Position numbers and translations under genes: made by a program. The notes beneath the pieces were generated by a model. The model had not been told where the DNA came from and did not search any database. It saw only the letters and a program-made list of their open reading frames with translations. This document shows, one piece after another, positions 1 through 64,000 of a stretch of 64,000 nucleotides of DNA (its first letter is position 1; each line of letters starts with the position of its first letter). Origin of the DNA: Oligoflexales bacterium (GTDB lineage Bacteria; Bdellovibrionota_B; Oligoflexia; Oligoflexales; JAPPIL01); assembly GCA_965215515.1 (NCBI GenBank), contig OZ244057.1, positions 320,001-384,000 of the forward strand, given 5' to 3'.

Positions 1-415
1 CTTTTTCCACGCGACCGCCGACGCGGGCGGGGATGGTTTTTTCGCGTGTCTCGGCCTGTAATACTTTCCCTAACAGGCGTGCTCGCTTCTGCATTTTCAT
101 CGTGGTGACGGTAAAATAGGCGGGACGAAAATGTTGTAGTTGTGCTTTGCGTAGTTTTATTTCCGCCACGGTGGTGGCTGTTACGGCAGGTGTGTGTGTC
201 ACCTGTGTATCTTCGTCGTCGGGGGTGACTGCAGTCAAGTTCATGCCACAAAGCGGGCATTTGCCTGGCTCGTTCTCTCGTATTTCTGGATGCATCGCGC
301 AGGTGTAAAAACTCGCGGGATGCTCATGTGCATGTGACATATTAGCGTTTTCTGCTGTGGCATGTGTAGGGAGTGCGATGACGCAAACTGACAGAAGTAA
401 AGCGAGGCTATTCAT
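1..415 (-). CDS. CusB-like RND efflux periplasmic adaptor with N-terminal heavy-metal-binding domain (5' part; runs off the window)
   Basis: Translated by hand from ATG at 415: signal-like MNSLALLLSVCVIALP, then HAHEH and YTCAMHPEIRENEPGKCPLCGMNL (YTCxMHP...GxCPxCGMxL motif). Overlaps the stop of the upstream TolC-family gene. Confidence 0.8.
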   Translation of the reverse strand, partial: MNSLALLLSVCVIALPTHATAENANMSHAHEHPASFYTCAMHPEIRENEPGKCPLCGMNLTAVTPDDEDTQVTHTPAVTATTVAEIKLRKAQLQHFRPAYFTVTTMKMQKRARLLGKVLQAETREKTIPARVGGRVEK

Positions 416-1601
416 GTAGTGCTGCTCCCTGCAGATAGCGGTGCTGTAGGTGAATGGTGGCGAGTTGAGCTTGCAGTGTCGCTTGTTTGATTAAAATATT
501 TTGTAGTTGCAGTTCTGCTTGTAGCAACTCCGCGTAGGTGGCATCACCGTGTCGATAGGAGATGAGGGCGAGACGGCGTGAGTCACGGGCGAAGTTTTGG
601 GTTTCTTGGCGCAGGATGCGCAGCTCTGTGCTGGTTTTTGCTTTGCGTCGTTGCAGGAGGTGCAGCTCGCTGCTTTTGAAATCGCGATAGGTAGCGAGCT
701 GCAGGGTGGCTTGTTGTTGTGCCTGTAGACTCGCGGCATAGGCAGCGCGGCGACTGGCGGTGACGGGTAGTGGCCAGCTGATACTGAAGGTGAACAGGTT
801 ACCGTAACCGTCGAGGTTAGGACGGTAGGCTGCGGCGAGGGTCAGGTCGGGGATACGGGCGGCGTGGTGTGCCTGTGTCGTGATCCGTGTGGCGTGCACG
901 GCGTGCTGCAACGCTTGCTCGCGGTAATCATGGCTGTCGTCGTCTGTGTCGATGTCGTCGAGCACTTGCCAGGGGATGGAGGTCGGGTCGATGGGGATGC
1001 GGCGTTGGGTTAGGTACTGTTGTTTCGCCTGCTGTTCTTGACGGGCGTGTTCTGTGTCGCTGAGAGCCGTGCGTACTTCCGCCTCTCTTATCTGGATGTC
1101 GAGTACGGCACGGCGGGTACTCTTGCCGTTGGCGTAGAGTTGTTCGGCAATTTTGCGTGTCTTGTGTAGCCAGAGGTAGTTTTCCTGTAGAATTTTGTGT
1201 TCGGCACGTAGCTTGCGTACTGTGATTAAGACCTCCCACAACGCCCGTAACAGCTTGCGCTGCTGGTGTTGTGCTTGTGCCTGCCGTTCCTGGGCGGTGG
1301 CTGCCCATGCTTGGGCAAGGTTTTGCTGGCGGGCGGTCAGGGGGATTTTTTGCATAATGCTGATTTCAAAGCCGCGTCTCGGGGTGGTATTGCCTGTCGA
1401 CCAGGCGGGTGGGAGGTTTTTCGCACTGAGTTTGACGACGGGCTCGTGCCAGGCGCGTTGTTGTGTGCCTGTGTGTTGTGCGGCCTGTGCGTGGTGGTGG
1501 GCGGCGACAACCGCGGGGTGTGGGGATAAAGACTGCACGGCGGTGCGGAAAGTAAAGCCGCTGGCAAGCAAGGTGATGCCGCTGAGAAGAGCGTTACGCA
1601 T
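408..1601 (-). CDS. TolC-family outer membrane efflux protein (CusC/CzcC-like)
   Basis: Helical OEP-like repeats (LYANGKSTRRAVLDIQ; SYRHGDATYAELLQAEL; IPDLTLAAAY...FSISWPLP), directly upstream of the CusB-like gene. Start taken at ATG 1601 (MRNALL); the ORF extension to 1676 runs through a repeat. Confidence 0.75.
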   Translation of the reverse strand: MRNALLSGITLLASGFTFRTAVQSLSPHPAVVAAHHHAQAAQHTGTQQRAWHEPVVKLSAKNLPPAWSTGNTTPRRGFEISIMQKIPLTARQQNLAQAWAATAQERQAQAQHQQRKLLRALWEVLITVRKLRAEHKILQENYLWLHKTRKIAEQLYANGKSTRRAVLDIQIREAEVRTALSDTEHARQEQQAKQQYLTQRRIPIDPTSIPWQVLDDIDTDDDSHDYREQALQHAVHATRITTQAHHAARIPDLTLAAAYRPNLDGYGNLFTFSISWPLPVTASRRAAYAASLQAQQQATLQLATYRDFKSSELHLLQRRKAKTSTELRILRQETQNFARDSRRLALISYRHGDATYAELLQAELQLQNILIKQATLQAQLATIHLQHRYLQGAALHE

Positions 1602-1608
1602 ACTTACT

Positions 1609-1637
1609 ATTACAGCACAGGTGAGGGCTGGTGACAA
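1609..1637 (-). promoter_or_regulatory. Predicted sigma70 promoter for the TolC/CusB-like operon
   Basis: Minus strand reads TTGTCA-17 nt-TGTAAT with an extended -10 TG, 7 nt before ATG 1601. The -35 box lies inside repeat copy 1. Confidence 0.55.
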
Positions 1638-1686
1638 CATTTTTGTTCGTCTCCGCGAGGTACTTCCCCCTGTCAACCTCTGCGGA
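1616..1686. repeat. 71-bp structured direct repeat, copy 1
   Basis: 68/71 identical to 2675-2745. Contains hairpins GACAACA-TTTT-TGTTCGTC and TCCGCGAGG...CCTCTGCGGA. Confidence 0.95.
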
Positions 1687-1752
1687 TCAGATCCTTACCC
1701 ACGGAACTCAGGAAGAATCAACTCGTGTTTGTAATCAGTACGAAAATTACCC

Positions 1753-1781
1753 TTTACTTTTCAATGAGTGTGACCGATAAT
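1753..1781 (+). promoter_or_regulatory. Predicted sigma70 promoter upstream of the hairpin/NYN unit
   Basis: TTTACT (1753-1758)-17 nt-GATAAT (1776-1781). Confidence 0.6.
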
Positions 1782-1787
1782 GAACAT

Positions 1788-1858
1788 GCATGTGTGGCTT
1801 GTGTTCCTTACTCCCTAGAGCTAGTGTTCAGGGTTGGAGCTTCAAGCCAACTTTTTTT
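1788..1858 (+). ncRNA. Candidate small hairpin RNA or attenuator upstream of the NYN nuclease
   Basis: TGGCTTG (1795-1801) pairs with CAAGCCA (1843-1849). Inner stems GTTCC/GGAGC, CCCT/AGGG and GAGC/GTTC close a TAGT loop. T7 follows at 1852-1858. Confidence 0.5.
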
Positions 1859-1889
1859 GTTCATCCCGTCATGAGTGGTTGGTCGTAGC

Positions 1890-2578
1890 ATGGCAAAGGT
1901 GGCGTTTGTTGTTGATGGCGGCTATTTCACAAAGGGCTACTTCAGCATTTACAAGCGTTTTCCCTCGGCTAACGAGCTTCACGACTATGTTACCGCCTTA
2001 CAGCGTCACATAACAACAACTACACATCTAGCCGCAGCGAACTCTACAGAGTATTTTTCTACGATTGTGCGCCGCTCACTACGCAGATAACGAATCCAAT
2101 AAGTGGTCGCCCTTTCGACTTATCCAATTCTGGCAAGTTTAAGCAAAATCAGGGTCTACAAGATGGTTTGAAGAGACTGCCCTTCTTCGCTGTACGGCTA
2201 GGAAAACTAATCATCCCAGATAGAAAAGATCGTGATGGAAAAAAGTGGGATAGTTGGAAGCTGAAGCTTAAAATCAGCGAGTTTGCCAAACGATCTGCTC
2301 CTCTGCAAGCAGAAGACCTGATACCAAACATCACCCAGAAGGGTGTAGATATGCGGATTGGGCTAGATATTGCGAGCATTGCCACCAAAAAGCTTTGTGA
2401 CAGGCTCGTTCTCATCTCAGGTGACACTGACATGACCCCAGCCATGAAGCTAGCCAGAACGGAAGGGCTGCAGATATTCCTTCATATGTTCACACCTACG
2501 CACAACCTCGACATGCACGCCCACGCTGATGTAATAACCGACCACCGCAAAGTGTTTCCTCTGAAAAGAGGTAAGTAG
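1890..2578 (+). pseudogene. NYN (LabA/DUF88, PIN-like) nuclease split by a 1-nt frameshift near 2010-2013 (true pseudogene or sequencing error)
   Basis: Frame 1 gives MAKVAFVVDGGYF. The shifted frame continues ELYRVFFYDCAP...FAVRLG...QKGVDMRIGLDIASIA...LVLISGDTDMTPAMKLARTEG, which has the NYN acidic motifs. Adding one A at ATAACAACAAC joins the two frames. Confidence 0.85.
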
Positions 2579-2674
2579 GGCGTGTCGCCGTTTCGTTTAA
2601 TAATTTTTTGTGTGTGCTAACCACTTGTAATAGTAGGGCAAACCTGCATCATATGAAAAGATATAACAATAATT

Positions 2675-2745
2675 CACAGGTGAGGGCTGGTGACAATACT
2701 TTTGTTCGTCTCCGCGAGGTACTTCCCCCTGCCAACCTCTGCGGA
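2675..2745. repeat. 71-bp structured direct repeat, copy 2
   Basis: 68/71 identical to 1616-1686, same orientation. Confidence 0.95.
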
Positions 2746-2860
2746 CAACACGAGCTTGTGTGTCGCGCTGTAATTATAAGTATTTACCATTAAAACATTG
2801 ATTTTATGGTAGATAGTTGATACAAGCTCTCGGTCTTTGTTTTTATAAGGAGGAATCACA

Positions 2861-4279
2861 ATGTCCGTACTCGCATCAACTCTAGGCCGCGGCTTCATCC
2901 TGTTGACTTTGGCAGTTGGGTTGCTGGCCTACCAGTTTCCGCAGAAGGAAGGTGGTAACGTGTCTTCGTGCCGTGGTGAGGGGTGTGCCGCGGGGATAAC
3001 CAGCTCTCTCAAAGACATCAGCGATGCTGTCGCTTCTGTCGTGAGGAAAGCGGAGAAAGCGTTGGTGTTTGTCACCGTGACGCGTTTGGTGCAGGCCAGA
3101 CCTAATCCTTTCGATTATTTTTTCTGGCCGCCGCGTGTGCTCCCTCGTACGCCTAAGGTCGATAAGCATAAGGTTTCGGCATCGGGTTTTTTTGTCGATC
3201 TCGACAACGGCTATATTATTACCAATGCTCATGTTGTCAAGAACGGCGAACGTATTATGCTGACGTTAGCGAACGGAGAAGAGCACGAAGCCATCGTTAC
3301 GGGTGCGGACGAAAACACTGACATTGCTATTCTTCAGGTTGAAAACTTCAGTCGCGAGGGGCTCGGTTACCTAACACTCACCAGCAGTGCTGGTTTACGC
3401 ACAGGTGATTTTGTCGTGGCACTCGGTGCACCGTTTGGTTTCAAGGCCAGTGCTTCTTTTGGCATTGTGTCAGGCCTGCAGCGCGGCAACTTACACGGCT
3501 TGACTGCCTTGGGAAACTTTATTCAGACTGACGCGGCTATCAACCCTGGCAACAGCGGAGGGCCTTTGCTCAATACACAAGGGCAAGTGGTGGGAGTCAA
3601 CTCGGCTATCATTTCGGTTTCAGGTGGCTACAACGGACTTGGTTTTGCAGTGCCTGCCGAAATTGCGAAGAAGGTTGCTCAGCAGCTGGTGGAAAAAGGG
3701 AAGTTTGAACGCGGCTATCTCGGTGTCAGGATGCAAGAGCCTGACGTGAATCTGCGTGACTCTTTCCAAGTAAGGTATGGCGAAGGGGGAGTTATTGTCA
3801 CGGAGGTAATAGGGTCTAGCCCCGCGGCACAGGCAGGTTTGCAGGTCGGTGACGTTATCGTCGCTGTCGATGGACAAAAGGTCTCTACGCCATTCGAACT
3901 GGCTAACGCGGTAGGTTTCAACCCGCCAGACACAGTGATTGAAGTGGATTACGTCAGAAATGGTGAGAAGCTAAGTATTGAGATCAAGCTGGGCACAGCT
4001 TCTGATCTACAAGAAAAGAAGCAAGAAATCACTACTCTATGGGGCTTGCAGATAATTGAAGAGGTAACAGGTGAATATGGTGAGCGCGATGTTCTTCTCG
4101 TACTCAGCAGCGATAACATCACATCCGATGTGCGCCGTGGGGATTTAATTGTCGCGGTGGATAACGTCGAAGTGCAAGGAATCGCTTGGTTAAAAAACTA
4201 CCTCCAAGATAAAAAGGAGGTAGTTCTCTATGTCAGGCGCGGTGGACAATTCGTGTTTGTCACCTTACACCAACAGTGA
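2861..4279 (+). CDS. HtrA/DegP-DegQ family serine protease with PDZ domains
   Basis: ITNAHVV, TDIA, FIQTDAAINPGNSGGPL, RGYLGV PDZ start; RBS AGGAGG upstream. Confidence 0.95.
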   Translation: MSVLASTLGRGFILLTLAVGLLAYQFPQKEGGNVSSCRGEGCAAGITSSLKDISDAVASVVRKAEKALVFVTVTRLVQARPNPFDYFFWPPRVLPRTPKVDKHKVSASGFFVDLDNGYIITNAHVVKNGERIMLTLANGEEHEAIVTGADENTDIAILQVENFSREGLGYLTLTSSAGLRTGDFVVALGAPFGFKASASFGIVSGLQRGNLHGLTALGNFIQTDAAINPGNSGGPLLNTQGQVVGVNSAIISVSGGYNGLGFAVPAEIAKKVAQQLVEKGKFERGYLGVRMQEPDVNLRDSFQVRYGEGGVIVTEVIGSSPAAQAGLQVGDVIVAVDGQKVSTPFELANAVGFNPPDTVIEVDYVRNGEKLSIEIKLGTASDLQEKKQEITTLWGLQIIEEVTGEYGERDVLLVLSSDNITSDVRRGDLIVAVDNVEVQGIAWLKNYLQDKKEVVLYVRRGGQFVFVTLHQQ

Positions 4280-4284
4280 CTTTT

Positions 4285-6348
4285 TTACATGGAGAGGGCG
4301 GCGCTATTGACCCTATGACCGAAAATTTCGGCGAGACTGCGTACGATGGTAGGCAGATCGTTGACAGGGGTGGCATCGGCAAATTCACCGCTGGTATTGA
4401 AAATCTGGTTCCAGAGACTACCCAATTGCTTTTCACCTTGGCTCCAGACGGCTTGGTTAAGCGCTATCGCTGCCCCTACTCCCACCCCTGAGGAGAGAGT
4501 GCTTAGCCCCAGCCTTTTTTTTGTGCGCATGAAATCAGCAGTGATTCTCGCGGCTTCTTCGCTTCTACCCTGTTCGACATTGTTCAAAGCCTCTTTGAGA
4601 GCCTTCATCTCGTCTCTGTGACTGCTCATTGCTTGTTTCGCTTCGTCAAATCTTTGTGATGCAGTACTCATTGTGTTTTCTATATTCGAGATATTTTCGC
4701 GCCGCGATCTTATTTCTTTCTCCTGTCTGGTAACCTTTTGATCAAAAGCATCTATCTCAGCCCGTAGGGCATTAATGCGCTCTTTTTTCAACCTACTCAT
4801 AGCATGAGTTTTATTGATTGAGGTCATACGCCGCCAGAATGTTTCTTTTTCTTGCAAGTTATGTATCTGCTGTGCAGAATACTTCCTGGCAGCCTCTGCC
4901 TCAAATAAAGCCTTTCTGGCCGCGGAAATTTCTCGATCGAGTTTTGTCAAATGGGCATCAAAACTACTGCTTCCTTCGTTCATTGATCGGCGCAGTTTGA
5001 GATTTTCTTTCCTCAGCTCAATATTTTGGAAATGCGGCAAATTATCAAAGTAAGCTTTTTCTATCGCTGTTGCTCTTTTTATTTCACTGAACGAGCGGGT
5101 GAAGTCGACGATTGTGAGTTTTTTATAAAGTTCCTCTATCTTGCTAAATTTGGCTGAAAATGTAGCATCATCCGCTAACCCATGATATTCTTGCACACCA
5201 TCGAGTAAACGTCTATTTTTGGCTGCAAGCTCAAGCTTAGCGATTTTTTCGGCCTCTTTACTGCTAGGTATTGTCAAAAATTTCCCTTCGTTAAATTTAT
5301 ACAACCACCTCTTCTGTTCCTCTAGGCGATATAACCGCTCAGCATGCTGCAAAATCTCCCCTGTCTCCTGTTTGCTACGCGCTAGCATGCCTAAGTCACT
5401 CGCTAGCGCACCTTTGTCAAAAATACCAGGTAAGACTATTCTCCTTCGAGGAAAGTTCTCTAATTTTTTCGCCAGCTCCTCATAATGTCCTCGGAAAAGA
5501 TTGTTATTCTCCCTGTAGAACGCTAAGCCAGTCCTTTTGAGATTGAATCTTCCCTCCGCAGCAAGAACACGCAGGTTATCGGCAAACGCCTTGTCAACAC
5601 TATCTACCCTTGTCGCCAACTGCCTTAGAAATTCAGCATCTACCCTATTTTCAGGTCCGATAATTCTTCGTAACCTTTTCTCCAGCGCTGCGTCTACAGT
5701 GGAAATTTTGGCCAGCACTTCATTTATTTGTCTATCATCAGCACTTTCGAAAGCAGTATTTAGCTCCTCCTCTAGTCTACTTAGTTCCAGCTTTGCTGTC
5801 TTACTTGTTGCATTATCTGCAGCCCGTGCACTACGTGCACTCGCTATCAGTTCCGTCATTTGTTCTCTCTTCATATCGAGCTGCCGCGTAAGGTCATCCC
5901 CTTGCTCAGCTAATTCCTTTATTTTCTTCGCACCAAGTACCGCATCATCTAGCTGCTTACTACCGTGCCTAGCGAACTTCACCCCAGCTCTGATACCGAA
6001 CGCGGCCAACAGTAAGCCAGCACCTGCAGCTACGTGACCACTATACTTGGTAGCAAAGGAACGACGCAGCTCATTATGCAAGAAAACAACCTCCTGCCCA
6101 TTGTCATCGAGCAGCGCGGAGCGACAAACATGGGGATCGTTAAATGCCTGTTCGCTGTAAACGGCGGTCTTTTTGCACAACAACAGCCGATACGCCTCCA
6201 TTCCATCATTAGTTGCACTGGGCACAACCCCTAGGGTCAAACGCCCATCGGTGACTGCATGTAAATCCATCACAGGGGCACGTGCCAAAGGCTTACAAGC
6301 CACCATCGCTGCACAACTAGTCAGTAGCAATAACGACCTACCCATCAC
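4285..6348 (-). CDS. Hypothetical lipoprotein with long coiled-coil centre; paralogue of 61882-62622
   Basis: Lipobox-like MVAC, two hydrophobic Gly/Ala segments around an E/K/R-rich helical region; terminal motifs shared with 61882-62622. Confidence 0.8.
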   Translation of the reverse strand: MMGRSLLLLTSCAAMVACKPLARAPVMDLHAVTDGRLTLGVVPSATNDGMEAYRLLLCKKTAVYSEQAFNDPHVCRSALLDDNGQEVVFLHNELRRSFATKYSGHVAAGAGLLLAAFGIRAGVKFARHGSKQLDDAVLGAKKIKELAEQGDDLTRQLDMKREQMTELIASARSARAADNATSKTAKLELSRLEEELNTAFESADDRQINEVLAKISTVDAALEKRLRRIIGPENRVDAEFLRQLATRVDSVDKAFADNLRVLAAEGRFNLKRTGLAFYRENNNLFRGHYEELAKKLENFPRRRIVLPGIFDKGALASDLGMLARSKQETGEILQHAERLYRLEEQKRWLYKFNEGKFLTIPSSKEAEKIAKLELAAKNRRLLDGVQEYHGLADDATFSAKFSKIEELYKKLTIVDFTRSFSEIKRATAIEKAYFDNLPHFQNIELRKENLKLRRSMNEGSSSFDAHLTKLDREISAARKALFEAEAARKYSAQQIHNLQEKETFWRRMTSINKTHAMSRLKKERINALRAEIDAFDQKVTRQEKEIRSRRENISNIENTMSTASQRFDEAKQAMSSHRDEMKALKEALNNVEQGRSEEAARITADFMRTKKRLGLSTLSSGVGVGAAIALNQAVWSQGEKQLGSLWNQIFNTSGEFADATPVNDLPTIVRSLAEIFGHRVNSAALSM

Positions 6349-6574
6349 TATTCCCTCCTCACAAAGATTAAAAAACAGCTTGCGGAAAAGTCATCGGTCT
6401 TTTTTTTTTGGTTTTAGTTTTTTTAAATTTTTTTTACAGCGACGCTGGAGTATGACAAAATTTGCCGTGTTATTTTGTAAGACATGTGTAGATGCCCCCG
6501 CAGAGCAACAGCAAGGTGATGTTCCGCTTTCTCTACCTAGGAAAAGACGTATGTGGCGGCTGAGATAAACACCG

Positions 6575-8782
6575 CTAGTCGTCATCATTTTCTATTCTGT
6601 CGGGTCTATTTATTTGATAGTCGCTCTCGCATATTTTTAGATGCATACCCCATTCGGGAAGGTCTCTTCCGATAATAATTGAGTGCGTCTTCTTGTAAAG
6701 GCGATCAAAGTGCGGCGGTCTACCGATCTGTTCCCAAGCCGCATCGCTGAGGGTATGCTCACATTTGAGCATTGTACTCATCATTCTGCGCTCGAAGCTC
6801 TGCCTGCTGCGAAATACTTGCCTGCAGCCTAACCCCCAGTATCCATCTGCTGTTTGTCGGGTGAGGGAGGGGTTGTGGAAAGCGATGAATTTTTCTCTAA
6901 ACGCCGCGTCAGGTTTATTTTGCGTGAGACCATCGGTGCATCCCATCTCAAGACTCTCGCGGGTGACACAACCCTCGTCCCATAGCACAGTGCGTATTCT
7001 GCGTCCCTCGTCATCGTTCCTGAAAGCCGCGACATTCCGCAAAGCACAGGCGGTATCGAGTAACTCTTTTCCGCCTGTGTGGTCGCCGTAGACAACAGCA
7101 CTAGCCCAGAGATTCCTGTCGGTTTTATAGTAGCACGCACAGTCCTCATCGAGAACACGATCGTCATACAACTTGCCACTGCTGTAGACTCCGCCACATG
7201 TCATGACGATCTCTTTGCGGCACGCACCGCAGCTGCAAGTATCTGTATGCCACGCCAAATCGCTGTTACTAGGACAGGCGGTAATTTCGTTGTTATCGGT
7301 ATCGCAACATTTACAAGTCGGCTCTGGCGGCGGTGGCGGCGGTGGCGGCGGTGCGGGACAATTGCCCGTGCCCGCCACAGTGCGTCTGAGAGGAGCGATA
7401 ATCTGGAACATCGGACACTCTACCCCCGCACAAAGATCGGGACAGGTGCGGCGTTGTGCCCGCGATTTTCTCTGCTTCAGTGTCTTCCCCTCGCACACAC
7501 TGCTCGCGAGCGGCCACCACGCTTGCGATTGCCACGTTGCCCACTCTTCACAACCTGAGTCACAGGTATCCTCACACACAGGCTCGGTAACACATACTTT
7601 CTTGCCGCTGACATCCCGTGCTTCAGTGTCGGTGGTGCTGCAATCTGCGAGATGGCAGGGTACGGGACAAGTTCTCTGGCGAGTGCGAGTTTGCGTGAGT
7701 ACCTCACCTGCACAGACGCTGTTTGCCGCGGGTCTCCAACTACCCCACTCACCCCAAGCATCACAATTTTTAGGACTGAGACGACAGAGCTGGAGCGCCG
7801 TAACGGCTGCCTCAGGCAAGTTGTTGACGAGGCTGGCGTTGCCGTCGAGATCTCGCACCGCCTGCCACGCGGGGCTGTCGCAGGAATCACTAGCGGTGAG
7901 GTTTTTAAAATGCACAGGACGGGCAGCAACCCACATCGCCTCGGAAAACGTAACCACACCGCTCAACTGCTGTGCACTAAGGCCGTTGAGCAGGCTCTGC
8001 ACACGTACCTTGACAGAATTGACATCATGATCTTCTCTCCCTTCCCGCAACTGGCGGTAGAGAGTCAGAACCTCGCTCAACACCCCCTTCGCCGCAGCGA
8101 TGATCGCAGGATCGCTCAACTCCGTCATCAACTCAACATCGTTGAGCACAACATGCATGGTTCGCACCGTTTCATCAAAAAATGTTTTAATATCAACAAG
8201 TTGTCTCACATCTTGCGTCTCCCTGAGCGCCAGTATCTCGTTGACAAACTCCTCATCGACGAGCGTGGCCATGAGATCAGGCGGCCCCTTGAGCTGCGTG
8301 CTGATGAAACTACCCTGCGCGGCCAACGCCCGCCGTGCCGCATCATCAGCGAGGAGAACCGACAGTGCGGCAAGCATGTCAGCGCTGAGCTGTGCGGTGC
8401 GCGCTTTATCGGTATTAGTGCCCAAAGCGGTGGCCGCATCGACAACTCCTTGCAAACCTCTGCCGACTGCACTGTCGGCGGGAAATTTGCCCTGCAAGGC
8501 AATAACTATCCCCACCGCCCTGAGCGCCGTAGCTACGTCATCGGTAAGACGCTGGCTGAGCGCCCCCATCACCTTGCGAGTGTAGGTATTGACAAACCGC
8601 TGGTCGCTGAGCACCGTAGGATCGAAGTCTCGCGCGAGCAATCTGTTCACGATAACTGCGTAACGCCACTCTACCGTGTTCGCAACTCCCTGTTTTGCCG
8701 CCGCGTCCTGCGCCGTGTAGACCTGTGCCGTATCACAGCCCAAAGACAAACACAGCAGTACACCCCACCGCAAAACGCGCAT
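6575..8782 (-). CDS. Lipoprotein with two thrombospondin type-1-like repeats, a poly-Pro linker and a Cys-rich C-terminus
   Basis: LSLGC lipobox; WGEWGSW...C...QTRTRQRTC and WATWQSQAW...C...RKSRAQRRTC; run of nine prolines. Confidence 0.75.
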   Translation of the reverse strand: MRVLRWGVLLCLSLGCDTAQVYTAQDAAAKQGVANTVEWRYAVIVNRLLARDFDPTVLSDQRFVNTYTRKVMGALSQRLTDDVATALRAVGIVIALQGKFPADSAVGRGLQGVVDAATALGTNTDKARTAQLSADMLAALSVLLADDAARRALAAQGSFISTQLKGPPDLMATLVDEEFVNEILALRETQDVRQLVDIKTFFDETVRTMHVVLNDVELMTELSDPAIIAAAKGVLSEVLTLYRQLREGREDHDVNSVKVRVQSLLNGLSAQQLSGVVTFSEAMWVAARPVHFKNLTASDSCDSPAWQAVRDLDGNASLVNNLPEAAVTALQLCRLSPKNCDAWGEWGSWRPAANSVCAGEVLTQTRTRQRTCPVPCHLADCSTTDTEARDVSGKKVCVTEPVCEDTCDSGCEEWATWQSQAWWPLASSVCEGKTLKQRKSRAQRRTCPDLCAGVECPMFQIIAPLRRTVAGTGNCPAPPPPPPPPPEPTCKCCDTDNNEITACPSNSDLAWHTDTCSCGACRKEIVMTCGGVYSSGKLYDDRVLDEDCACYYKTDRNLWASAVVYGDHTGGKELLDTACALRNVAAFRNDDEGRRIRTVLWDEGCVTRESLEMGCTDGLTQNKPDAAFREKFIAFHNPSLTRQTADGYWGLGCRQVFRSRQSFERRMMSTMLKCEHTLSDAAWEQIGRPPHFDRLYKKTHSIIIGRDLPEWGMHLKICESDYQINRPDRIENDDD

Positions 8783-8972
8783 GACTGTCGTCCCCTAACA
8801 TCGCGTTCAGCTATCGGCGAGTTGTGTGATCACCGTAAGCAAAATTAATTACACCTGTAATATGAAGAGGCTAACTTAAAATCGCCCCTCACGCACGCTG
8901 AAAAAACTCCGTATCAAGAACACGCCGCGCCCAGCCAGAAACCCAGCCTTGTTCTTTTGGCGTGAGACATCT

Positions 8973-10643
8973 ATGATGAGGAAGATTGTTAAAGAAAACT
9001 CTGGAATGGGCAAAAAATACCGACATTGGCAGCCGTTGGCTGAGGGTGTGCCGCGCGATTTTGCTGCCTTGCGACACATGTTGCACAGCAATCGTAACTT
9101 CGCACCCGTTGCCAGTCTGCAGTACGGCGATCACGGGCTTGCCGCGGCACTCGACACGGTGCGACGCGCACTACACACGCACAAAAAAATCGCCTTGTAC
9201 GCCGACTATGATGTCGATGGCACGATGAGTTGCACCAGCTGGATCTGGTTTTTGCGTGCGATCGGTTACCACAACTTCATGCACTATATTCCCTGCCGTT
9301 TTAAGGAAGGCTACGGTGTTAATCTCGCGGCGATCAAGCATCTCGTACAGGACTGCGGTGCACAGCTGATTATCACTATGGATACAGGAATCACCGCTAA
9401 CGTCGAAGCGGCCTGGTGTGCGGAACAGGGAGTGGAGTTTATCTGCACCGACCACCATCTCGTGCAAGCGGAGAAAATGCCAAACTGTGTGATTCTCAAT
9501 CCCAAGCAGCACCCCGATAGCATGTATCAGGAGTTGTGCGGTGCAGGGATCACCTTCGTGTTGTTGCGCGCACTGGCGCGGCACTTCCCTGTCCCACAAG
9601 CGTTGTGGACGGATTTGCTGGCCTTGACAGGTATGGCGACGATTTGCGACCTGGTGCCGCTAAATGCCGTCAACCACAAACTGGCTAAAATGGGTATTCA
9701 AGCACTGACCCGCAGCCAGCGTCCGATTCTGCGCGCCCTGCTGAGCGCGTGTCGGAGCACATACGACCTCGACGAGAGCGATGTCGGGTTTCGTTTGGGG
9801 CCGCGTATCAATGCCGTCGGTCGTCTTGACCATGCCGATGCAGTGATTAAAGCCTTCAGCGAAGAAGACCCTACCGTATTGATCGCACACATGGACAGCT
9901 GCAATGCCGAACGCAAAGAAATTCAGCGCGCTATCGTCAAACACGCCCAACGCACCGCGGCAAAACAGCAAGGTGCACCGCTGTTGTTCATCGGCGGTGA
10001 TTTTCACCCAGGAGTGCTCGGGATCGCGGCGGGACGCATCGCCGAAGACTTCTGGTGCCCGACCTTTCTGTTCAACGACCGCGATCCCCTGTGCAAAGGC
10101 TCAGCTCGTGCCATCGCAGGTTTCGATGTCACCGCCGCAATGCACAGTGCGAGACAGCTGTTGACCAAATTCGGCGGGCATCGCGCCGCAGGTGGTTTTA
10201 GTTTTGCCCGCGCCCAACGCACCGCACTGCACGCAGCCCTACTCGCCTACGCAGAAGAACAGCGCACCGCACAACCCGCGTTATGGGAAAGCCGCATCGA
10301 CTTCGACTGCCAGCTACCCAAAGAACTCTGCACTCTGCGACTGCTCGACCAGTTGGCAGACATGAAACCGTTCGGCATGGGCTTTGCCGAACCGAAATTC
10401 GTCGTGCAAGGTGAGATTATCGCCACGCAGTTTTATCGTGACCGCAACACAGGTGAACCAGCCCACACCGCGGTCAACATCCGCGGTCACAACGCGCGTT
10501 CGACGAAGGTTATTTTCTTCCACGAGGTACACACCGAGCTACAGCAGGCAACGGACGCATCCTTCGTCGTTACCGCCTCTGCCAATAAATTTCGCAACGT
10601 GCCTACCCTTGATTTTATCGGGCGCGATTTTTCTTTGGGATAG
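8973..10643 (+). CDS. recJ: ssDNA-specific exonuclease RecJ
   Basis: DYDVDG, EGYG, DTG, TDHH, GPRINAVGR, KGSAR, FGGHRAAGG and PFGMGF motifs. Start codon uncertain. Confidence 0.95.
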   Translation: MMRKIVKENSGMGKKYRHWQPLAEGVPRDFAALRHMLHSNRNFAPVASLQYGDHGLAAALDTVRRALHTHKKIALYADYDVDGTMSCTSWIWFLRAIGYHNFMHYIPCRFKEGYGVNLAAIKHLVQDCGAQLIITMDTGITANVEAAWCAEQGVEFICTDHHLVQAEKMPNCVILNPKQHPDSMYQELCGAGITFVLLRALARHFPVPQALWTDLLALTGMATICDLVPLNAVNHKLAKMGIQALTRSQRPILRALLSACRSTYDLDESDVGFRLGPRINAVGRLDHADAVIKAFSEEDPTVLIAHMDSCNAERKEIQRAIVKHAQRTAAKQQGAPLLFIGGDFHPGVLGIAAGRIAEDFWCPTFLFNDRDPLCKGSARAIAGFDVTAAMHSARQLLTKFGGHRAAGGFSFARAQRTALHAALLAYAEEQRTAQPALWESRIDFDCQLPKELCTLRLLDQLADMKPFGMGFAEPKFVVQGEIIATQFYRDRNTGEPAHTAVNIRGHNARSTKVIFFHEVHTELQQATDASFVVTASANKFRNVPTLDFIGRDFSLG

Positions 10644-10678
10644 TTCATACGCAAGGCGGCGCTTTTTTTCAACTAGCG

Positions 10679-11536
10679 CTAGGCTACGTGCACCTCCGCT
10701 AACACAGGTGGGTTGCCGCGTTTGAGAATGGCGTAGTTTAAGCCTTGCAAGCATGTGTCGGGAGCGGTTGAACCGCATCGGTAGAGTTGCAGCAAAAAAC
10801 GCAGACGTGCCCGTGCCTGTGGCACAGACTCGGCATGCAGGGTGGTCAGCAAGCCGAGGTGTCCTACCGTCAGTGCCTTGACAAAGGCCACGATCTCCTG
10901 TCCTCGCAGCTCGCCGAGGACAAAGCGGTCGGGACGCAGGCGTAACATTTCTTCCAGCAGTGTCTCTAATTTTACCTCGCCATCGCCTGCGATCCCTTGT
11001 GCAAGTGCTTGACACCGCACCCAGAGACGGGAGGAACACGGCAGTTCGACGAGAGACTCTACAATCATTACCCGCTCTTGTGTGCACATTTGCCGCAGTA
11101 GGGTAGCGAGAAAAGTCGTCTTCCCGCTCGCGGTGGCCCCACAGATGAGCAGTGGCTTGCCCTGTGCGATCAAACGCCGACATTGCGGCAACAGTGCTTG
11201 TGGATCGTGAAAATTTTGCAAGTTCAAGGCAGCAAAAGCGTGCTTACGTACCGAGAGAATGGGGCCGTCGATGGCCACGGGCGGGATAAGACAGTGCCAG
11301 CGCAAACTGTATCTTTCCAGTAACCCACCGCTGAAGGGTTTGCGAGGATCGAGCCGCACACCCTGTGCGAAAGCAAAATCTTGCAGCCAACGCACCATCT
11401 CGTCTCTGGCCTGAAAAATCGAATCGTGCACCGTGCGTCCCTCTTGACTGATCACAGTCAGCGAAGCTGTGCCGTTGATCAATACTTCCATGACGGTAGG
11501 GTCGGTGAAAAATTCACGCAGACGAGCGATGCTCAT
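10679..11536 (-). CDS. CpaF/TadA/VirB11-family secretion ATPase
   Basis: EVLING, GPILSVRK, Walker A GATASGKTT, LRLRPDRFVLGELRG, GHLGLLTTLHA. ATGA overlap with the dprA stop. Confidence 0.85.
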   Translation of the reverse strand: MSIARLREFFTDPTVMEVLINGTASLTVISQEGRTVHDSIFQARDEMVRWLQDFAFAQGVRLDPRKPFSGGLLERYSLRWHCLIPPVAIDGPILSVRKHAFAALNLQNFHDPQALLPQCRRLIAQGKPLLICGATASGKTTFLATLLRQMCTQERVMIVESLVELPCSSRLWVRCQALAQGIAGDGEVKLETLLEEMLRLRPDRFVLGELRGQEIVAFVKALTVGHLGLLTTLHAESVPQARARLRFLLQLYRCGSTAPDTCLQGLNYAILKRGNPPVLAEVHVA

Positions 11537-12483
11537 GTCAGTGCCTCCTGTTGCCAAAAAGATGCCGTGGCAAAGCTGGGTGCGCCCTCTGCGATCAGGC
11601 GTTGACCGCCTGCGGTGCGCACATCGCACGGGTGCTGCAACACCCACACTTCAGCGCCCTGATTGAGACTCATACCCGCAGTCAGCAGTGCACCAGAACG
11701 TTCGCTCGCCTCCATCACCATCAAGGTCGGCGCTAAACCCGCGATAACGCGATTGCGGATAGGGAAATCGCTAGGGCGGCTAGGTGAGTGCCACAGTCGC
11801 TCGCTGACGAACAGCGCCCCTTGCTGCAAGAGGGTGCGGAAAACACCAGCATTGCCGTATGGATGCAGTGAGCTCAGACCGCCAGCGAACACCACAATGG
11901 CGGGCACGGGCGCGACGGAGGTAGCCAGCGCGCCGCGATGGGCAGCGATGTCGCAGCCGTATGCTCCTCCGCTGACCACCACCCATCCTCGTTGCGCCGC
12001 GATACGTCCGAGTGCGAACGACTCGTGCAGGCCGCGGGGCGAAGCTTTGCGTGAACCGACCACTGCAACGGAGGGGCGTGTCAGCAACGACGTGTTGCCG
12101 AGCGCAGTCAAAGCCAGCGGCGGGTCGGGGATGGTACGCAAGCGGGCGGGATACAAGCGATCTCCCCAGACGATGATCTGTGCCCCCCGCCGTGCACAGC
12201 TTTGCACGTGCTTATGCAGCAGTTGCGCCAGTGTGGTGTGCTGGCGCAGGGCTCGGCGTAAGGGCGAGTGAGGGAACATGTCCCGCCACCGACCGTCCAA
12301 CATCCACACCAGTTCTTGCCAAGCGTTGCACGACAGCTCCCGCATGGCAACACCGTGCCCCCGCCAGCCTGGTAACACAGTATAGACATCCTGCAGCTTG
12401 TCGGGATGTAGCCAGCAGTAGGTCTGTTGGGAGGCGGCGTGCACCACCATCTTCAACACACGTAATTCCTGTTCGTCCACCAT
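11533..12483 (-). CDS. dprA: DNA-processing protein DprA
   Basis: YPARLRTIPDPP, VAVVGSR, VVSGGAYGCDIAAHRGAL, FPIRNRVIAG, SGALLTA. Confidence 0.92.
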   Translation of the reverse strand: MVDEQELRVLKMVVHAASQQTYCWLHPDKLQDVYTVLPGWRGHGVAMRELSCNAWQELVWMLDGRWRDMFPHSPLRRALRQHTTLAQLLHKHVQSCARRGAQIIVWGDRLYPARLRTIPDPPLALTALGNTSLLTRPSVAVVGSRKASPRGLHESFALGRIAAQRGWVVVSGGAYGCDIAAHRGALATSVAPVPAIVVFAGGLSSLHPYGNAGVFRTLLQQGALFVSERLWHSPSRPSDFPIRNRVIAGLAPTLMVMEASERSGALLTAGMSLNQGAEVWVLQHPCDVRTAGGQRLIAEGAPSFATASFWQQEALT

Positions 12484-12772
12484 CGCTAGTCTCCACAGTC
12501 TTCGCTGATAATCTCCTACCGTAGCCGAAAAACGAACCACGCACCGCTGAGTTTTGTGCGAGGAGACAGAAAAAATTATTTTTATCTTCCCCTATCACCT
12601 CAGTTATGTCTTATGATATGGTGGCAGGGAGCGGGGCGTTTTTTCTGCGTTTAGGTGCGATTCTGGCTTGCACTTGTCTTCAGCTTTGAGTTAACAGATG
12701 CCATCTGGCGTTGTGCCTCGCCGCACTCAGCGGGTGTGTGCGGCACGAAGGGCGGTGTCGATTTGCAGGTGA

Positions 12773-14092
12773 GTGGTGAATAAAGAACGGCAGTCAGCGG
12801 TTTCTGGCAGAAGATCGGATGCGGATGTGGGCGACAAGGTTAACCTCAAGGATCTCAAGAAGCTGCGCATTTCCGAGTTGAACCGCATGGCGAAGGACTT
12901 GGGGGTTGACGGCGCAAACAGTATGCGCAAGCAAGAGTTGATCTTCTCGCTGTTACAGGCGCAGTCCGAAAAGGGCGGGCATATTTACGGTGAAGGTGTG
13001 TTGGAGACCTTGCCTGATGGTTTTGGTTTTTTGCGTGCCCCCGACTACAACTATCTGCCTGGCCCTGATGACATTTATGTCTCGCCTTCGCAGATTCGGC
13101 GTTTCAATCTGCGCACGGGCGATACGGTGTCGGGGCAGATTCGTCCACCGAAGGACAGCGAGCGCTATTTTGCTTTGCTGAAGGTAGAGCGTGTCAACGG
13201 CGAGTCGCCCAATCCTGATTTTGAGAAAATTATTTTTGATAATCTCACTCCGTTGTATCCGCTGGAGCGTTTTCAGATGGAGATCGACGGTCCTGGTTCG
13301 ACGTTTTCCTGTCGTATACTTGATTTGATGATTCCCATCGGCAGGGGACAGCGGTCGTTGATTGTCGCACCGCCACGTACGGGCAAGACGATTTTGTTGC
13401 AGAACATTGCCAATTCGCTAGCGAAAAACCATCCGCAGTGTGTGTTGATCGTGTTGTTGATCGACGAGCGTCCCGAAGAGGTTACTGACATGGAACGTTC
13501 GGTACGGGGTGAGGTGATCAGTTCGACCTTCGACGAACCTGCGCAGCGACATGTGCAGGTGGCGGAGATGGTCATCGAGAAGGCCAAGCGTTTGGTGGAG
13601 TACAAGCACGATGTGGTAATTTTACTAGACTCGATCACTCGTCTGGCGCGTGCTTACAATTCGGTTGTGCCGCCGTCGGGCAAGATTCTTTCGGGTGGTG
13701 TTGATTCCAATGCCTTACACAAGCCGAAGCGTTTTTTTGGTGCGGCCCGTAACATCGAGGAGGGCGGCTCGCTGACGATTATCTCCACGGCGTTGGTCGA
13801 CACGGGTTCACGTATGGATGAGGTGATTTTCGAGGAATTCAAGGGCACAGGCAACATGGAGGTGCATCTCGATCGTCGACTTGTCGAGAAGCGTATCTAT
13901 CCGACGATCGATATCAACAAGTCGGGGACACGCAAGGAGGAGTTGTTGTTGCCGAAGGATGTGCTCAACCGCATGTGGATTTTGCGCAAGTTGTTGCAAC
14001 CGCTCAACACTGTCGACGCGATGGTATTTTTGCTCGACAAGATGGAGAAGACCAAGACCAACGCGGAATTTTTGGAAATGATGAACAGCTGA
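12773..14092 (+). CDS. rho: Transcription termination factor Rho
   Basis: [49 protein letters not shown]. Confidence 0.99.
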
Positions 14093-14099
14093 GGGCGAC

Positions 14100-14315
14100 G
14101 TGAAAGAAGACATTCACCCGCAGATGTTTCCCGTTACTATCAGATGTGCGTGCGGGGCGACGTTCGTGACTGTCTCGACGCTGCCAGAGGTTACGGTGGA
14201 GATTTGCAGTGCCTGTCACCCTCTGTTCACGGGCAAGCAAAAGCTCGTCGATACTGCGGGTCGCATCGAGAAATTCGAGCGCAAATACGGTAAGCGCAAG
14301 TCCGCCCAGAAATAA
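14100..14315 (+). CDS. rpmE: 50S ribosomal protein L31 (Zn-binding type)
   Basis: [35 protein letters not shown]. Confidence 0.98.
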
Positions 14316-15379
14316 TGTTTGCCAAACTCGACGGTGTGAGTCGACGCTTCGCCGAGATTGAAGCGGAGTTGCTCAAGCCAGACCTCAGCCGCGATCGTCT
14401 ACGGGAGTTGTCGCAAGAGCGAGCCGCGCTGGGAGAAGTTGTCAGCACTTATCGTGCCTACAAGCAGTTGTTGGCCGAGAAGGAAGCGGCCACTACGATG
14501 CTGCGGCAGGAGAGCGACACGGAGCTGAAAGCACTTGCCAAGGAGGAACTTGACAGTTTACAGAGTAAGCTGGAGGCGATGCAGCGACGGTTGATGCTGC
14601 TGTTGCTGCCCCAAGATCCCCGTGACAAAAAAAACGTACTATTGGAGATTCGGGCGGGCACGGGTGGTGAGGAGGCTTCGTTGTTTGCCGCGGATTTGTT
14701 TCGTATGTATCAGCGTTATGCCGATCGCGTGGGTTGGCGGACGGAACGTTTGAGTGCCACGCTGTCGGCCAACGGCGGTTTCAAGGAATTGGTCGTGCTG
14801 ATCAGCGGCAAGGATGTCTTCAGTCGTTTGAAGTTCGAGCGGGGTGTGCATCGTGTGCAACGTGTGCCTGTCACCGAATCACAGGGACGGGTGCACACCA
14901 GTGCCTGCACGGTGGCGGTCATGCCCGAAGCGGATGACATCGACATCAAGCTCGACCCTGCCGATCTCGACATCAGTGTTTGTCGTGCTTCGGGGGCGGG
15001 GGGACAGCATGTCAATACTACCGACTCGGCGGTGCGTATCGTGCATAGGCCGAGTGGCTTGGCGGTCGAGTGTCAGGATGAGCGTTCACAACACAAAAAC
15101 AGGGCGCGTGCTATAAAAATACTGCAAGCACGTTTACTGGAGAAGGCAGAGATCGAGCAGCGTGCCTCGCTCAGTGCCGAGCGCAAACAACAAATCGGAC
15201 GTGGCGATCGCAGCGAAAAAATTCGCACTTACAATTTTCCACAACGGCGACTCAGCGACCATCGTATCAATCTTACCCTTTACCGTCTGGAAGAAATCAT
15301 GAACGGCGACTTGCAGGAAATCATCGATGCGTTGCACACCGATCACACGGCACGTCTACTGCAGCAGTCAGGTGAGTGA
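14315..15379 (+). CDS. prfA: Peptide chain release factor 1
   Basis: GTGGEEA, PVT anticodon motif, GAGGQHVN, RSEKIRTYNFPQ. Confidence 0.98.
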   Translation: MFAKLDGVSRRFAEIEAELLKPDLSRDRLRELSQERAALGEVVSTYRAYKQLLAEKEAATTMLRQESDTELKALAKEELDSLQSKLEAMQRRLMLLLLPQDPRDKKNVLLEIRAGTGGEEASLFAADLFRMYQRYADRVGWRTERLSATLSANGGFKELVVLISGKDVFSRLKFERGVHRVQRVPVTESQGRVHTSACTVAVMPEADDIDIKLDPADLDISVCRASGAGGQHVNTTDSAVRIVHRPSGLAVECQDERSQHKNRARAIKILQARLLEKAEIEQRASLSAERKQQIGRGDRSEKIRTYNFPQRRLSDHRINLTLYRLEEIMNGDLQEIIDALHTDHTARLLQQSGE

Positions 15380-15382
15380 GGA

Positions 15383-15790
15383 GTGCCCGTGCGCGAGATA
15401 CTGACCTCGTCGCGATTGCCCGCGACGGCTTTCCACTACAGCTCGATGGTTAAGTGCGGTTCGTTCTACCAAATGGCAGGGCAGATCGGTATCGACATCG
15501 ACAGCGGCAAACTCGTCGACGGCGGAACTTACGCCGAAACCCGCACCATCCTGCACAACATGCAGGCCAGCCTGCCAGACTTCGGCCTCACCCTCGACAA
15601 CCTCATCCACGCGACGATTTTCTGCGCCTGTTTCGAGGAGTTCCACCTCGTCAACCGAGCTTGGGAGGAAATATTCGTCACCACCACCCCTCCCACACGC
15701 AGTGCCGTCGGAGTTAGCCGCCTGCCACGCGACGCACACATCGAAATCGAATTTCGCTTCTACCGAGCAACCACGCGAGGCACACCATGA
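15383..15790 (+). CDS. RidA/YjgF family protein
   Basis: YS...MAGQIG, VNRAWEEIF, PTRSAVGVSRLP...IEIE. Confidence 0.9.
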   Translation: MPVREILTSSRLPATAFHYSSMVKCGSFYQMAGQIGIDIDSGKLVDGGTYAETRTILHNMQASLPDFGLTLDNLIHATIFCACFEEFHLVNRAWEEIFVTTTPPTRSAVGVSRLPRDAHIEIEFRFYRATTRGTP

Positions 15791-16800
15791 CCGCCACCCA
15801 CGTCATCGGGATAGATGTCGGCGGCAGCAAAATAGAATGTGCCCTGGTGCAGATAAAAAAAGACTACCACAACTGGCTGCATACCCCTCCCCACGACTAT
15901 ACGGATACCTTCGCTATCATCAGCCGCGAGCGCGTCGATACCGCCAGAGAACAAGGCTATACCCAACTGGTCAAAAAAATTTCCCAACTCATCAGCAAAG
16001 CCTGTCAGCGACACCGAATCACCCTCGACCAGCTCGCTGGTATCGGTGTCGGCCTTCCTGGCGCAGTGGACAACACAATGCAGATGGTCAACGGCAATAC
16101 CCTCGTCCTAATCGGCAAAGACCTGCGCCACGACCTCAGCTCAGCACTTAACTTCAAAGGCAAGTGCATCTGCGAAAACGATGCCAACTGTTTCGTCTTC
16201 GCCGAAGCGATGGGCAACATCGGCATCGACTTTCACCATCGACGCGGCGTGCCCCTCACCCAACAAATAGCCATCGGAGTGATTCTCGGCACAGGACTCG
16301 GCGGCGGACTCTTCTACCACGGGCACATGTTCAGAGGGAAAGACAACTCAGCCCTGGAACTAGGACACCGCACCTTCGTCAGAGACGGCAAGATGTGCTA
16401 CTGCGGACGCAGGGGCTGCGCCGAACAATACCTCTCAGGCTCGGCGCTGGAAGCAAACTTCAACCAACACCGCCCCGCCTACGCCCAACAACAGCTGCAA
16501 GCCGCCGCTATCTTTGCGCTGGAGAAAAAAAAAGACCCCGCCGCACTCGCAGCCATCAACCAATACCGCCAACATCTAGCACAACTGCTGGCCGATCTCA
16601 GCAACACCTTCGACCCCCACTACATCGTGTTCGGAGGAGGGATAAGTAGACAAACAACCATCTACCAAACCCTCGCCGCAGACATGCAGCGAGAACTATT
16701 CGTCAAAAAAAATCCGCCGCAACTGAGAGCCAACGAACTCGGCGATTCCTCAGGAGTGTTCGGTGCGGCACTGCTACCGCTGTTCGTGGGGGAAGAGTAA
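15787..16800 (+). CDS. ROK family sugar kinase
   Basis: GIDVGGSK, ENDAN, GTGLGGG, ELGH, CYCGRRGCAE. Confidence 0.93.
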   Translation: MTATHVIGIDVGGSKIECALVQIKKDYHNWLHTPPHDYTDTFAIISRERVDTAREQGYTQLVKKISQLISKACQRHRITLDQLAGIGVGLPGAVDNTMQMVNGNTLVLIGKDLRHDLSSALNFKGKCICENDANCFVFAEAMGNIGIDFHHRRGVPLTQQIAIGVILGTGLGGGLFYHGHMFRGKDNSALELGHRTFVRDGKMCYCGRRGCAEQYLSGSALEANFNQHRPAYAQQQLQAAAIFALEKKKDPAALAAINQYRQHLAQLLADLSNTFDPHYIVFGGGISRQTTIYQTLAADMQRELFVKKNPPQLRANELGDSSGVFGAALLPLFVGEE

Positions 16801-16852
16801 GCCAGGCTTGTTTGCCGCTTGCTAGCTCCTTGCCGCTTGCTAGCTCCGCCCC
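16801..16852. repeat. Short dispersed element with an internal 18-bp tandem duplication; homologous to the dapD repeat unit
   Basis: TTGCCGCTTGCTAGCTCC occurs twice (16812-16847). With one copy removed it is 32/34 identical to 30791-30824. Confidence 0.85.
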
Positions 16853-16866
16853 CAGGGTCAGACTTG

Positions 16867-17229
16867 TCAGCCGCGACGGCGGCCAACTCTGGTGAGGGTT
16901 TTTTTTGTTGGCCTGCCGCGCCCTCTTGTCGCGGTTTTTTTCGTAGTTAACTTTTTGGCAGCTGTTTTTTTGGCTGGCCTGCCGCGTTTTTTAGCAACAG
17001 TCTTGCGCACTGCAGCCTTCTTGGCGGATCTGCTGCGTTTCTTGGCAACAGTCTTCTTCGTGGTGCGCCCTACCGTCGCCTTCTTTCTAACTACAGGACG
17101 CTTCTTGGTTGCCGTTTTTTTCTTCGCGGGCGCAGGCTTTCTAGCCACAGTGGCTTTTTTGCCTACCGCAGATTTTCTTCTGCCCGCAACCTTTTTCCTC
17201 GCCACTGTTTTTTTCTTTTTCCCGATCAA
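16867..17229 (-). CDS. Histone H1-like (Hc2-like) Lys/Arg/Ala-rich basic protein
   Basis: Repeated TVARKK/TVAKKR/KKAA motifs and GRP/RGRP elements; GGAGG RBS upstream of the TTG start. Confidence 0.8.
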   Translation of the reverse strand: MIGKKKKTVARKKVAGRRKSAVGKKATVARKPAPAKKKTATKKRPVVRKKATVGRTTKKTVAKKRSRSAKKAAVRKTVAKKRGRPAKKTAAKKLTTKKTATRGRGRPTKKTLTRVGRRRG

Positions 17230-17419
17230 AGTCCGATCCTCCCTAGGTTAAACACAGACACCCGCAGAGACACGACCACGGCCTCCTCAAGAGGCTGTCG
17301 AGACAACCTCTTCTTCCATTATCACCTAACCCAAACCCTAACCGCAAATAATTTAAGACGTTTTTTTATTCGCACCCCTAAGCTTTGCGGAGTAAGACTT
17401 GCAAGGACAGTAACAGCCC

Positions 17420-17923
17420 TTATAGTTCCTGGGGAAGCTTGTGGACAACGCTTGTCATACCCAGCGGAACTTCGCTGAGCGGCCGCTGACAGTGCGGATG
17501 CTGCCAACGAGGGGCAATCTCCGCAGCAGGTAACAGAACAAAATCCCGCCATAACATGCGCGGGTGAGGAATTTTTAAATGTGGTAAATTTAACGACTCA
17601 GCCTCGCCGTGCGCGTTTTGCCACAATAAAATATCGAGATCTATCGTGCGATTAGCCCAGCGCGACCTACGCATGCGCCCCAACTGTGCCTCAATCGTCT
17701 GTAACTGTGCCCACAACCCCTGAGGCATAAAACGAGTTTCACAACAGAACACAGCATTGAGAAAACGCCGATCAGCATAACCACCGACCGCTTCCGATTC
17801 GTAGCATGAAGAAACATCAAGTACCGTCCCGCAACAAGCCTGCACCGCACTGAGCGCACGATGGAGATAAGAAACCCTGTCGCCGAGATTCGAACCGATG
17901 CCGATTAAAACCTGACCCGCCAT
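17420..17923 (-). CDS. folK: 2-amino-4-hydroxy-6-hydroxymethyldihydropteridine diphosphokinase
   Basis: IGIGSNLGD, FLNAV, RTIDLDILL, IPHPRM..RDFVL.P. Confidence 0.96.
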   Translation of the reverse strand: MAGQVLIGIGSNLGDRVSYLHRALSAVQACCGTVLDVSSCYESEAVGGYADRRFLNAVFCCETRFMPQGLWAQLQTIEAQLGRMRRSRWANRTIDLDILLWQNAHGEAESLNLPHLKIPHPRMLWRDFVLLPAAEIAPRWQHPHCQRPLSEVPLGMTSVVHKLPQEL

Positions 17924-17962
17924 GCCCTGAAGGTAGCCTCACTGCACGATAAAGTCTACCCA

Positions 17963-18919
17963 CTACAGATACGGCCGCACAAAATCAACAAACCGTGTAG
18001 CACGAATTACCTGCTCGCCATCACAAGCATCAGGAGCACAAACCTTCGATAACTGACAGTCACCCTCGCGATCAAAGACAAAATCCTCTTCCCCACGCGC
18101 CACCAAACCACTGACGATGCCAGTGCGAGCATCGAAAACAGGTGAACCAGAATTACCCGTCCACAGATCGGCATCGATAACAAAATAATCACGCTTATGC
18201 GCCGACCTAACCATGCCATGACTGATTTTGGTCGGCAGACCTAACGGATGACCGATCACCACCATCGTTTCTCCCCGCACAACTTCCCCCCGCTCCCGCA
18301 AGGTAAGTGGTTTCCTGCCCCGTACCGCACGATCGAGACGCAAAACCGCAAAATCTAACCCATCTGCAATTTCGTAAACCCGCGCCAAAACCTCCTGGCA
18401 ATAATAAACAGCACCGTATGGCAAATGCGTCGGATCAACATCACTGCTGTGATAAGAGTAATCGAACACCACCGCGGTCGCCTGACAAGAACCCGCATCG
18501 AGAAAACAATGTGCCGCAGAAACCAAAACATCATCGCCGACTAAAAAACCAGAGCAACTCCCCGCACTAGGCTGTTCCCCATACCTCTCCCCAGCACAAA
18601 GATTGTACCTCTTACCCAATTTCTTCGTGACCAACCGTAAAGAAACTTCCCCGTCCACCAACTCCCGTATCTGCGCACGATCGACCAGCAAAGCCGTCCC
18701 CCTCGCCAACTCCCGCCAACGCTCCGCCGCGAGCTGGTACAGGTCATGACGATCATCCTCACCATAAATTACACGCGGCAACATTTGAGAAAAAAGCCAA
18801 GAACTGCTAATGAAAAAAACGACCGCGGTCAGCAGCGCACCCACAAGCACACGGACGGAAACCAAACCGAAACCCCAAGATGACCGAACGAAACATAACG
18901 CGGCAAAAACTGCCCGCAA
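17963..18919 (-). CDS. Secreted trypsin-like serine protease
   Basis: CSGFLV, SAAHC, DFAVLRL, GHPLG.P, GNSGSPV. Start uncertain. Confidence 0.88.
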   Translation of the reverse strand: MRAVFAALCFVRSSWGFGLVSVRVLVGALLTAVVFFISSSWLFSQMLPRVIYGEDDRHDLYQLAAERWRELARGTALLVDRAQIRELVDGEVSLRLVTKKLGKRYNLCAGERYGEQPSAGSCSGFLVGDDVLVSAAHCFLDAGSCQATAVVFDYSYHSSDVDPTHLPYGAVYYCQEVLARVYEIADGLDFAVLRLDRAVRGRKPLTLRERGEVVRGETMVVIGHPLGLPTKISHGMVRSAHKRDYFVIDADLWTGNSGSPVFDARTGIVSGLVARGEEDFVFDREGDCQLSKVCAPDACDGEQVIRATRFVDFVRPYL

Positions 18920-18987
18920 CGATAGCCCCGTTTGTCACAAGGGTCAAGCCTAAGCCGCGTTGCGAACCGCAAAAAAAAGGAACGACA

Positions 18988-19953
18988 ATGCTGTTCATAA
19001 CACTCGGTGACCCGCACAGCATCTCTATCGCTATTCTGCAACACCTGCTCCCACGACCATATCCATCGGTCGTTATCGGCAGTGCCTGGCACTGGCAAGA
19101 ACAAACCCAAAATAAACAGAAACTCACCCCCCTGACCGCACTCGATTTCGTCGCACCGCTGCCACACGGTAACTATTTTCACGACATCGGACAAGCTGAC
19201 TGCTGCGTGCCAACCACCGCCCTGACCGCCCACCAACGCGGCACTCTGGCTAACGCAGCCCTGCACAGTCTGCACGCCATCGCCTACCGCGGCCGCTACG
19301 CCGTGCTGACCTGCCCCATCGACAAACAAAACTGCGCCGCGGCGGGATTTGCCTATCGTGGCCAGACAGAATTCTTCGCCCAACTCTATGCCTGCGAGAC
19401 CATCATGGTGCTGAGCAGCCCCACACTCAACGTCGCTCTCGTTACCAACCACCTCGCTATCCGTGAACTGCCCACAACCCTGACCACAGCACTCGTCTAC
19501 AACAAACTAAAACTTTTCGCCCACACCCTCACTACCCTGCTCGCACGCCCGCAACCACGCATCGCCGTCTGCGCTCTCAACCCCCACTGCGGTGACGGTG
19601 GGCTTTGCGGTGACGAAGACACACAGATTATCGCCCCCGCCCTCGCTGCCGCCCAACGAGAAGTAGACGGCCGCATTACAGGGCCACACGCCGCCGACAG
19701 TATTTTTCACGCCGCCCGTGCAGGCAGATACGACGGAGTGCTAGCCATGTACCACGATCAAGGACTCGCCCCCCTGAAAACATGTGCTGCCTACGACGCG
19801 GTCAACATCAGCGGCGGGCTGCCGATACTGCGCATTTCCCCCGACCACGGTCCCGCCGCAGACCTGTACGGCACAAAAAACGCTGACCCGCAAAGCTTCA
19901 TGCGTTGCTGTCAAATTATCGACGCATACCTGTGTGATAGCGCCGATGCCTGA
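18988..19953 (+). CDS. pdxA: 4-hydroxythreonine-4-phosphate dehydrogenase PdxA
   Basis: TLGDP, TCPIDK, LNPHCG, AMYHDQGL, RISPDHG. Confidence 0.92.
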   Translation: MLFITLGDPHSISIAILQHLLPRPYPSVVIGSAWHWQEQTQNKQKLTPLTALDFVAPLPHGNYFHDIGQADCCVPTTALTAHQRGTLANAALHSLHAIAYRGRYAVLTCPIDKQNCAAAGFAYRGQTEFFAQLYACETIMVLSSPTLNVALVTNHLAIRELPTTLTTALVYNKLKLFAHTLTTLLARPQPRIAVCALNPHCGDGGLCGDEDTQIIAPALAAAQREVDGRITGPHAADSIFHAARAGRYDGVLAMYHDQGLAPLKTCAAYDAVNISGGLPILRISPDHGPAADLYGTKNADPQSFMRCCQIIDAYLCDSADA

Positions 19954-22351
19954 TATCGTTATCAAAGGCGCCTCCGAACATAACCTGCGCCACATCGACG
20001 TAACTATCGCCCGCCAAGCCATCACCGTCGTCAGCGGAGTCAGCGGAGCAGGCAAAAGCACCCTGGTGCTGAACGTTATCCTGCGCGAAGCACAGCGGCG
20101 TTTCTTCAACACCATGTCGTTGCACGCCCGCAAATTGCTACAAGGATTCACCCGCCCCGCCGTCAAGTCCATCCACGGTCTGTCCCCCGCCCTGATCTTG
20201 CCGCAAGCTGTACCTCCTCCTAGTGCCACAGCATCGCTCGGAGAAGTAACGGGACTCAGCGAACTGTGGCACATCGTCTTCGCCGCCCTAGGAGAAAGAA
20301 AATGTCCCCAACACAATGTGCCGACTACCCCCTCCACCTCCGCAGATATTAGCGCCACACTGCTCGCCTCGCCCGCCCCTACCACCCTCGTCATCGCCGC
20401 CCCACTGCCCACGCAAAAAAACTACACCCGTCAAGATTGGCAAACCCTGCAACAAAAATACCTGCGAGTCATCATCGCTGATAAACTCTACACCCTCGAC
20501 GATGGCGATGCCCTGCCCGCCGTGAGCGGCACCGACACCGTCAGTGCCCTCGTCGATGTCATCCATCTCAAAACAGGATGCGAAGCACGCCTCACCCGCA
20601 GCATCGAACAAGCACTACTGCTCGGTGACGGACGTTGCCACACCGCACACTACCGACAACAACGCCTGCGACACACACAGTACTTCACTACCGCAGCCAG
20701 CTGCCCACAATGCAACTTCACCTGGCCACCCCTAGAAGCACAGCACTTTGCACGACCATGCGGCACATGCCGCGGGAAAAAAAACACCGCCAAGCAACCC
20801 TGCCCAGCTTGTCACGGCACAGGAATACCCGCTGACCTGCACGCCATTACCGTCGCCACCCATTCGTTGCCCCAGATCAAGAACATGATGCTCGATGCCC
20901 AGCAAAAGATAGTGAGACAATTGCTCGCTACCCCGCACTTAGCCATTCACCTGCGCACAGTTTTGCAACGCATCAGCAGTGAACTCCTCCAACTGCAAGA
21001 ACTCGGCCTCGACTACCTAACCCTAGCGACACGACTGCACGGCCTATCGGGCGGAGAATGGCAAAAAACCAGAATCGCAACTCTGAGCAACGAAAACCTA
21101 AACGGTGTTATCTACATCTTCGATGAACCCAGTCAAGGTCTTGCGGCGACCGAAGTCGCACAGTTGTGGCAGAAGTTTGTGCGTCTCAAAAAAAACGGCA
21201 ATACCGTTATCATCGTCGATCATAACCGTGTCATGCTGGAAAAAGCCGATTGCATCATCGATCTCGGCCACGGCGGCGGCGAACAAGGCGGAGAGGTGGT
21301 GGCAAAATTCAGCTATGATGAACGTGAACGTTTTCGGCGCAGTTCAGCGACCGCAGAATTTCTCTGCCATCCCTCCCCCACCCCCGCCATCACACCCACA
21401 CCCACACGAAAATTTTTAGAAGTTTACCCCCCGCGCCTCAATAACCTGCACATCGAACGGGTGCGTTTACTGCCACACGGCATCAACATCATCACAGGCG
21501 TAGCAGGAGCGGGCAAATCGAGTTTGCTCGAACACTGCCTCTACCGCATGTTGCGGGCGCGGCAAGACGACACACACAACCCTCGCCGACTGCGTGGGTT
21601 TGAGGCGATGCGCAAAATTTATTTTGTCCACCGCCGCCCTTTAGCAGCACGACAACGCAGCCTGGTCGTCACGCAACTCGATATTTTTGCCCCGCTGCGC
21701 CGCCTGTTCGGACAACTAAAAGAAAGCCAGATCGCAGGCTTCAGCGTCAGCGATTTTTCCCTGAGCACCGCCAGTCGCGGACGGTGCTCCTCCTGCCGCG
21801 GGGCGGGGCTGGTAGCGGCCAGTGTTGCCTACCTGCCAGCTACCCCATGCCGCGTCTGTCAGGGAAAACGCTACGATGCCGCGCTCGACAGTATTACCTG
21901 GCGCGGTCTCAGCATCAGCGACGTGCTAGCACTGAGCATCGCTCGTGCTGCACAATTTTTTCGTAATTTCAGCAAAGTACACGCAACACTACAAGCCGCG
22001 TGCGATCTCGGTCTCGGCCATCTGCAACTCGGTCGTGCCATCACACAGCTGTCAGGCGGTGAAAGTCAACGCTTGCAACTCGTGCCCTGTCTGGCAAAAG
22101 CCGACAGCCACACCCTGCTCTTGCTCGACGAACCAGGCCGCGGTCTGCACCATGTCGATATCGCCAAGCTGTTGCAGCTTTTCCAAAAATTACGCACCGC
22201 AGGGACGACACTGGTCTTGATCGAACACAACGCCGAACTCATCGCCGCCTGCGACTGGCTGATACAACTAGGACCAGGCGGCGGGTGCTACGGCGGTCGC
22301 TTGCTGCACGAAGGCACACCTACAATTCCCAAAAAAAATCAAATTGGGTAA
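19946..22351 (+). CDS. uvrA: Divergent UvrA-like ABC ATPase
   Basis: GASEHNL, two Walker A motifs (GVSGAGKS, GVAGAGKS), LSGGE signatures, DEP Walker B motifs and CxxC pairs; about 800 aa. Confidence 0.75.
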   Translation: MPDIVIKGASEHNLRHIDVTIARQAITVVSGVSGAGKSTLVLNVILREAQRRFFNTMSLHARKLLQGFTRPAVKSIHGLSPALILPQAVPPPSATASLGEVTGLSELWHIVFAALGERKCPQHNVPTTPSTSADISATLLASPAPTTLVIAAPLPTQKNYTRQDWQTLQQKYLRVIIADKLYTLDDGDALPAVSGTDTVSALVDVIHLKTGCEARLTRSIEQALLLGDGRCHTAHYRQQRLRHTQYFTTAASCPQCNFTWPPLEAQHFARPCGTCRGKKNTAKQPCPACHGTGIPADLHAITVATHSLPQIKNMMLDAQQKIVRQLLATPHLAIHLRTVLQRISSELLQLQELGLDYLTLATRLHGLSGGEWQKTRIATLSNENLNGVIYIFDEPSQGLAATEVAQLWQKFVRLKKNGNTVIIVDHNRVMLEKADCIIDLGHGGGEQGGEVVAKFSYDERERFRRSSATAEFLCHPSPTPAITPTPTRKFLEVYPPRLNNLHIERVRLLPHGINIITGVAGAGKSSLLEHCLYRMLRARQDDTHNPRRLRGFEAMRKIYFVHRRPLAARQRSLVVTQLDIFAPLRRLFGQLKESQIAGFSVSDFSLSTASRGRCSSCRGAGLVAASVAYLPATPCRVCQGKRYDAALDSITWRGLSISDVLALSIARAAQFFRNFSKVHATLQAACDLGLGHLQLGRAITQLSGGESQRLQLVPCLAKADSHTLLLLDEPGRGLHHVDIAKLLQLFQKLRTAGTTLVLIEHNAELIAACDWLIQLGPGGGCYGGRLLHEGTPTIPKKNQIG

Positions 22352-22423
22352 AATAGAAGATGAGACGCTCCGATGGCAAAAGCGGGAGGAGTGTCTTCCC
22401 CAGCCTGAGCGGGAGAGTCAGAT

Positions 22424-24232
22424 GTGAAAGGATGCACTGTCGTTTATTTTTTGCTCGTTTTGTTGCTGTCTACCGCAGCACTGGCGGAGCCGCAGCTGGT
22501 CGCCAGAATCGACGTTGCCCGACTGATGCAACACAGTGTCGGGGTGCGCACGCTGCTGGCAAGCGCAATACCGTCCGCGGAGACGCAACACACGACAACA
22601 GGCACAACGCTAACACTATATCGTGAGGCGGGGACGGTAGTTTTTTCCCCCGCCTACCCTGTCCTTACCGCGGGCACGAAGTTGACGCTAAAACTACAAG
22701 GGCTCGCTCCTGCCGAGGTCGAAGTGTACCCTCGCCACACGGAGACAATTGCCTGGCAACCAGAAAACAACAGCCTCACAGCACTGCAAGCAGGTGAAAG
22801 CGAGGTCGTCTTCATCATCGCCAAGACACTGCACATCTTGCCCCTGCAAGTACAAGCAGCACCTGTGCAGCTAGCCAGTAGCCATGCAACTCCCGCCGAG
22901 CCAGCACTGCCCGCGTCGTTATGGCAAGCTCAGCTCGAGCAGTCATCGCCTCTGCACGCCCCGCCGCAGCGCGCGCAGCGCGCAACGAAAGAATCTCTAA
23001 TCTTTAAACTGGAGCGGGCGCAGGTTGCCTACCGTCAGGTGGAGATTCAAGTTGTCGATGAACGTACGACGGCGAGCGCACATTACCCTGTCAGCGGTAT
23101 GCAGGTCAGTTTGCTCGGCTCGTCTCTACAGCTACGAACGGATGCAAGGGGGGTGGTGCGGATCGCGGCGGTGCCCGAAGAGGCGCGGCTGTTGTTGAAA
23201 CTGCACGACCCGCAGGGACGTTATATGCCCGCCTGGCAGGAAATTTTCGTGCGCAAACAGCAGGGTCGTTATCGCCTGACAGTGCGACGGGAGCTATCCT
23301 TCGCTGCGCTGCAGACGATCGTCGGACGTAGCCAGGATACACGCTTGGCCTCACTGTGTGCGGTGCTCGCGGGCACGCAGGGAGAGACAGACTTCGTGGT
23401 CACCAGCGATGTGCCTGCCGACGGTGTTTACTACTTCAACCGACTGCAACTGCTCGCTCCCCAACAACAGGCGACAGGACAGGACAACCGTTTTTGTTTG
23501 TTCAACGTCGCTCCAGGCCCGCTGACCCTGTTCATCGCTGACGCGGAGGGGCAGCACCGTGCCGTGTTCACCGTCGGGCTGGCAGCGGGGCATCATCGCG
23601 AGGAAATTTTTACCCTGCGTGAAGGACAGGCATATCGCAGCTGGCTGGCGATCGCCGCTGATATGCACCGCCCTGTGCAAGGACAAGCTACAGAAGAGAT
23701 AGTTGATTTTGTGCAGATGCGCATGGTCGGTGACGATAGCTATCTGGCTAAAGCCGCCGACGGCTTGCTAGAAACCGCCCCCATCTGGCATCGCGGTCGC
23801 AGCCATGCGGTTACCCGTGACGCGGAATTCGAAGACACGCTCTATCAGTTTACCGACACCGCACCCGTGGGGTTTGTCCCACTCCTGCTGCGGGGACTCA
23901 TCGAGAATACGGCATTGCTCGCGAATACCACGCACGATGCGAGTCTCGGCAGCGCGGTGATCGAGTACGGAGCACGGCAAGGCGAAGATGCCGCCGCGGT
24001 CTCCCTGCGCCTCGTGGATACGGAAGGCAGGGATGTGCACACAGCCTGGGCTGTGCAGGAGGGCGGTGTAACCCGCAGCGTCTTCCTCAACCTCAACTAC
24101 GGGGAGTATCAAGTTATCGCCCAAAACGCAGACGGCTACTGGCTAGCGGCGGGGACGGTGTTCGTCTACAGCGAGACCGTTTCTTTCTTGCGCACGGGAG
24201 CGGCGGTAGTTTACCGCGGGAAGAAACCATAA
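22424..24232 (+). CDS. Hypothetical secreted beta-rich protein
   Basis: 602-aa ORF with a signal peptide (…STAALA); no family recognised. Confidence 0.7.
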   Translation: MKGCTVVYFLLVLLLSTAALAEPQLVARIDVARLMQHSVGVRTLLASAIPSAETQHTTTGTTLTLYREAGTVVFSPAYPVLTAGTKLTLKLQGLAPAEVEVYPRHTETIAWQPENNSLTALQAGESEVVFIIAKTLHILPLQVQAAPVQLASSHATPAEPALPASLWQAQLEQSSPLHAPPQRAQRATKESLIFKLERAQVAYRQVEIQVVDERTTASAHYPVSGMQVSLLGSSLQLRTDARGVVRIAAVPEEARLLLKLHDPQGRYMPAWQEIFVRKQQGRYRLTVRRELSFAALQTIVGRSQDTRLASLCAVLAGTQGETDFVVTSDVPADGVYYFNRLQLLAPQQQATGQDNRFCLFNVAPGPLTLFIADAEGQHRAVFTVGLAAGHHREEIFTLREGQAYRSWLAIAADMHRPVQGQATEEIVDFVQMRMVGDDSYLAKAADGLLETAPIWHRGRSHAVTRDAEFEDTLYQFTDTAPVGFVPLLLRGLIENTALLANTTHDASLGSAVIEYGARQGEDAAAVSLRLVDTEGRDVHTAWAVQEGGVTRSVFLNLNYGEYQVIAQNADGYWLAAGTVFVYSETVSFLRTGAAVVYRGKKP

Positions 24233-24246
24233 CTCCACGCGTCAAC

Positions 24247-25071
24247 ATGATAGCACCTGCCTGCGCAGTGACCGAGGCTGACCTGCACGGTCGTGTGCAA
24301 CAGTTGCGGGCGCGTGGCATCGACATCGGCACTGTTCCGCCCGTTTTTGCGGACGAAGAAGCCAAGCGTCGGCACTTACGCGCGGCGTTGTGTGCTGATG
24401 ATGACGCACATTTGCTCTGCGTGCGCGGTGGTTATGGCACGTCCGACGTGCTGCCGTCGATCCCTTATGCGCGCTTGTCACGCTCCAAGCGTGTAATCGG
24501 CTTCTCGGACATCTCCGCCCTGCACAGCGCCTTGTGGACGCAGTGTGGTTTTGTCGGTCTCAGCGCTGCGATGCCAGGCAGTGCCGCGTGGGGGGATCTG
24601 GACAGCGAGGCGATGCGTACGCTACTCGCTATCCTACGCGGCACATGTGGGGGGGGTATGCTGGCAGTTACGGCGCGGGGGGATTACGGCACGGAAGAAG
24701 TAGCGGGAACGTTGTTCGGCGGCTGTTTTTCGGTGTTGACGAATTTGTTGGCTACGCCCTACTTGCCACGGGAACTGGCGGGTTATATTTTATTTTTCGA
24801 GGATGTCAATGAGAGTGAAGGGAGGTTGTTGCGTTACCTCAATCAGTGGCGTTTCAGCGGTATGCTCGACGGTGTACGGGCGATAGTGTTGGGACGTTTT
24901 GAACAGCTGGAGGGCAGTCTCGCGCGTTTGTATGCTACGTGGCAGGCGCGGGTTACTTGTCCTGTTTACACGACGGATGATTTTGGGCATAGTGCTCCTC
25001 TCTCGCCGCTTCCTATCGGTGGGCGGGGGGTGATCAGGGGAGAAAAACTCGTTTGGACGTTAGCAAACTAG
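24247..25071 (+). CDS. ldcA: LD-carboxypeptidase (peptidase S66)
   Basis: RGGYG, GFSDISALH, GGC, LFFEDV, FGH. Confidence 0.9.
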   Translation: MIAPACAVTEADLHGRVQQLRARGIDIGTVPPVFADEEAKRRHLRAALCADDDAHLLCVRGGYGTSDVLPSIPYARLSRSKRVIGFSDISALHSALWTQCGFVGLSAAMPGSAAWGDLDSEAMRTLLAILRGTCGGGMLAVTARGDYGTEEVAGTLFGGCFSVLTNLLATPYLPRELAGYILFFEDVNESEGRLLRYLNQWRFSGMLDGVRAIVLGRFEQLEGSLARLYATWQARVTCPVYTTDDFGHSAPLSPLPIGGRGVIRGEKLVWTLAN

Positions 25072-26492
25072 ACACACCCAAGAGTCGTATCGATGCAGCT
25101 CTCTATTTCATCGGGATTGCGGGCACGGGCATGGCCGCGGCGGCGGGTTATTGCAAAGAGTTTGGTTTTGCGGTGTTCGGCAGTGACAAAGAGGTCTACC
25201 CGCCTATCAGCGATATGTTGGAGGATGCGGGCATAACTTTTTTTGAAGGTTATGCTGCGTCGCATTTGATCGAGACTAACCCTTACATGGTGGTCATCGG
25301 CAATCACATTGCGGAAGACAATCCAGAAGTCGAGTATGTGCTCAGCAACAAGATACCGTACACGAGTTTTCCGCAGTTGATCGGCGATACGGTGTTGCAG
25401 GACAAGAGTGCGGTGGTTGTGGCGGGCACGCATGGCAAGACGACGACGACGGCGTTGTTAGCGCATTTGCTGATGAGTTTGAACAAAGACCCCAGTTATT
25501 TGGTCGGGGGTGTGCCTCTCAACACGCCGCGCAGTTTTCGCCTGGGCAAGGGCGATTTGTTTTGCATCGAGGGCGATGAGTATGGCAGTTCGTTTTTTTC
25601 GCCAGGAGCGAAGTTTCTCTTTTACCGCCCCAAATATTTGCTGCTCAACACCATCGAACTCGACCATGTCGATATCTATCATGACGTGCAGGAGCTGCTC
25701 GATCAGTTCGCGCGTTTGGTGTCGATGGTGGAAGATCCCCAGCATATTGTGGCAAACATTGACTGTCCTAACGTCGCTGCTTTACTCGACAAGCATGAGA
25801 TCGCCTGTGTCACGGTATCTCCCTACCAGCGGAACGAGATGGCGGATGTCATTGTGCTCAATTATCCTCCTCGCAGTCGTTACTTTGAGGTGCAGCTGCG
25901 CGCGTTTGGGAAGTTACAGCTGCGCCCTTTGTTGTTTGGGGCGCACAATGCCGCTAACATGGCGATGGCGTTGGGGGGAATTATCGCGCTCGGCTGCAAG
26001 AATTTGCCTTCTCTCAGGTATGGCTTTGCTTCGTTCAGGGGGGTGAAAAAGCGCTTGCAGCATTTGTTCAAGCAAAACGGTATCGACTGTTATGAGGATT
26101 TTGCCCATCACCCCACTGCGGTGCAGTCGGTGTTGACAACGTTGCGGGAGAAGTATCCTAACCGTCGTCTGCTCGCGGTGTTCGATTGCAAGAGTGCGTC
26201 GAGCAAACGCAATGTTTTTTTCCAGGAGTATGTCCGCAGTCTTGGAGTGGCTGACCTTGTGGCTTTGCGGCATTGTGCGGTCGATACTCGCATCAGGGCG
26301 ACGGAACGCATGAGCACGCAGGCACTAGCGAGTAAGATCGGCAAGCAAGCGTATGCTTGCAGTGACGACGAGGATTTGCGGCGATGGTTGGAAGATAAGC
26401 TACAGCGGGGCGATGTGTTAGTGTTGATGTCCTGTGCTAGCTATGGCGAGCTTCCACAGCGGATACGGCGCTGGGTGAGAAGACAGGTGTAG
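25053..26492 (+). CDS. mpl: Mur ligase, murein peptide ligase Mpl-like
   Basis: GIAGTGM, GSD..YPP, GTHGKTTT, EGDEY, DFAHHPTA; adjacent to ldcA. Confidence 0.85.
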   Translation: MDVSKLDTPKSRIDAALYFIGIAGTGMAAAAGYCKEFGFAVFGSDKEVYPPISDMLEDAGITFFEGYAASHLIETNPYMVVIGNHIAEDNPEVEYVLSNKIPYTSFPQLIGDTVLQDKSAVVVAGTHGKTTTTALLAHLLMSLNKDPSYLVGGVPLNTPRSFRLGKGDLFCIEGDEYGSSFFSPGAKFLFYRPKYLLLNTIELDHVDIYHDVQELLDQFARLVSMVEDPQHIVANIDCPNVAALLDKHEIACVTVSPYQRNEMADVIVLNYPPRSRYFEVQLRAFGKLQLRPLLFGAHNAANMAMALGGIIALGCKNLPSLRYGFASFRGVKKRLQHLFKQNGIDCYEDFAHHPTAVQSVLTTLREKYPNRRLLAVFDCKSASSKRNVFFQEYVRSLGVADLVALRHCAVDTRIRATERMSTQALASKIGKQAYACSDDEDLRRWLEDKLQRGDVLVLMSCASYGELPQRIRRWVRRQV

Positions 26493-26633
26493 GGTGGCAA
26501 GTGCCGCCCGTTTGTTTGCTAAAGTATCGAATTATTTCATTTTTTTAAAAGTTACCCTTAGCTTGGAGAACGATTGCAGGTATAATGGGAGTAGGGTGCG
26601 GTCTTGGACTTACAACACGAGGAGAATCAGCAA

Positions 26634-27191
26634 GTGAACAGCAAAACAACGGGGCAACCGCTGCCTGACGGCGTGGTGCGAAGCGGAAAAGCGGTGATGG
26701 GACGGTGGATGGTGGTGTTGGCGGTGCTGGGGTTGTTGTCTGCCTGTGCTGGGGACAAAGCACCTGAGGAGCCTGTGCAGGTCGATGAGTCTGCTCCTCC
26801 TCCGCAGATGGAGTTGCCGAGTGATCTCGATGTCGCTCCTGCGGGGGAGACGATGGCGGTTTCCGAGCGCACGGTTTATTTTGCTTTCGACGCTCATGCG
26901 TTGGATGCGCAGGCGCAGGCGAATATCGACGAGGTGTCTCGCTATCTGCAGGACAACAGCGATGTGTCGCTCAAGTTGGAGGGGCATTGCGATGAGCGTG
27001 GTTCGACCGAGTACAACTTGGCGTTGGGGCAACGGCGTGCGCAGGCGGTTAAGGATTATTTAGTGCAACTGGGTATTGACGAAAATCGTTTGCCAACTAT
27101 AAGTTACGGGGAGGAGAGGCCTGCGGTCGAGGGTAGCGACGAGACGGCGTGGTCTCAGAATCGAAGGGTTGAGTTTGTCCTTCAAAACTGA
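26634..27191 (+). CDS. pal: Peptidoglycan-associated lipoprotein (OmpA-like domain)
   Basis: LSAC lipobox; VYFAFD, EGHCDERGSTEYNLALGQRRA, SYGEERP, NRRVE. Start may be 26697. Confidence 0.95.
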   Translation: MNSKTTGQPLPDGVVRSGKAVMGRWMVVLAVLGLLSACAGDKAPEEPVQVDESAPPPQMELPSDLDVAPAGETMAVSERTVYFAFDAHALDAQAQANIDEVSRYLQDNSDVSLKLEGHCDERGSTEYNLALGQRRAQAVKDYLVQLGIDENRLPTISYGEERPAVEGSDETAWSQNRRVEFVLQN

Positions 27192-27214
27192 CGATGACAG
27201 CAAAGACTACGGGT

Positions 27215-27244
27215 AAGCCCAGCATTCTCTGCTGGGCTTTTTTT
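27215..27244 (+). terminator. Intrinsic terminator after pal
   Basis: AAGCCCAGCA-TTCTC-TGCTGGGCTT followed by a T run. Confidence 0.85.
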
Positions 27245-27269
27245 GTGCTCGCAGCGGGAAGGGAGCAGG

Positions 27270-28841
27270 GTGGAAGCTACGTTCATTATTGTGCTGGTCT
27301 GCGTTGGGGGCGCGGCGTTGGGGTTGTTTGTGGTCGGTACTTCTGTGCATCGTCGCCGCATGGCTGCGGTGTATGAGAAGGCGCAGCAGGAATCGCAGAC
27401 GATGATTGAGAGTGCCCGCAGGGAATCTGATCGGCTTGTGCAGGGGGCGTTGGATGAGGCGAGGGAGGAGAACAATCGTCGTCGTCGCTCGTTTGAGAAG
27501 GAAACAAAGCAGCGTCGGCAGGAGTTGATTAAGCTGGAGAATAAGATTCGTCAGCGGGAGCGTGCGATCGAGAGTAAGTTGCAGTTGTTGGGGAAGAAGG
27601 AGCAGGCGATCACGCAGCAGGAGCAGGCTTTGCGTGACGAGGAGTCTCGTTATCGGCGTTTGGCTGACGAAACCGATGATAATTTGCAGCGCGTGAAGGA
27701 CAGGCTCAAGCGGGTCACAGGCATGTCGGTCGAGGAGGCAAGGCAGGAGTTGGTCCGTAGTATTGCGAGTGAGGCGCGTCAGGAGGCGCGGGAGAAGTTG
27801 CGTAAGATCGAGGAGGAGACGCGTCAGGAGGCTGACCAGCAGGCGCGGTCGATTATCAGTGCTGCAGTGCAGCGTATTTCCAGTGAATTTGTCAGCGATG
27901 CGACGGTGACGGTGGTGTCGATTCCCAGTGATGATGTGAAGGGGCGTATTATCGGGCGCGAGGGGCGTAACATTCGGGCGATTGAGCAGTTAACGGGTGT
28001 CGATTTGATTATCGATGATACGCCTGAAGCGGTGATAGTATCTTGTTTCAACCCTGTGCGGCGGGAGATTGCACGCATTACGTTGGAGCGTTTGATTGTC
28101 GATGGTCGCATCCATCCTTCTCGTATCGGTGAAACGATCAAGCGGGTGACGGAGGAGTTGGATCAGACGATGCGTGATGAGGGTGAGCAGGCAATTTTGC
28201 AGCTGGGTATCAGTGACTTTCATCCTGAGTTGGTGTTGATGTTGGGGCGTTTGAAGTATCGTATGGTCGGACAGCAGACGGTGTTGCAGCATTCGTTGGA
28301 GACAGCGCAGATAGCTCGCATCATGGCCGCGGAGATGCGGGGGGACAGCAAGGAGGCGGCGCGTAGCGGACTGTTGCACGATATCGGCAAGGCACTCGAT
28401 GCGGAGGTGGACGGGCATCACGCGCAGGTGGGGGCTGACATTTGTGCACGACTGGGTGAATCCGCACAGGTGGTGGAAGCGATCAGGGCGCATCACTCCG
28501 ATCATGCGGTGCAATCCAGCCCTCTGGCGGGGATTGTTTTCACCGCCAATCAGTTGTCGATGAACCGTCCTGGAGCGCGCCAGGAGACTGTCGATGGCTA
28601 CATCAAGCGTCTTCACGATATGGAGAAACTGGTCGCGGCGTTCACGGGTATCGACAAAGTCTATGTGCTCAAGGCGGGACGGGAGGTACGTGCACTGGTC
28701 ACGCCGACGGGCATGAGCGATGACGAGGTGGTCGATCTCTCCAGCGAGATTGCGGCTAAGTTAAGGCAGGAGTTAACTTTCCCTGGGCAGGTGCGTATCA
28801 GCGTGGTCAGGGAGAGCCAGGCGGTAAATTACGCCAAGTAG
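27270..28841 (+). CDS. rny: Ribonuclease Y
   Basis: N-terminal TM helix, coiled coil, KH motif KGRIIGREGRNIR, HD motif LLHDIGK, RPGAR. Confidence 0.97.
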   Translation: MEATFIIVLVCVGGAALGLFVVGTSVHRRRMAAVYEKAQQESQTMIESARRESDRLVQGALDEAREENNRRRRSFEKETKQRRQELIKLENKIRQRERAIESKLQLLGKKEQAITQQEQALRDEESRYRRLADETDDNLQRVKDRLKRVTGMSVEEARQELVRSIASEARQEAREKLRKIEEETRQEADQQARSIISAAVQRISSEFVSDATVTVVSIPSDDVKGRIIGREGRNIRAIEQLTGVDLIIDDTPEAVIVSCFNPVRREIARITLERLIVDGRIHPSRIGETIKRVTEELDQTMRDEGEQAILQLGISDFHPELVLMLGRLKYRMVGQQTVLQHSLETAQIARIMAAEMRGDSKEAARSGLLHDIGKALDAEVDGHHAQVGADICARLGESAQVVEAIRAHHSDHAVQSSPLAGIVFTANQLSMNRPGARQETVDGYIKRLHDMEKLVAAFTGIDKVYVLKAGREVRALVTPTGMSDDEVVDLSSEIAAKLRQELTFPGQVRISVVRESQAVNYAK

Positions 28842-28891
28842 GTCGTGTCGATGTCTGTTTTTACCTTTTGCTTGCAGTGCCTGGGGGGCAT

Positions 28892-29419
28892 TTACGGACG
28901 CATCTGAAGGCAAAAATTGCCGTCCGCATCACGGACATAGCTGACCCGCTGCTGTCGTTCAGGATCGATGCTCACGGTCGCGGGGGGGGTGTCTGCACAG
29001 ATGTTTTGCCACAGCTGCACGCTGCCACGACTAACCCGCACCTCATAATGTCGGTCACGACGGAAATATACATCGTCGAGACGAGCGAGGTCACACACAT
29101 AGGGCAAGGTGTGTAACTCACGACGCGCTTGTAAGAAGTCCGCGAAGTTTTCGCCGTAAGCATCGATATTGCTGACTCGTGACGGATACTGCAAAATAAA
29201 CTCTCTAGCAAAAAACTTAAAGTTATCGGACTGCAAAGTTTTCTCTACCGACGGGTAACGACGCTGCAAAGCAGCCAACAAACCAAATAGCCAGTTATGG
29301 CGATAAGCCTTGAGATTAGCCGCCGTTGCCGCGGTAAGAATAGACAACGCACGCGGTGGTGCCCGCTGCAAGATCGCCTCGCTCAGAACACCGAGCGTTG
29401 CCTTGAGATCAAGGGCCAT
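28892..29419 (-). CDS. DUF2063-like partner protein of DUF692
   Basis: LKAYRHN...L...YP......F...AREF...YP....I..YG..F..FL...Y..DLARLD pattern; overlaps the DUF692 stop. Confidence 0.8.
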   Translation of the reverse strand: MALDLKATLGVLSEAILQRAPPRALSILTAATAANLKAYRHNWLFGLLAALQRRYPSVEKTLQSDNFKFFAREFILQYPSRVSNIDAYGENFADFLQARRELHTLPYVCDLARLDDVYFRRDRHYEVRVSRGSVQLWQNICADTPPATVSIDPERQQRVSYVRDADGNFCLQMRP

Positions 29420-30284
29420 GCGTTTTATCCGCATGCAAAGAACACACCCGTTGCCCGCCGCACACAACCCGCTGCATGTGCACGATGTCGGCAAGCAAAG
29501 TGTGCCAGGCAGGAAGATTGTTGTCGCGCTCGTAAACAATCAGCGTCGTCGGAGCAAGCTTTGCCCGACAACCATGCAATAACTGCAACACCTGCGGCGG
29601 CACATCCGCTCCGTGAGTGTCGAGGTGAAGGTTGTCCTTCACCTCCCCTCCCGCAAGATGTACCTGCGCTACCCGCGGCCAGGCGAGCGCCGCGAGGAAA
29701 TCCTGCGCCTGAGCAGCGAGATTTTGCTCGTTGACCCACAGATTGTTGAGATCGAGCAACAAACGCGCTCCCGTACGGTGCATTACCGCATTGATAAACT
29801 CAACCTCACTCATATCACTGCTGCTAAACTCAACGTAAGAAGAAAGATTCTCCAGCAGCAAACTTTCCTGCAAAAAATCCTGCACATAAGTAACCCGTGC
29901 CTGCACATTGCGTAAACTCTCAGCATTAAATGGAAACGGCAAAAGATCGTGGAAACATATCCCGTTATGCCGCTCTACACTGAAATGATCGGAAACATGA
30001 CGGGGAGAAAATTTGCGGCGTAACGCAGCCACCTTGCTCAAATACCGCTTATCGAGCGGGTCAACCCCGCCGATATTCATGCCGAGACAATGCAGAGTAA
30101 GATCGTAATCAGCCCGCAGTTTCTCTAACTTCTTATGGTGTGCCCCAGGCGTGAAAAAGTTTTCGGCGATAACCTCCAAACAAGACAAAGGCGGGCGGGT
30201 AGCCAACAACATGTCGATGTATTCCAGTCGCAAGTTGAGACCGAGCTGTGGAGGTGCGGTGGGAACGGATTCAGGCACAATCAT
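29409..30284 (-). CDS. DUF692 multinuclear non-haem iron oxidative enzyme (MNIO)
   Basis: EVIAENF, VSDHFS, DLLPFP, LLENLSSY, LLLDLNN, QVHLAGG, DTHG, ERD. Confidence 0.93.
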   Translation of the reverse strand: MIVPESVPTAPPQLGLNLRLEYIDMLLATRPPLSCLEVIAENFFTPGAHHKKLEKLRADYDLTLHCLGMNIGGVDPLDKRYLSKVAALRRKFSPRHVSDHFSVERHNGICFHDLLPFPFNAESLRNVQARVTYVQDFLQESLLLENLSSYVEFSSSDMSEVEFINAVMHRTGARLLLDLNNLWVNEQNLAAQAQDFLAALAWPRVAQVHLAGGEVKDNLHLDTHGADVPPQVLQLLHGCRAKLAPTTLIVYERDNNLPAWHTLLADIVHMQRVVCGGQRVCSLHADKTHGP

Positions 30285-30295
30285 AGCCGCAAAAA

Positions 30296-31702
30296 TTACT
30301 CATGCAACTCCGCCCGCAAAGCAAAATCTTTGTGGTTGGGCAAACACTCGATGTAGCCGTGCTGTGAATTGCGCCGCAAAAGCATCCCATCTCGCCCCGA
30401 CAACGTACGAGCATGCACCGTCTCGCTCCGCTCCGCTTCGCCAGGCTTGTTTGCCGCTTTCTTGCTCCACTCCGCTTCGCCAGGCTTGTTTGCCGCTTTC
30501 TTGCTCCACTCCGCTTCGCCAGGCTTGTTTGCCGCTTTCTTGCTCCACTCCGCTTCGCCAGGCTTGTTTGCCGCTTTCTTGCTCCACTCCGCTTCGCCAG
30601 GCTTGTTTGCCGCTTTCTTGCTCCACTCCGCTTCGCCAGGCTTGTTTGCCGCTTTCTTGCTCCACTCCGCTTCGCCAGGCTTGTTTGCCGCTTTCTTGCT
30701 CCACTCCGCTTCGCCAGGCTTGTTTGCCGCTTTCTTGCTCCACTCCGCTTCGCCAGGCTTGTTTGCCGCTTTCTCGCTCCACTCCGCTTCGCCAGGCTTG
30801 TTTGCCGCTTTCTCGCTCCGCCCCTTCTCGCGCACTACCACCTTCGTCCCCGCCGTAACATACAGACCCGCCTCGACCGTGCAGTTGTCCCCCAAAGCAA
30901 TCCCAATACCCGCATTAGCACCGATCAAACAATTACGCCCGACCGAGACGAGCGTGTCGTTGCCACCCGATAACGTGCCCATCGTGCTCGCCCCGCCACC
31001 GAGATCACTGCCCGCGGCAAGTACCACACCCTGCGAGACGCGCCCCTCCACCATGTTAGGGCCGACCGTGCCCGCATTGAAATTGATAAACCCCGCAGGC
31101 ATGACCGTCGTACCCTCACCGAGATACGCACCGAGCCGTACCCGTGCGGTGTCCGCAATACGCACACCCGCGGGCACAACATAGTCGAGCAGCGGCGGAA
31201 ATTTATCCAGTGCGAAAATATGCAACACTTGTCGCGCCAAACGTGCCCGCAGTAAACGGGCTGCGATCTCCCGTCCATCGATCGCCCCCGCACTCGTCCA
31301 AGCCACCGTGGGTAAAATTTTAAAAATTCCCCGCAAGTCAACCGTATTGGGTTTGACTAAACGATGCGAAAGCAAATGTAACTTCAAGTAAGCCTCTGCA
31401 ACACTCGTCAGCCTCCCATCGCGTCTGATCACCGTTAACACCAACCGTCGCGAGGGATCACGCAACGCCTCGCTCGCGACTAACGCACGCAGCAAAGGTG
31501 ACGCGGCGAACTTGTTCGCCTCAGCGGCAGTCAACACACGGTAAGCACTGTCTTGAGCAAATTGCGCGGCAGAAAAAAAATCCCGCACCTCACGCACCTC
31601 GGGCTGTAGTTGCGGCGCAGGATAGTAGACCTCGATGCACTCACCGCGGCTGTTGAGGGTTGCCAAGCCCGCACCGAAAGCAAAACAACTAGCATCTGCC
31701 AT
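30296..31702 (-). CDS. dapD: Tetrahydrodipicolinate N-succinyltransferase with a 130-aa in-frame repeat insertion
   Basis: AYLKLHLLSHRLVKP, DKFP..LDYVVP.GVRIAD..RVRLGAY, EGRVSQGV, VEAGLYVTAGTKV, LRRNS..G. Confidence 0.95.
   Translation of the reverse strand: MADASCFAFGAGLATLNSRGECIEVYYPAPQLQPEVREVRDFFSAAQFAQDSAYRVLTAAEANKFAASPLLRALVASEALRDPSRRLVLTVIRRDGRLTSVAEAYLKLHLLSHRLVKPNTVDLRGIFKILPTVAWTSAGAIDGREIAARLLRARLARQVLHIFALDKFPPLLDYVVPAGVRIADTARVRLGAYLGEGTTVMPAGFINFNAGTVGPNMVEGRVSQGVVLAAGSDLGGGASTMGTLSGGNDTLVSVGRNCLIGANAGIGIALGDNCTVEAGLYVTAGTKVVVREKGRSEKAANKPGEAEWSEKAANKPGEAEWSKKAANKPGEAEWSKKAANKPGEAEWSKKAANKPGEAEWSKKAANKPGEAEWSKKAANKPGEAEWSKKAANKPGEAEWSKKAANKPGEAEWSKKAANKPGEAERSETVHARTLSGRDGMLLRRNSQHGYIECLPNHKDFALRAELHE
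30421..30824. repeat. 10 x 39-bp tandem repeat inside dapD, coding S(K/E)KAANKPGEAE(W/R)
   Basis: Unit CTCCGCTTCGCCAGGCTTGTTTGCCGCTTTCTTGCTCCA. TCTCGCTCCG occurs at 30421 and 30811, 390 bp apart. Confidence 0.98.
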
Positions 31703-31703
31703 G

Positions 31704-33041
31704 TCACCCTTCCGCAAAACGCACCAGATGATGGCGTTTACGGCCGCACCGCAAGACAACATAACCACCTGCCAGCAACTGGGCCGCCGTTATCTGCATC
31801 TGCACATCCGTAACCCGCACATCGTTAACATAAATACCACCGCCTGCGATAGCACGCCTCGCCTGCCCCCGCGAAGCACACATCCCCGTCTCGGTCAAGA
31901 GAGCGCACAAAGCGACACCTTGTGCCAACTCGGCACGGGGACGCACACTCTGCGCAGTCGTGGCGAAACGTGCACGCAGCGTCGCAACATCGACTTCCGT
32001 CAAAGGCTGTGCATGCGTGGCAAAAAACGCCGCGCTACTCTGCTGTGCCCGTGCTAACTGCTCAGCCCCATGCACCATCTCGGTTACCGCAGCAGCAAGA
32101 TACTGCTGAGCTCGGCGTTGTTCAGGTTGTTGCGCCGTCTGAGTAACCAACTCGGCATGTGCCGTAGAGGTAATGAAGGTCAGCTGTTTGGCTAAAGTCA
32201 AAGCCTCGTCGTCATCGACACGCATAAAAAACTGGTAGAAATCATAAGGTGCAGTGTGCGTTGCGGCGAGCCAAATATTGCCCTGTGCGGTTTTGCCAAA
32301 CTTGCTGCCATCGCTCTTCGTCAACAGCGGTAAAGTCATCCCATAGGCGACACCCCCGCTCTGCCCCGCGCGACGGGAAGTTAGACGACGAATTAAATCC
32401 ACCCCCGATGCGATGTTACCCCACTGATCCGAGCCGCCCACCTGCAATACACAGTCGTGGTGACGGTAAAGTTGATAAAAATCCCATGCCTGTAATAGGG
32501 CGTAAGAAAACTCGGTGTAGGAGATACCCTGCTCGCGGTTAGCCAGCCGCGCTTTGACCGCTTCCCGTGCCATCATGCTGTTGACGGAGAAGTGTTTGCC
32601 GACATCACGCAGGAAGGCAATATACTCAACTCCCGTAAACCACCGCATATTATTGACGAGCAGCGGCGGGTTATCCACACTGGCAAGAAACTTCGTGATG
32701 AATGCCTCGATCGTCGCCGTGTTACGTGCCAACTCGTCCGCACCGAGCAGGGTACGCTCTTCACTCTTACCGCTGGGATCGCCGATCATGCCTGTGGCAT
32801 CGCCGAGCAAAGCGATAATACGATGGCCGCGCTGCTGCAAACGCTTCAACGTTATCAGCGGTAACAGGCTACCGATGTGCAGACTGTCGGCCGTGGGATC
32901 AAAGCCGCAATACAGAGTGACCCGCTGCTCTGCCAGCAAAGTGAATAAACGCGGGTCGGTGACCTGATTGACCAGATCGCGCCAGGCAAAATCTGCCTCG
33001 ATAGTCGGTGCTGCCGTGTTCGGTTTAGCGCAGCGGTTCAA
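31704..33041 (-). CDS. tyrS: Tyrosine--tRNA ligase
   Basis: YCGFDPTADSLHIG, QVGGSDQWGNI, KFGKT, C-terminal S4 domain. Confidence 0.98.
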   Translation of the reverse strand: MNRCAKPNTAAPTIEADFAWRDLVNQVTDPRLFTLLAEQRVTLYCGFDPTADSLHIGSLLPLITLKRLQQRGHRIIALLGDATGMIGDPSGKSEERTLLGADELARNTATIEAFITKFLASVDNPPLLVNNMRWFTGVEYIAFLRDVGKHFSVNSMMAREAVKARLANREQGISYTEFSYALLQAWDFYQLYRHHDCVLQVGGSDQWGNIASGVDLIRRLTSRRAGQSGGVAYGMTLPLLTKSDGSKFGKTAQGNIWLAATHTAPYDFYQFFMRVDDDEALTLAKQLTFITSTAHAELVTQTAQQPEQRRAQQYLAAAVTEMVHGAEQLARAQQSSAAFFATHAQPLTEVDVATLRARFATTAQSVRPRAELAQGVALCALLTETGMCASRGQARRAIAGGGIYVNDVRVTDVQMQITAAQLLAGGYVVLRCGRKRHHLVRFAEG

Positions 33042-33504
33042 GAATAACCACCGTCGTTTGCCCTGGCAGGTGTGATCGCTTGCATTCTACCTGCTCACAT
33101 ACTCTGTTGAGCAGGTCTCGTACGCGGTCGTGGCTGTCTCGTTCTCGTCCCTTCAGTCTGACCATAACCTTGACCTTGTTGCCCTTGTTGAGAAAACGCT
33201 GGATAGCGCTGAGCTTGGTCTGCATGTCGTGTGCGGAGATGTTGAGCTTGAATTGCATTTCTTTTTGTAAGTTGGTCGCACCTTTTTTCTGGCGGGACTT
33301 TTTTTGTTCGTATTGGATTTTTTTTAAATCCTGAATGCGCACCACAGGCGGGCTAGATTTGTCGCTGACCACCACCAAGTCAAGACCAGCTTCCTCTGCT
33401 TTTGCAAAAGCGTGCTCGGTGGGCACAATTTCGTTGCTTTTGCCCAACACCAGCCTTACCTGCGGGTAACGTCGAGCCATGACACGGGTTAAGATTTCCA
33501 ACAC
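33025..33504 (-). CDS. infC: Translation initiation factor IF-3
   Basis: VRLV, GLDLVVVS...PPVVRI, ISAHD, FL.KGNKVKV....GRE. Start uncertain. Confidence 0.9.
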   Translation of the reverse strand: MLEILTRVMARRYPQVRLVLGKSNEIVPTEHAFAKAEEAGLDLVVVSDKSSPPVVRIQDLKKIQYEQKKSRQKKGATNLQKEMQFKLNISAHDMQTKLSAIQRFLNKGNKVKVMVRLKGRERDSHDRVRDLLNRVCEQVECKRSHLPGQTTVVILEPLR

Positions 33505-33519
33505 ATCTCCTTAAATGTT

Positions 33520-35397
33520 TTAGATAATAAACCTCACCCCGCCGAGATCCGATAGACTGTGCGGGAAACGGTCGCCAGGCGTGCCTAGGAACATGTAGTT
33601 AGGTGGAATACCGTATTCCTCCGTCAGTTCTGCGATCAAGCCTGGGCCGAATTTTCCTTTACGCACCACGAGTGAAATTTCAACATCGGGATAGATCTCA
33701 TCGAGCAGTTCCAAATCTGCCGCCAAACGCGGTGGCGGCTCGGTCGTCCCATCGAGAATGTGGATGACGGTAATTTTTTTGGCAATCTCGTTCTCCTGCA
33801 CGTACAACATGGCACGGTTGAGGCTCGCGACGTCATCACCTTTGGTAAAAAAAATCAAGCCCATCGATTTCAGTGCTTCGATGTGGCTCTGTACCCTAGA
33901 ACGCATCTTGCGGTGCGATAACTCAAAGCTACGCATCATCTCGTCTACAACAAACAGAAAAAACTGCATAATGTGTTGACGGTATAATGTTATCAACACC
34001 ACCACCGCAGTGGGAACGAAATAATACAAAAAGTACCTGACATTTTCAGGGCTGACGTACATGTTGCCCGCCAGGCCGAACAACACCGCCAGCAACGCCA
34101 GAAACACCGTCGGCCACGAGGCGCGCGTTTTGCGCGGCAGACGTGCTCGTCGTACCTTGAGCAGCATGTTACCAAACCCGAACACCGCCATCACAGACAG
34201 AAAAGAAATGGTATACACCCCTGCCAGTGCGGTCGTGCTCCCCTCTGTGATGAGCACAATGGAGATGCAGAGCAGCAAAAACAGCAGAATAATGCGATGG
34301 TTAGTGCCACGGGCGTTGGTAACCAGTAAACTCTGGGGCAGACAGCGATCGAGGGTCATGCGAGTTACTAAGCCCGTCACCCCGACGAAACTGGCTAACA
34401 CCGCCCCCGATAGCACCAAGGCGGCATCGATGGCGATCAGCAGGGCAGGCCAAGCACCGCCGATTTTGCCAGCAACATCGACTAACAACGACTCTTTTGT
34501 CGCTCCGAGCAGCTCAGGCATGGTCAACACACCGAGGGCGACCGCGGCGATCAAGGGGTTGAAGATCGTTACGGCAATCCACATGTTGCGTAGAGTTTGG
34601 GGAAATACGCCAGGTTTTTGCTCTTCGATGAAGTTTGCCGAGCTTTCAAAGCCTGATACACCCAGCATAGCCACCGCAAAACCGAGTGACAGGGCTTCCC
34701 ACGGCGGACGTGCAGCTGGTATTTGCCAGAAGTTTGCCGCGGCTATCTCTGGATTGGTGGCGATGTAATAAATTCCCCCTCCACACAGCAAGGTCAAGGC
34801 CGTCAGATGCAGCACGAAGATAACCGCGGCCACCTTTGCCGATTCACCGATGCCGATGATCGTCAGTGCTGCGAACAGGCACAGGACGACGATAGTGACA
34901 GGAATTATGTCGAAGTGGGGGAACACGGCATGCACATATTCAACACTGACTTTCGCACTGATAACCGCGGTAGCGATATACGATAGTACCGTCAGGCACG
35001 CTGCCAGCGAAGCTTTGGTTTTGGTGGTGGTGTTCAGGAGACAGTTGTACGCGCCGCCGTTTAGGGGCAGTGCCTCGCCTACTTCCGCATAGATGGAACG
35101 ATAGAGGTAGAGCACCGCAGCCACCATCAACAACACGACGGGTGTGTACGCCCCTGCGTAGGCGGCGGCGAGAGCTGAGACGTACAGACAGCTGGAGGTG
35201 ATGTCGTTCCCGCAGATGGAGGTTGCCGCAAACGTTCCGAGCTGCACCCGCGGGCGGTGTAGGGCATGATGCCCAGGCTGACGACGACGTGGCTGGAAAG
35301 GGGTGACGGGTTGTGCGCGGCGCTGAAAGGTCAGCCCGCGCTCCTCGGGGGTGCGCTCAGCTAGGGTAAAGCGCGGCTGTCGTCTTTTATCTGTCAA
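33520..35397 (-). CDS. APC family amino-acid permease with C-terminal cytoplasmic domain
   Basis: About 12 TM segments; AT.ICGNDITSSCLY, LPLNGGAY, SGFESSANF. Confidence 0.9.
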   Translation of the reverse strand: MTDKRRQPRFTLAERTPEERGLTFQRRAQPVTPFQPRRRQPGHHALHRPRVQLGTFAATSICGNDITSSCLYVSALAAAYAGAYTPVVLLMVAAVLYLYRSIYAEVGEALPLNGGAYNCLLNTTTKTKASLAACLTVLSYIATAVISAKVSVEYVHAVFPHFDIIPVTIVVLCLFAALTIIGIGESAKVAAVIFVLHLTALTLLCGGGIYYIATNPEIAAANFWQIPAARPPWEALSLGFAVAMLGVSGFESSANFIEEQKPGVFPQTLRNMWIAVTIFNPLIAAVALGVLTMPELLGATKESLLVDVAGKIGGAWPALLIAIDAALVLSGAVLASFVGVTGLVTRMTLDRCLPQSLLVTNARGTNHRIILLFLLLCISIVLITEGSTTALAGVYTISFLSVMAVFGFGNMLLKVRRARLPRKTRASWPTVFLALLAVLFGLAGNMYVSPENVRYFLYYFVPTAVVVLITLYRQHIMQFFLFVVDEMMRSFELSHRKMRSRVQSHIEALKSMGLIFFTKGDDVASLNRAMLYVQENEIAKKITVIHILDGTTEPPPRLAADLELLDEIYPDVEISLVVRKGKFGPGLIAELTEEYGIPPNYMFLGTPGDRFPHSLSDLGGVRFII

Positions 35398-35415
35398 GGG
35401 AAGACCTCATCTGCA

Positions 35416-36774
35416 TCACGCTTGCAGTAACTTGGCCGCGAGGGTGGCCAACTTGCTGCGTTCCCCGCGACTCAAGGTGACGTGCGCGGCGAGCGGGGTA
35501 TTTTTGAAGCGTTCGATGACGGAAGTCAGGCCGTTAGTTTCGGCATCGAGCCAGGGGTTGTCGATCTGTGCGGGGTCGCCGCTCAGGACTATCTTTGTGC
35601 CTTCGCCAGCACGGGTGACGATGGTTTTGATTTCGTGTTGCGAGAGGTTCTGCGCTTCATCGACGACAAAATACTGGCGAGGGATTGAGCGTCCTCTGAT
35701 GTAGGTAATCGGTTCGACGGCCAGCAGACCTTGTTCGATCAGCTCCTGATAGCCGCTGGACTTGGGTTGGTTGCGGGAGGGGCGGGGTTTTGCCCCCTCG
35801 GTGTAATGCCCTGTGCCCATGAGAAATTCGAGATTGTCGTAGATCGGCTGCATCCAGGGGTTGAGTTTTTCGTCGAGATCGCCAGGCAAAAAACCGAGAT
35901 CCCGCCCTAGGGGGAACACGGGTCGAGCCACCAGCATTTTGCTGTAGACATCTTCATCGGTGGTTTTGTTCAGCCCCGCGGCGATGGCTAGCAGGGTTTT
36001 GCCCGTCCCCGCGGCACCGCTCAGGGTTACCAGCTTGATGTTGTCGTCGAGCAGTGCCTCTAGGGCACAGGACTGCTCGATGTTGCGTGGGTGTATACCC
36101 CACACCCCGCTCTGTCGCGGCACTATCATTTCGATCTGTTGTGAGGCGATGCGAAAGATACCACAAGCGGCTTGTTTGTGTTGTTCATCACGCAAGATGA
36201 CGAATTCGTTGGGGTAGAACTGTCGATCGGCGAGCGACAGGCGGTGTTGATCGTAGAAACTATTGATCATCTGCGGCGATGCGTCGATGGCGGTGATCCC
36301 GCCGAACAGGTCGGTGTGGTCGATGCGTCCTGCGACCAATTCCTGCCCCTCGATACCGAAGGCGTTGGCTTTGACGCGCAGGTTGGAATCGTTGCTGATG
36401 ATGATCACGCGTGCCTCGCCGCTCTTTTCCGTCTGTAGGGCGAGCGAGGTGGCGAGAATATGGTTGGCGACATTGCGTTCCAGCTGGCGTGGCAGACGCT
36501 CGCTTTGGCGACCGAGATTGACATAGAGACGTGCCGAATCATGTCTGTCGGGGAAGATACTGATCCCTTCCGACAGGATGCCACGACTGCACAAACTGTC
36601 GAGGAGACGAGAGACCTGCCGTGCGCTGCGGGCAATTTCGTTCTGTTCTCGCTTGAAGTGGTCGATCTGCTCGATGACGGCGAGGGGAATAACGACATCG
36701 TTGTCGGAGAATTTGAAGATACACCGCGGATCGCTGAGCAGAACGTTGGTGTCGAGAACGAAGATTTTCTTCAA
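35416..36774 (-). CDS. PhoH2-type protein (PIN + PhoH ATPase)
   Basis: FVLDTNVLL PIN start; GAAGTGKT, LGFLPG, YIRGRS, DEAQN. Confidence 0.93.
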   Translation of the reverse strand: MKKIFVLDTNVLLSDPRCIFKFSDNDVVIPLAVIEQIDHFKREQNEIARSARQVSRLLDSLCSRGILSEGISIFPDRHDSARLYVNLGRQSERLPRQLERNVANHILATSLALQTEKSGEARVIIISNDSNLRVKANAFGIEGQELVAGRIDHTDLFGGITAIDASPQMINSFYDQHRLSLADRQFYPNEFVILRDEQHKQAACGIFRIASQQIEMIVPRQSGVWGIHPRNIEQSCALEALLDDNIKLVTLSGAAGTGKTLLAIAAGLNKTTDEDVYSKMLVARPVFPLGRDLGFLPGDLDEKLNPWMQPIYDNLEFLMGTGHYTEGAKPRPSRNQPKSSGYQELIEQGLLAVEPITYIRGRSIPRQYFVVDEAQNLSQHEIKTIVTRAGEGTKIVLSGDPAQIDNPWLDAETNGLTSVIERFKNTPLAAHVTLSRGERSKLATLAAKLLQA

Positions 36775-36956
36775 GCAAACCTACTCAGCACTACATGCCA
36801 GATGTCTGGATTCTATCTCGAAAGACATCGTGACGCAACCACCAAAGGAACAACTACCGCGTGCTACCGTCATCTGCGCGGCAAATGACAAAAATTCGCT
36901 ACGCCTATGCGAGCTGTGCTAGAATGATTAATGACAGCAACGGTATGGAGGTGGTA

Positions 36957-37736
36957 GTGCGGAGGCTTGTCTTCGTCTGTGCGTTGTTTTTTGTCGGCGC
37001 TTGTGGAGCGAATAGTTCCGACTTGCGCACGGAGGGAGAACCAAACAGCGAAGGTGATGGCGGCGTACCGCCTGTCTGCGGGCTTGCTTTGGCACACCGT
37101 GGTTTTGTTTCTTCCTGGCAGGTCGATGCGGGCGACGAGGTGCGTTTGCCGTTGCCGAGTGGGTTTAACTACAATTTTGCCATCGACTGGGGGGATACGT
37201 CGGGAGAAGGAGATAGTGGGTATCCCTACGTTTCGTCTTTCGACGCTCCTGAGGTGAGGCACACCTACGCCCAGGCGGGAAAATATCAGGTTACTATCTA
37301 TGGCATGGTGGAGGCATGGAGTTTTGCTACGTTTCCAGAGAGCAAGGACAAGCTCGTTGCCGTCGATGAGTTGGGTGATGTCGGGTGGAAAAATTTGCAG
37401 GGTGCTTTTGCAGGGTGTAGCAATCTTAAGACGGTCAATGGCGGCGACACCAAAGAAGTGGAGGACATGTCGAGCATGTTCAAGGGGGTAGCTTCTCTAC
37501 GGCTGAATGTGGCGAGTTGGAATTTCAAGCAGGTTAGCAACATGCAGGACATGTTCAGCGGGGCAACGCTTGCCGATGCTGACTACGGCAACTTGTTGCA
37601 GCGCATTGTGGAAACAACTACCAAGCATGATGTGGCACTCGACGGGGGTAGTTCTCGTTATGACAGCAGTGCCGCAGCGGCGCGTGAAAAACTGCTGAAA
37701 GTAGGTTGGACTATAAATGACGGTGGGCAGCGCTAG
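36957..37736 (+). CDS. Lipoprotein with PKD-like segment and BspA/DUF285-like repeats
   Basis: VGAC lipobox; IDWGD...HTY...G.Y.VTI.G; MSSMF...WN...VSNM.DMF; GWTINDGG C-terminus. Confidence 0.82.
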   Translation: MRRLVFVCALFFVGACGANSSDLRTEGEPNSEGDGGVPPVCGLALAHRGFVSSWQVDAGDEVRLPLPSGFNYNFAIDWGDTSGEGDSGYPYVSSFDAPEVRHTYAQAGKYQVTIYGMVEAWSFATFPESKDKLVAVDELGDVGWKNLQGAFAGCSNLKTVNGGDTKEVEDMSSMFKGVASLRLNVASWNFKQVSNMQDMFSGATLADADYGNLLQRIVETTTKHDVALDGGSSRYDSSAAAAREKLLKVGWTINDGGQR

Positions 37737-37774
37737 GGGCTTATGCTGCGGCGTTGCATTGCTGGCTTTGTCTG

Positions 37775-38407
37775 TCAGTGTGACCACGGCTGGTGCAGGG
37801 GAATGATGTGTGCGGGTGTGATGCCCAGGATAGACAAGGCGTGATGCCACATGTCTGTGGCAGGGGTGTTGAACAGCAGGTCTTGGTCGATGGCGAGTTG
37901 TAGCCAGTCACCGCACTGCAACTGCTGATCGAGTTCGCTGGCGTACCAGTTTACGCAGCCGATAAGAAAACGGTAGGGGTAGAGCATGGCGAGGCTGTGC
38001 CTGTGGTGCAGGCTTGGCTTGCTGGCTTCGATCAGTCTGTGCAAAGCTCGCTTGGCAGCCGAAAGACCGAAAACATCGCCAGGGTTATCATAATCAGCCC
38101 GTGTTGGACGGTTGTGCAAGATGATGCCCTTTGTTTGTTCCGTGGAGCCACCGTACCAAGCGGGAATATGGGGCGGCAACTCCGTCCCCACCACTTGCAC
38201 AAAATCACGTAGCGGCAACTCCGACACACGATTGACCACCAGCCCCGCTGCCCCGCTACGGCTATGTTCGAGCAACAGCACGACCGTTTCACGCAGATCA
38301 TTGTCACACATCTGGGGCGAAGCGATAAGAAACGATGGCGGCAACAACACCAAAGCAACTCCTGCGGCGATGATAAAGACTTCTACCCTGCAGCGTAACA
38401 TATACAT
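37775..38407 (-). CDS. YqgE/AlgH (UPF0301) family protein
   Basis: FLIASP.M.D...TVVLLLEH...GA.GLVVNR, YGG, W...ELD..L..G.W. Start uncertain. Confidence 0.88.
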   Translation of the reverse strand: MYMLRCRVEVFIIAAGVALVLLPPSFLIASPQMCDNDLRETVVLLLEHSRSGAAGLVVNRVSELPLRDFVQVVGTELPPHIPAWYGGSTEQTKGIILHNRPTRADYDNPGDVFGLSAAKRALHRLIEASKPSLHHRHSLAMLYPYRFLIGCVNWYASELDQQLQCGDWLQLAIDQDLLFNTPATDMWHHALSILGITPAHIIPLHQPWSH

Positions 38408-38576
38408 TGCCAGTTGGCCAATATAATCTGGCCAGCTGGGTTGTTAGCCGCTTGCTCGCCTATAGCGGTTGAGAAGATAGGTACAATTATTAAATTTTAG
38501 TCTGTGGTATCAATTTGTTAAACAAGATAGTGAAGTGATGCAGCTTGTGTTCCGATGCGGGGCACGGGGGTGTGTA

Positions 38577-39065
38577 GTGTGCAGCAACCGTCGGCGAGCC
38601 TTCAGTCTGACCGAGTTGATTGTGGTGGTGTCTATACTCGGTATTCTCGTGACACTGGCGTTGCCGCGCTACCATGCTTTCACCGCCAGAGGACGGATGG
38701 CGGAAGCGAAGGTCAATCTCGCCCACCTCGCGGCCTTGCAAGGCATTTACCACGCCGAGTGGCGTAAGTATGCAACTCTTACCCTCGTCGGTGGTGTGGG
38801 CAAAAGAAATAACGGGAGAACGAGTTGCCCTGATAACCCAGCGGCCCTGAAGAAGAACCCGCTCGGTTTTGTCCCCGATGCCTGTGGCGAGCTGCGTTAT
38901 CTCTACACATATGGTGGAGCGGCCAGCAGTTTCAATGCTAACGCTGAAGCTAAGGCGAAGGATATATACCCAGGCTGCAACGTTACCGACAAAGACAAGT
39001 GGAAAGTTAGCAACACGAAATTAGCGCCTGAGCACGAGCAGAATGTTATCGAGTACTGTAACTAG
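38577..39065 (+). CDS. Type IV pilin (PilA/PilE-like)
   Basis: RRRA|FSLTELIVVVSILGILVTLALPRY...EAKVNL class III signal (Ala at -1); C-terminal Cys pairs. Confidence 0.9.
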   Translation: MCSNRRRAFSLTELIVVVSILGILVTLALPRYHAFTARGRMAEAKVNLAHLAALQGIYHAEWRKYATLTLVGGVGKRNNGRTSCPDNPAALKKNPLGFVPDACGELRYLYTYGGAASSFNANAEAKAKDIYPGCNVTDKDKWKVSNTKLAPEHEQNVIEYCN

Positions 39066-39105
39066 TATTCCCCCCTGGTCAAACTTTGCGGACAACACGG
39101 GCTTG
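39065..39105. repeat. Degenerate partial third copy of the 71-bp repeat family
   Basis: GTATTCCCCCCTGGTCAAACTTTGCGGACAACACGGGCTTG aligns with 2719-2758 GTACTTCCCCCTGCCAACCTCTGCGGACAACACGAGCTTG. Confidence 0.75.
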
Positions 39106-39186
39106 CACACCGTCGTGGGTCGTGATTATCCTTGCGGATAGCGGTACCCCTTAGTTCCGTGGGTACGGGCAGCGATGGTGTGAGCG

Positions 39187-39789
39187 GTGAAGCAGATGAT
39201 CATTGTGTCTGCCGCGGCGTTTGAGAGTGCGCCGTTGTGTGCGGCACTCGCCGCGCGGGAGAGCGTGGCGACCGTAGTGTGTGGGGTGGGGGTGATTGCC
39301 GCGGCGACGGCGGGGCAACGGGTGCGGTCTTTGTGTCGCGGGAGGGAAGTGCTGTTCATCGGCACCTGCGGCACGTTTGGTGCGTTTGAGCAAATTGCGC
39401 TGTGTCGTGCACAAACTCTGCACTGGTCTCCGACTTGTGCCCGTGTAGGTTTGTCATATGCGGTGGACAAGACACCGCCGTTAGCGCTCGATCCCCGCTC
39501 TCGCTACGACGATCTGCCTGTGGCGGAGGTTTTTTGTGCACCCAACGTCAGCTTGATAAATAATTTGCCCGCGGCCGCGCCAGCGGGTATGTTGTATGTG
39601 GAGAATGTCGAGGCGTATGCGTTTTTGGCGGCCCTGCACACTGCCGCGAGGGTGGTTGACGTGTTGTTGGCGGTGACCAACGCGGTAGGGAGGGATGCGG
39701 CACGGCAGTGGCGGCAGCATCATTCTGCGGCGGCCGAGTTGACCGCGGCATACGTTAAACGGCGGCGTTTCACGCACCACACGACTTGA
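39187..39789 (+). CDS. Nucleoside phosphorylase/nucleosidase family protein (MqnB/MtnN-like)
   Basis: SAAAFE, CGVG..AAA, FIGTCG, ENVEAYA, VTNAVG. Confidence 0.7.
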   Translation: MKQMIIVSAAAFESAPLCAALAARESVATVVCGVGVIAAATAGQRVRSLCRGREVLFIGTCGTFGAFEQIALCRAQTLHWSPTCARVGLSYAVDKTPPLALDPRSRYDDLPVAEVFCAPNVSLINNLPAAAPAGMLYVENVEAYAFLAALHTAARVVDVLLAVTNAVGRDAARQWRQHHSAAAELTAAYVKRRRFTHHTT

Positions 39790-40352
39790 AGGACATGGCT
39801 GTGCGCATCGATGAGCCTGAAGCGTTGTTGACGCTGGACTTGTTTCGGGTAGAAAAATTGCTGGTCGACGAGCGTCCCTTCTATCGGCTGGCAGTGCCTG
39901 ATTGGGTTAACCTTGTGCCAGTCACGGCACAGGGCAAGGTGTTGCTGGTGCGGCAGTTTCGTGTCGGAATCGAAGGCAGTGTGCTGGAAACACCTGGCGG
40001 GGTGGTGGATGCGGGGGAGAAGGACACCACGCTGGCGGCGGTGCGCGAGCTGGAAGAAGAGACGGGCTATACCAGCCGCAACGTCTTACCTCTCGCGGCA
40101 CTCAATCCCAATCCCGCGATCATGACCAACATCGTGCATTTTTTCCTTGCCCTGCACTGCGAGCCTGCGCGGCCTCGCCAGCATTTTCCCGATGCGGGCG
40201 AGTTTGATCTGCAGACCGAAGCCGTCGCTATTGCCGATCTCGATCTGCTGGTGCGCAGTGGGCGTATCAATCACTGTCTTTCTGCACTGGCAATCATGCT
40301 GGCACAGAGATACCTCGGACGAGCTGAGGCGGGCAGCGAGGGAGACATCTAG
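39786..40352 (+). CDS. NUDIX hydrolase (ADP-ribose pyrophosphatase-like)
   Basis: Nudix box GGVVDAGE......AVRELEEETG; VRQFR. Confidence 0.93.
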   Translation: MKDMAVRIDEPEALLTLDLFRVEKLLVDERPFYRLAVPDWVNLVPVTAQGKVLLVRQFRVGIEGSVLETPGGVVDAGEKDTTLAAVRELEEETGYTSRNVLPLAALNPNPAIMTNIVHFFLALHCEPARPRQHFPDAGEFDLQTEAVAIADLDLLVRSGRINHCLSALAIMLAQRYLGRAEAGSEGDI

Positions 40353-40363
40353 CCATCAAAGCA

Positions 40364-42433
40364 CTAGGGAATGAGGTGCAACTCAACTTTCACCTTGCTG
40401 TCGGGAGGCACTTTGCCCGTCAAGGTTAGGGTTCTGCCCTGGCGTTGGTAGTCTGTGTCTTTGATTTGCACGTCGTTGACGAAAACTTTCCACTCTTCTT
40501 TGTTGTAGGTGGTGCTACTTCTGATCGGTGCGCTGACAGTGAACTGTTGCTGGGATATTATCTCCTTGTAGGTTGCCGTTATCGTATCACGACGGCTGAC
40601 ATGCTGAGCGGCACAAGCACTGTCTAGCTCGATACTATCACCATCTAGCGTCAATTCCTGCTCATTGCAAACCAGCTGACCATCGACCGCTAGCTTCACG
40701 CTGTCAGCGACCCTTGCGGAGGGCAGGCCGAGGCGATTTTCCATCCCGTCCTCGGCATCGTAGCAAACATGTACGGCATCGCCGACGCTCAGTCCTGTCC
40801 TGGTCATCAGCGTCAGTTCATCGTTGTTTTGTGCGTAGGTGCAAGCGACGGGGGTGCTGCACATGTTATCTTCGCCACAGCGCGGTGTGCCTTTGTACCC
40901 TTGCAGATGTAAATCGTAGGAAGGCTCGATGACTTCAGTCGTACAGGTGGCGAGACCAGAGTTAGCTTCCTTTTCAAAGAAGATGCGGTCGTTAGGAAAG
41001 GTCAGAATATTTCCTGCAAGATTGTACATGGTGACATCCCTGTTTTCGTCATCGTCGTAGACGATGTGGGGGATGATTTCCTCGCCTATCTTGACTTCCA
41101 AATCATCGATAGCACAGCTAAAACCGAGATCGTAGCGGGCTTCGACGAGGTGTTCGCTGATGCCTTCCTTAACATCGTCGGAAAACGACGCGTAGTTGTC
41201 GTCTGTGTTCAGGTCAAAGATATTGCTAAAGTGTTGTCCGTAGCGGGTTTTGTAACTAAAGGCGAAGGCGAGACTATCGGGAGACATGATAAAGTTGGGT
41301 TTATCGCTACGACCTTTGAAGCAGGGGTTGATATGTTTTTTGTTGGTATTTTTGATCCACACGCTTTCGGGATCATAGTCATCACCTAGGTCTTTGCATC
41401 TCGTGTGGGTGTCGAAGATGCCAAACAAACGCCACTTGTATTCGTCTCGGTCTCGATCGTACGCACCTTTGTGGTAGTCGAGTTCAGCAACGAGTTGTCT
41501 TCCGATCCCGCAGGTGAAGGAGTTCCAGCGATAGTCGTCTGGCACGCTGGTAGGGTCCTCAGTTTTTTGCCGCAATACTTCTCTGGTGTCAGGCCCCCCG
41601 CCGTCTCCTTCAGAGTTGGGGTCGCGTGTACATTGGTGGTCTTCGTCGCTGATCATAATCACCGCTAGTTTCGCTTCCTCCCGCAACCAGCTGTGCGATG
41701 CGGCGTAGTCGCTGGTTTTGACCCACTTTGCGTCGGTGCTATCCCATGCGCTGAAGGGGAAAAAATTCGCGCTACGCTGTTCTTCGGTGTTGACCCCTCC
41801 TTTCCAGGCAGCGGCAGCGGCTACTGCACCGTCGCCGAGCACGCTGCGTGTCTTCCATACTACTCGCTCGTCATAGACGCGCCAGGCATCTTGCACGCCG
41901 TCGCGCAGGTTTTCGATGACGTTATGGATAGCGGCGATACTGGACGATGCCCGCACTTTAGTCTGCTGCGAGAGGTATCTGGGATGTGTGCTGCTCGCGA
42001 GGGTTAGTCGCCAGTCGACTGCGCTGAGAGCAGCGAGCAGATTGCTGATTACCCCTGCGATGTTAGTGTAATTTATACTGCGGGCACCGTTGTCCTGTGA
42101 GTTGTCGATTACCATCAGCAGGTCGAGTTTACCTTTGCTGCTGAGGTTGTTGAGTGGTTTGCGCGGTTTTGCTAGTGCGGTTAGAGCGACGGATGTCGAG
42201 CGGTGCGGGTCGCCTAGGGTCATCGTCCGCTGTCCCTCTCGGATGGGGTTGGCAATACCTTGCAGCCCCACTTCTATGGTTGTTGGCAGTGGCTGTGCCA
42301 GTACTCTGGTGTCACCGCTCATGTTGTTGCCCGCGGTGGCATCGTTTTCATCGCTTGACTCCACGGTGGCTGTGAACTGGGAACGTCCACAGGCTAGGAT
42401 TAGCAGCCATCCTGCTATCGCCAAGGTTCTCAT
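40364..42433 (-). CDS. Large lipoprotein with VWA-like domain and beta-rich C-terminus
   Basis: ILAC lipobox; KLDLLMVIDNS and WLR..AKLAVIMISDED motifs. Confidence 0.7.
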   Translation of the reverse strand: MRTLAIAGWLLILACGRSQFTATVESSDENDATAGNNMSGDTRVLAQPLPTTIEVGLQGIANPIREGQRTMTLGDPHRSTSVALTALAKPRKPLNNLSSKGKLDLLMVIDNSQDNGARSINYTNIAGVISNLLAALSAVDWRLTLASSTHPRYLSQQTKVRASSSIAAIHNVIENLRDGVQDAWRVYDERVVWKTRSVLGDGAVAAAAAWKGGVNTEEQRSANFFPFSAWDSTDAKWVKTSDYAASHSWLREEAKLAVIMISDEDHQCTRDPNSEGDGGGPDTREVLRQKTEDPTSVPDDYRWNSFTCGIGRQLVAELDYHKGAYDRDRDEYKWRLFGIFDTHTRCKDLGDDYDPESVWIKNTNKKHINPCFKGRSDKPNFIMSPDSLAFAFSYKTRYGQHFSNIFDLNTDDNYASFSDDVKEGISEHLVEARYDLGFSCAIDDLEVKIGEEIIPHIVYDDDENRDVTMYNLAGNILTFPNDRIFFEKEANSGLATCTTEVIEPSYDLHLQGYKGTPRCGEDNMCSTPVACTYAQNNDELTLMTRTGLSVGDAVHVCYDAEDGMENRLGLPSARVADSVKLAVDGQLVCNEQELTLDGDSIELDSACAAQHVSRRDTITATYKEIISQQQFTVSAPIRSSTTYNKEEWKVFVNDVQIKDTDYQRQGRTLTLTGKVPPDSKVKVELHLIP

Positions 42434-42718
42434 CGTCCCGCAACTCCCCACCTTCTGCCCCGCCGCATCGGCACAGGACAGAAAAAGCCTTAGGCAAAAA
42501 AATAATTAGCGCATACTTGCCTACAATCATTGCTTTTACAGGGAAAGCGGCGGTGTGCTATGCTGTGTCGGCGCAAAATTTAAGCATAAAAGATTCCAAA
42601 AAATATATATGAAGCAAACGGTTACAAAAAAGCATCTCCGCAGCAAATAAAATACCTCCAAACGGGGCGGGCGGGGATTTTGTTTGGTAAAATGGAAGGT
42701 GGTGGCATTTAGGGGAGG

Positions 42719-43714
42719 TTGAAGGGGGTGCTTTGGCGTAGCCTGTGGTTCATCGCCGCGGTCGCACTGTTGGTTGGCTGTCCCGATGTGTTGTTTAAGG
42801 TTGTCGACGAGGATGACCTCAGGGATATCAAGTATGACAGGTTAGAGGTCACTCCCATCGATGATATCGATGAGGATAGCGACACGGAGATAGACGTTGA
42901 GGTAGTTATCGATGATGTCATCACCGCGGATGAGACGGCCGAGGTGCGGTTAAGTATCAAGTGTGATGGTCGTAATGTGTCTCTGACTCCGAGCAAGCGC
43001 AGGGCGAGGGACAGCAAGGCGGTTTGGGAAGAGGTCGAGCTGGAGGATTATCGTGACCCTGAGGGCGATGATGTCTTGTGTATAGTCACAGCCAGGGCGG
43101 AGGTTGACCGTAGGGAGAGGGAGGCGACGGCTGAGTTTTACATCGTGGGCACGATCATCACTGCCAGGATAGCTGGCAGTCGTTTGACTTTTCTCAATGC
43201 CGAAGATGACCAGTTTCTCACTATCGTCAGGGAGGATAACAGTAGCAGTGCCTGTCGTGCTAATCTTGTGGTTTGGCCTGCGAGTGCCGAGGAGCCGAGA
43301 TTTATCATCAATGGCGAGGATCGTGGTGTGGCGGGAGCACGGATCATCCGCGGCAAGGTTGAGGGGTTACATCTGGCGGGTGATGCGCGTCGCTGTCAAC
43401 TAAAAATTGGCAAGACGTTGGTCGATATCCCCGACGATTATGAATATGACAGCGATGTCATCAGGGGTGTGGATATTTACGACATCAACCGTGTAAGAAT
43501 TTCTCACACTAGCGACTCCAGCCGCACGGTAGATGTTGTCATTTACGAAGGGGGGGGCAAGAAAGCCAGTGCTACCCGCACCTTGCGAGCCAACAGCACT
43601 CAGACTTTCATAACGATCAGCAATGTTTATTTTGAGCGCAACGTGGATTACACCGTGTGGGTGCGATACTACAACCGTGTTGTACAGTTCACGGGTGTAG
43701 ATGGGAATTGGTAG
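42719..43714 (+). CDS. Hypothetical acidic lipoprotein
   Basis: LVGC lipobox, GGAGG RBS; beta-rich; no family recognised. Confidence 0.7.
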   Translation: MKGVLWRSLWFIAAVALLVGCPDVLFKVVDEDDLRDIKYDRLEVTPIDDIDEDSDTEIDVEVVIDDVITADETAEVRLSIKCDGRNVSLTPSKRRARDSKAVWEEVELEDYRDPEGDDVLCIVTARAEVDRREREATAEFYIVGTIITARIAGSRLTFLNAEDDQFLTIVREDNSSSACRANLVVWPASAEEPRFIINGEDRGVAGARIIRGKVEGLHLAGDARRCQLKIGKTLVDIPDDYEYDSDVIRGVDIYDINRVRISHTSDSSRTVDVVIYEGGGKKASATRTLRANSTQTFITISNVYFERNVDYTVWVRYYNRVVQFTGVDGNW

Positions 43715-43809
43715 GAAATCCTTCCCTAGCTGTCCCAGCCCTCTCGACCGTGATGATCGAGTACTGCGACTCTCCTCCCGCGCACACCAGCCGCTGCCAG
43801 CAACTGCGG

Positions 43810-43839
43810 TTGGCAAGGGGGGAATGTGTTTGCTATAAT
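43810..43839 (+). promoter_or_regulatory. Predicted valS promoter
   Basis: Extended -10 TGcTATAAT at 43831-43839 with TTGGCA at 43810-43815. Confidence 0.55.
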
Positions 43840-43868
43840 TCCCTCTGTCTTTTGCATTTCGAGAGAGT

Positions 43869-46538
43869 GTGTGCTTGCCGACACTGCCGCCGCAATACGA
43901 CCATGCTGCTTACGAGAAGAAGTGGTGGGATTTCTGGATGCAGGAACGTCTGTTCGCTGCCGACAGCGCTTCCACGCGTGAACCTTACGCCATTCTCATG
44001 CCGCCACCTAATGTTACCGACCGTTTGCACATGGGGCATGGGTTGAACAACACCCTGCAGGACATTTACATTCGTTGGCAGCGTATGTCGGGCAAGGAAG
44101 TCTGCTGGTTGCCAGGCACCGATCATGCGGGCATTGCCACCCAAATGATGGTGGAGAAGGCACTGCAACGAGAAGGTCTCACCCGACAGAAGCTGGGGCG
44201 GGAGGAGTTTGTCAAACGCTGCTGGCAGTGGAAAGAAAAACACGGCGACATCATCGTCTCGCAACTGCAACGTCTCGGAGCATCGGCCGATTGGCAGCGG
44301 CAGGCCTTCACTATGAGCTCCCAGCTGTCACGAGCTGTACGCAGTATGTTTGTCGATCTCTACCACAAAGGGCTGATCTATCGCGGCGAGCGGCTGGTTA
44401 ACTGGGATTTCGATCTGCACACCGCGATCTCCGACGATGAAGTGATCAACGTCGAGGAAACAGGCAAACTGTGGTCGTTCGCCTACCCGCTGGCCGACGG
44501 TAGCGGCGAGTTGGTGGTGGCAACGACACGCCCCGAAACGATGTTTGGCGACACTGCCGTCGCCGTGCATCCCGATGATACCCGCTACCAGAGCTACATC
44601 GGCAAACAAGTCGAGCTACCGCTGACCACACGCACCGTGCCAGTTATCGCGGATACCTACGTTAAGCAAGATTTCGGCAGCGGTTGCGTCAAAATTACTC
44701 CAGCCCATGACTGCAATGACTTCGCCGTCGGCAAGCGTCACAACCTCCCTCTGCGCAACATTTTCGATGCCCAAGGACTGCTCAACGAACACGCCCCCGC
44801 CGCAGTGCGGGGCCTGACGAGAGACAAAGCACGCACCCGCACGGTGCACCTGATGCAGGAAGCAGGATTGCTACGTGCCGAAGTCAAACATCGCCTCACC
44901 CGCCCGTATTCAGATCGCAGCAAGGTGTTGGTCGAGCCGCGTCTTTCCCAACAGTGGTTTCTCAAGATGCAACCGCTGGTCGGCGAGGCCGTGCGCATTG
45001 CCAGAGATGGCGAACTGCGTTTTTATCCGCACAGTTGGCAAAAGACCTATCTGCATTGGCTGGAAAATATCGAGGACTGGTGCATCTCGCGGCAGCTGTG
45101 GTGGGGACACCGTATTCCTGTTTGGCACTGTGCCGCTTGTCAGCGACACACCGTAGCGAAGGACGATCCGAGCGCGTGTGCCCACTGCCATAGCACCGCA
45201 ATTACACAGGATGAAGATGTGCTCGATACCTGGTTCAGCAGCTGGCTGTGGCCGTTCAGTACCCTCGGTTGGCCTGACACCGCACAGAACAACAACGCTT
45301 TGCGTAAATTCTACCCCTCGCAGGTGCTGATCACAGGTGCGGACATCATTTTTCTTTGGGTAGCGCGTATGGTCATCGCAGGGATCGAGGCGATCGGGAA
45401 ACCGCCTTTCAAAGATGTCTATTTCAATGCGATCATCTGTGACCCACAAGGACGTAAGTTTTCCAAAACACTCGGTAACGGCATCGATCCGCTCGCCGTC
45501 ATCGAGGCGCACGGTGCTGACGCGGTGCGCTATACGTGCGTTAGCCTCGCCACACGTGGCGGTCGGGCACGCATGGGATTGCAGGATTTTGCCCACGGTG
45601 CTCGGTTTATTAACAAAATTTGGAACGCTGCCCGTTTCCTGTCCGCGCAGCCAGCCCTGCGGAGCAAACTGCCCGCACTGGTACGTGACGAGCTGAGCAC
45701 GCCAGAGCTGTGGTTGCTCAGTGAATTCAGGCAGACCGCGGCACAGATCGCGAAACATTTGCAGGCGTATCGGGTCGATAGCATGGCGGAAACACTCTAC
45801 CATTTTATCTGGGGAACGTACTGTGATTGGGGGGTGGAAATTGCTAAAAATGTGTTGCGAAGACAACACCCGCCACCCGCACAAATTCTTTCCACCATGT
45901 GTTATATCATGGACGGCATGTTGCGTCTGATGCATCCTGTTATGCCGTTTATCAGCGAAGAAGTTTGGCAACGCCTGCCGCCCCATCCCGACTGGGAACG
46001 ACCGCGCAGCCTCGCTATCGCAAAATTTCCCCAAGCAGCGAGCATCATGCCCATCGCCGCAGAAGAATTGCGAGGCTGGCACTACACACGGCGTTTGATT
46101 ACCGCCGCCAGAACGTTGCGTAGTCGAGGCACAATCCCGCCGCGGCAGAAGATAAACGTCAGCATTGTCGTTACCGCAGCTGGTGAAGGTTTGTGCGCCG
46201 ACGAAGAATGGCTGCGCGACCTTGCTCTCCTCGACGACGTTACCTGGCTAACGGTAGATGCCCCTAAACCTGTGCCTACGCTGGTGCAGGTAGGGGCAGG
46301 CTTTGAAATTTACACCACCGCCGCACACATCGATGTACCACGTGAAAAGGACAAGCTACGCAAAGAACAAGCGCGGCTAGAAAATCTGCTGCAAAAAATA
46401 GCAAGCAAGCTCAACAACACCGCGTTTTGCCGCAAAGCACCGCCCCATGTTTTGCAAGAACAATGTGACAAGCGAGACTCGCTGCAGGAGCAACTGCACA
46501 GTGTGCGGCTGAATTTGCACGCGTTGGGGGATGGGTGA
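43869..46538 (+). CDS. valS: Valine--tRNA ligase
   Basis: PPPNVT..LHMGH, PGTDHAGIATQ, DWCISRQLWWGHRIP, KFSKT, C-terminal coiled coil. Confidence 0.99.
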   Translation: MCLPTLPPQYDHAAYEKKWWDFWMQERLFAADSASTREPYAILMPPPNVTDRLHMGHGLNNTLQDIYIRWQRMSGKEVCWLPGTDHAGIATQMMVEKALQREGLTRQKLGREEFVKRCWQWKEKHGDIIVSQLQRLGASADWQRQAFTMSSQLSRAVRSMFVDLYHKGLIYRGERLVNWDFDLHTAISDDEVINVEETGKLWSFAYPLADGSGELVVATTRPETMFGDTAVAVHPDDTRYQSYIGKQVELPLTTRTVPVIADTYVKQDFGSGCVKITPAHDCNDFAVGKRHNLPLRNIFDAQGLLNEHAPAAVRGLTRDKARTRTVHLMQEAGLLRAEVKHRLTRPYSDRSKVLVEPRLSQQWFLKMQPLVGEAVRIARDGELRFYPHSWQKTYLHWLENIEDWCISRQLWWGHRIPVWHCAACQRHTVAKDDPSACAHCHSTAITQDEDVLDTWFSSWLWPFSTLGWPDTAQNNNALRKFYPSQVLITGADIIFLWVARMVIAGIEAIGKPPFKDVYFNAIICDPQGRKFSKTLGNGIDPLAVIEAHGADAVRYTCVSLATRGGRARMGLQDFAHGARFINKIWNAARFLSAQPALRSKLPALVRDELSTPELWLLSEFRQTAAQIAKHLQAYRVDSMAETLYHFIWGTYCDWGVEIAKNVLRRQHPPPAQILSTMCYIMDGMLRLMHPVMPFISEEVWQRLPPHPDWERPRSLAIAKFPQAASIMPIAAEELRGWHYTRRLITAARTLRSRGTIPPRQKINVSIVVTAAGEGLCADEEWLRDLALLDDVTWLTVDAPKPVPTLVQVGAGFEIYTTAAHIDVPREKDKLRKEQARLENLLQKIASKLNNTAFCRKAPPHVLQEQCDKRDSLQEQLHSVRLNLHALGDG

Positions 46539-46636
46539 ATGCCTCCCCCCGAATCCGTGCGTAGCTGCCATCTACTACACAATTGTTGCGCGGGGAGGAA
46601 TCTGCTAGAATGGAGGGGTGGGGTTGATGGTGGAGG

Positions 46637-46900
46637 ATGGGAATGCACTATCGGGCGAGAAAATTCGGCAAGTATGTCCTAATCTTCGTGGCGTGGATCT
46701 TCTGTCTCTCGCTGCGTGTCGGTGACCAAACGATCTTCGCCCACGCCCACGGGGTGTTAGTGGAGAACCGTATCGTCAACGCTATCGATCAGGAACTCGG
46801 CGCTCTGTGGCACAGTCTCGGCAGAACAGCACGTATTGCCTACAGGCGTATTTCTGGTCAGCCACAGAGCGAAGATGGCGCGGATCTGCGCCGCGGCTAA
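46637..46900 (+). CDS. Small hypothetical membrane protein
   Basis: 87-aa ORF with N-terminal hydrophobic segment filling the valS-def gap. Confidence 0.55.
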   Translation: MGMHYRARKFGKYVLIFVAWIFCLSLRVGDQTIFAHAHGVLVENRIVNAIDQELGALWHSLGRTARIAYRRISGQPQSEDGADLRRG

Positions 46901-46924
46901 CCAGCGAAGGAAGGACGAAACACC

Positions 46925-47467
46925 ATGACACAGGCGCGGCTCCAGATTGTCACTTGGCCTGCCGCGGTGTTGGAAACACGGGCGGAGAGGATTACCGTAT
47001 TTGGTGACGAGCTACGTGCTTTCGGCGCGGCCATGCACGCGACGATGCGGGAAGCGAGCGGTATCGGCTTGGCAGCCAACCAAGTCGGCGTACTCAAACG
47101 TATTCTGGTGATCGAAATTCCGTGGCGAGGCGAGCGTTACGGCGAACAGCACGAGCCACGGCGAGACTGGCACGATCGTCGCTATACGCTGGTCAATCCA
47201 GAGATAGTTGAGCGAGAGGGCACGATCACCTTCAGAGAAGGATGTTTGAGTTTCCCCGAGCTCTTCGGCGAGGTCGAGCGTGCCCGACGCGTGCTCGTCA
47301 AAGCACAGGACGTGGAGGGCCGCACCCAGGTCATCGAGGGGGACGATCTGTTCGCAGTCTGTTTGCAGCACGAGATCGATCATCTCGACGGTATCGTCTT
47401 CATCAATCACATGACCAAACTGCGCGCCGCAGCGATCAGAGAGAAGATGCGCGCCAAATCTACTTAA
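46925..47467 (+). CDS. def: Peptide deformylase
   Basis: GIGLAANQ, EGCLS, QHEIDHLDG. Confidence 0.98.
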   Translation: MTQARLQIVTWPAAVLETRAERITVFGDELRAFGAAMHATMREASGIGLAANQVGVLKRILVIEIPWRGERYGEQHEPRRDWHDRRYTLVNPEIVEREGTITFREGCLSFPELFGEVERARRVLVKAQDVEGRTQVIEGDDLFAVCLQHEIDHLDGIVFINHMTKLRAAAIREKMRAKST

Positions 47468-48127
47468 ATGCGACCACCAGCCATCCGTGTTGCTCCTTCG
47501 TTGCTCGCCTGCAACCTGCTCGCGCTTGCCGCGGAGGTGCGCAGGTTGGAGGGGGCAGGAGCGGATCTGCTGCACATCGATGTCATGGACGGGCATTTTG
47601 TCGCCAATCTTTCCTTTGGTCTGCCTATCGTGAAAGCGCTCAGCAAGATCAGTGCACTGCCCCTAGACGTGCATCTGATGGTCACCAATCCGCAGACGAT
47701 GGCGCGGCGTTATCGCGACGCGGGTGCGGCGCGGGTAACCTTCCACTGTGAGGTGTGCACGGACGTACGCCCTATCATTGCCGCGCTCAAGGCCATGGGC
47801 AGCGAGGTCGGTCTGGCGCTCAATCCTCCCACCCCTGCGGCGGAGGTCTTCCCTTATCTCGACGAGCTCGATATGATTACGGTGATGGCAGTTACGCCTG
47901 GTTTCGGTGGGCAGGGGTTCATGCCCGCGGTATTGCCGAAGATCCGCGCCCTACGGGCACGCATCGGCACACGGGCGATCGATTTAGCCGTCGACGGCGG
48001 AATCAACGCCGAGACAGGCAAGCTGGCAGTCGCCGCGGGAGCGAACATCTTGGTTGCAGGCACGTACATCGGCGAGGCGCAAGACCGTCGTGCGGCGATA
48101 GATAAACTCAAGCAGAGGACACGATGA
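47468..48127 (+). CDS. rpe: Ribulose-phosphate 3-epimerase
   Basis: APSLL, HIDVMDGHFV, DVHLM, PGFGGQ, VDGG. Confidence 0.98.
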   Translation: MRPPAIRVAPSLLACNLLALAAEVRRLEGAGADLLHIDVMDGHFVANLSFGLPIVKALSKISALPLDVHLMVTNPQTMARRYRDAGAARVTFHCEVCTDVRPIIAALKAMGSEVGLALNPPTPAAEVFPYLDELDMITVMAVTPGFGGQGFMPAVLPKIRALRARIGTRAIDLAVDGGINAETGKLAVAAGANILVAGTYIGEAQDRRAAIDKLKQRTR

Positions 48128-48543
48128 TGAGGCTACTGTCGTTACTGAGTTTGTTGCTGCTCGCGGCACAGAACGCCCCCCGTGCTGTGCTGCTGCGAGT
48201 GGGAGGTGAGTTCAAGGTCAAGTCGATTCACCAAACCGCCGACCGCGGCTTTACGATTACTTTTGCCAGCACTGACCGCACGGCACAGGTGCAGGAGATA
48301 AGACTCACAAGTGCTTACCTGCACGTCAGTGTTGAAGAGGGCAAAGTCGTACGCCTATCGGCAGAAGTGGCCGCGCGGCGGGGCCGTGTCGTCGAAGCTG
48401 ATCAGGTGTTGTTGTTTTTGCCTACCGCCAACTCATACCTCCCTGTTTGGTTGCTGTCCCGCACCGCTCCTGCCCTGTCCGCTTTGAAGGGGGCAAAGTA
48501 CATCGACATGCACGCACCGCAGAGCGATTTTCTGCTGTTCTGA
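48124..48543 (+). CDS. Hypothetical exported protein
   Basis: Signal-like N-terminus; overlaps the rpe stop. Confidence 0.6.
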   Translation: MMRLLSLLSLLLLAAQNAPRAVLLRVGGEFKVKSIHQTADRGFTITFASTDRTAQVQEIRLTSAYLHVSVEEGKVVRLSAEVAARRGRVVEADQVLLFLPTANSYLPVWLLSRTAPALSALKGAKYIDMHAPQSDFLLF

Positions 48544-48551
48544 GGGTGTGG

Positions 48552-49274
48552 TTAAGCGTCATCGGGAGAAGCGGGTCGTTTGCTGTCTTTGCCGATCAAA
48601 AACTGTTCTAGCGGCAGGCCTGTCAAGCGTTTGATCCCTCGCAAAAGCACAAAAAGGGCGATGATGGTGACCACCAGACAGGGTAGTACGATGACGGGAA
48701 AACTCAAAGCCATCATCTTGCCGAGTTCTTGGTTGAAGGCGGCCGTGCCTGTAGGGCTGCGCAAAATCACGATCGCCAGCCCAAAATTCAACCCCGCACT
48801 GAGCAAGAACGAAGCCGCTAAAAGCCAGGTGGTAGTGGTCAGTAAACGGGCGAACTGTGCTTCGTGGTCGCGGCTACGTAGGCGAGCGGTAATCGCCGCG
48901 ATGTTGAACAGGTTGGCATTAAAAAACAGACTTTTGACCAATGGATGACGCGTCTTCATCGAAACGACGATAGCCAGCCCGATCAGTAGCGGGATAAGAG
49001 CTTCTTTGATGGCAAACCAGACCCCATCGACTTGCAGCAATCCCAACCCTCCTGTCAACAAAACACTGACAAAACCGAGCGCGGGGATAAAGCCAACTCT
49101 CTTGTTTTTGGCGAAATCATAGACGCTGTAGCACAGTGGAAAAGCGAGTGCGATGACGAACGCGTACAGTGCCCCGAGACGGCTGTCATCGCTCAGCTTG
49201 AGCAAAATCAGCGACGGAATGACGACGTTGAAAGCAAGACTGAACAGGGGGTTTTCACGCGGTGCGGCGTTCAT
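48552..49274 (-). CDS. VC0807-family inner membrane protein
   Basis: N.VIPSLIL.KLS....LG, LAFPL, LLTGGLGL, AIKEA.IP, S..GT.AFN.ELG.M...SFPVI. Confidence 0.8.
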   Translation of the reverse strand: MNAAPRENPLFSLAFNVVIPSLILLKLSDDSRLGALYAFVIALAFPLCYSVYDFAKNKRVGFIPALGFVSVLLTGGLGLLQVDGVWFAIKEALIPLLIGLAIVVSMKTRHPLVKSLFFNANLFNIAAITARLRSRDHEAQFARLLTTTTWLLAASFLLSAGLNFGLAIVILRSPTGTAAFNQELGKMMALSFPVIVLPCLVVTIIALFVLLRGIKRLTGLPLEQFLIGKDSKRPASPDDA

Positions 49275-49319
49275 CAGCGGCCCTCGGAGCGAAAAGGGCA
49301 GTATAAACAGCCGCACAAC

Positions 49320-49639
49320 AAAACGCAACGCGGGTGATGCTCAGAAGGGTGCCTCTTCTTCGATGTAGGAATCGACTCGCTGACGCAGCTGCATACCTGA
49401 AAACGCAACGCGGGTGATGCTCAGAAGGGTGCCTCTTCTTCGATGTAGGAATCGACTCGCTGACGCAGCTGCATACCTGAAAACGCAACGCGGGTGATGC
49501 TCAGAAGGGTGCCTCTTCTTCGATGTAGGAATCGACTCGCTGACGCAGCTGCATACCTGAAAACGCAACGCGGGTGATGCTCAGAAGGGTGCCTCTTCTT
49601 CGATGTAGGAATCGACTCGCTGACGCAGCTGCATACCTG
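49320..49639. repeat. 4 x 80-bp exact tandem repeat of the ihfB 3' end plus ~20 bp downstream
   Basis: Identical units start at 49320, 49400, 49480 and 49560. Confidence 0.98.
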
Positions 49640-49880
49640 TTTTCCACGCGGGTAGCTTCTTGGGGGGAACTTTTATCTTCGCACCTGTCTTGGGGTTACG
49701 TCCTTCGTAGGCGCGATATTCACGTACCGAGAATGCGCCAAAACCTCTGATTTCGACGCGCTCCCCCAAACACAAGGCATCGACGATGGCATTGAAGAAG
49801 ATATCCACTATCTCCTCGGAACGCGCTAACGTGATGTCGGCACGACCCGAGAGGTTTTCAATCAGATCCGACTTGACCAT
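49581..49880 (-). CDS. ihfB: Integration host factor subunit beta (HU/IHF family)
   Basis: MVKSDLIE, GERVEIRGFGAF, GRNPKTG, P.WKTG..LRQRVD. Confidence 0.9.
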   Translation of the reverse strand: MVKSDLIENLSGRADITLARSEEIVDIFFNAIVDALCLGERVEIRGFGAFSVREYRAYEGRNPKTGAKIKVPPKKLPAWKTGMQLRQRVDSYIEEEAPF

Positions 49881-50094
49881 CCCACACCACCTCGTCATGT
49901 GCTTGTCAAAGATATAACCCCATTTTATCAGGATGATGCCCTAAAAAACAAGCTGTGCGGGTTAAATTTTATCATCTCGACCGCGTAATAAGGCTTGACG
50001 GATGTGTCTAACGGCTAAAACACAGCTGAGAAAACAAAAAAACATGGCACAAAACTGATTTAAAGGTTTAGTATGAGCTGTTGGGGGTTATATT

Positions 50095-51051
50095 TTGGAC
50101 TGCATCCCGCTTGAACAACCGATTGTCGATCTCGAAGAAAAGATTGTGTTGCTGCGGCGCATGGCGGCAACCCAGGCGATCGACCTCGATACCGACATAG
50201 AAAAACTGGAACGGCAGGTCGAAGAGCTGCGTACCCAGATTTTCCACCGCCTGAGCGCCTACGAGACAGTGCAGCTGTCGCGTCATCCCTCACGTCCTAA
50301 TGGACTGGATCTCATCAAGCGGATGTGTATGAATTTTATCGAGTTTCACGGCGATCGCAATTTTTTCGATGACCCTGCCATCGTCGGTGGCATCGCCGAG
50401 CTTGAACACTGGCGGGTGGTGGTTGTTGCGCACCAAAAGGGACGCGGTACCAGCGACAACATCTTCCGTAACTTCGGCATGCCTAAGCCAGAGGGTTACC
50501 GCAAAGCTCTGCGTTTGATGATGATGGCGAACAAGTTCAAGCTGCCTATCATCACGCTCATCGACACACCAGGAGCTTATCCAGGGGTGGGAGCGGAGGA
50601 ACGTGGTCAATCGGAGGCGATCGGGCGCAGCATCATGATGATGGCACAGCTACAAGTGCCTGTCATCACGGTGGTTATCGGTGAAGGAGGCAGCGGCGGG
50701 GCGCTCGCCATCGGTGTAGCTAACAGTGTTCATATGCTGGAGTACGCCGTCTACTCGGTCATTTCGCCTGAGGGGTGTGCTTCCATTCTGCTCAAGGATG
50801 CGGAGCGAGCGGAGTCGGCCGCGGAATCCTTGCAACTGACCGCGGCGGGGGCACGTCGTCTCCAGCTGGTCGATTCCATCATCGACGAGCCGAGCGGCGG
50901 GGCACATCGTGACCCAGCTCGCGTTGCCCAGAGCATCAAGCTCACTGTGCTGCATGATCTGGAGGAATTCAGCCATCTCTCCCCTCGGCAACTGCAAGAA
51001 CAGCGCGCCGCGAAGTTTAGAGCGGTAAGTTTTTTTCGTGATGATCGTTGA
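50095..51051 (+). CDS. accA: Acetyl-CoA carboxylase carboxyltransferase subunit alpha
   Basis: SRHPSRP, HGDR, NFGMPKPEGYRKA, DTPGAYPG, GEGGSGGAL. Confidence 0.98.
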   Translation: MDCIPLEQPIVDLEEKIVLLRRMAATQAIDLDTDIEKLERQVEELRTQIFHRLSAYETVQLSRHPSRPNGLDLIKRMCMNFIEFHGDRNFFDDPAIVGGIAELEHWRVVVVAHQKGRGTSDNIFRNFGMPKPEGYRKALRLMMMANKFKLPIITLIDTPGAYPGVGAEERGQSEAIGRSIMMMAQLQVPVITVVIGEGGSGGALAIGVANSVHMLEYAVYSVISPEGCASILLKDAERAESAAESLQLTAAGARRLQLVDSIIDEPSGGAHRDPARVAQSIKLTVLHDLEEFSHLSPRQLQEQRAAKFRAVSFFRDDR

Positions 51052-52342
51052 ACCGCTTACCACGAGAGGGGGAACGTACACGGTAGCACTGCCCGCCGAC
51101 AAGTCGCTGACCCATCGTGCGCTTATCCTAGCCGCCTGCGCCGCGGGGCGTAGCGTTATCGTCAACCCCTCGTCATCCCGTGATTGCCAGACAACGATCG
51201 GCGTGCTGCAACAGCTGGGAGTCTCGGTGTCCTGTATCCAAAACAGGTGGGAGGTTAGTGCACACGGTGGGGAACGGTGGCAAACCCCCTCCGCACCGCT
51301 CGATTTTGGTAACAGCGGCACTGCCGCACGCTTACTTATTGCACTGCTTGCCTCACAGCCAGGCTTAACCTGTGTCTGTCACGGTGATGAGAGTTTGCGC
51401 ACCCGCCCGATGGGGCGTGTCGTGCATTGGTTACGCGGTGCGGGAGCACACATTACGGGTGAGAACGGCGGCGAGCATTTGCCCTTGGCCATCGTCGGCA
51501 GACGGCTGCAACCTTTCCGCTGTCGGCTGGAGATCGCTTCCGCACAGGTCAAGTCAGCCTTGCTGCTTGCCGCGATGAATATCACGGGGGAAGTGCGTAT
51601 CGACCTGCCCGCGGGAACTCGCTCCCACACCGAATACATGTTGCGAGCGCAGGGTGTGGCCTGCCACACAGAGGAAAGAGCGGGGCGGCAGCACCTCAGG
51701 GTACGCGGCCCTTACACGCTGCGGCCGCAGCGGTGGCACATTGCTGCCGATCCTTCTGCCGCGGCCTTCTTTGTCGTGCTCGGTGTGTTGTCGCCGCGTG
51801 CGGTACGTGTTGTTCTGCCTGACGTGTTGGCGGACGACAACCGCCTCGCGTTTTTGCGGGTTATCAGGGCGATGGGTGGTGAGGTGCAGTGCCGTAAGCA
51901 CGGTGAGGGTGTCTGCGAGCTCAGCGTGCGGGGTGGTGCGCAGTTGCGCGCGGCCCAGCTCAGTGCGGCTGAGATTCCTGCGTTGATCGACGAAGTGCCG
52001 ATCCTGACAGTGCTGGCCATGTTTGCGGCGGGTAGGACGGAGTGGCATGGGGTCGGTGAACTGCGTTACAAGGAGTGTGACCGTTTGCAAGCGTTGGTGC
52101 GCCTCTGTCGTGCCGCAGGCCGCACTTGCCAACTGCGCGATGGCATGCTGGCAGTGCAGGGAAGTGCGGCGCGGGTTGCTCCTTATACTTTTGACGCGCA
52201 GGGCGATCATCGCCTGTGCATGGCTGCGTCGATCTGTGCCTCGTTCGCTACGCAGCCCTGTGAGCTGAAGGGTAGTTCCTGTGTGGAGATAAGTTTCCCC
52301 CATTTTTTCAGCCAGCTGAGGACGATAAGACAGGGAGGCTAG
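51038..52342 (+). CDS. aroA: 3-phosphoshikimate 1-carboxyvinyltransferase
   Basis: DKSLTHRA, GNSGT, SAQVKSA, DPS.A, IDE.P, ELRYKECDR, DHRL.M. Confidence 0.97.
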   Translation: MMIVEPLTTRGGTYTVALPADKSLTHRALILAACAAGRSVIVNPSSSRDCQTTIGVLQQLGVSVSCIQNRWEVSAHGGERWQTPSAPLDFGNSGTAARLLIALLASQPGLTCVCHGDESLRTRPMGRVVHWLRGAGAHITGENGGEHLPLAIVGRRLQPFRCRLEIASAQVKSALLLAAMNITGEVRIDLPAGTRSHTEYMLRAQGVACHTEERAGRQHLRVRGPYTLRPQRWHIAADPSAAAFFVVLGVLSPRAVRVVLPDVLADDNRLAFLRVIRAMGGEVQCRKHGEGVCELSVRGGAQLRAAQLSAAEIPALIDEVPILTVLAMFAAGRTEWHGVGELRYKECDRLQALVRLCRAAGRTCQLRDGMLAVQGSAARVAPYTFDAQGDHRLCMAASICASFATQPCELKGSSCVEISFPHFFSQLRTIRQGG

Positions 52343-53028
52343 TGATGGCAAAAAAGCATGTGGTGGCAGTCGATGGCCTTGTCGGGGCAGGCAAGAGTAC
52401 CGTCTGTCGTATGGCAGGCAACATGTTGGGCTGGCCTGCGGTAAGCACGGGCATTTTTTACCGCACGGTAGCTTTCATCGTACAGCGGTACGGGCTTGCC
52501 TTGCACGCGGCGCAGGAAATCGAGCAACTGTTGCTGCAGGAGCTGGCGAAGGTGGAGTGGCATCTCGTTAGCGGAGGGGAGGTTCGCTATGCGGGAGAAG
52601 TGCTGACTACACAATTACGGCGTGAGACGCTGGGCGAAGCAGCCAGCGTGTTGTCGGAATTACCCGCGGTGCGCACTTTGTTATTACCTCTCCAGCGCGC
52701 GGTGGTGCATACCAGCCCGCAGCAGGGGGTTATTGTCGATGGACGAGACATCGGAACGGTTGTCTTTCCGCAGGCGGACTTGAAGTTTTTCATGACCGCC
52801 AGTCTCGCTCAGCGAGCGTTCCGCCGTGCTCGCGATGAGAATGCCGACCCGCAAAAACTGCGGGCGGTGATTGCAAAGCGAGATGTGCGTGACCGCGGGC
52901 GTACTCTCGCTCCTCTGCAAAAGGCTGCCGATGCGGTGGAATTGGACACGAGTGTGATGACCGCGGCGCAGGCGGCTGCGTATCTCGTGGCACTTATCCG
53001 CGGACGCTTGCCGAATGCCGCGACTTAG
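52342..53028 (+). CDS. cmk: Cytidylate kinase
   Basis: VDGLVGAGKST, TG..YR, DGRDIGTVVFP.A..K.F.TAS, RD..D..R..APL. Confidence 0.96.
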   Translation: MMAKKHVVAVDGLVGAGKSTVCRMAGNMLGWPAVSTGIFYRTVAFIVQRYGLALHAAQEIEQLLLQELAKVEWHLVSGGEVRYAGEVLTTQLRRETLGEAASVLSELPAVRTLLLPLQRAVVHTSPQQGVIVDGRDIGTVVFPQADLKFFMTASLAQRAFRRARDENADPQKLRAVIAKRDVRDRGRTLAPLQKAADAVELDTSVMTAAQAAAYLVALIRGRLPNAAT

Positions 53029-53073
53029 AGCATAATGTGAGGGGTGAGTGTCAATGCAGGGGGGATTGATAAA

Positions 53074-53343
53074 ATGAGTGAGCTAGGTGATAACGTTAAA
53101 TCTCTGCCGACTTGGCAGCGATTGTTTTTTGTGCTTCTTTATCTGGTTGTCGCGTGTGTCATTGTCGAGGCGGTGTTCGTCGCCGTCGTCGTCTTGCAGT
53201 GTGGGTTTTTGCTCTTGACGGGCAAGAAAAATAGCAACTTGTTGCAGTTCGCCAGTTCGGTGCTGCGTTACTACCTGCAGGTGCTCGAATATCTGTGCTT
53301 CAAAAGCGACGAACGTCCTTTTCCCTTTAAACCATGGCCGTGA
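53074..53343 (+). CDS. DUF4389-like small membrane protein
   Basis: W.RL.F..L, Q....L.TG..N.NL..F, YL.F.SDERPFPF..WP. Confidence 0.75.
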   Translation: MSELGDNVKSLPTWQRLFFVLLYLVVACVIVEAVFVAVVVLQCGFLLLTGKKNSNLLQFASSVLRYYLQVLEYLCFKSDERPFPFKPWP

Positions 53344-53350
53344 ACTAGAA

Positions 53351-54364
53351 CTAGAGTGGTTTCTCTCCTAGGGCGACCAGAGCTTCGTTGATGGCTTGGG
53401 GCAGGTCAGTCGGCAGGTCGCTGAAGATGAGCTTGCGCCCGTTGACGAAGAACGACGGCGTGCCTTGCAGGCCGAGGCGTTGTGCTTCGTGTTTGCCCTT
53501 CGCCACGAAGCGTTGTGCGTCTTTGCCTGCCATGCAGCCGCTGAACTGCTTGCTGTCCAGGCGCAACTGGGAGGCCAGTTGCGCGGGAGATTGGGCGGTC
53601 AGTTCGGCTTGGCGTGCAAACGCGAGATCGTGGAACTCCCAGTATTTGTTTTGGAGTTTGGCGCAATAAGCTCCCTGTGCGATGAGGGCGGAGACCCCCG
53701 AACGGTTGACAGGGTAGTCGATGTTGACCACTCGCACTTTGTTCTTGAAGCGCGGCAGAATCTTACGCAACTGCATGGTAGCTTCGCGGCAGTGGTTGCA
53801 CTGGTAATCGAAAAACTCCACCACCGTCACCTCACCCTTGCCTTTGCTGGGAAATCCCTGTGTTGCGATAGTGAACCGCGGCGCGACAGGCTTGGGGAAG
53901 AGGAGCTGATAACTCCCCTCCTTCTTTACACGGGCAAGATATGTGTCGCGTCGCGCCGCGGCCTTCTGGGCTTGCAGATAACGCGTCAACTGCGGCTTGG
54001 CTTTATCGTATGCGTAGGGAATACGCGCCTTGTTGTCGGCGTAAAATTTCTTTATTTCTTTCTCATCTATAGTGCCTGCACTAAAAAATTCGGCACGCAA
54101 CTCGTCAACAGTTTTTTTATTTTTTTTAGCTTCGTGTTTGAGACTATGTTCAAAAACATGTTCGGAGATAATACGATCCATTTCTTGGTAGTAGTTGAGT
54201 TTTGCCTCGTAAAGGCTTTGCCTCAGCGGTGGTGGTAGTTTGTTCTCGTCGTATGTTTGTTGCTGAAAACGGTACAGGCCATCGCCATAGCTTCTGCTAC
54301 CGAACAGCACGAAAGTTGTCATCATTGCAACGAAAAGCGATTTGCTGAGCGAGGCTGGGTACAT
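53351..54364 (-). CDS. DsbA-family thioredoxin-fold protein with N-terminal helical domain
   Basis: VVEFFDYQCNHC, KYWEFHD, GTPSFFVNG. Confidence 0.9.
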   Translation of the reverse strand: MYPASLSKSLFVAMMTTFVLFGSRSYGDGLYRFQQQTYDENKLPPPLRQSLYEAKLNYYQEMDRIISEHVFEHSLKHEAKKNKKTVDELRAEFFSAGTIDEKEIKKFYADNKARIPYAYDKAKPQLTRYLQAQKAAARRDTYLARVKKEGSYQLLFPKPVAPRFTIATQGFPSKGKGEVTVVEFFDYQCNHCREATMQLRKILPRFKNKVRVVNIDYPVNRSGVSALIAQGAYCAKLQNKYWEFHDLAFARQAELTAQSPAQLASQLRLDSKQFSGCMAGKDAQRFVAKGKHEAQRLGLQGTPSFFVNGRKLIFSDLPTDLPQAINEALVALGEKPL

Positions 54365-54516
54365 GTTTTCTCCTCAATTTGCGTGTTAAACCTTCTACCA
54401 CACTCGCCCAAAAATATACAGTAAAATTTATCACCTCTAGTAAAATTTTTTCCCTTGCAACACGATCGGTTGTTCTGTAGCTTGGGGGTAGGTTTTTTTT
54501 AATTAGGAGTTCGGTT

Positions 54517-54981
54517 ATGAAGTTGTTTCTGGTTTTCTTGGTGTCTCTTTGGTCGCTAGCCGCGTTGGGTGGCATGCAACCGCTTCACAACAATCAGTAT
54601 TTCAATGGCAGTGGGGTTAAGTTTCATCCTGATGGCAGTACCGAGCGTTATTTGGTCAGCCTTTCTATCAGCAAGAAGAGTGCGCACAAGTTCCGTTTGA
54701 ACTTCGACTATCAGTTTGCGGGGAAGAACATGTTCTTTGATCTTGTCCACAAGCACAACATGGCTGACTCCAGTTTCTTCAGCATCTATAAGGAAGGTGA
54801 ACTCGTCGGTCATGGTTACTGCTGGGGCATGCGTTGTCACACCAACTGGAGCTATCACGGCTACAACATCGAATCCAGCTACTATCGCCATCGTCGCAGC
54901 GGTGCGATTCACAGCATGGGCTCGAAAAGCAAAGACGGCATGGTTTACATTTGGAAAGAAAAGCTACGCCCTCTTCACTGA
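54517..54981 (+). CDS. Secreted hypothetical protein (tandem paralogue A)
   Basis: Signal peptide; SSFF...GE.VG.GYCWG.RCH...Y.GY.IE...GSK motif shared with the next gene. Confidence 0.75.
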   Translation: MKLFLVFLVSLWSLAALGGMQPLHNNQYFNGSGVKFHPDGSTERYLVSLSISKKSAHKFRLNFDYQFAGKNMFFDLVHKHNMADSSFFSIYKEGELVGHGYCWGMRCHTNWSYHGYNIESSYYRHRRSGAIHSMGSKSKDGMVYIWKEKLRPLH

Positions 54982-55066
54982 TAGCTGGCCAGCCAGACAA
55001 TCTGGCTACCTAACGCTAAGCGGGTAGGTTTTGCTTGTATTTAATTATTTTTGCAGGGAGTTATCG

Positions 55067-55558
55067 ATGAAATTTTTGCTTGCGGTTTTATTTTTTCTGG
55101 GTTCATCGACTGCCTTCGCGGTAGCTGATGAGTCCGTCTCTGACTTGTCTTACCACTCGGCGCACGGTTTTGAGTACTATCACGGTGCAGGTGTGTACAA
55201 AAAACCATCGGGCAAGAGTGCCGATTTTTTGGCTTCACTGACCATTCGCGACCTCGGCGAAGGTCAGCACAAATTTAGCTACGGTATCTACTCAAGTCGC
55301 GGCAGTATGCACTACAACATCGTCATCAGCGATCGTGCCGACACAAGCTTCTTCGATGTCATGTCACAAGGTGAAACCATCGGTTACGGCTACTGCATGG
55401 GTAGCAAGTGTCACCTTGAATACAGCCTCGAGGGCTACGATATAGAAGACACTATCAAACGCCACAAACGTGGCGGTGCGCTGACCTGCACTGGCTCGAA
55501 ACGCGGCGAACACGGCATTATTAAATCTTGGAAAATGTCTCTCAAGAAAATTTTCTGA
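55067..55558 (+). CDS. Secreted hypothetical protein (tandem paralogue B)
   Basis: Signal peptide; TSFF...GE.IG.GYCMG.KCH.....GY.IE...GSK. Confidence 0.75.
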   Translation: MKFLLAVLFFLGSSTAFAVADESVSDLSYHSAHGFEYYHGAGVYKKPSGKSADFLASLTIRDLGEGQHKFSYGIYSSRGSMHYNIVISDRADTSFFDVMSQGETIGYGYCMGSKCHLEYSLEGYDIEDTIKRHKRGGALTCTGSKRGEHGIIKSWKMSLKKIF

Positions 55559-55577
55559 TCCACATTCTCTACTCACT

Positions 55578-55615
55578 CAACAAGCAGGTTGAGGTTTTTC
55601 TTAACCTGCTTGTTG
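55578..55615. terminator. Hairpin terminator between convergent genes
   Basis: CAACAAGCAGGTT / AACCTGCTTGTTG perfect 13-bp stem. Confidence 0.75.
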
Positions 55616-55647
55616 TTTCCATCCCCCCGCGGAACAACGAACACCCA

Positions 55648-56565
55648 CTACCAACGTGGCAAGGAAAAAGACACACTGTGCATTGCAACCTCTAGCCATT
55701 TTTGATACTCAATGTGTTGCTTTTGCTCACGCACGGCTTGTTCTACGACAGAACGAAAATCACCAAGACTGCCACTGCCAGCGGGATTTTTCTTCAACAA
55801 AAACATTATGTGAAAACCATAGGGGGACTTGAGTACTTCCGTGATACGCTTCTCACGCATTTTAAATAATACATGGAACACCTGAGGCAACTCACTCTTC
55901 GTCAGCGGCCCCAACAAACCACCTTCCTCTGCTTCGGGAGCGATTGAATGCTCACGCGCATAAGTGCTGAAATTTTTTGCCGTAACAAGAGCACGAATGC
56001 GCTTCGCTTGCCTCTCTTGAGGCAAGACAATTTGCCGAAAAGTTACCGTAGCAGAACGTAAATAACGCTCACGATTGGCAGCAAAAAAATCTGCTAACTC
56101 CGCTTCGCTAACACTGAGACGCGTGAAGACATGCACCTGACTGTAACGACGAATTGCTTCCTGCTCGCACAATTTGCGCCTGATACCATTCTGACGATGC
56201 ACACTCGTATAAAAAACAGGATCGGACATAATCAACGCCTCCGCCTGACGCAAACACTCCGTCTCTGCAAAAACAAACCCCGCATCACCCTTCAGATGCT
56301 CATACAAAATACGCCGCTCCAATAACTCGGATAACACCTCCTTCTGCAACTCTGGCACTTCTCCTGCCTCCGTATCCTGCAACTGTAAATCTAACTCAAA
56401 CTGCAAATCATGTGCCTTGATCGCTGTCTCGCCCACCGTAGCAATAACGTCCGAAGCAGCAACACTGTCGCTCAAATGCAGCTCACGCCCCACCGTACCA
56501 CGATATAAACGCAACACAACAACCACCATTGCAGAGAAAAACACCAGCAATAAAATCTTCTTCAT
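55648..56565 (-). CDS. PpiC-type peptidyl-prolyl isomerase (SurA/PrsA-like)
   Basis: F...AREHS.APE...GG.LG, KSPYGFHI. Confidence 0.88.
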   Translation of the reverse strand: MKKILLLVFFSAMVVVVLRLYRGTVGRELHLSDSVAASDVIATVGETAIKAHDLQFELDLQLQDTEAGEVPELQKEVLSELLERRILYEHLKGDAGFVFAETECLRQAEALIMSDPVFYTSVHRQNGIRRKLCEQEAIRRYSQVHVFTRLSVSEAELADFFAANRERYLRSATVTFRQIVLPQERQAKRIRALVTAKNFSTYAREHSIAPEAEEGGLLGPLTKSELPQVFHVLFKMREKRITEVLKSPYGFHIMFLLKKNPAGSGSLGDFRSVVEQAVREQKQHIEYQKWLEVAMHSVSFSLPRW

Positions 56566-56620
56566 ACCCACTAACCCCAACACCACCCTGCTCACACATA
56601 AATGGTTATCGTGAGTATAG

Positions 56621-57295
56621 CTAAACCCCTACCCTGCTGCCAATTTTGAGATGCGCGCCTGTAACTACCGTGCAGGGTAAAACCTGGCTGTCGCGCGCAA
56701 GCACCGTGCCAGGATTAGTGACCGCATTGCAGCCGATCTGCACCCCATCACCGAGTACAGCCCCGAACTTACGCAACATCGTCGCAATACTGCCACCCTC
56801 ATAGCGTAACTTAATCGTGCTGCTAGAGTTGAGCTTTAAGTTGGCCAACTTCACACCCGCACCGAGATTGACCCGATTGCCCAGTACACTATCACCGATA
56901 TAAGCAAAATGCCCCGCCTTTACCTCGTCAAGCAACAGCGAGTTCTTCACCTCCGTCGCATGACCGAGCACACACCCCCGTCCCGCAATAACATTGCCGC
57001 GGAGATAAGCACCGTGCCGTACCTCACAACCCTCGGCAAGCCAACACGGGCCGCGCACATACGCCCCTGCCTCGACTCGTACCCCCTTCGCAATCACAAT
57101 ACCCACGCCCTCCAAATACGCACGGGGATCGACATCGCCTTGCACGACATTGCACGACAAATCACAACGACCCGCCAAATAAGACGCAATGGAGTCGGGA
57201 AACACATCCCACACACAAGAAACATCAGCAAAAATATCTGCCGCAAAAAAATCGCACAGAGAAAAAAAACGCTGCGGGACAAACAAGTCACGCAA
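56621..57295 (-). CDS. Hexapeptide-repeat (GlmU C-terminal-like) acetyltransferase
   Basis: RHGAYLRG, EVKNS, HFAYIGDSVLG..VNLGAG, RKFGA..GD. Confidence 0.85.
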   Translation of the reverse strand: MRDLFVPQRFFSLCDFFAADIFADVSCVWDVFPDSIASYLAGRCDLSCNVVQGDVDPRAYLEGVGIVIAKGVRVEAGAYVRGPCWLAEGCEVRHGAYLRGNVIAGRGCVLGHATEVKNSLLLDEVKAGHFAYIGDSVLGNRVNLGAGVKLANLKLNSSSTIKLRYEGGSIATMLRKFGAVLGDGVQIGCNAVTNPGTVLARDSQVLPCTVVTGAHLKIGSRVGV

Positions 57296-57354
57296 ATTCG
57301 TACCCCTAGATCACCACACAAGCCTCGGAACACAGACAACACGAGCACCGCCTG

Positions 57355-57377
57355 CCCCCCCCCCCCCCCCCCCCCCC
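57355..57377. repeat. C23 homopolymer (G23 on the transcribed minus strand)
   Basis: Counted directly from the sequence. Confidence 0.9.
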
Positions 57378-57394
57378 GCCAGCGCAACAAAAAA

Positions 57395-57468
57395 CGACCC
57401 CGTCCCGATTCGAACGGGAAACCCTCGGCTTAGAAGGCCGATGCTCTATCCGATTGAGCTACGGGGCC
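57395..57468 (-). tRNA. tRNA-Arg (anticodon UCU), CCA not encoded
   Basis: GGCCCCGTAGCTCAATCGGATAGAGCATCGGCCTTCTAAGCCGAGGGTTTCCCGTTCGAATCGGGACGGGGTCG folds into a cloverleaf; anticodon loop CT-TCT-AA. Confidence 0.96.
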
Positions 57469-57571
57469 TACCATGCAGCACGCCCGCTGACACACCTACC
57501 CTCGGCAAAAAAGATCAGCGGGACAATACCACATAACCACGTGTTCACCACCTTCGCAAAAAACAAAACAC

Positions 57572-58552
57572 TCAGGCATCCGACACACCGAACATCCGTG
57601 CGACGACAAGCCTGACCGCAGCCGACGGCGGCAAACCCTCCTCCGTTATTTTTTTACTCACCTGTGTCATCAATGTCGCATGTTCTGCAAACAAACGCGC
57701 CTGACACAGGCGTGCCAACTCCGCCTGAAAAAAAGCCACCCCTTGTGCGGCACGATTACGCTGCAACGCACCGCTAGCCATCCGTACCTGACGCAGCTTG
57801 TCCAGACACACACCCAGCTGCTCAAGTCCCTTGTTCTCCCGCGCCGAAGTCAATACCACCTCCGCCTGCGTTTCTCCAGCACCTAAACGCAGTGCCTGCT
57901 GCAAAACAGCGTGTGCCTGTTCAGCCAAAGGACGCATGTCGCCATCATGCTTGCTGATAACAAACACATCGCTCATCTCAGGCAATCCCTTCTTCAAACT
58001 CTGCACCAGATCACCTCCCCCACCCGCTAACAACGTCACCACGATATCGACACTGTGCCTAACGGCAAAATCACTCTGCCCACTACCCATCGTCTCGACT
58101 ATCACCGTGCGATAACCAGCTAACTCACATATACGCACCATCTCTGGCAACAGCACATGCACACCTCCCGCCACCTGCCGCCCTGCTAACGGGCGAATGA
58201 ACACCTCCGCACATGCCGCCAACTCACCCATGCGCAACTTGTCTCCTAGGATACTGCCACCACTGCGGGGTGAAGCTGGATCGATGGCCAGCACCGCCAA
58301 CGGCCCGTGTCGTTGGCGCAACAAATGCAAGCCCCAGACACCGATCAACGTGCTCTTACCCGCTCCTGCCGCACCCGTGATACCGATTCTCGTCGTCGCA
58401 GGCTGTTCCCGCGCCGCAGCACGTAGAAAAGCGACGACAAAATCACGATCCTCCCTGCGACTGCTCTCCACCCGCGACAGCATCTGTGCCAATGCCCGTC
58501 GCTCGCCGCCACGTACCGCTGCCAAACAACTACCCAAATCAGCCGCACGCAT
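57572..58552 (-). CDS. meaB: Methylmalonyl-CoA mutase-associated GTPase MeaB
   Basis: GITGAAGAGKST, AIDPAS..SGGSILGDK.RM, VET.G.GQS, Q..KKG. Confidence 0.93.
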   Translation of the reverse strand: MRAADLGSCLAAVRGGERRALAQMLSRVESSRREDRDFVVAFLRAAAREQPATTRIGITGAAGAGKSTLIGVWGLHLLRQRHGPLAVLAIDPASPRSGGSILGDKLRMGELAACAEVFIRPLAGRQVAGGVHVLLPEMVRICELAGYRTVIVETMGSGQSDFAVRHSVDIVVTLLAGGGGDLVQSLKKGLPEMSDVFVISKHDGDMRPLAEQAHAVLQQALRLGAGETQAEVVLTSARENKGLEQLGVCLDKLRQVRMASGALQRNRAAQGVAFFQAELARLCQARLFAEHATLMTQVSKKITEEGLPPSAAVRLVVARMFGVSDA

Positions 58553-60641
58553 GCAACAATACCCGCATGACACGCGCCGCACACTCAGGCAAGGCCGTGC
58601 CTGGGGAGAAAATTTCCCGTACCCCCGCCTGTCGCAAAAATTCATAATCCTGCGGAGGAATGATCCCACCCGCGACCACGATAATGTTCGTGTGACGCAA
58701 TTCTTCCAGCAATTGCGGAATCAACACCTTATGCCCCGCCGTGTGCGTAGAAATACCGATAACGTGCACATCGTTCTCCAGCGCGTGCTTCACCACCTCC
58801 GCGGGGATTTGAAACAGCGGCGCGAGATCGACATCGAAACCAAAATTGCTGAACGCCACCGCAATGACGTGCAAACCCCGATCGTGCCCGTCCTGCCCGA
58901 GCTTGGCGACCAAAATGCGCGGCGGCCGCCCTACCCGCTGGGCGAACTGCGCGATCTGCGCCCGCACTGCCTTGACCTGCTCGTCATCGCCATAGTTATC
59001 GAGATACATACCCGCCGTCGTCGTCAAAGTTACCTCTGGTTGATAACGCCCAAACACATCTTCAAGGGCTGCGCTAACCTCGCCCACCGTAGCTCGCTGG
59101 CGGATCGCCGCCACCGTCGCTGGCATGAGGTTAGTGCCCGCCTCAGCCGCCGCGTCACGCACACGTTGCAAAGCACACTTGACTGCGGCGTTATCACGCG
59201 TCCGTTTAATTTTACGCAACGCCCGCATCTGCTGGGTACGCAAAGCTGTCGTGTCGATGTCACGGAAAGCGAGCACACCTTCGTCGTGCTGAAATCTGTT
59301 TACTCCCACCACCACCTCTGTTCCCCGATCGATCAAAGCTTGTTTATGCACCGCACACTGTTCGATTTTGTGCTTGGCATAACCGTCAGCGATCGCCGCC
59401 AACATGCCACCCCGTGCCGCGATGGCGGTGAGAATTTTTTCTGCCGCCCGCTGCACGTCCCGTGTCAGGCTTTCAATCGCATAGCTACCCCCTAACGGGT
59501 CGATGGTGTGCGTTATATCGGTCTCGTGCTGCAAAATAAGCTGCGTATTGCGTGCCACCCGTGCGGATTCCGCGACAGGAATACTGACCGCCTCATCATA
59601 GGCATTGGTATGTAACGACTGTGTGCCACCCAGCACCGCCGCCAGCGCCTCGATGGTCGTGCGCACAATGTTGTTGTGCGGTTGTTGCTGCGTCAACGAG
59701 TAGCCTGAAGTCTGACAATGCATGCGCAACACGGAAGATTTCGGATCACAAGGTTTATACTTACACAGCAACTGTGCCCACAGACGACGCGCCGCACGCA
59801 ACTTGGCCACTTCCTGTAAAAAACGCATACCGACCGCGAAGAAAAACGACAAACGCGGCGCAATACTATCGACAGTTAAACCACGTGCTAGCGCTGCATC
59901 GAGGTAGGCACAGGCATTGCCTAGCGTCAAGGCCAACTCCAGCGCAGGGTCAGCTCCCGCCTCTTGAAAGTGATAACCACTGATACTGATGCTGTTGAAT
60001 TTCGGCATCGTCTCACGCAGATACTCGATAACATCGATGGCAAGACGCATACCGACCACAGGCGGGTAGATGAAAGTATTGCGCACGATGTATTCTTTCA
60101 GAATGTCGTTCTGCACCGTACCGCGCAAGATGGCAGGTTTAACCCCTCGCTCCTCCGCCGCGACGATAAAACAAGCCAGTACGGGCAACACTGCACCGTT
60201 CATGGTCATCGACACACTCACCTTATCGAGGGCGATACCGTCGAACAGCACTCGCATGTCCTCGACCGTATCGATAGCCACGCCTGCCTTGCCCACATCG
60301 CCCGCTGCCCGTACATGATCGGAGTCGTAGCCACGATGCGTAGGTAAATCAAAAGCCACACTCAAACCACGTTGCCCGCTGCGCAACGCCTCATGGTAAA
60401 AGCGATTCGTTTCCGCTGCCGAAGAGAAACCTGCATACTGCCTGATCGTCCACGGACGACCGCGATACATGCTTGCATACGCCCCGCGGGTGTAAGGGGC
60501 AAAACCAGGCCACGAAGCCGCTAAGTCTTGCACATCCGCAGCAGTATACAGCAGCTGATATGGCACACCGTTGTTGTCAAGAACGCGCTGCTCACGCTGT
60601 TCAGCCGTGAGTTCATGCCATTGCCGCTCGTCATCACGCAT
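58539..60641 (-). CDS. scpA: Methylmalonyl-CoA mutase
   Basis: PWTIRQYAGF, AFDLPTHRGYDSD, QNDILKE, B12-binding motif GQDGHDRG. Confidence 0.98.
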   Translation of the reverse strand: MRDDERQWHELTAEQREQRVLDNNGVPYQLLYTAADVQDLAASWPGFAPYTRGAYASMYRGRPWTIRQYAGFSSAAETNRFYHEALRSGQRGLSVAFDLPTHRGYDSDHVRAAGDVGKAGVAIDTVEDMRVLFDGIALDKVSVSMTMNGAVLPVLACFIVAAEERGVKPAILRGTVQNDILKEYIVRNTFIYPPVVGMRLAIDVIEYLRETMPKFNSISISGYHFQEAGADPALELALTLGNACAYLDAALARGLTVDSIAPRLSFFFAVGMRFLQEVAKLRAARRLWAQLLCKYKPCDPKSSVLRMHCQTSGYSLTQQQPHNNIVRTTIEALAAVLGGTQSLHTNAYDEAVSIPVAESARVARNTQLILQHETDITHTIDPLGGSYAIESLTRDVQRAAEKILTAIAARGGMLAAIADGYAKHKIEQCAVHKQALIDRGTEVVVGVNRFQHDEGVLAFRDIDTTALRTQQMRALRKIKRTRDNAAVKCALQRVRDAAAEAGTNLMPATVAAIRQRATVGEVSAALEDVFGRYQPEVTLTTTAGMYLDNYGDDEQVKAVRAQIAQFAQRVGRPPRILVAKLGQDGHDRGLHVIAVAFSNFGFDVDLAPLFQIPAEVVKHALENDVHVIGISTHTAGHKVLIPQLLEELRHTNIIVVAGGIIPPQDYEFLRQAGVREIFSPGTALPECAARVMRVLLHACG

Positions 60642-60884
60642 GCCGTAATTCTAGCAGACTGAGGCACATAGTTGAAGGGGAAGCTTTTATGTTAGGTATG
60701 CCGTACAGCTCTCCTGTCTTGATGTGCCCTGAATACGATCGCCTTTGCGGTGGAATATAGGACGCATTTGGAGGTATTTTTTGCTGCCGCTGTTCTTGAC
60801 CAGATCTTTCACCGCTACCTCACCCTCGACAAAATCTTCGTTGCATCGCCCCTTGTGGGACGGACGTGTCGCAGGACTTTACTA

Positions 60885-61754
60885 TTAGTAAGAACTGCAA
60901 TCAAGGCCTCGCGTGGCTAATCCGAACTCTAAAAAATCAAGTCCAATATCTACGATAAGATTTCTTATGATACCTGTAGTACCGCTGCTGTTGCCTTGCG
61001 TCCAGTCCGCTAACGGTTGCCTTGTGGCATGGACTGTTGATGCGAGTATTCCACAGGCTAGTTTTTTTTTCGCCTCAGTCATTGCTGCTTGCTGCGCTGC
61101 TACCGCTGGGTCTTGAACATTATGGACCAACAAGCTCAGACGCAGTTTCTGATCGAAGTTGTACGAATTACCCCCGTCCATCCGCTCACAATCACTCACA
61201 CTTTTAGGCATGTCGGGCACCTCTCCTCCCCCCGACTCGCTCGCTCGCCCCCGAACATGCTGATTAAAAATCTTGCGGCAATAAAGCATATTGCGCGCGA
61301 TAACCCACAACTCCTCCCTATCATCCTCCTTACCTTCCACATACTCCCTGAGGAAGACATATCTCGTTATCTTCGTATTGCCAGAATCCTGATCGACTGC
61401 TTTGATTTCAGGTAGATTAGGGAAACTGTCCACCATAATATCGTTAGCATTCACCTCTTCTCCTCGTACCTCTATATTCCAAGACTGCCAACTATCTGTC
61501 ACCAACCTAAGGACACTTGTCGGAGTTCCACCCACGTCCGTGCTCTTTTCTTCCAGCTTCGCAGTAATCGGTGTCACCGTAATTTTCAGATTACCAGGGT
61601 TGAGTGAAGACTGCTTGGTAACTTTGTCAATGATTGTTCTCACTCCCGCGTCCCCCTCTCTCGGCACAGGCGCTGCGGGGGCCAGTTGTCTCACTGGCAA
61701 ACGTTGCGGACACGCGAGCAAAACAAGCGCGACAAAAAACAGAGCATAATACAC
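60885..61754 (-). CDS. Hypothetical lipoprotein
   Basis: LLAC lipobox, 289-aa ORF, lower GC; no family recognised. Confidence 0.7.
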   Translation of the reverse strand: MYYALFFVALVLLACPQRLPVRQLAPAAPVPREGDAGVRTIIDKVTKQSSLNPGNLKITVTPITAKLEEKSTDVGGTPTSVLRLVTDSWQSWNIEVRGEEVNANDIMVDSFPNLPEIKAVDQDSGNTKITRYVFLREYVEGKEDDREELWVIARNMLYCRKIFNQHVRGRASESGGGEVPDMPKSVSDCERMDGGNSYNFDQKLRLSLLVHNVQDPAVAAQQAAMTEAKKKLACGILASTVHATRQPLADWTQGNSSGTTGIIRNLIVDIGLDFLEFGLATRGLDCSSY

Positions 61755-61881
61755 AACTTCCCCCTCACCGAGTTAACAAGCCCTCCCCTGAGACATATCG
61801 GAATTTTATCTCTATCCCTTAATCTTCTTGACCATAATTTTATCTTGTGACATAATGATATGTCGGTTGTGGTTAAAAATT

Positions 61882-62622
61882 ATGTCACGTGTAATTGCTT
61901 CAATGATAATGACAGCTTGTTTTACCAACGCCTGTGGTGGTGGCGAGACCGCCGCCTCTAAGGCCGTACGTGATGCGCAGCGTGCGGTAGGGATGGTGCT
62001 GGTCGAACACGGTGAACGGAAGCTGCTGAAGGTGGTCGTCTGCACCGTGCGCGACGGGCAGCTACCCGCCGATGCGGCACTTGCCGACGAAAGCTTATGC
62101 CCTAACGCTTTCGTCGATGCCGAGGGCAAGGGCTATTATTTCAGTGAGTTACAGCCACAAGGGGTGAAGAACCGCCTGCGTCGCCACGGTTATCTGAAAC
62201 TAGGCAGCATGCTACTCGTCCCGCTGGTTATCGGCACTGTGGTAGGCTGGAAAGCAAAACCGCTGCTCAAGAAGCTCAAGCTTACCTTCACCGCTGAAGG
62301 CAGGGTACTGCGTGGCGGCGGCGAAATCACCGCCGCACAGAGGAAGGCACAAGCTGAGGCACTTGCTGACGTGCGCACCAACGCCAGAGTCGGCGCCGCA
62401 GGCGGTGCGATCGCGGCGATCGTCTTCTTCGACGATCTCAACACGCACCTGTGGGGTAGGGGCGAGCGCGCGACTGTCAAGCATTGGGATGATATTTTCC
62501 GCACCCACCTCAGCTTTGTCGATGCTGAAATGCTGTCCCAGCCACACACCATTACGCACCTCCTCACCACGCTCGCCCAAATACTGGAGGTTAGCGTTAA
62601 CCCCGCCGTAGTCAGCGCTTAG
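61882..62622 (+). CDS. Hypothetical lipoprotein; short paralogue of 4285-6348
   Basis: TNAC lipobox-like; shares N- and C-terminal motifs with 4285-6348. Confidence 0.8.
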   Translation: MSRVIASMIMTACFTNACGGGETAASKAVRDAQRAVGMVLVEHGERKLLKVVVCTVRDGQLPADAALADESLCPNAFVDAEGKGYYFSELQPQGVKNRLRRHGYLKLGSMLLVPLVIGTVVGWKAKPLLKKLKLTFTAEGRVLRGGGEITAAQRKAQAEALADVRTNARVGAAGGAIAAIVFFDDLNTHLWGRGERATVKHWDDIFRTHLSFVDAEMLSQPHTITHLLTTLAQILEVSVNPAVVSA

Positions 62623-62696
62623 CCTGATCTTAGCTTGCCAAACCGATAACTTACGCTTAACATCCGCCTCCGACAGACAGAGGGGGGATTGACGAC

Positions 62697-63827
62697 ATGC
62701 ATGCCGACACACGTTGTGTGCACGCGGGGGCTGAGCCGTACGCCGAAACTGGGGCTGTGACCATGCCCATTTTCCAGACTTCCACCTACGTGCAGGACAA
62801 GCCAGGGCAACCGCGTCTTTACGATTATGCCCGTGCAGGCAATCCTACCCGCACCGCGGCGGAGGAGGCGTTGGCCGCACTGGAAGGAGGCACACATGCC
62901 TTTAGTTTTGCTTCGGGGCTAGCTGCGGCACAGGTGGTGGTGCAGTTGTTGCCTAGCGACAGCCACATTCTGGTGTGCGAAGATGTCTACGGTGGCAGCG
63001 GTCGCCTGTTTACCGCCATCATGGCCAAATACGGTTTGCAGTTTGAATTTATCGATATGCGTGACCCACGCACCATTGCCGCCGCTCTGAAGGACAACAC
63101 CCGCCTCCTGTGGATCGAATCACCCACCAACCCTTTGTTGCACTTGATCGACATTGCCGCCGCGGTTGCACTTGCCGCCCCGCGGCACATTATCACGCTC
63201 GTTGATAACACCTTCGCGTCGCCTATCTTTCAATCCCCACTGGCACTCGGTGCAGACATCGCACTGCACTCCACCACCAAGTATATCGGAGGACACAGCG
63301 ACATGGTGGGCGGAGCGTTAGTTACCCGCCGTGACGATCTTGCCGCACGGATAAAATTTTTGCAATTTGCCGCGGGGGCGATCCCCGCGCCGTGGGAGTC
63401 TTTTTTGCTTGCCCGCAGTATCCGCACCCTGCATCTGCGCATGCTGCGCCACCAGGACAACGCCCTTCGCATCGCCCGCGCGTTGGAGCAAAGCCAACGC
63501 TTTGCCACAGTGATTTACCCTGGTCTGCGCTCGCATCCTCAGCATGATCTCGCCTGTCGTCAGATGTCTGGTTACAGCGGTATCGTCACGGTGCGCATGC
63601 GCGGCGGTCAGGCGGAGGCGGAGAGTTTTTTTCAGAAGCTACGTCTTTTCAAGCTGGCTGAAAGTTTGGGCGGCGTTGAGTCGTTAGTCAATCATCCTGT
63701 CACGATGACTCATGCCAGTGTGCCCCCTGCACGGCGCAAAAAACTCGGCATCGATGGCGGCTTGGTGCGTCTTTCCATCGGTGTTGAAGACGGTGCTGAC
63801 CTGCTCGCTGATCTCGGTGTCGCCTAG
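62697..63827 (+). CDS. metB: Cystathionine gamma-synthase/gamma-lyase (Cys/Met PLP family)
   Basis: PIFQTSTY, YAR.GNPTR, ESPTNP, DNTF, HSTTKYIGGHSD, AESLGGVESL. Synthase versus lyase not resolved. Confidence 0.85.
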   Translation: MHADTRCVHAGAEPYAETGAVTMPIFQTSTYVQDKPGQPRLYDYARAGNPTRTAAEEALAALEGGTHAFSFASGLAAAQVVVQLLPSDSHILVCEDVYGGSGRLFTAIMAKYGLQFEFIDMRDPRTIAAALKDNTRLLWIESPTNPLLHLIDIAAAVALAAPRHIITLVDNTFASPIFQSPLALGADIALHSTTKYIGGHSDMVGGALVTRRDDLAARIKFLQFAAGAIPAPWESFLLARSIRTLHLRMLRHQDNALRIARALEQSQRFATVIYPGLRSHPQHDLACRQMSGYSGIVTVRMRGGQAEAESFFQKLRLFKLAESLGGVESLVNHPVTMTHASVPPARRKKLGIDGGLVRLSIGVEDGADLLADLGVA

Positions 63828-63837
63828 GGGAGTGCTG

Positions 63838-64000
63838 TTATTTGCCAACGCAGAACTGGGCGAAGATGTTGTGGAGAATTTCGTCGCTGCTCACTTTCCC
63901 CAACAGTTCTTCCAGCGCTGCGTGTGCCTGCTGCACCTCAAACGCGACACATTCTTCGCGTGCTTCACCCAGCAGCTCGCGGTGGGCGGCTTGCAGGGCG
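63838..64000 (-). CDS. mnmE: tRNA modification GTPase MnmE, 3' end only
   Basis: Translated by hand: ...LEELLGKVSSDEILHNIFAQFCVGK*, the typical FC(V/I)GK C-terminus. Confidence 0.92.
   Translation of the reverse strand, partial: ALQAAHRELLGEAREECVAFEVQQAHAALEELLGKVSSDEILHNIFAQFCVGK

Follow-up and report, generated by a model that had tools for sequence, protein, structure and literature searches.

Covarying leader hairpins ahead of a mobile family of NYN ribonuclease genes, with a decayed copy in an Oligoflexales genome

The Locus

The window, as the whole stretch of 64,000 nucleotides analysed here is called (contig OZ244057.1 of an Oligoflexales bacterium, positions 320,001–384,000), contains near one end a gap of 1.26 kb between a cusC-like outer-membrane efflux gene (Pfam OEP), which starts near position 1601 and runs divergently on the minus strand, and a degP/htrA-type protease gene (2861–4279), and this gap hosts a block built around a gene for an NYN-domain protein. 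On the plus strand the block begins with a sigma-70-like promoter, TTTACT-17-GATAAT (1753–1781), which matches at 9 of 12 positions and places the predicted transcription start about 7 nt before a bulged hairpin of 55 nt (1795–1849). The hairpin is followed by a T7 tract (1852–1858), with which it forms an intrinsic-terminator-like signal on the same strand, and the NYN gene opens with an ATG at 1890, 31 nt after the T7 tract. A first-pass annotation had described this order of promoter, hairpin, T7 tract and NYN gene, with some 30 nt between tract and gene, and both its placement of the elements and the spacing hold.

How strong are these signals when taken one by one? Three promoter-like sites were observed in the region where 1.8 ± 1.4 are expected, so the promoter match alone is not significant. 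Promoter-like hexamers also occur 8–30 nt before the hairpins at homologous loci, which is a weak statistic, and the −10 match found in 75 of 87 loci is weak as well because these regions are AT-rich. The hairpin is of a different quality, with a folding energy of −28 kcal/mol (z = −3.6) that none of 200 shuffled sequences reached, and the putative transcript from 1788 to 1858 folds with z = −4.2. Its outer and middle stems lead up to a conserved internal loop that reads UUAYU on its 5′ strand and UU on its 3′ strand, and above this loop lies the apical stem. Since it is bulged, a simple terminator scan missed it, and a separate scan for a hairpin plus a T-run found it and placed it at −38 relative to the ATG. 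Neither the window nor the 2.18-Mb genome (G000) contains a second copy of the hairpin. A 32-codon reading frame (1790–1888) that opens at the predicted start of the transcript, spans the hairpin and stops 2 nt before the ATG of the NYN gene was judged to be due to chance, as the other class D loci displayed (see below) have no ATG at that position.

The block is bracketed by a direct repeat of 71 nt, for which no strand is assigned and which has only two full copies in the genome. Copy 1 (1616–1686) adjoins the start of the cusC-like gene and is 96% identical to copy 2 (2675–2745), which closes an inserted block of about 1 kb. Between the two lie the NYN cassette and one copy (2576–2674, likewise without assigned strand) of a repeat of about 100 nt that is dispersed in the genome. 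This copy starts at the stop codon of the NYN gene and lies outside the RNA-nuclease module. This shorter repeat is present in eight genome copies with 92–95% identity and reaches a depth of 10–25x in contigs of the sequencing runs; four of its copies are found within a 13-kb island at about 1.154–1.167 Mb, two of them beside DDE_Tnp_1 fragments, and it may be an IS-end or a MITE-like remnant. The same island also carries PIN, SNF2, DEAD, MZB and methylase genes, and the repeat stretch matches many contig ends in a genome of the same family (G003). In two genomes of the same genus the flanking genes lie far apart and are only about 72% identical, so that no empty site can be read.

A Disrupted NYN Gene

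The protein encoded in the block is read in two frames. The N-terminal frame (1890–2090, plus strand) carries the start motif of the family with the first catalytic aspartate and runs into a stop codon after a frame change, and the C-terminal frame (about 2030–2578, plus strand) retains the core catalytic motifs intact. The latter frame matches Pfam PF01936 with E = 1.2e-7 (32.7 bits against a cut-off of 24.2), which bears out the earlier assignment to the NYN family, and phrog_5783 is matched over its full length with E = 1e-42. The invariant aspartate positions of the family as well as its QKGVDM and GD.D motifs are present when the two frames are taken together. Aligned with homologues, the frames join between 2010 and 2035, with both of them matching the homologues on either side of this zone. 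The sequence comparison indicates a reading frame that is not intact and contains a single change of one base between 2010 and 2035, on the plus strand.

Is this break real? The same letters, without gaps, are found in Logan contigs assembled from runs of two studies, X1 and X3 covering 1643–2605 and X5 covering 1893–2043, where X1 and X3 possibly derive from the sample behind the genome assembly. Because contigs from two studies agree across the break, the lesion is treated as that of a real pseudogene. Programmed frameshifting is unlikely, since inspection of the break revealed no slippery heptamer. By these sequence criteria the window harbors a member of PF01936/phrog_5783 that is present as a pseudogene, and since the nuclease gene is frameshifted, at most the RNA would still be made from this locus. 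In the same contig comparison, 68 nt inside the degP-like gene (3016–3083) were also covered by other contigs with eight differences, pointing to a paralogue or to the presence of a related organism among those sampled.

Other copies of the NYN gene are split, truncated or interrupted by an internal stop as well, namely at L268/L271 (genome G289), L257 and L269 (both G429), L014, L015, L066, L072, L080 and L149. Some of these damaged copies, those with hits to the RNA models described below, keep a recognizable hairpin. The damage may be genuine decay or stem from errors in sequencing.

An AlphaFold model of the closest full-length homologue has a pLDDT of 95. Its best match among solved structures is the NYN protein 2qip, and the predicted fold also matches the NYN domains of MARF1; a sequence match in the PDB was not found. 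With the NYN/LabA-like PF01936 proteins (NYN.COG1432 of PMC5499597, 2qip and the NYN domains of MARF1) the window protein shares the domain and the acidic residues, whereas its own subfamily has about 60 extra residues and matches phrog_5783 over the full length. In the available part of PMC5499597 the function of bacterial NYN proteins is given as unknown, and no RNA partner is mentioned there.

Leader Hairpins Across the NYN Family

Of 1,625 candidate proteins, 1,590 belong to the family of the gene at E <= 1e-3, and they are typically 205–230 residues long. Loci were sampled at 80 each from genomes, metagenomes and viral contigs, and these sampled relatives are at most 44% identical to the window protein; the closest homologues (P0002–P0008), which come from metagenomes and are 49–65% identical, lie outside the sample. 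Homologues of this family of about 220 residues (phrog_5783) nearly always have a structured hairpin between promoter and start codon. A strong hairpin with a T-run that ends 10–110 nt before the start codon was detected at 64 of the 142 loci with enough upstream DNA, and by a second measure a hairpin plus T-run is present at 37% of 196 NYN loci as compared to 2.4% of 250 control ORFs. Hairpin energy alone failed as a discriminator, with medians of −24.3 kcal/mol for NYN leaders and −22.7 kcal/mol for control upstream regions, because the control regions form structures of nearly the same stability. Much of the family has no U-tract, above all the GC-rich loci of classes B and C.

The leader hairpins fall into classes in which the letters of the loops are conserved, also across phyla, while the stems vary freely, and in all classes the RNA is a single hairpin. 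Hits of the three modelled classes (A, C and D) are found almost only directly upstream of NYN genes and on the same strand, with a median of 17 nt between the end of the model and the ATG. For class A, a search of 1.40 Mb on both strands with the model R1 yielded 140 hits at E<0.01, some of them duplicate loci of the same DNA, and 136 of these hits lie directly upstream of an NYN gene on the strand of that gene. Among 64 distinct class A sequences 85.9% of the cells pair and all 16 pairs show compensatory changes, in an alignment that was fitted to model R1, which favors the pairing figure. None of 500 shuffles reaches the class A score, and no slid register comes near it. The alignment is also rich in wobble pairs that could form on the sense strand but not on the other. 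The internal loop of class A carries AGUA on its 5′ side and GA followed by A, G or C on its 3′ side, and this arrangement, AGUA opposite GA plus one base, appears to resemble the bulged-G/loop E module. Modules of this kind are a common platform for protein binding.

Class C (model R3) yielded 35 upstream hits. Under one consensus structure it is only 67% paired with modest covariation, since its sub-variants differ in register. Class B was seen in alignments, and classes B and C have an invariant AU..AAG bulge. At a single locus, L132 (393–462), the centre of a class B/C hairpin, with its bulge and its apical stem, has the opposite orientation to the NYN gene; it is the sole locus of this kind, and no NYN gene was found there on the opposite strand.

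A search of Rfam 15 with positions 1–6000 of the window returned nothing at E<=1, and searches with 20 homologue loci at the gathering score and with ten at E<=1 returned only tRNAs and unrelated hits. As far as these searches reach, no Rfam 15 family fits the NYN leader hairpins. A conserved, covarying hairpin upstream of homologues, which the first-pass annotation had named as the test of its reading, is indeed present and extends much more broadly than expected.

It could still be imagined that the hairpin of the window is an ordinary terminator or a stray stem that happens to lie near a weak promoter match. The promoter match, which is not above expectation, and the energy comparison, which fails to separate NYN leaders from controls, would both be in line with such a chance arrangement; it is contradicted by the model searches and runs against conservation, covariation and the positional results, and we consider it practically negligible.

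The Hairpin Class of the Window

The window itself matches neither R1 nor R3. A profile search revealed that four genomes of another bacterial class (a phylum-level group) share the core of its leader, which is composed of a stem, UUAYU on the 5′ side, an inner stem CC(C/U)...GGG, UU on the 3′ side and a closing stem. The window and these four genomes gave the five seed sequences of a third model, R2, for class D. The score of the window in this model (64.1 bits) is a match by construction, as the window is part of the seed. Independent support comes from a hit outside the seed, L268/L271, with 61.1 bits; otherwise R2 found only one weak hit in 0.5 Mb. When viral contigs were scanned for the pattern of the class D core, the single hit was due to chance and lay within a coding gene. 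Class D is known from six distinct places, one of them non-seed, and is a rarer class. In an alignment of seven distinct rows 89.5% of the cells are paired and nine pairs show compensatory changes. Class D is real, but it is based on few sequences.

Hairpin Class and Protein Clade

Does the class of the RNA go together with the protein or with the host? On a FastTree phylogeny of 223 NYN proteins labelled A, C or D, the RNA class changes two times, as compared to 32–39 times in the printed shuffles. Since kin share labels, so few class changes are by themselves weak evidence and do not prove co-evolution. Stronger evidence that the hairpin class follows the protein clade and not the host is provided by the genomes G299, G429 and G289, each of which contains one class A and one class D module, with each hairpin beside its own protein clade.

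Copy numbers point to the same coupling of one hairpin to one gene. Four of five genomes have a single class A hairpin, and the fifth, G299, has two, the second of them 1.3 kb away. A dispersed palindromic repeat of the REP or MITE type would be expected in many copies. With one copy in G000, one in each of four of the five other genomes and two in G299, the hairpin is not such a repeat.

These results also bear on the suggestion that the hairpin is a generic 5′ element without a specific partner, with the 5′-terminal stem protecting the mRNA and the leaky terminator keeping the expression of the cargo gene low. The position at the extreme 5′ end, the frequent U-tract and the freely varying stems would be expected of such an element. 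A generic stem does not need the conserved loop letters found in classes A, B/C and D, and it does not account for different classes beside different NYN clades within one genome, which makes this explanation improbable.

Genomic Context and Mobility

The NYN gene stands alone, with median gaps of about 260 nt upstream and 110–130 nt downstream and without a recurrent partner. Its distribution is patchy: it was found in one of 131 genomes of the phylum of the window, in one of 41 close relatives (G000 itself) and in 12 of 301 genomes of another class, and viral contigs contain 486 confirmed NYN stretches. Among 150 sampled neighbors there are 17 tyrosine integrases, and CI-type repressors, ImmA/IrrE, HicB, Fic, restriction-modification genes and transposases were also encountered; no recombinase is consistently adjacent to the NYN gene. 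Furthermore, tRNA genes are located 0.1–2 kb from the NYN gene in four of the 20 loci scanned with Rfam (L049, L027, L155 and L169), in keeping with islands beside tRNA or tmRNA genes as places of insertion.

A particularly compact arrangement is found in the lambdoid E. coli phage ev099 (L277, 1654–4157), where the NYN gene lies between a cI-type repressor and N and has its own TTGACG-17-TAGATT site, a bulged hairpin of 52 nt, a T7 tract and, 9 nt later, the ATG. This is the slot in which lambda carries rexAB, the classical exclusion genes of that phage. With rexAB the ev099 gene has only the position in common, and there is no relation in sequence or fold. Of 5,426 complete E. coli genomes, 275 contain this DNA of ev099, 74 of them at full length, and Stx2a-converting phages make up 48 of the 65 phage records in which a homologue occurs. 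The NYN gene is a stand-alone cargo gene that is common in prophages and is also carried by mobile islands, in many phyla.

How does such a cassette move? Flanking repeats of at least 25 nt were found at 10 of 182 NYN loci and at 2 of 94 control ORFs, a small excess, and several of them start 4–15 nt after the stop codon of the NYN gene. Beside the 71-nt repeats of the window, long flanking repeats occur at L089 (321 nt), L220 (73 nt), L117 (60 nt) and L267 (117 nt). At L267, in genome G299 (1225–2808), the NYN cassette is positioned in front of a putative tmRNA gene (about 2330–2690, identified by eye), and copies of the sequence immediately upstream of this putative gene flank the cassette on either side (117 nt, 93% identity). 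A second, orphan class A hairpin lies at L267 just after the putative tmRNA gene and before a lipoprotein-like gene. The long duplications around some cassettes hint at an unexplained mode of insertion of a single-gene cassette of about 1 kb.

Could the hairpin then act at the level of DNA, as the recombination or insertion site that moves the cassette? The direct repeats around the window cassette, those of L267 beside the putative tmRNA gene together with the second hairpin copy 1.3 kb off, the excess of flanking repeats over controls and the inverted central part at L132 all speak in this direction. The repeats differ from the hairpin itself, however, and their excess over the controls is small; no recombinase keeps a constant place beside the gene, the U-tract and the promoter are signals at the RNA level, and the wobble pairs that are common in the class A alignment are valid on one strand only. 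On balance a role as DNA site is very improbable.

Possible Functions of the Leader RNA

The hairpin is a real RNA element that precedes one family of small ribonuclease genes and is absent from Rfam 15, and it is probably the enzyme's own RNA partner. The best explanation for the stretch 1753–2578 is that a mobile cassette with a single gene, for an NYN ribonuclease, is present here in decayed form, and that its transcript opens with a clade-specific hairpin.

How could such a cassette work in its intact copies? Transcription would start a few bases before the hairpin, and where a U-tract follows the hairpin most transcripts would stop there, so that a hairpin RNA of 60–70 nt would exceed the read-through mRNA. 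The hairpin could serve as the cognate ligand that holds the NYN nuclease inactive, either as pseudo-substrate or as inhibitor, and the same hairpin on the read-through mRNA could provide feedback. The nuclease, carried as cargo of prophages and defence islands, might be freed when the supply of the RNA fails, for example upon phage attack, and might then act as a toxin in defence. The observations to which this mechanism appeals are the conserved architecture, the covariation, the RNA class that follows the protein clade, the single-copy coupling and the mobile and prophage context. With so many loci devoid of a U-tract, a separate short RNA cannot be how the whole family works. No processing site was predicted at the leader, and in PADLOC models of the NYN type matched only weakly and in part.

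A type III-like module, in which an excess of hairpin RNA restrains the NYN nuclease, is tentatively favored, at a confidence that stays short of an even chance. This is the reading that the first-pass annotation had offered, and it stands in part: the covarying hairpin, the match between hairpin class and protein clade and the contexts of prophage immunity regions and islands fit an RNA partner and a role in conflict, whereas the tandem-repeat antitoxin and the ToxN-type toxin of such systems are absent, the U-tract is found in part of the family only and the gene in the window is a pseudogene. The more far-reaching view, that NYN gene and hairpin constitute a new and widespread RNA-antitoxin module of abortive infection, with a new toxin fold, a single-hairpin antitoxin and mutually insulated classes, housed in temperate phages including the rexAB slot and in islands of many phyla, is rather unlikely.

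Alternatively, the hairpin may be a cis-acting autoregulatory leader, which the nuclease binds or cuts on its own mRNA to limit its own synthesis, with neither a role for the free RNA nor a toxin; this possibility is nearly as likely as the type III-like module. The hairpin always lies in cis, on the NYN mRNA and at its 5′ end, many loci have no U-tract, and the clade-specific classes together with the two-module genomes fit specific self-recognition equally well. Against a purely autoregulatory leader it can be argued that a very stable hairpin followed by U7–9 before the start codon would terminate transcription without the protein, a feature that feedback alone does not need, and that the prophage immunity-region and island context points to a function in conflict over one in housekeeping.

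Autoregulatory leaders of ribonucleases are known from E. coli rne and rnc, and Regnase-1 acts on a stem-loop in its own mRNA. The NYN leader has in common with them a structured, enzyme-specific hairpin in the mRNA of the nuclease itself; it differs in that it usually doubles as a terminator, is placed at the extreme 5′ end and is part of a cargo gene that moves horizontally and not of a core RNase gene.

Relation to Type III Systems and Significance

In type III systems, according to the available part of the review PMC5086642, one promoter is followed by a non-coding RNA, a Rho-independent terminator and the gene for an endoribonuclease, an order that leads to an excess of the antitoxin over the protein. 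The NYN cassette shares with ToxIN, AbiQ, CptIN and TenpIN the succession of promoter, RNA, terminator and nuclease gene, the association with phages and prophages and the pairing of RNA variants with protein variants. A terminator ahead of the toxin gene is evident in the window, in the form of the T7 tract 31 nt before the ATG; across the family it is confined to the 64 of 142 loci, or 37% of 196, mentioned above. The tandem repeat array of type III antitoxins has no counterpart, as the NYN RNA is a single bulged hairpin without a predicted pseudoknot, and Tandem Repeats Finder reported no repeats between 1550 and 2900. The toxin differs as well, being of the NYN fold and not of the ToxN/AbiQ/CptN/TenpN type. 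A description of ToxN-type toxins as PIN-fold proteins differs from what the available part of PMC5086642 says. Measured against that same part of the review, the NYN cassette falls outside the type III families and at most works like one.

The literature, as covered by listings and abstracts, contained nothing on an NYN leader RNA, on an NYN type III system or RNA-antitoxin, or on NYN genes in the rex slot. In addition, the main text of PMC5737381 makes no mention of DUF88, LabA, PF01936, nuclease or PIN; its supplements may list motifs by neighboring gene.

What would the hairpin mean for the biology of these proteins? A family-specific, covarying RNA that is tied one-to-one to the gene gives the bacterial NYN proteins a testable partner. 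If the RNA restrains the nuclease, the type III principle would come to include a second nuclease fold and a simpler RNA, and a prophage-borne defence candidate, carried by 275 of the 5,426 complete E. coli genomes, would be added to those of bacteria. If the hairpin is an autoregulatory leader instead, it would still represent a new and broadly distributed family of cis-regulatory RNAs.
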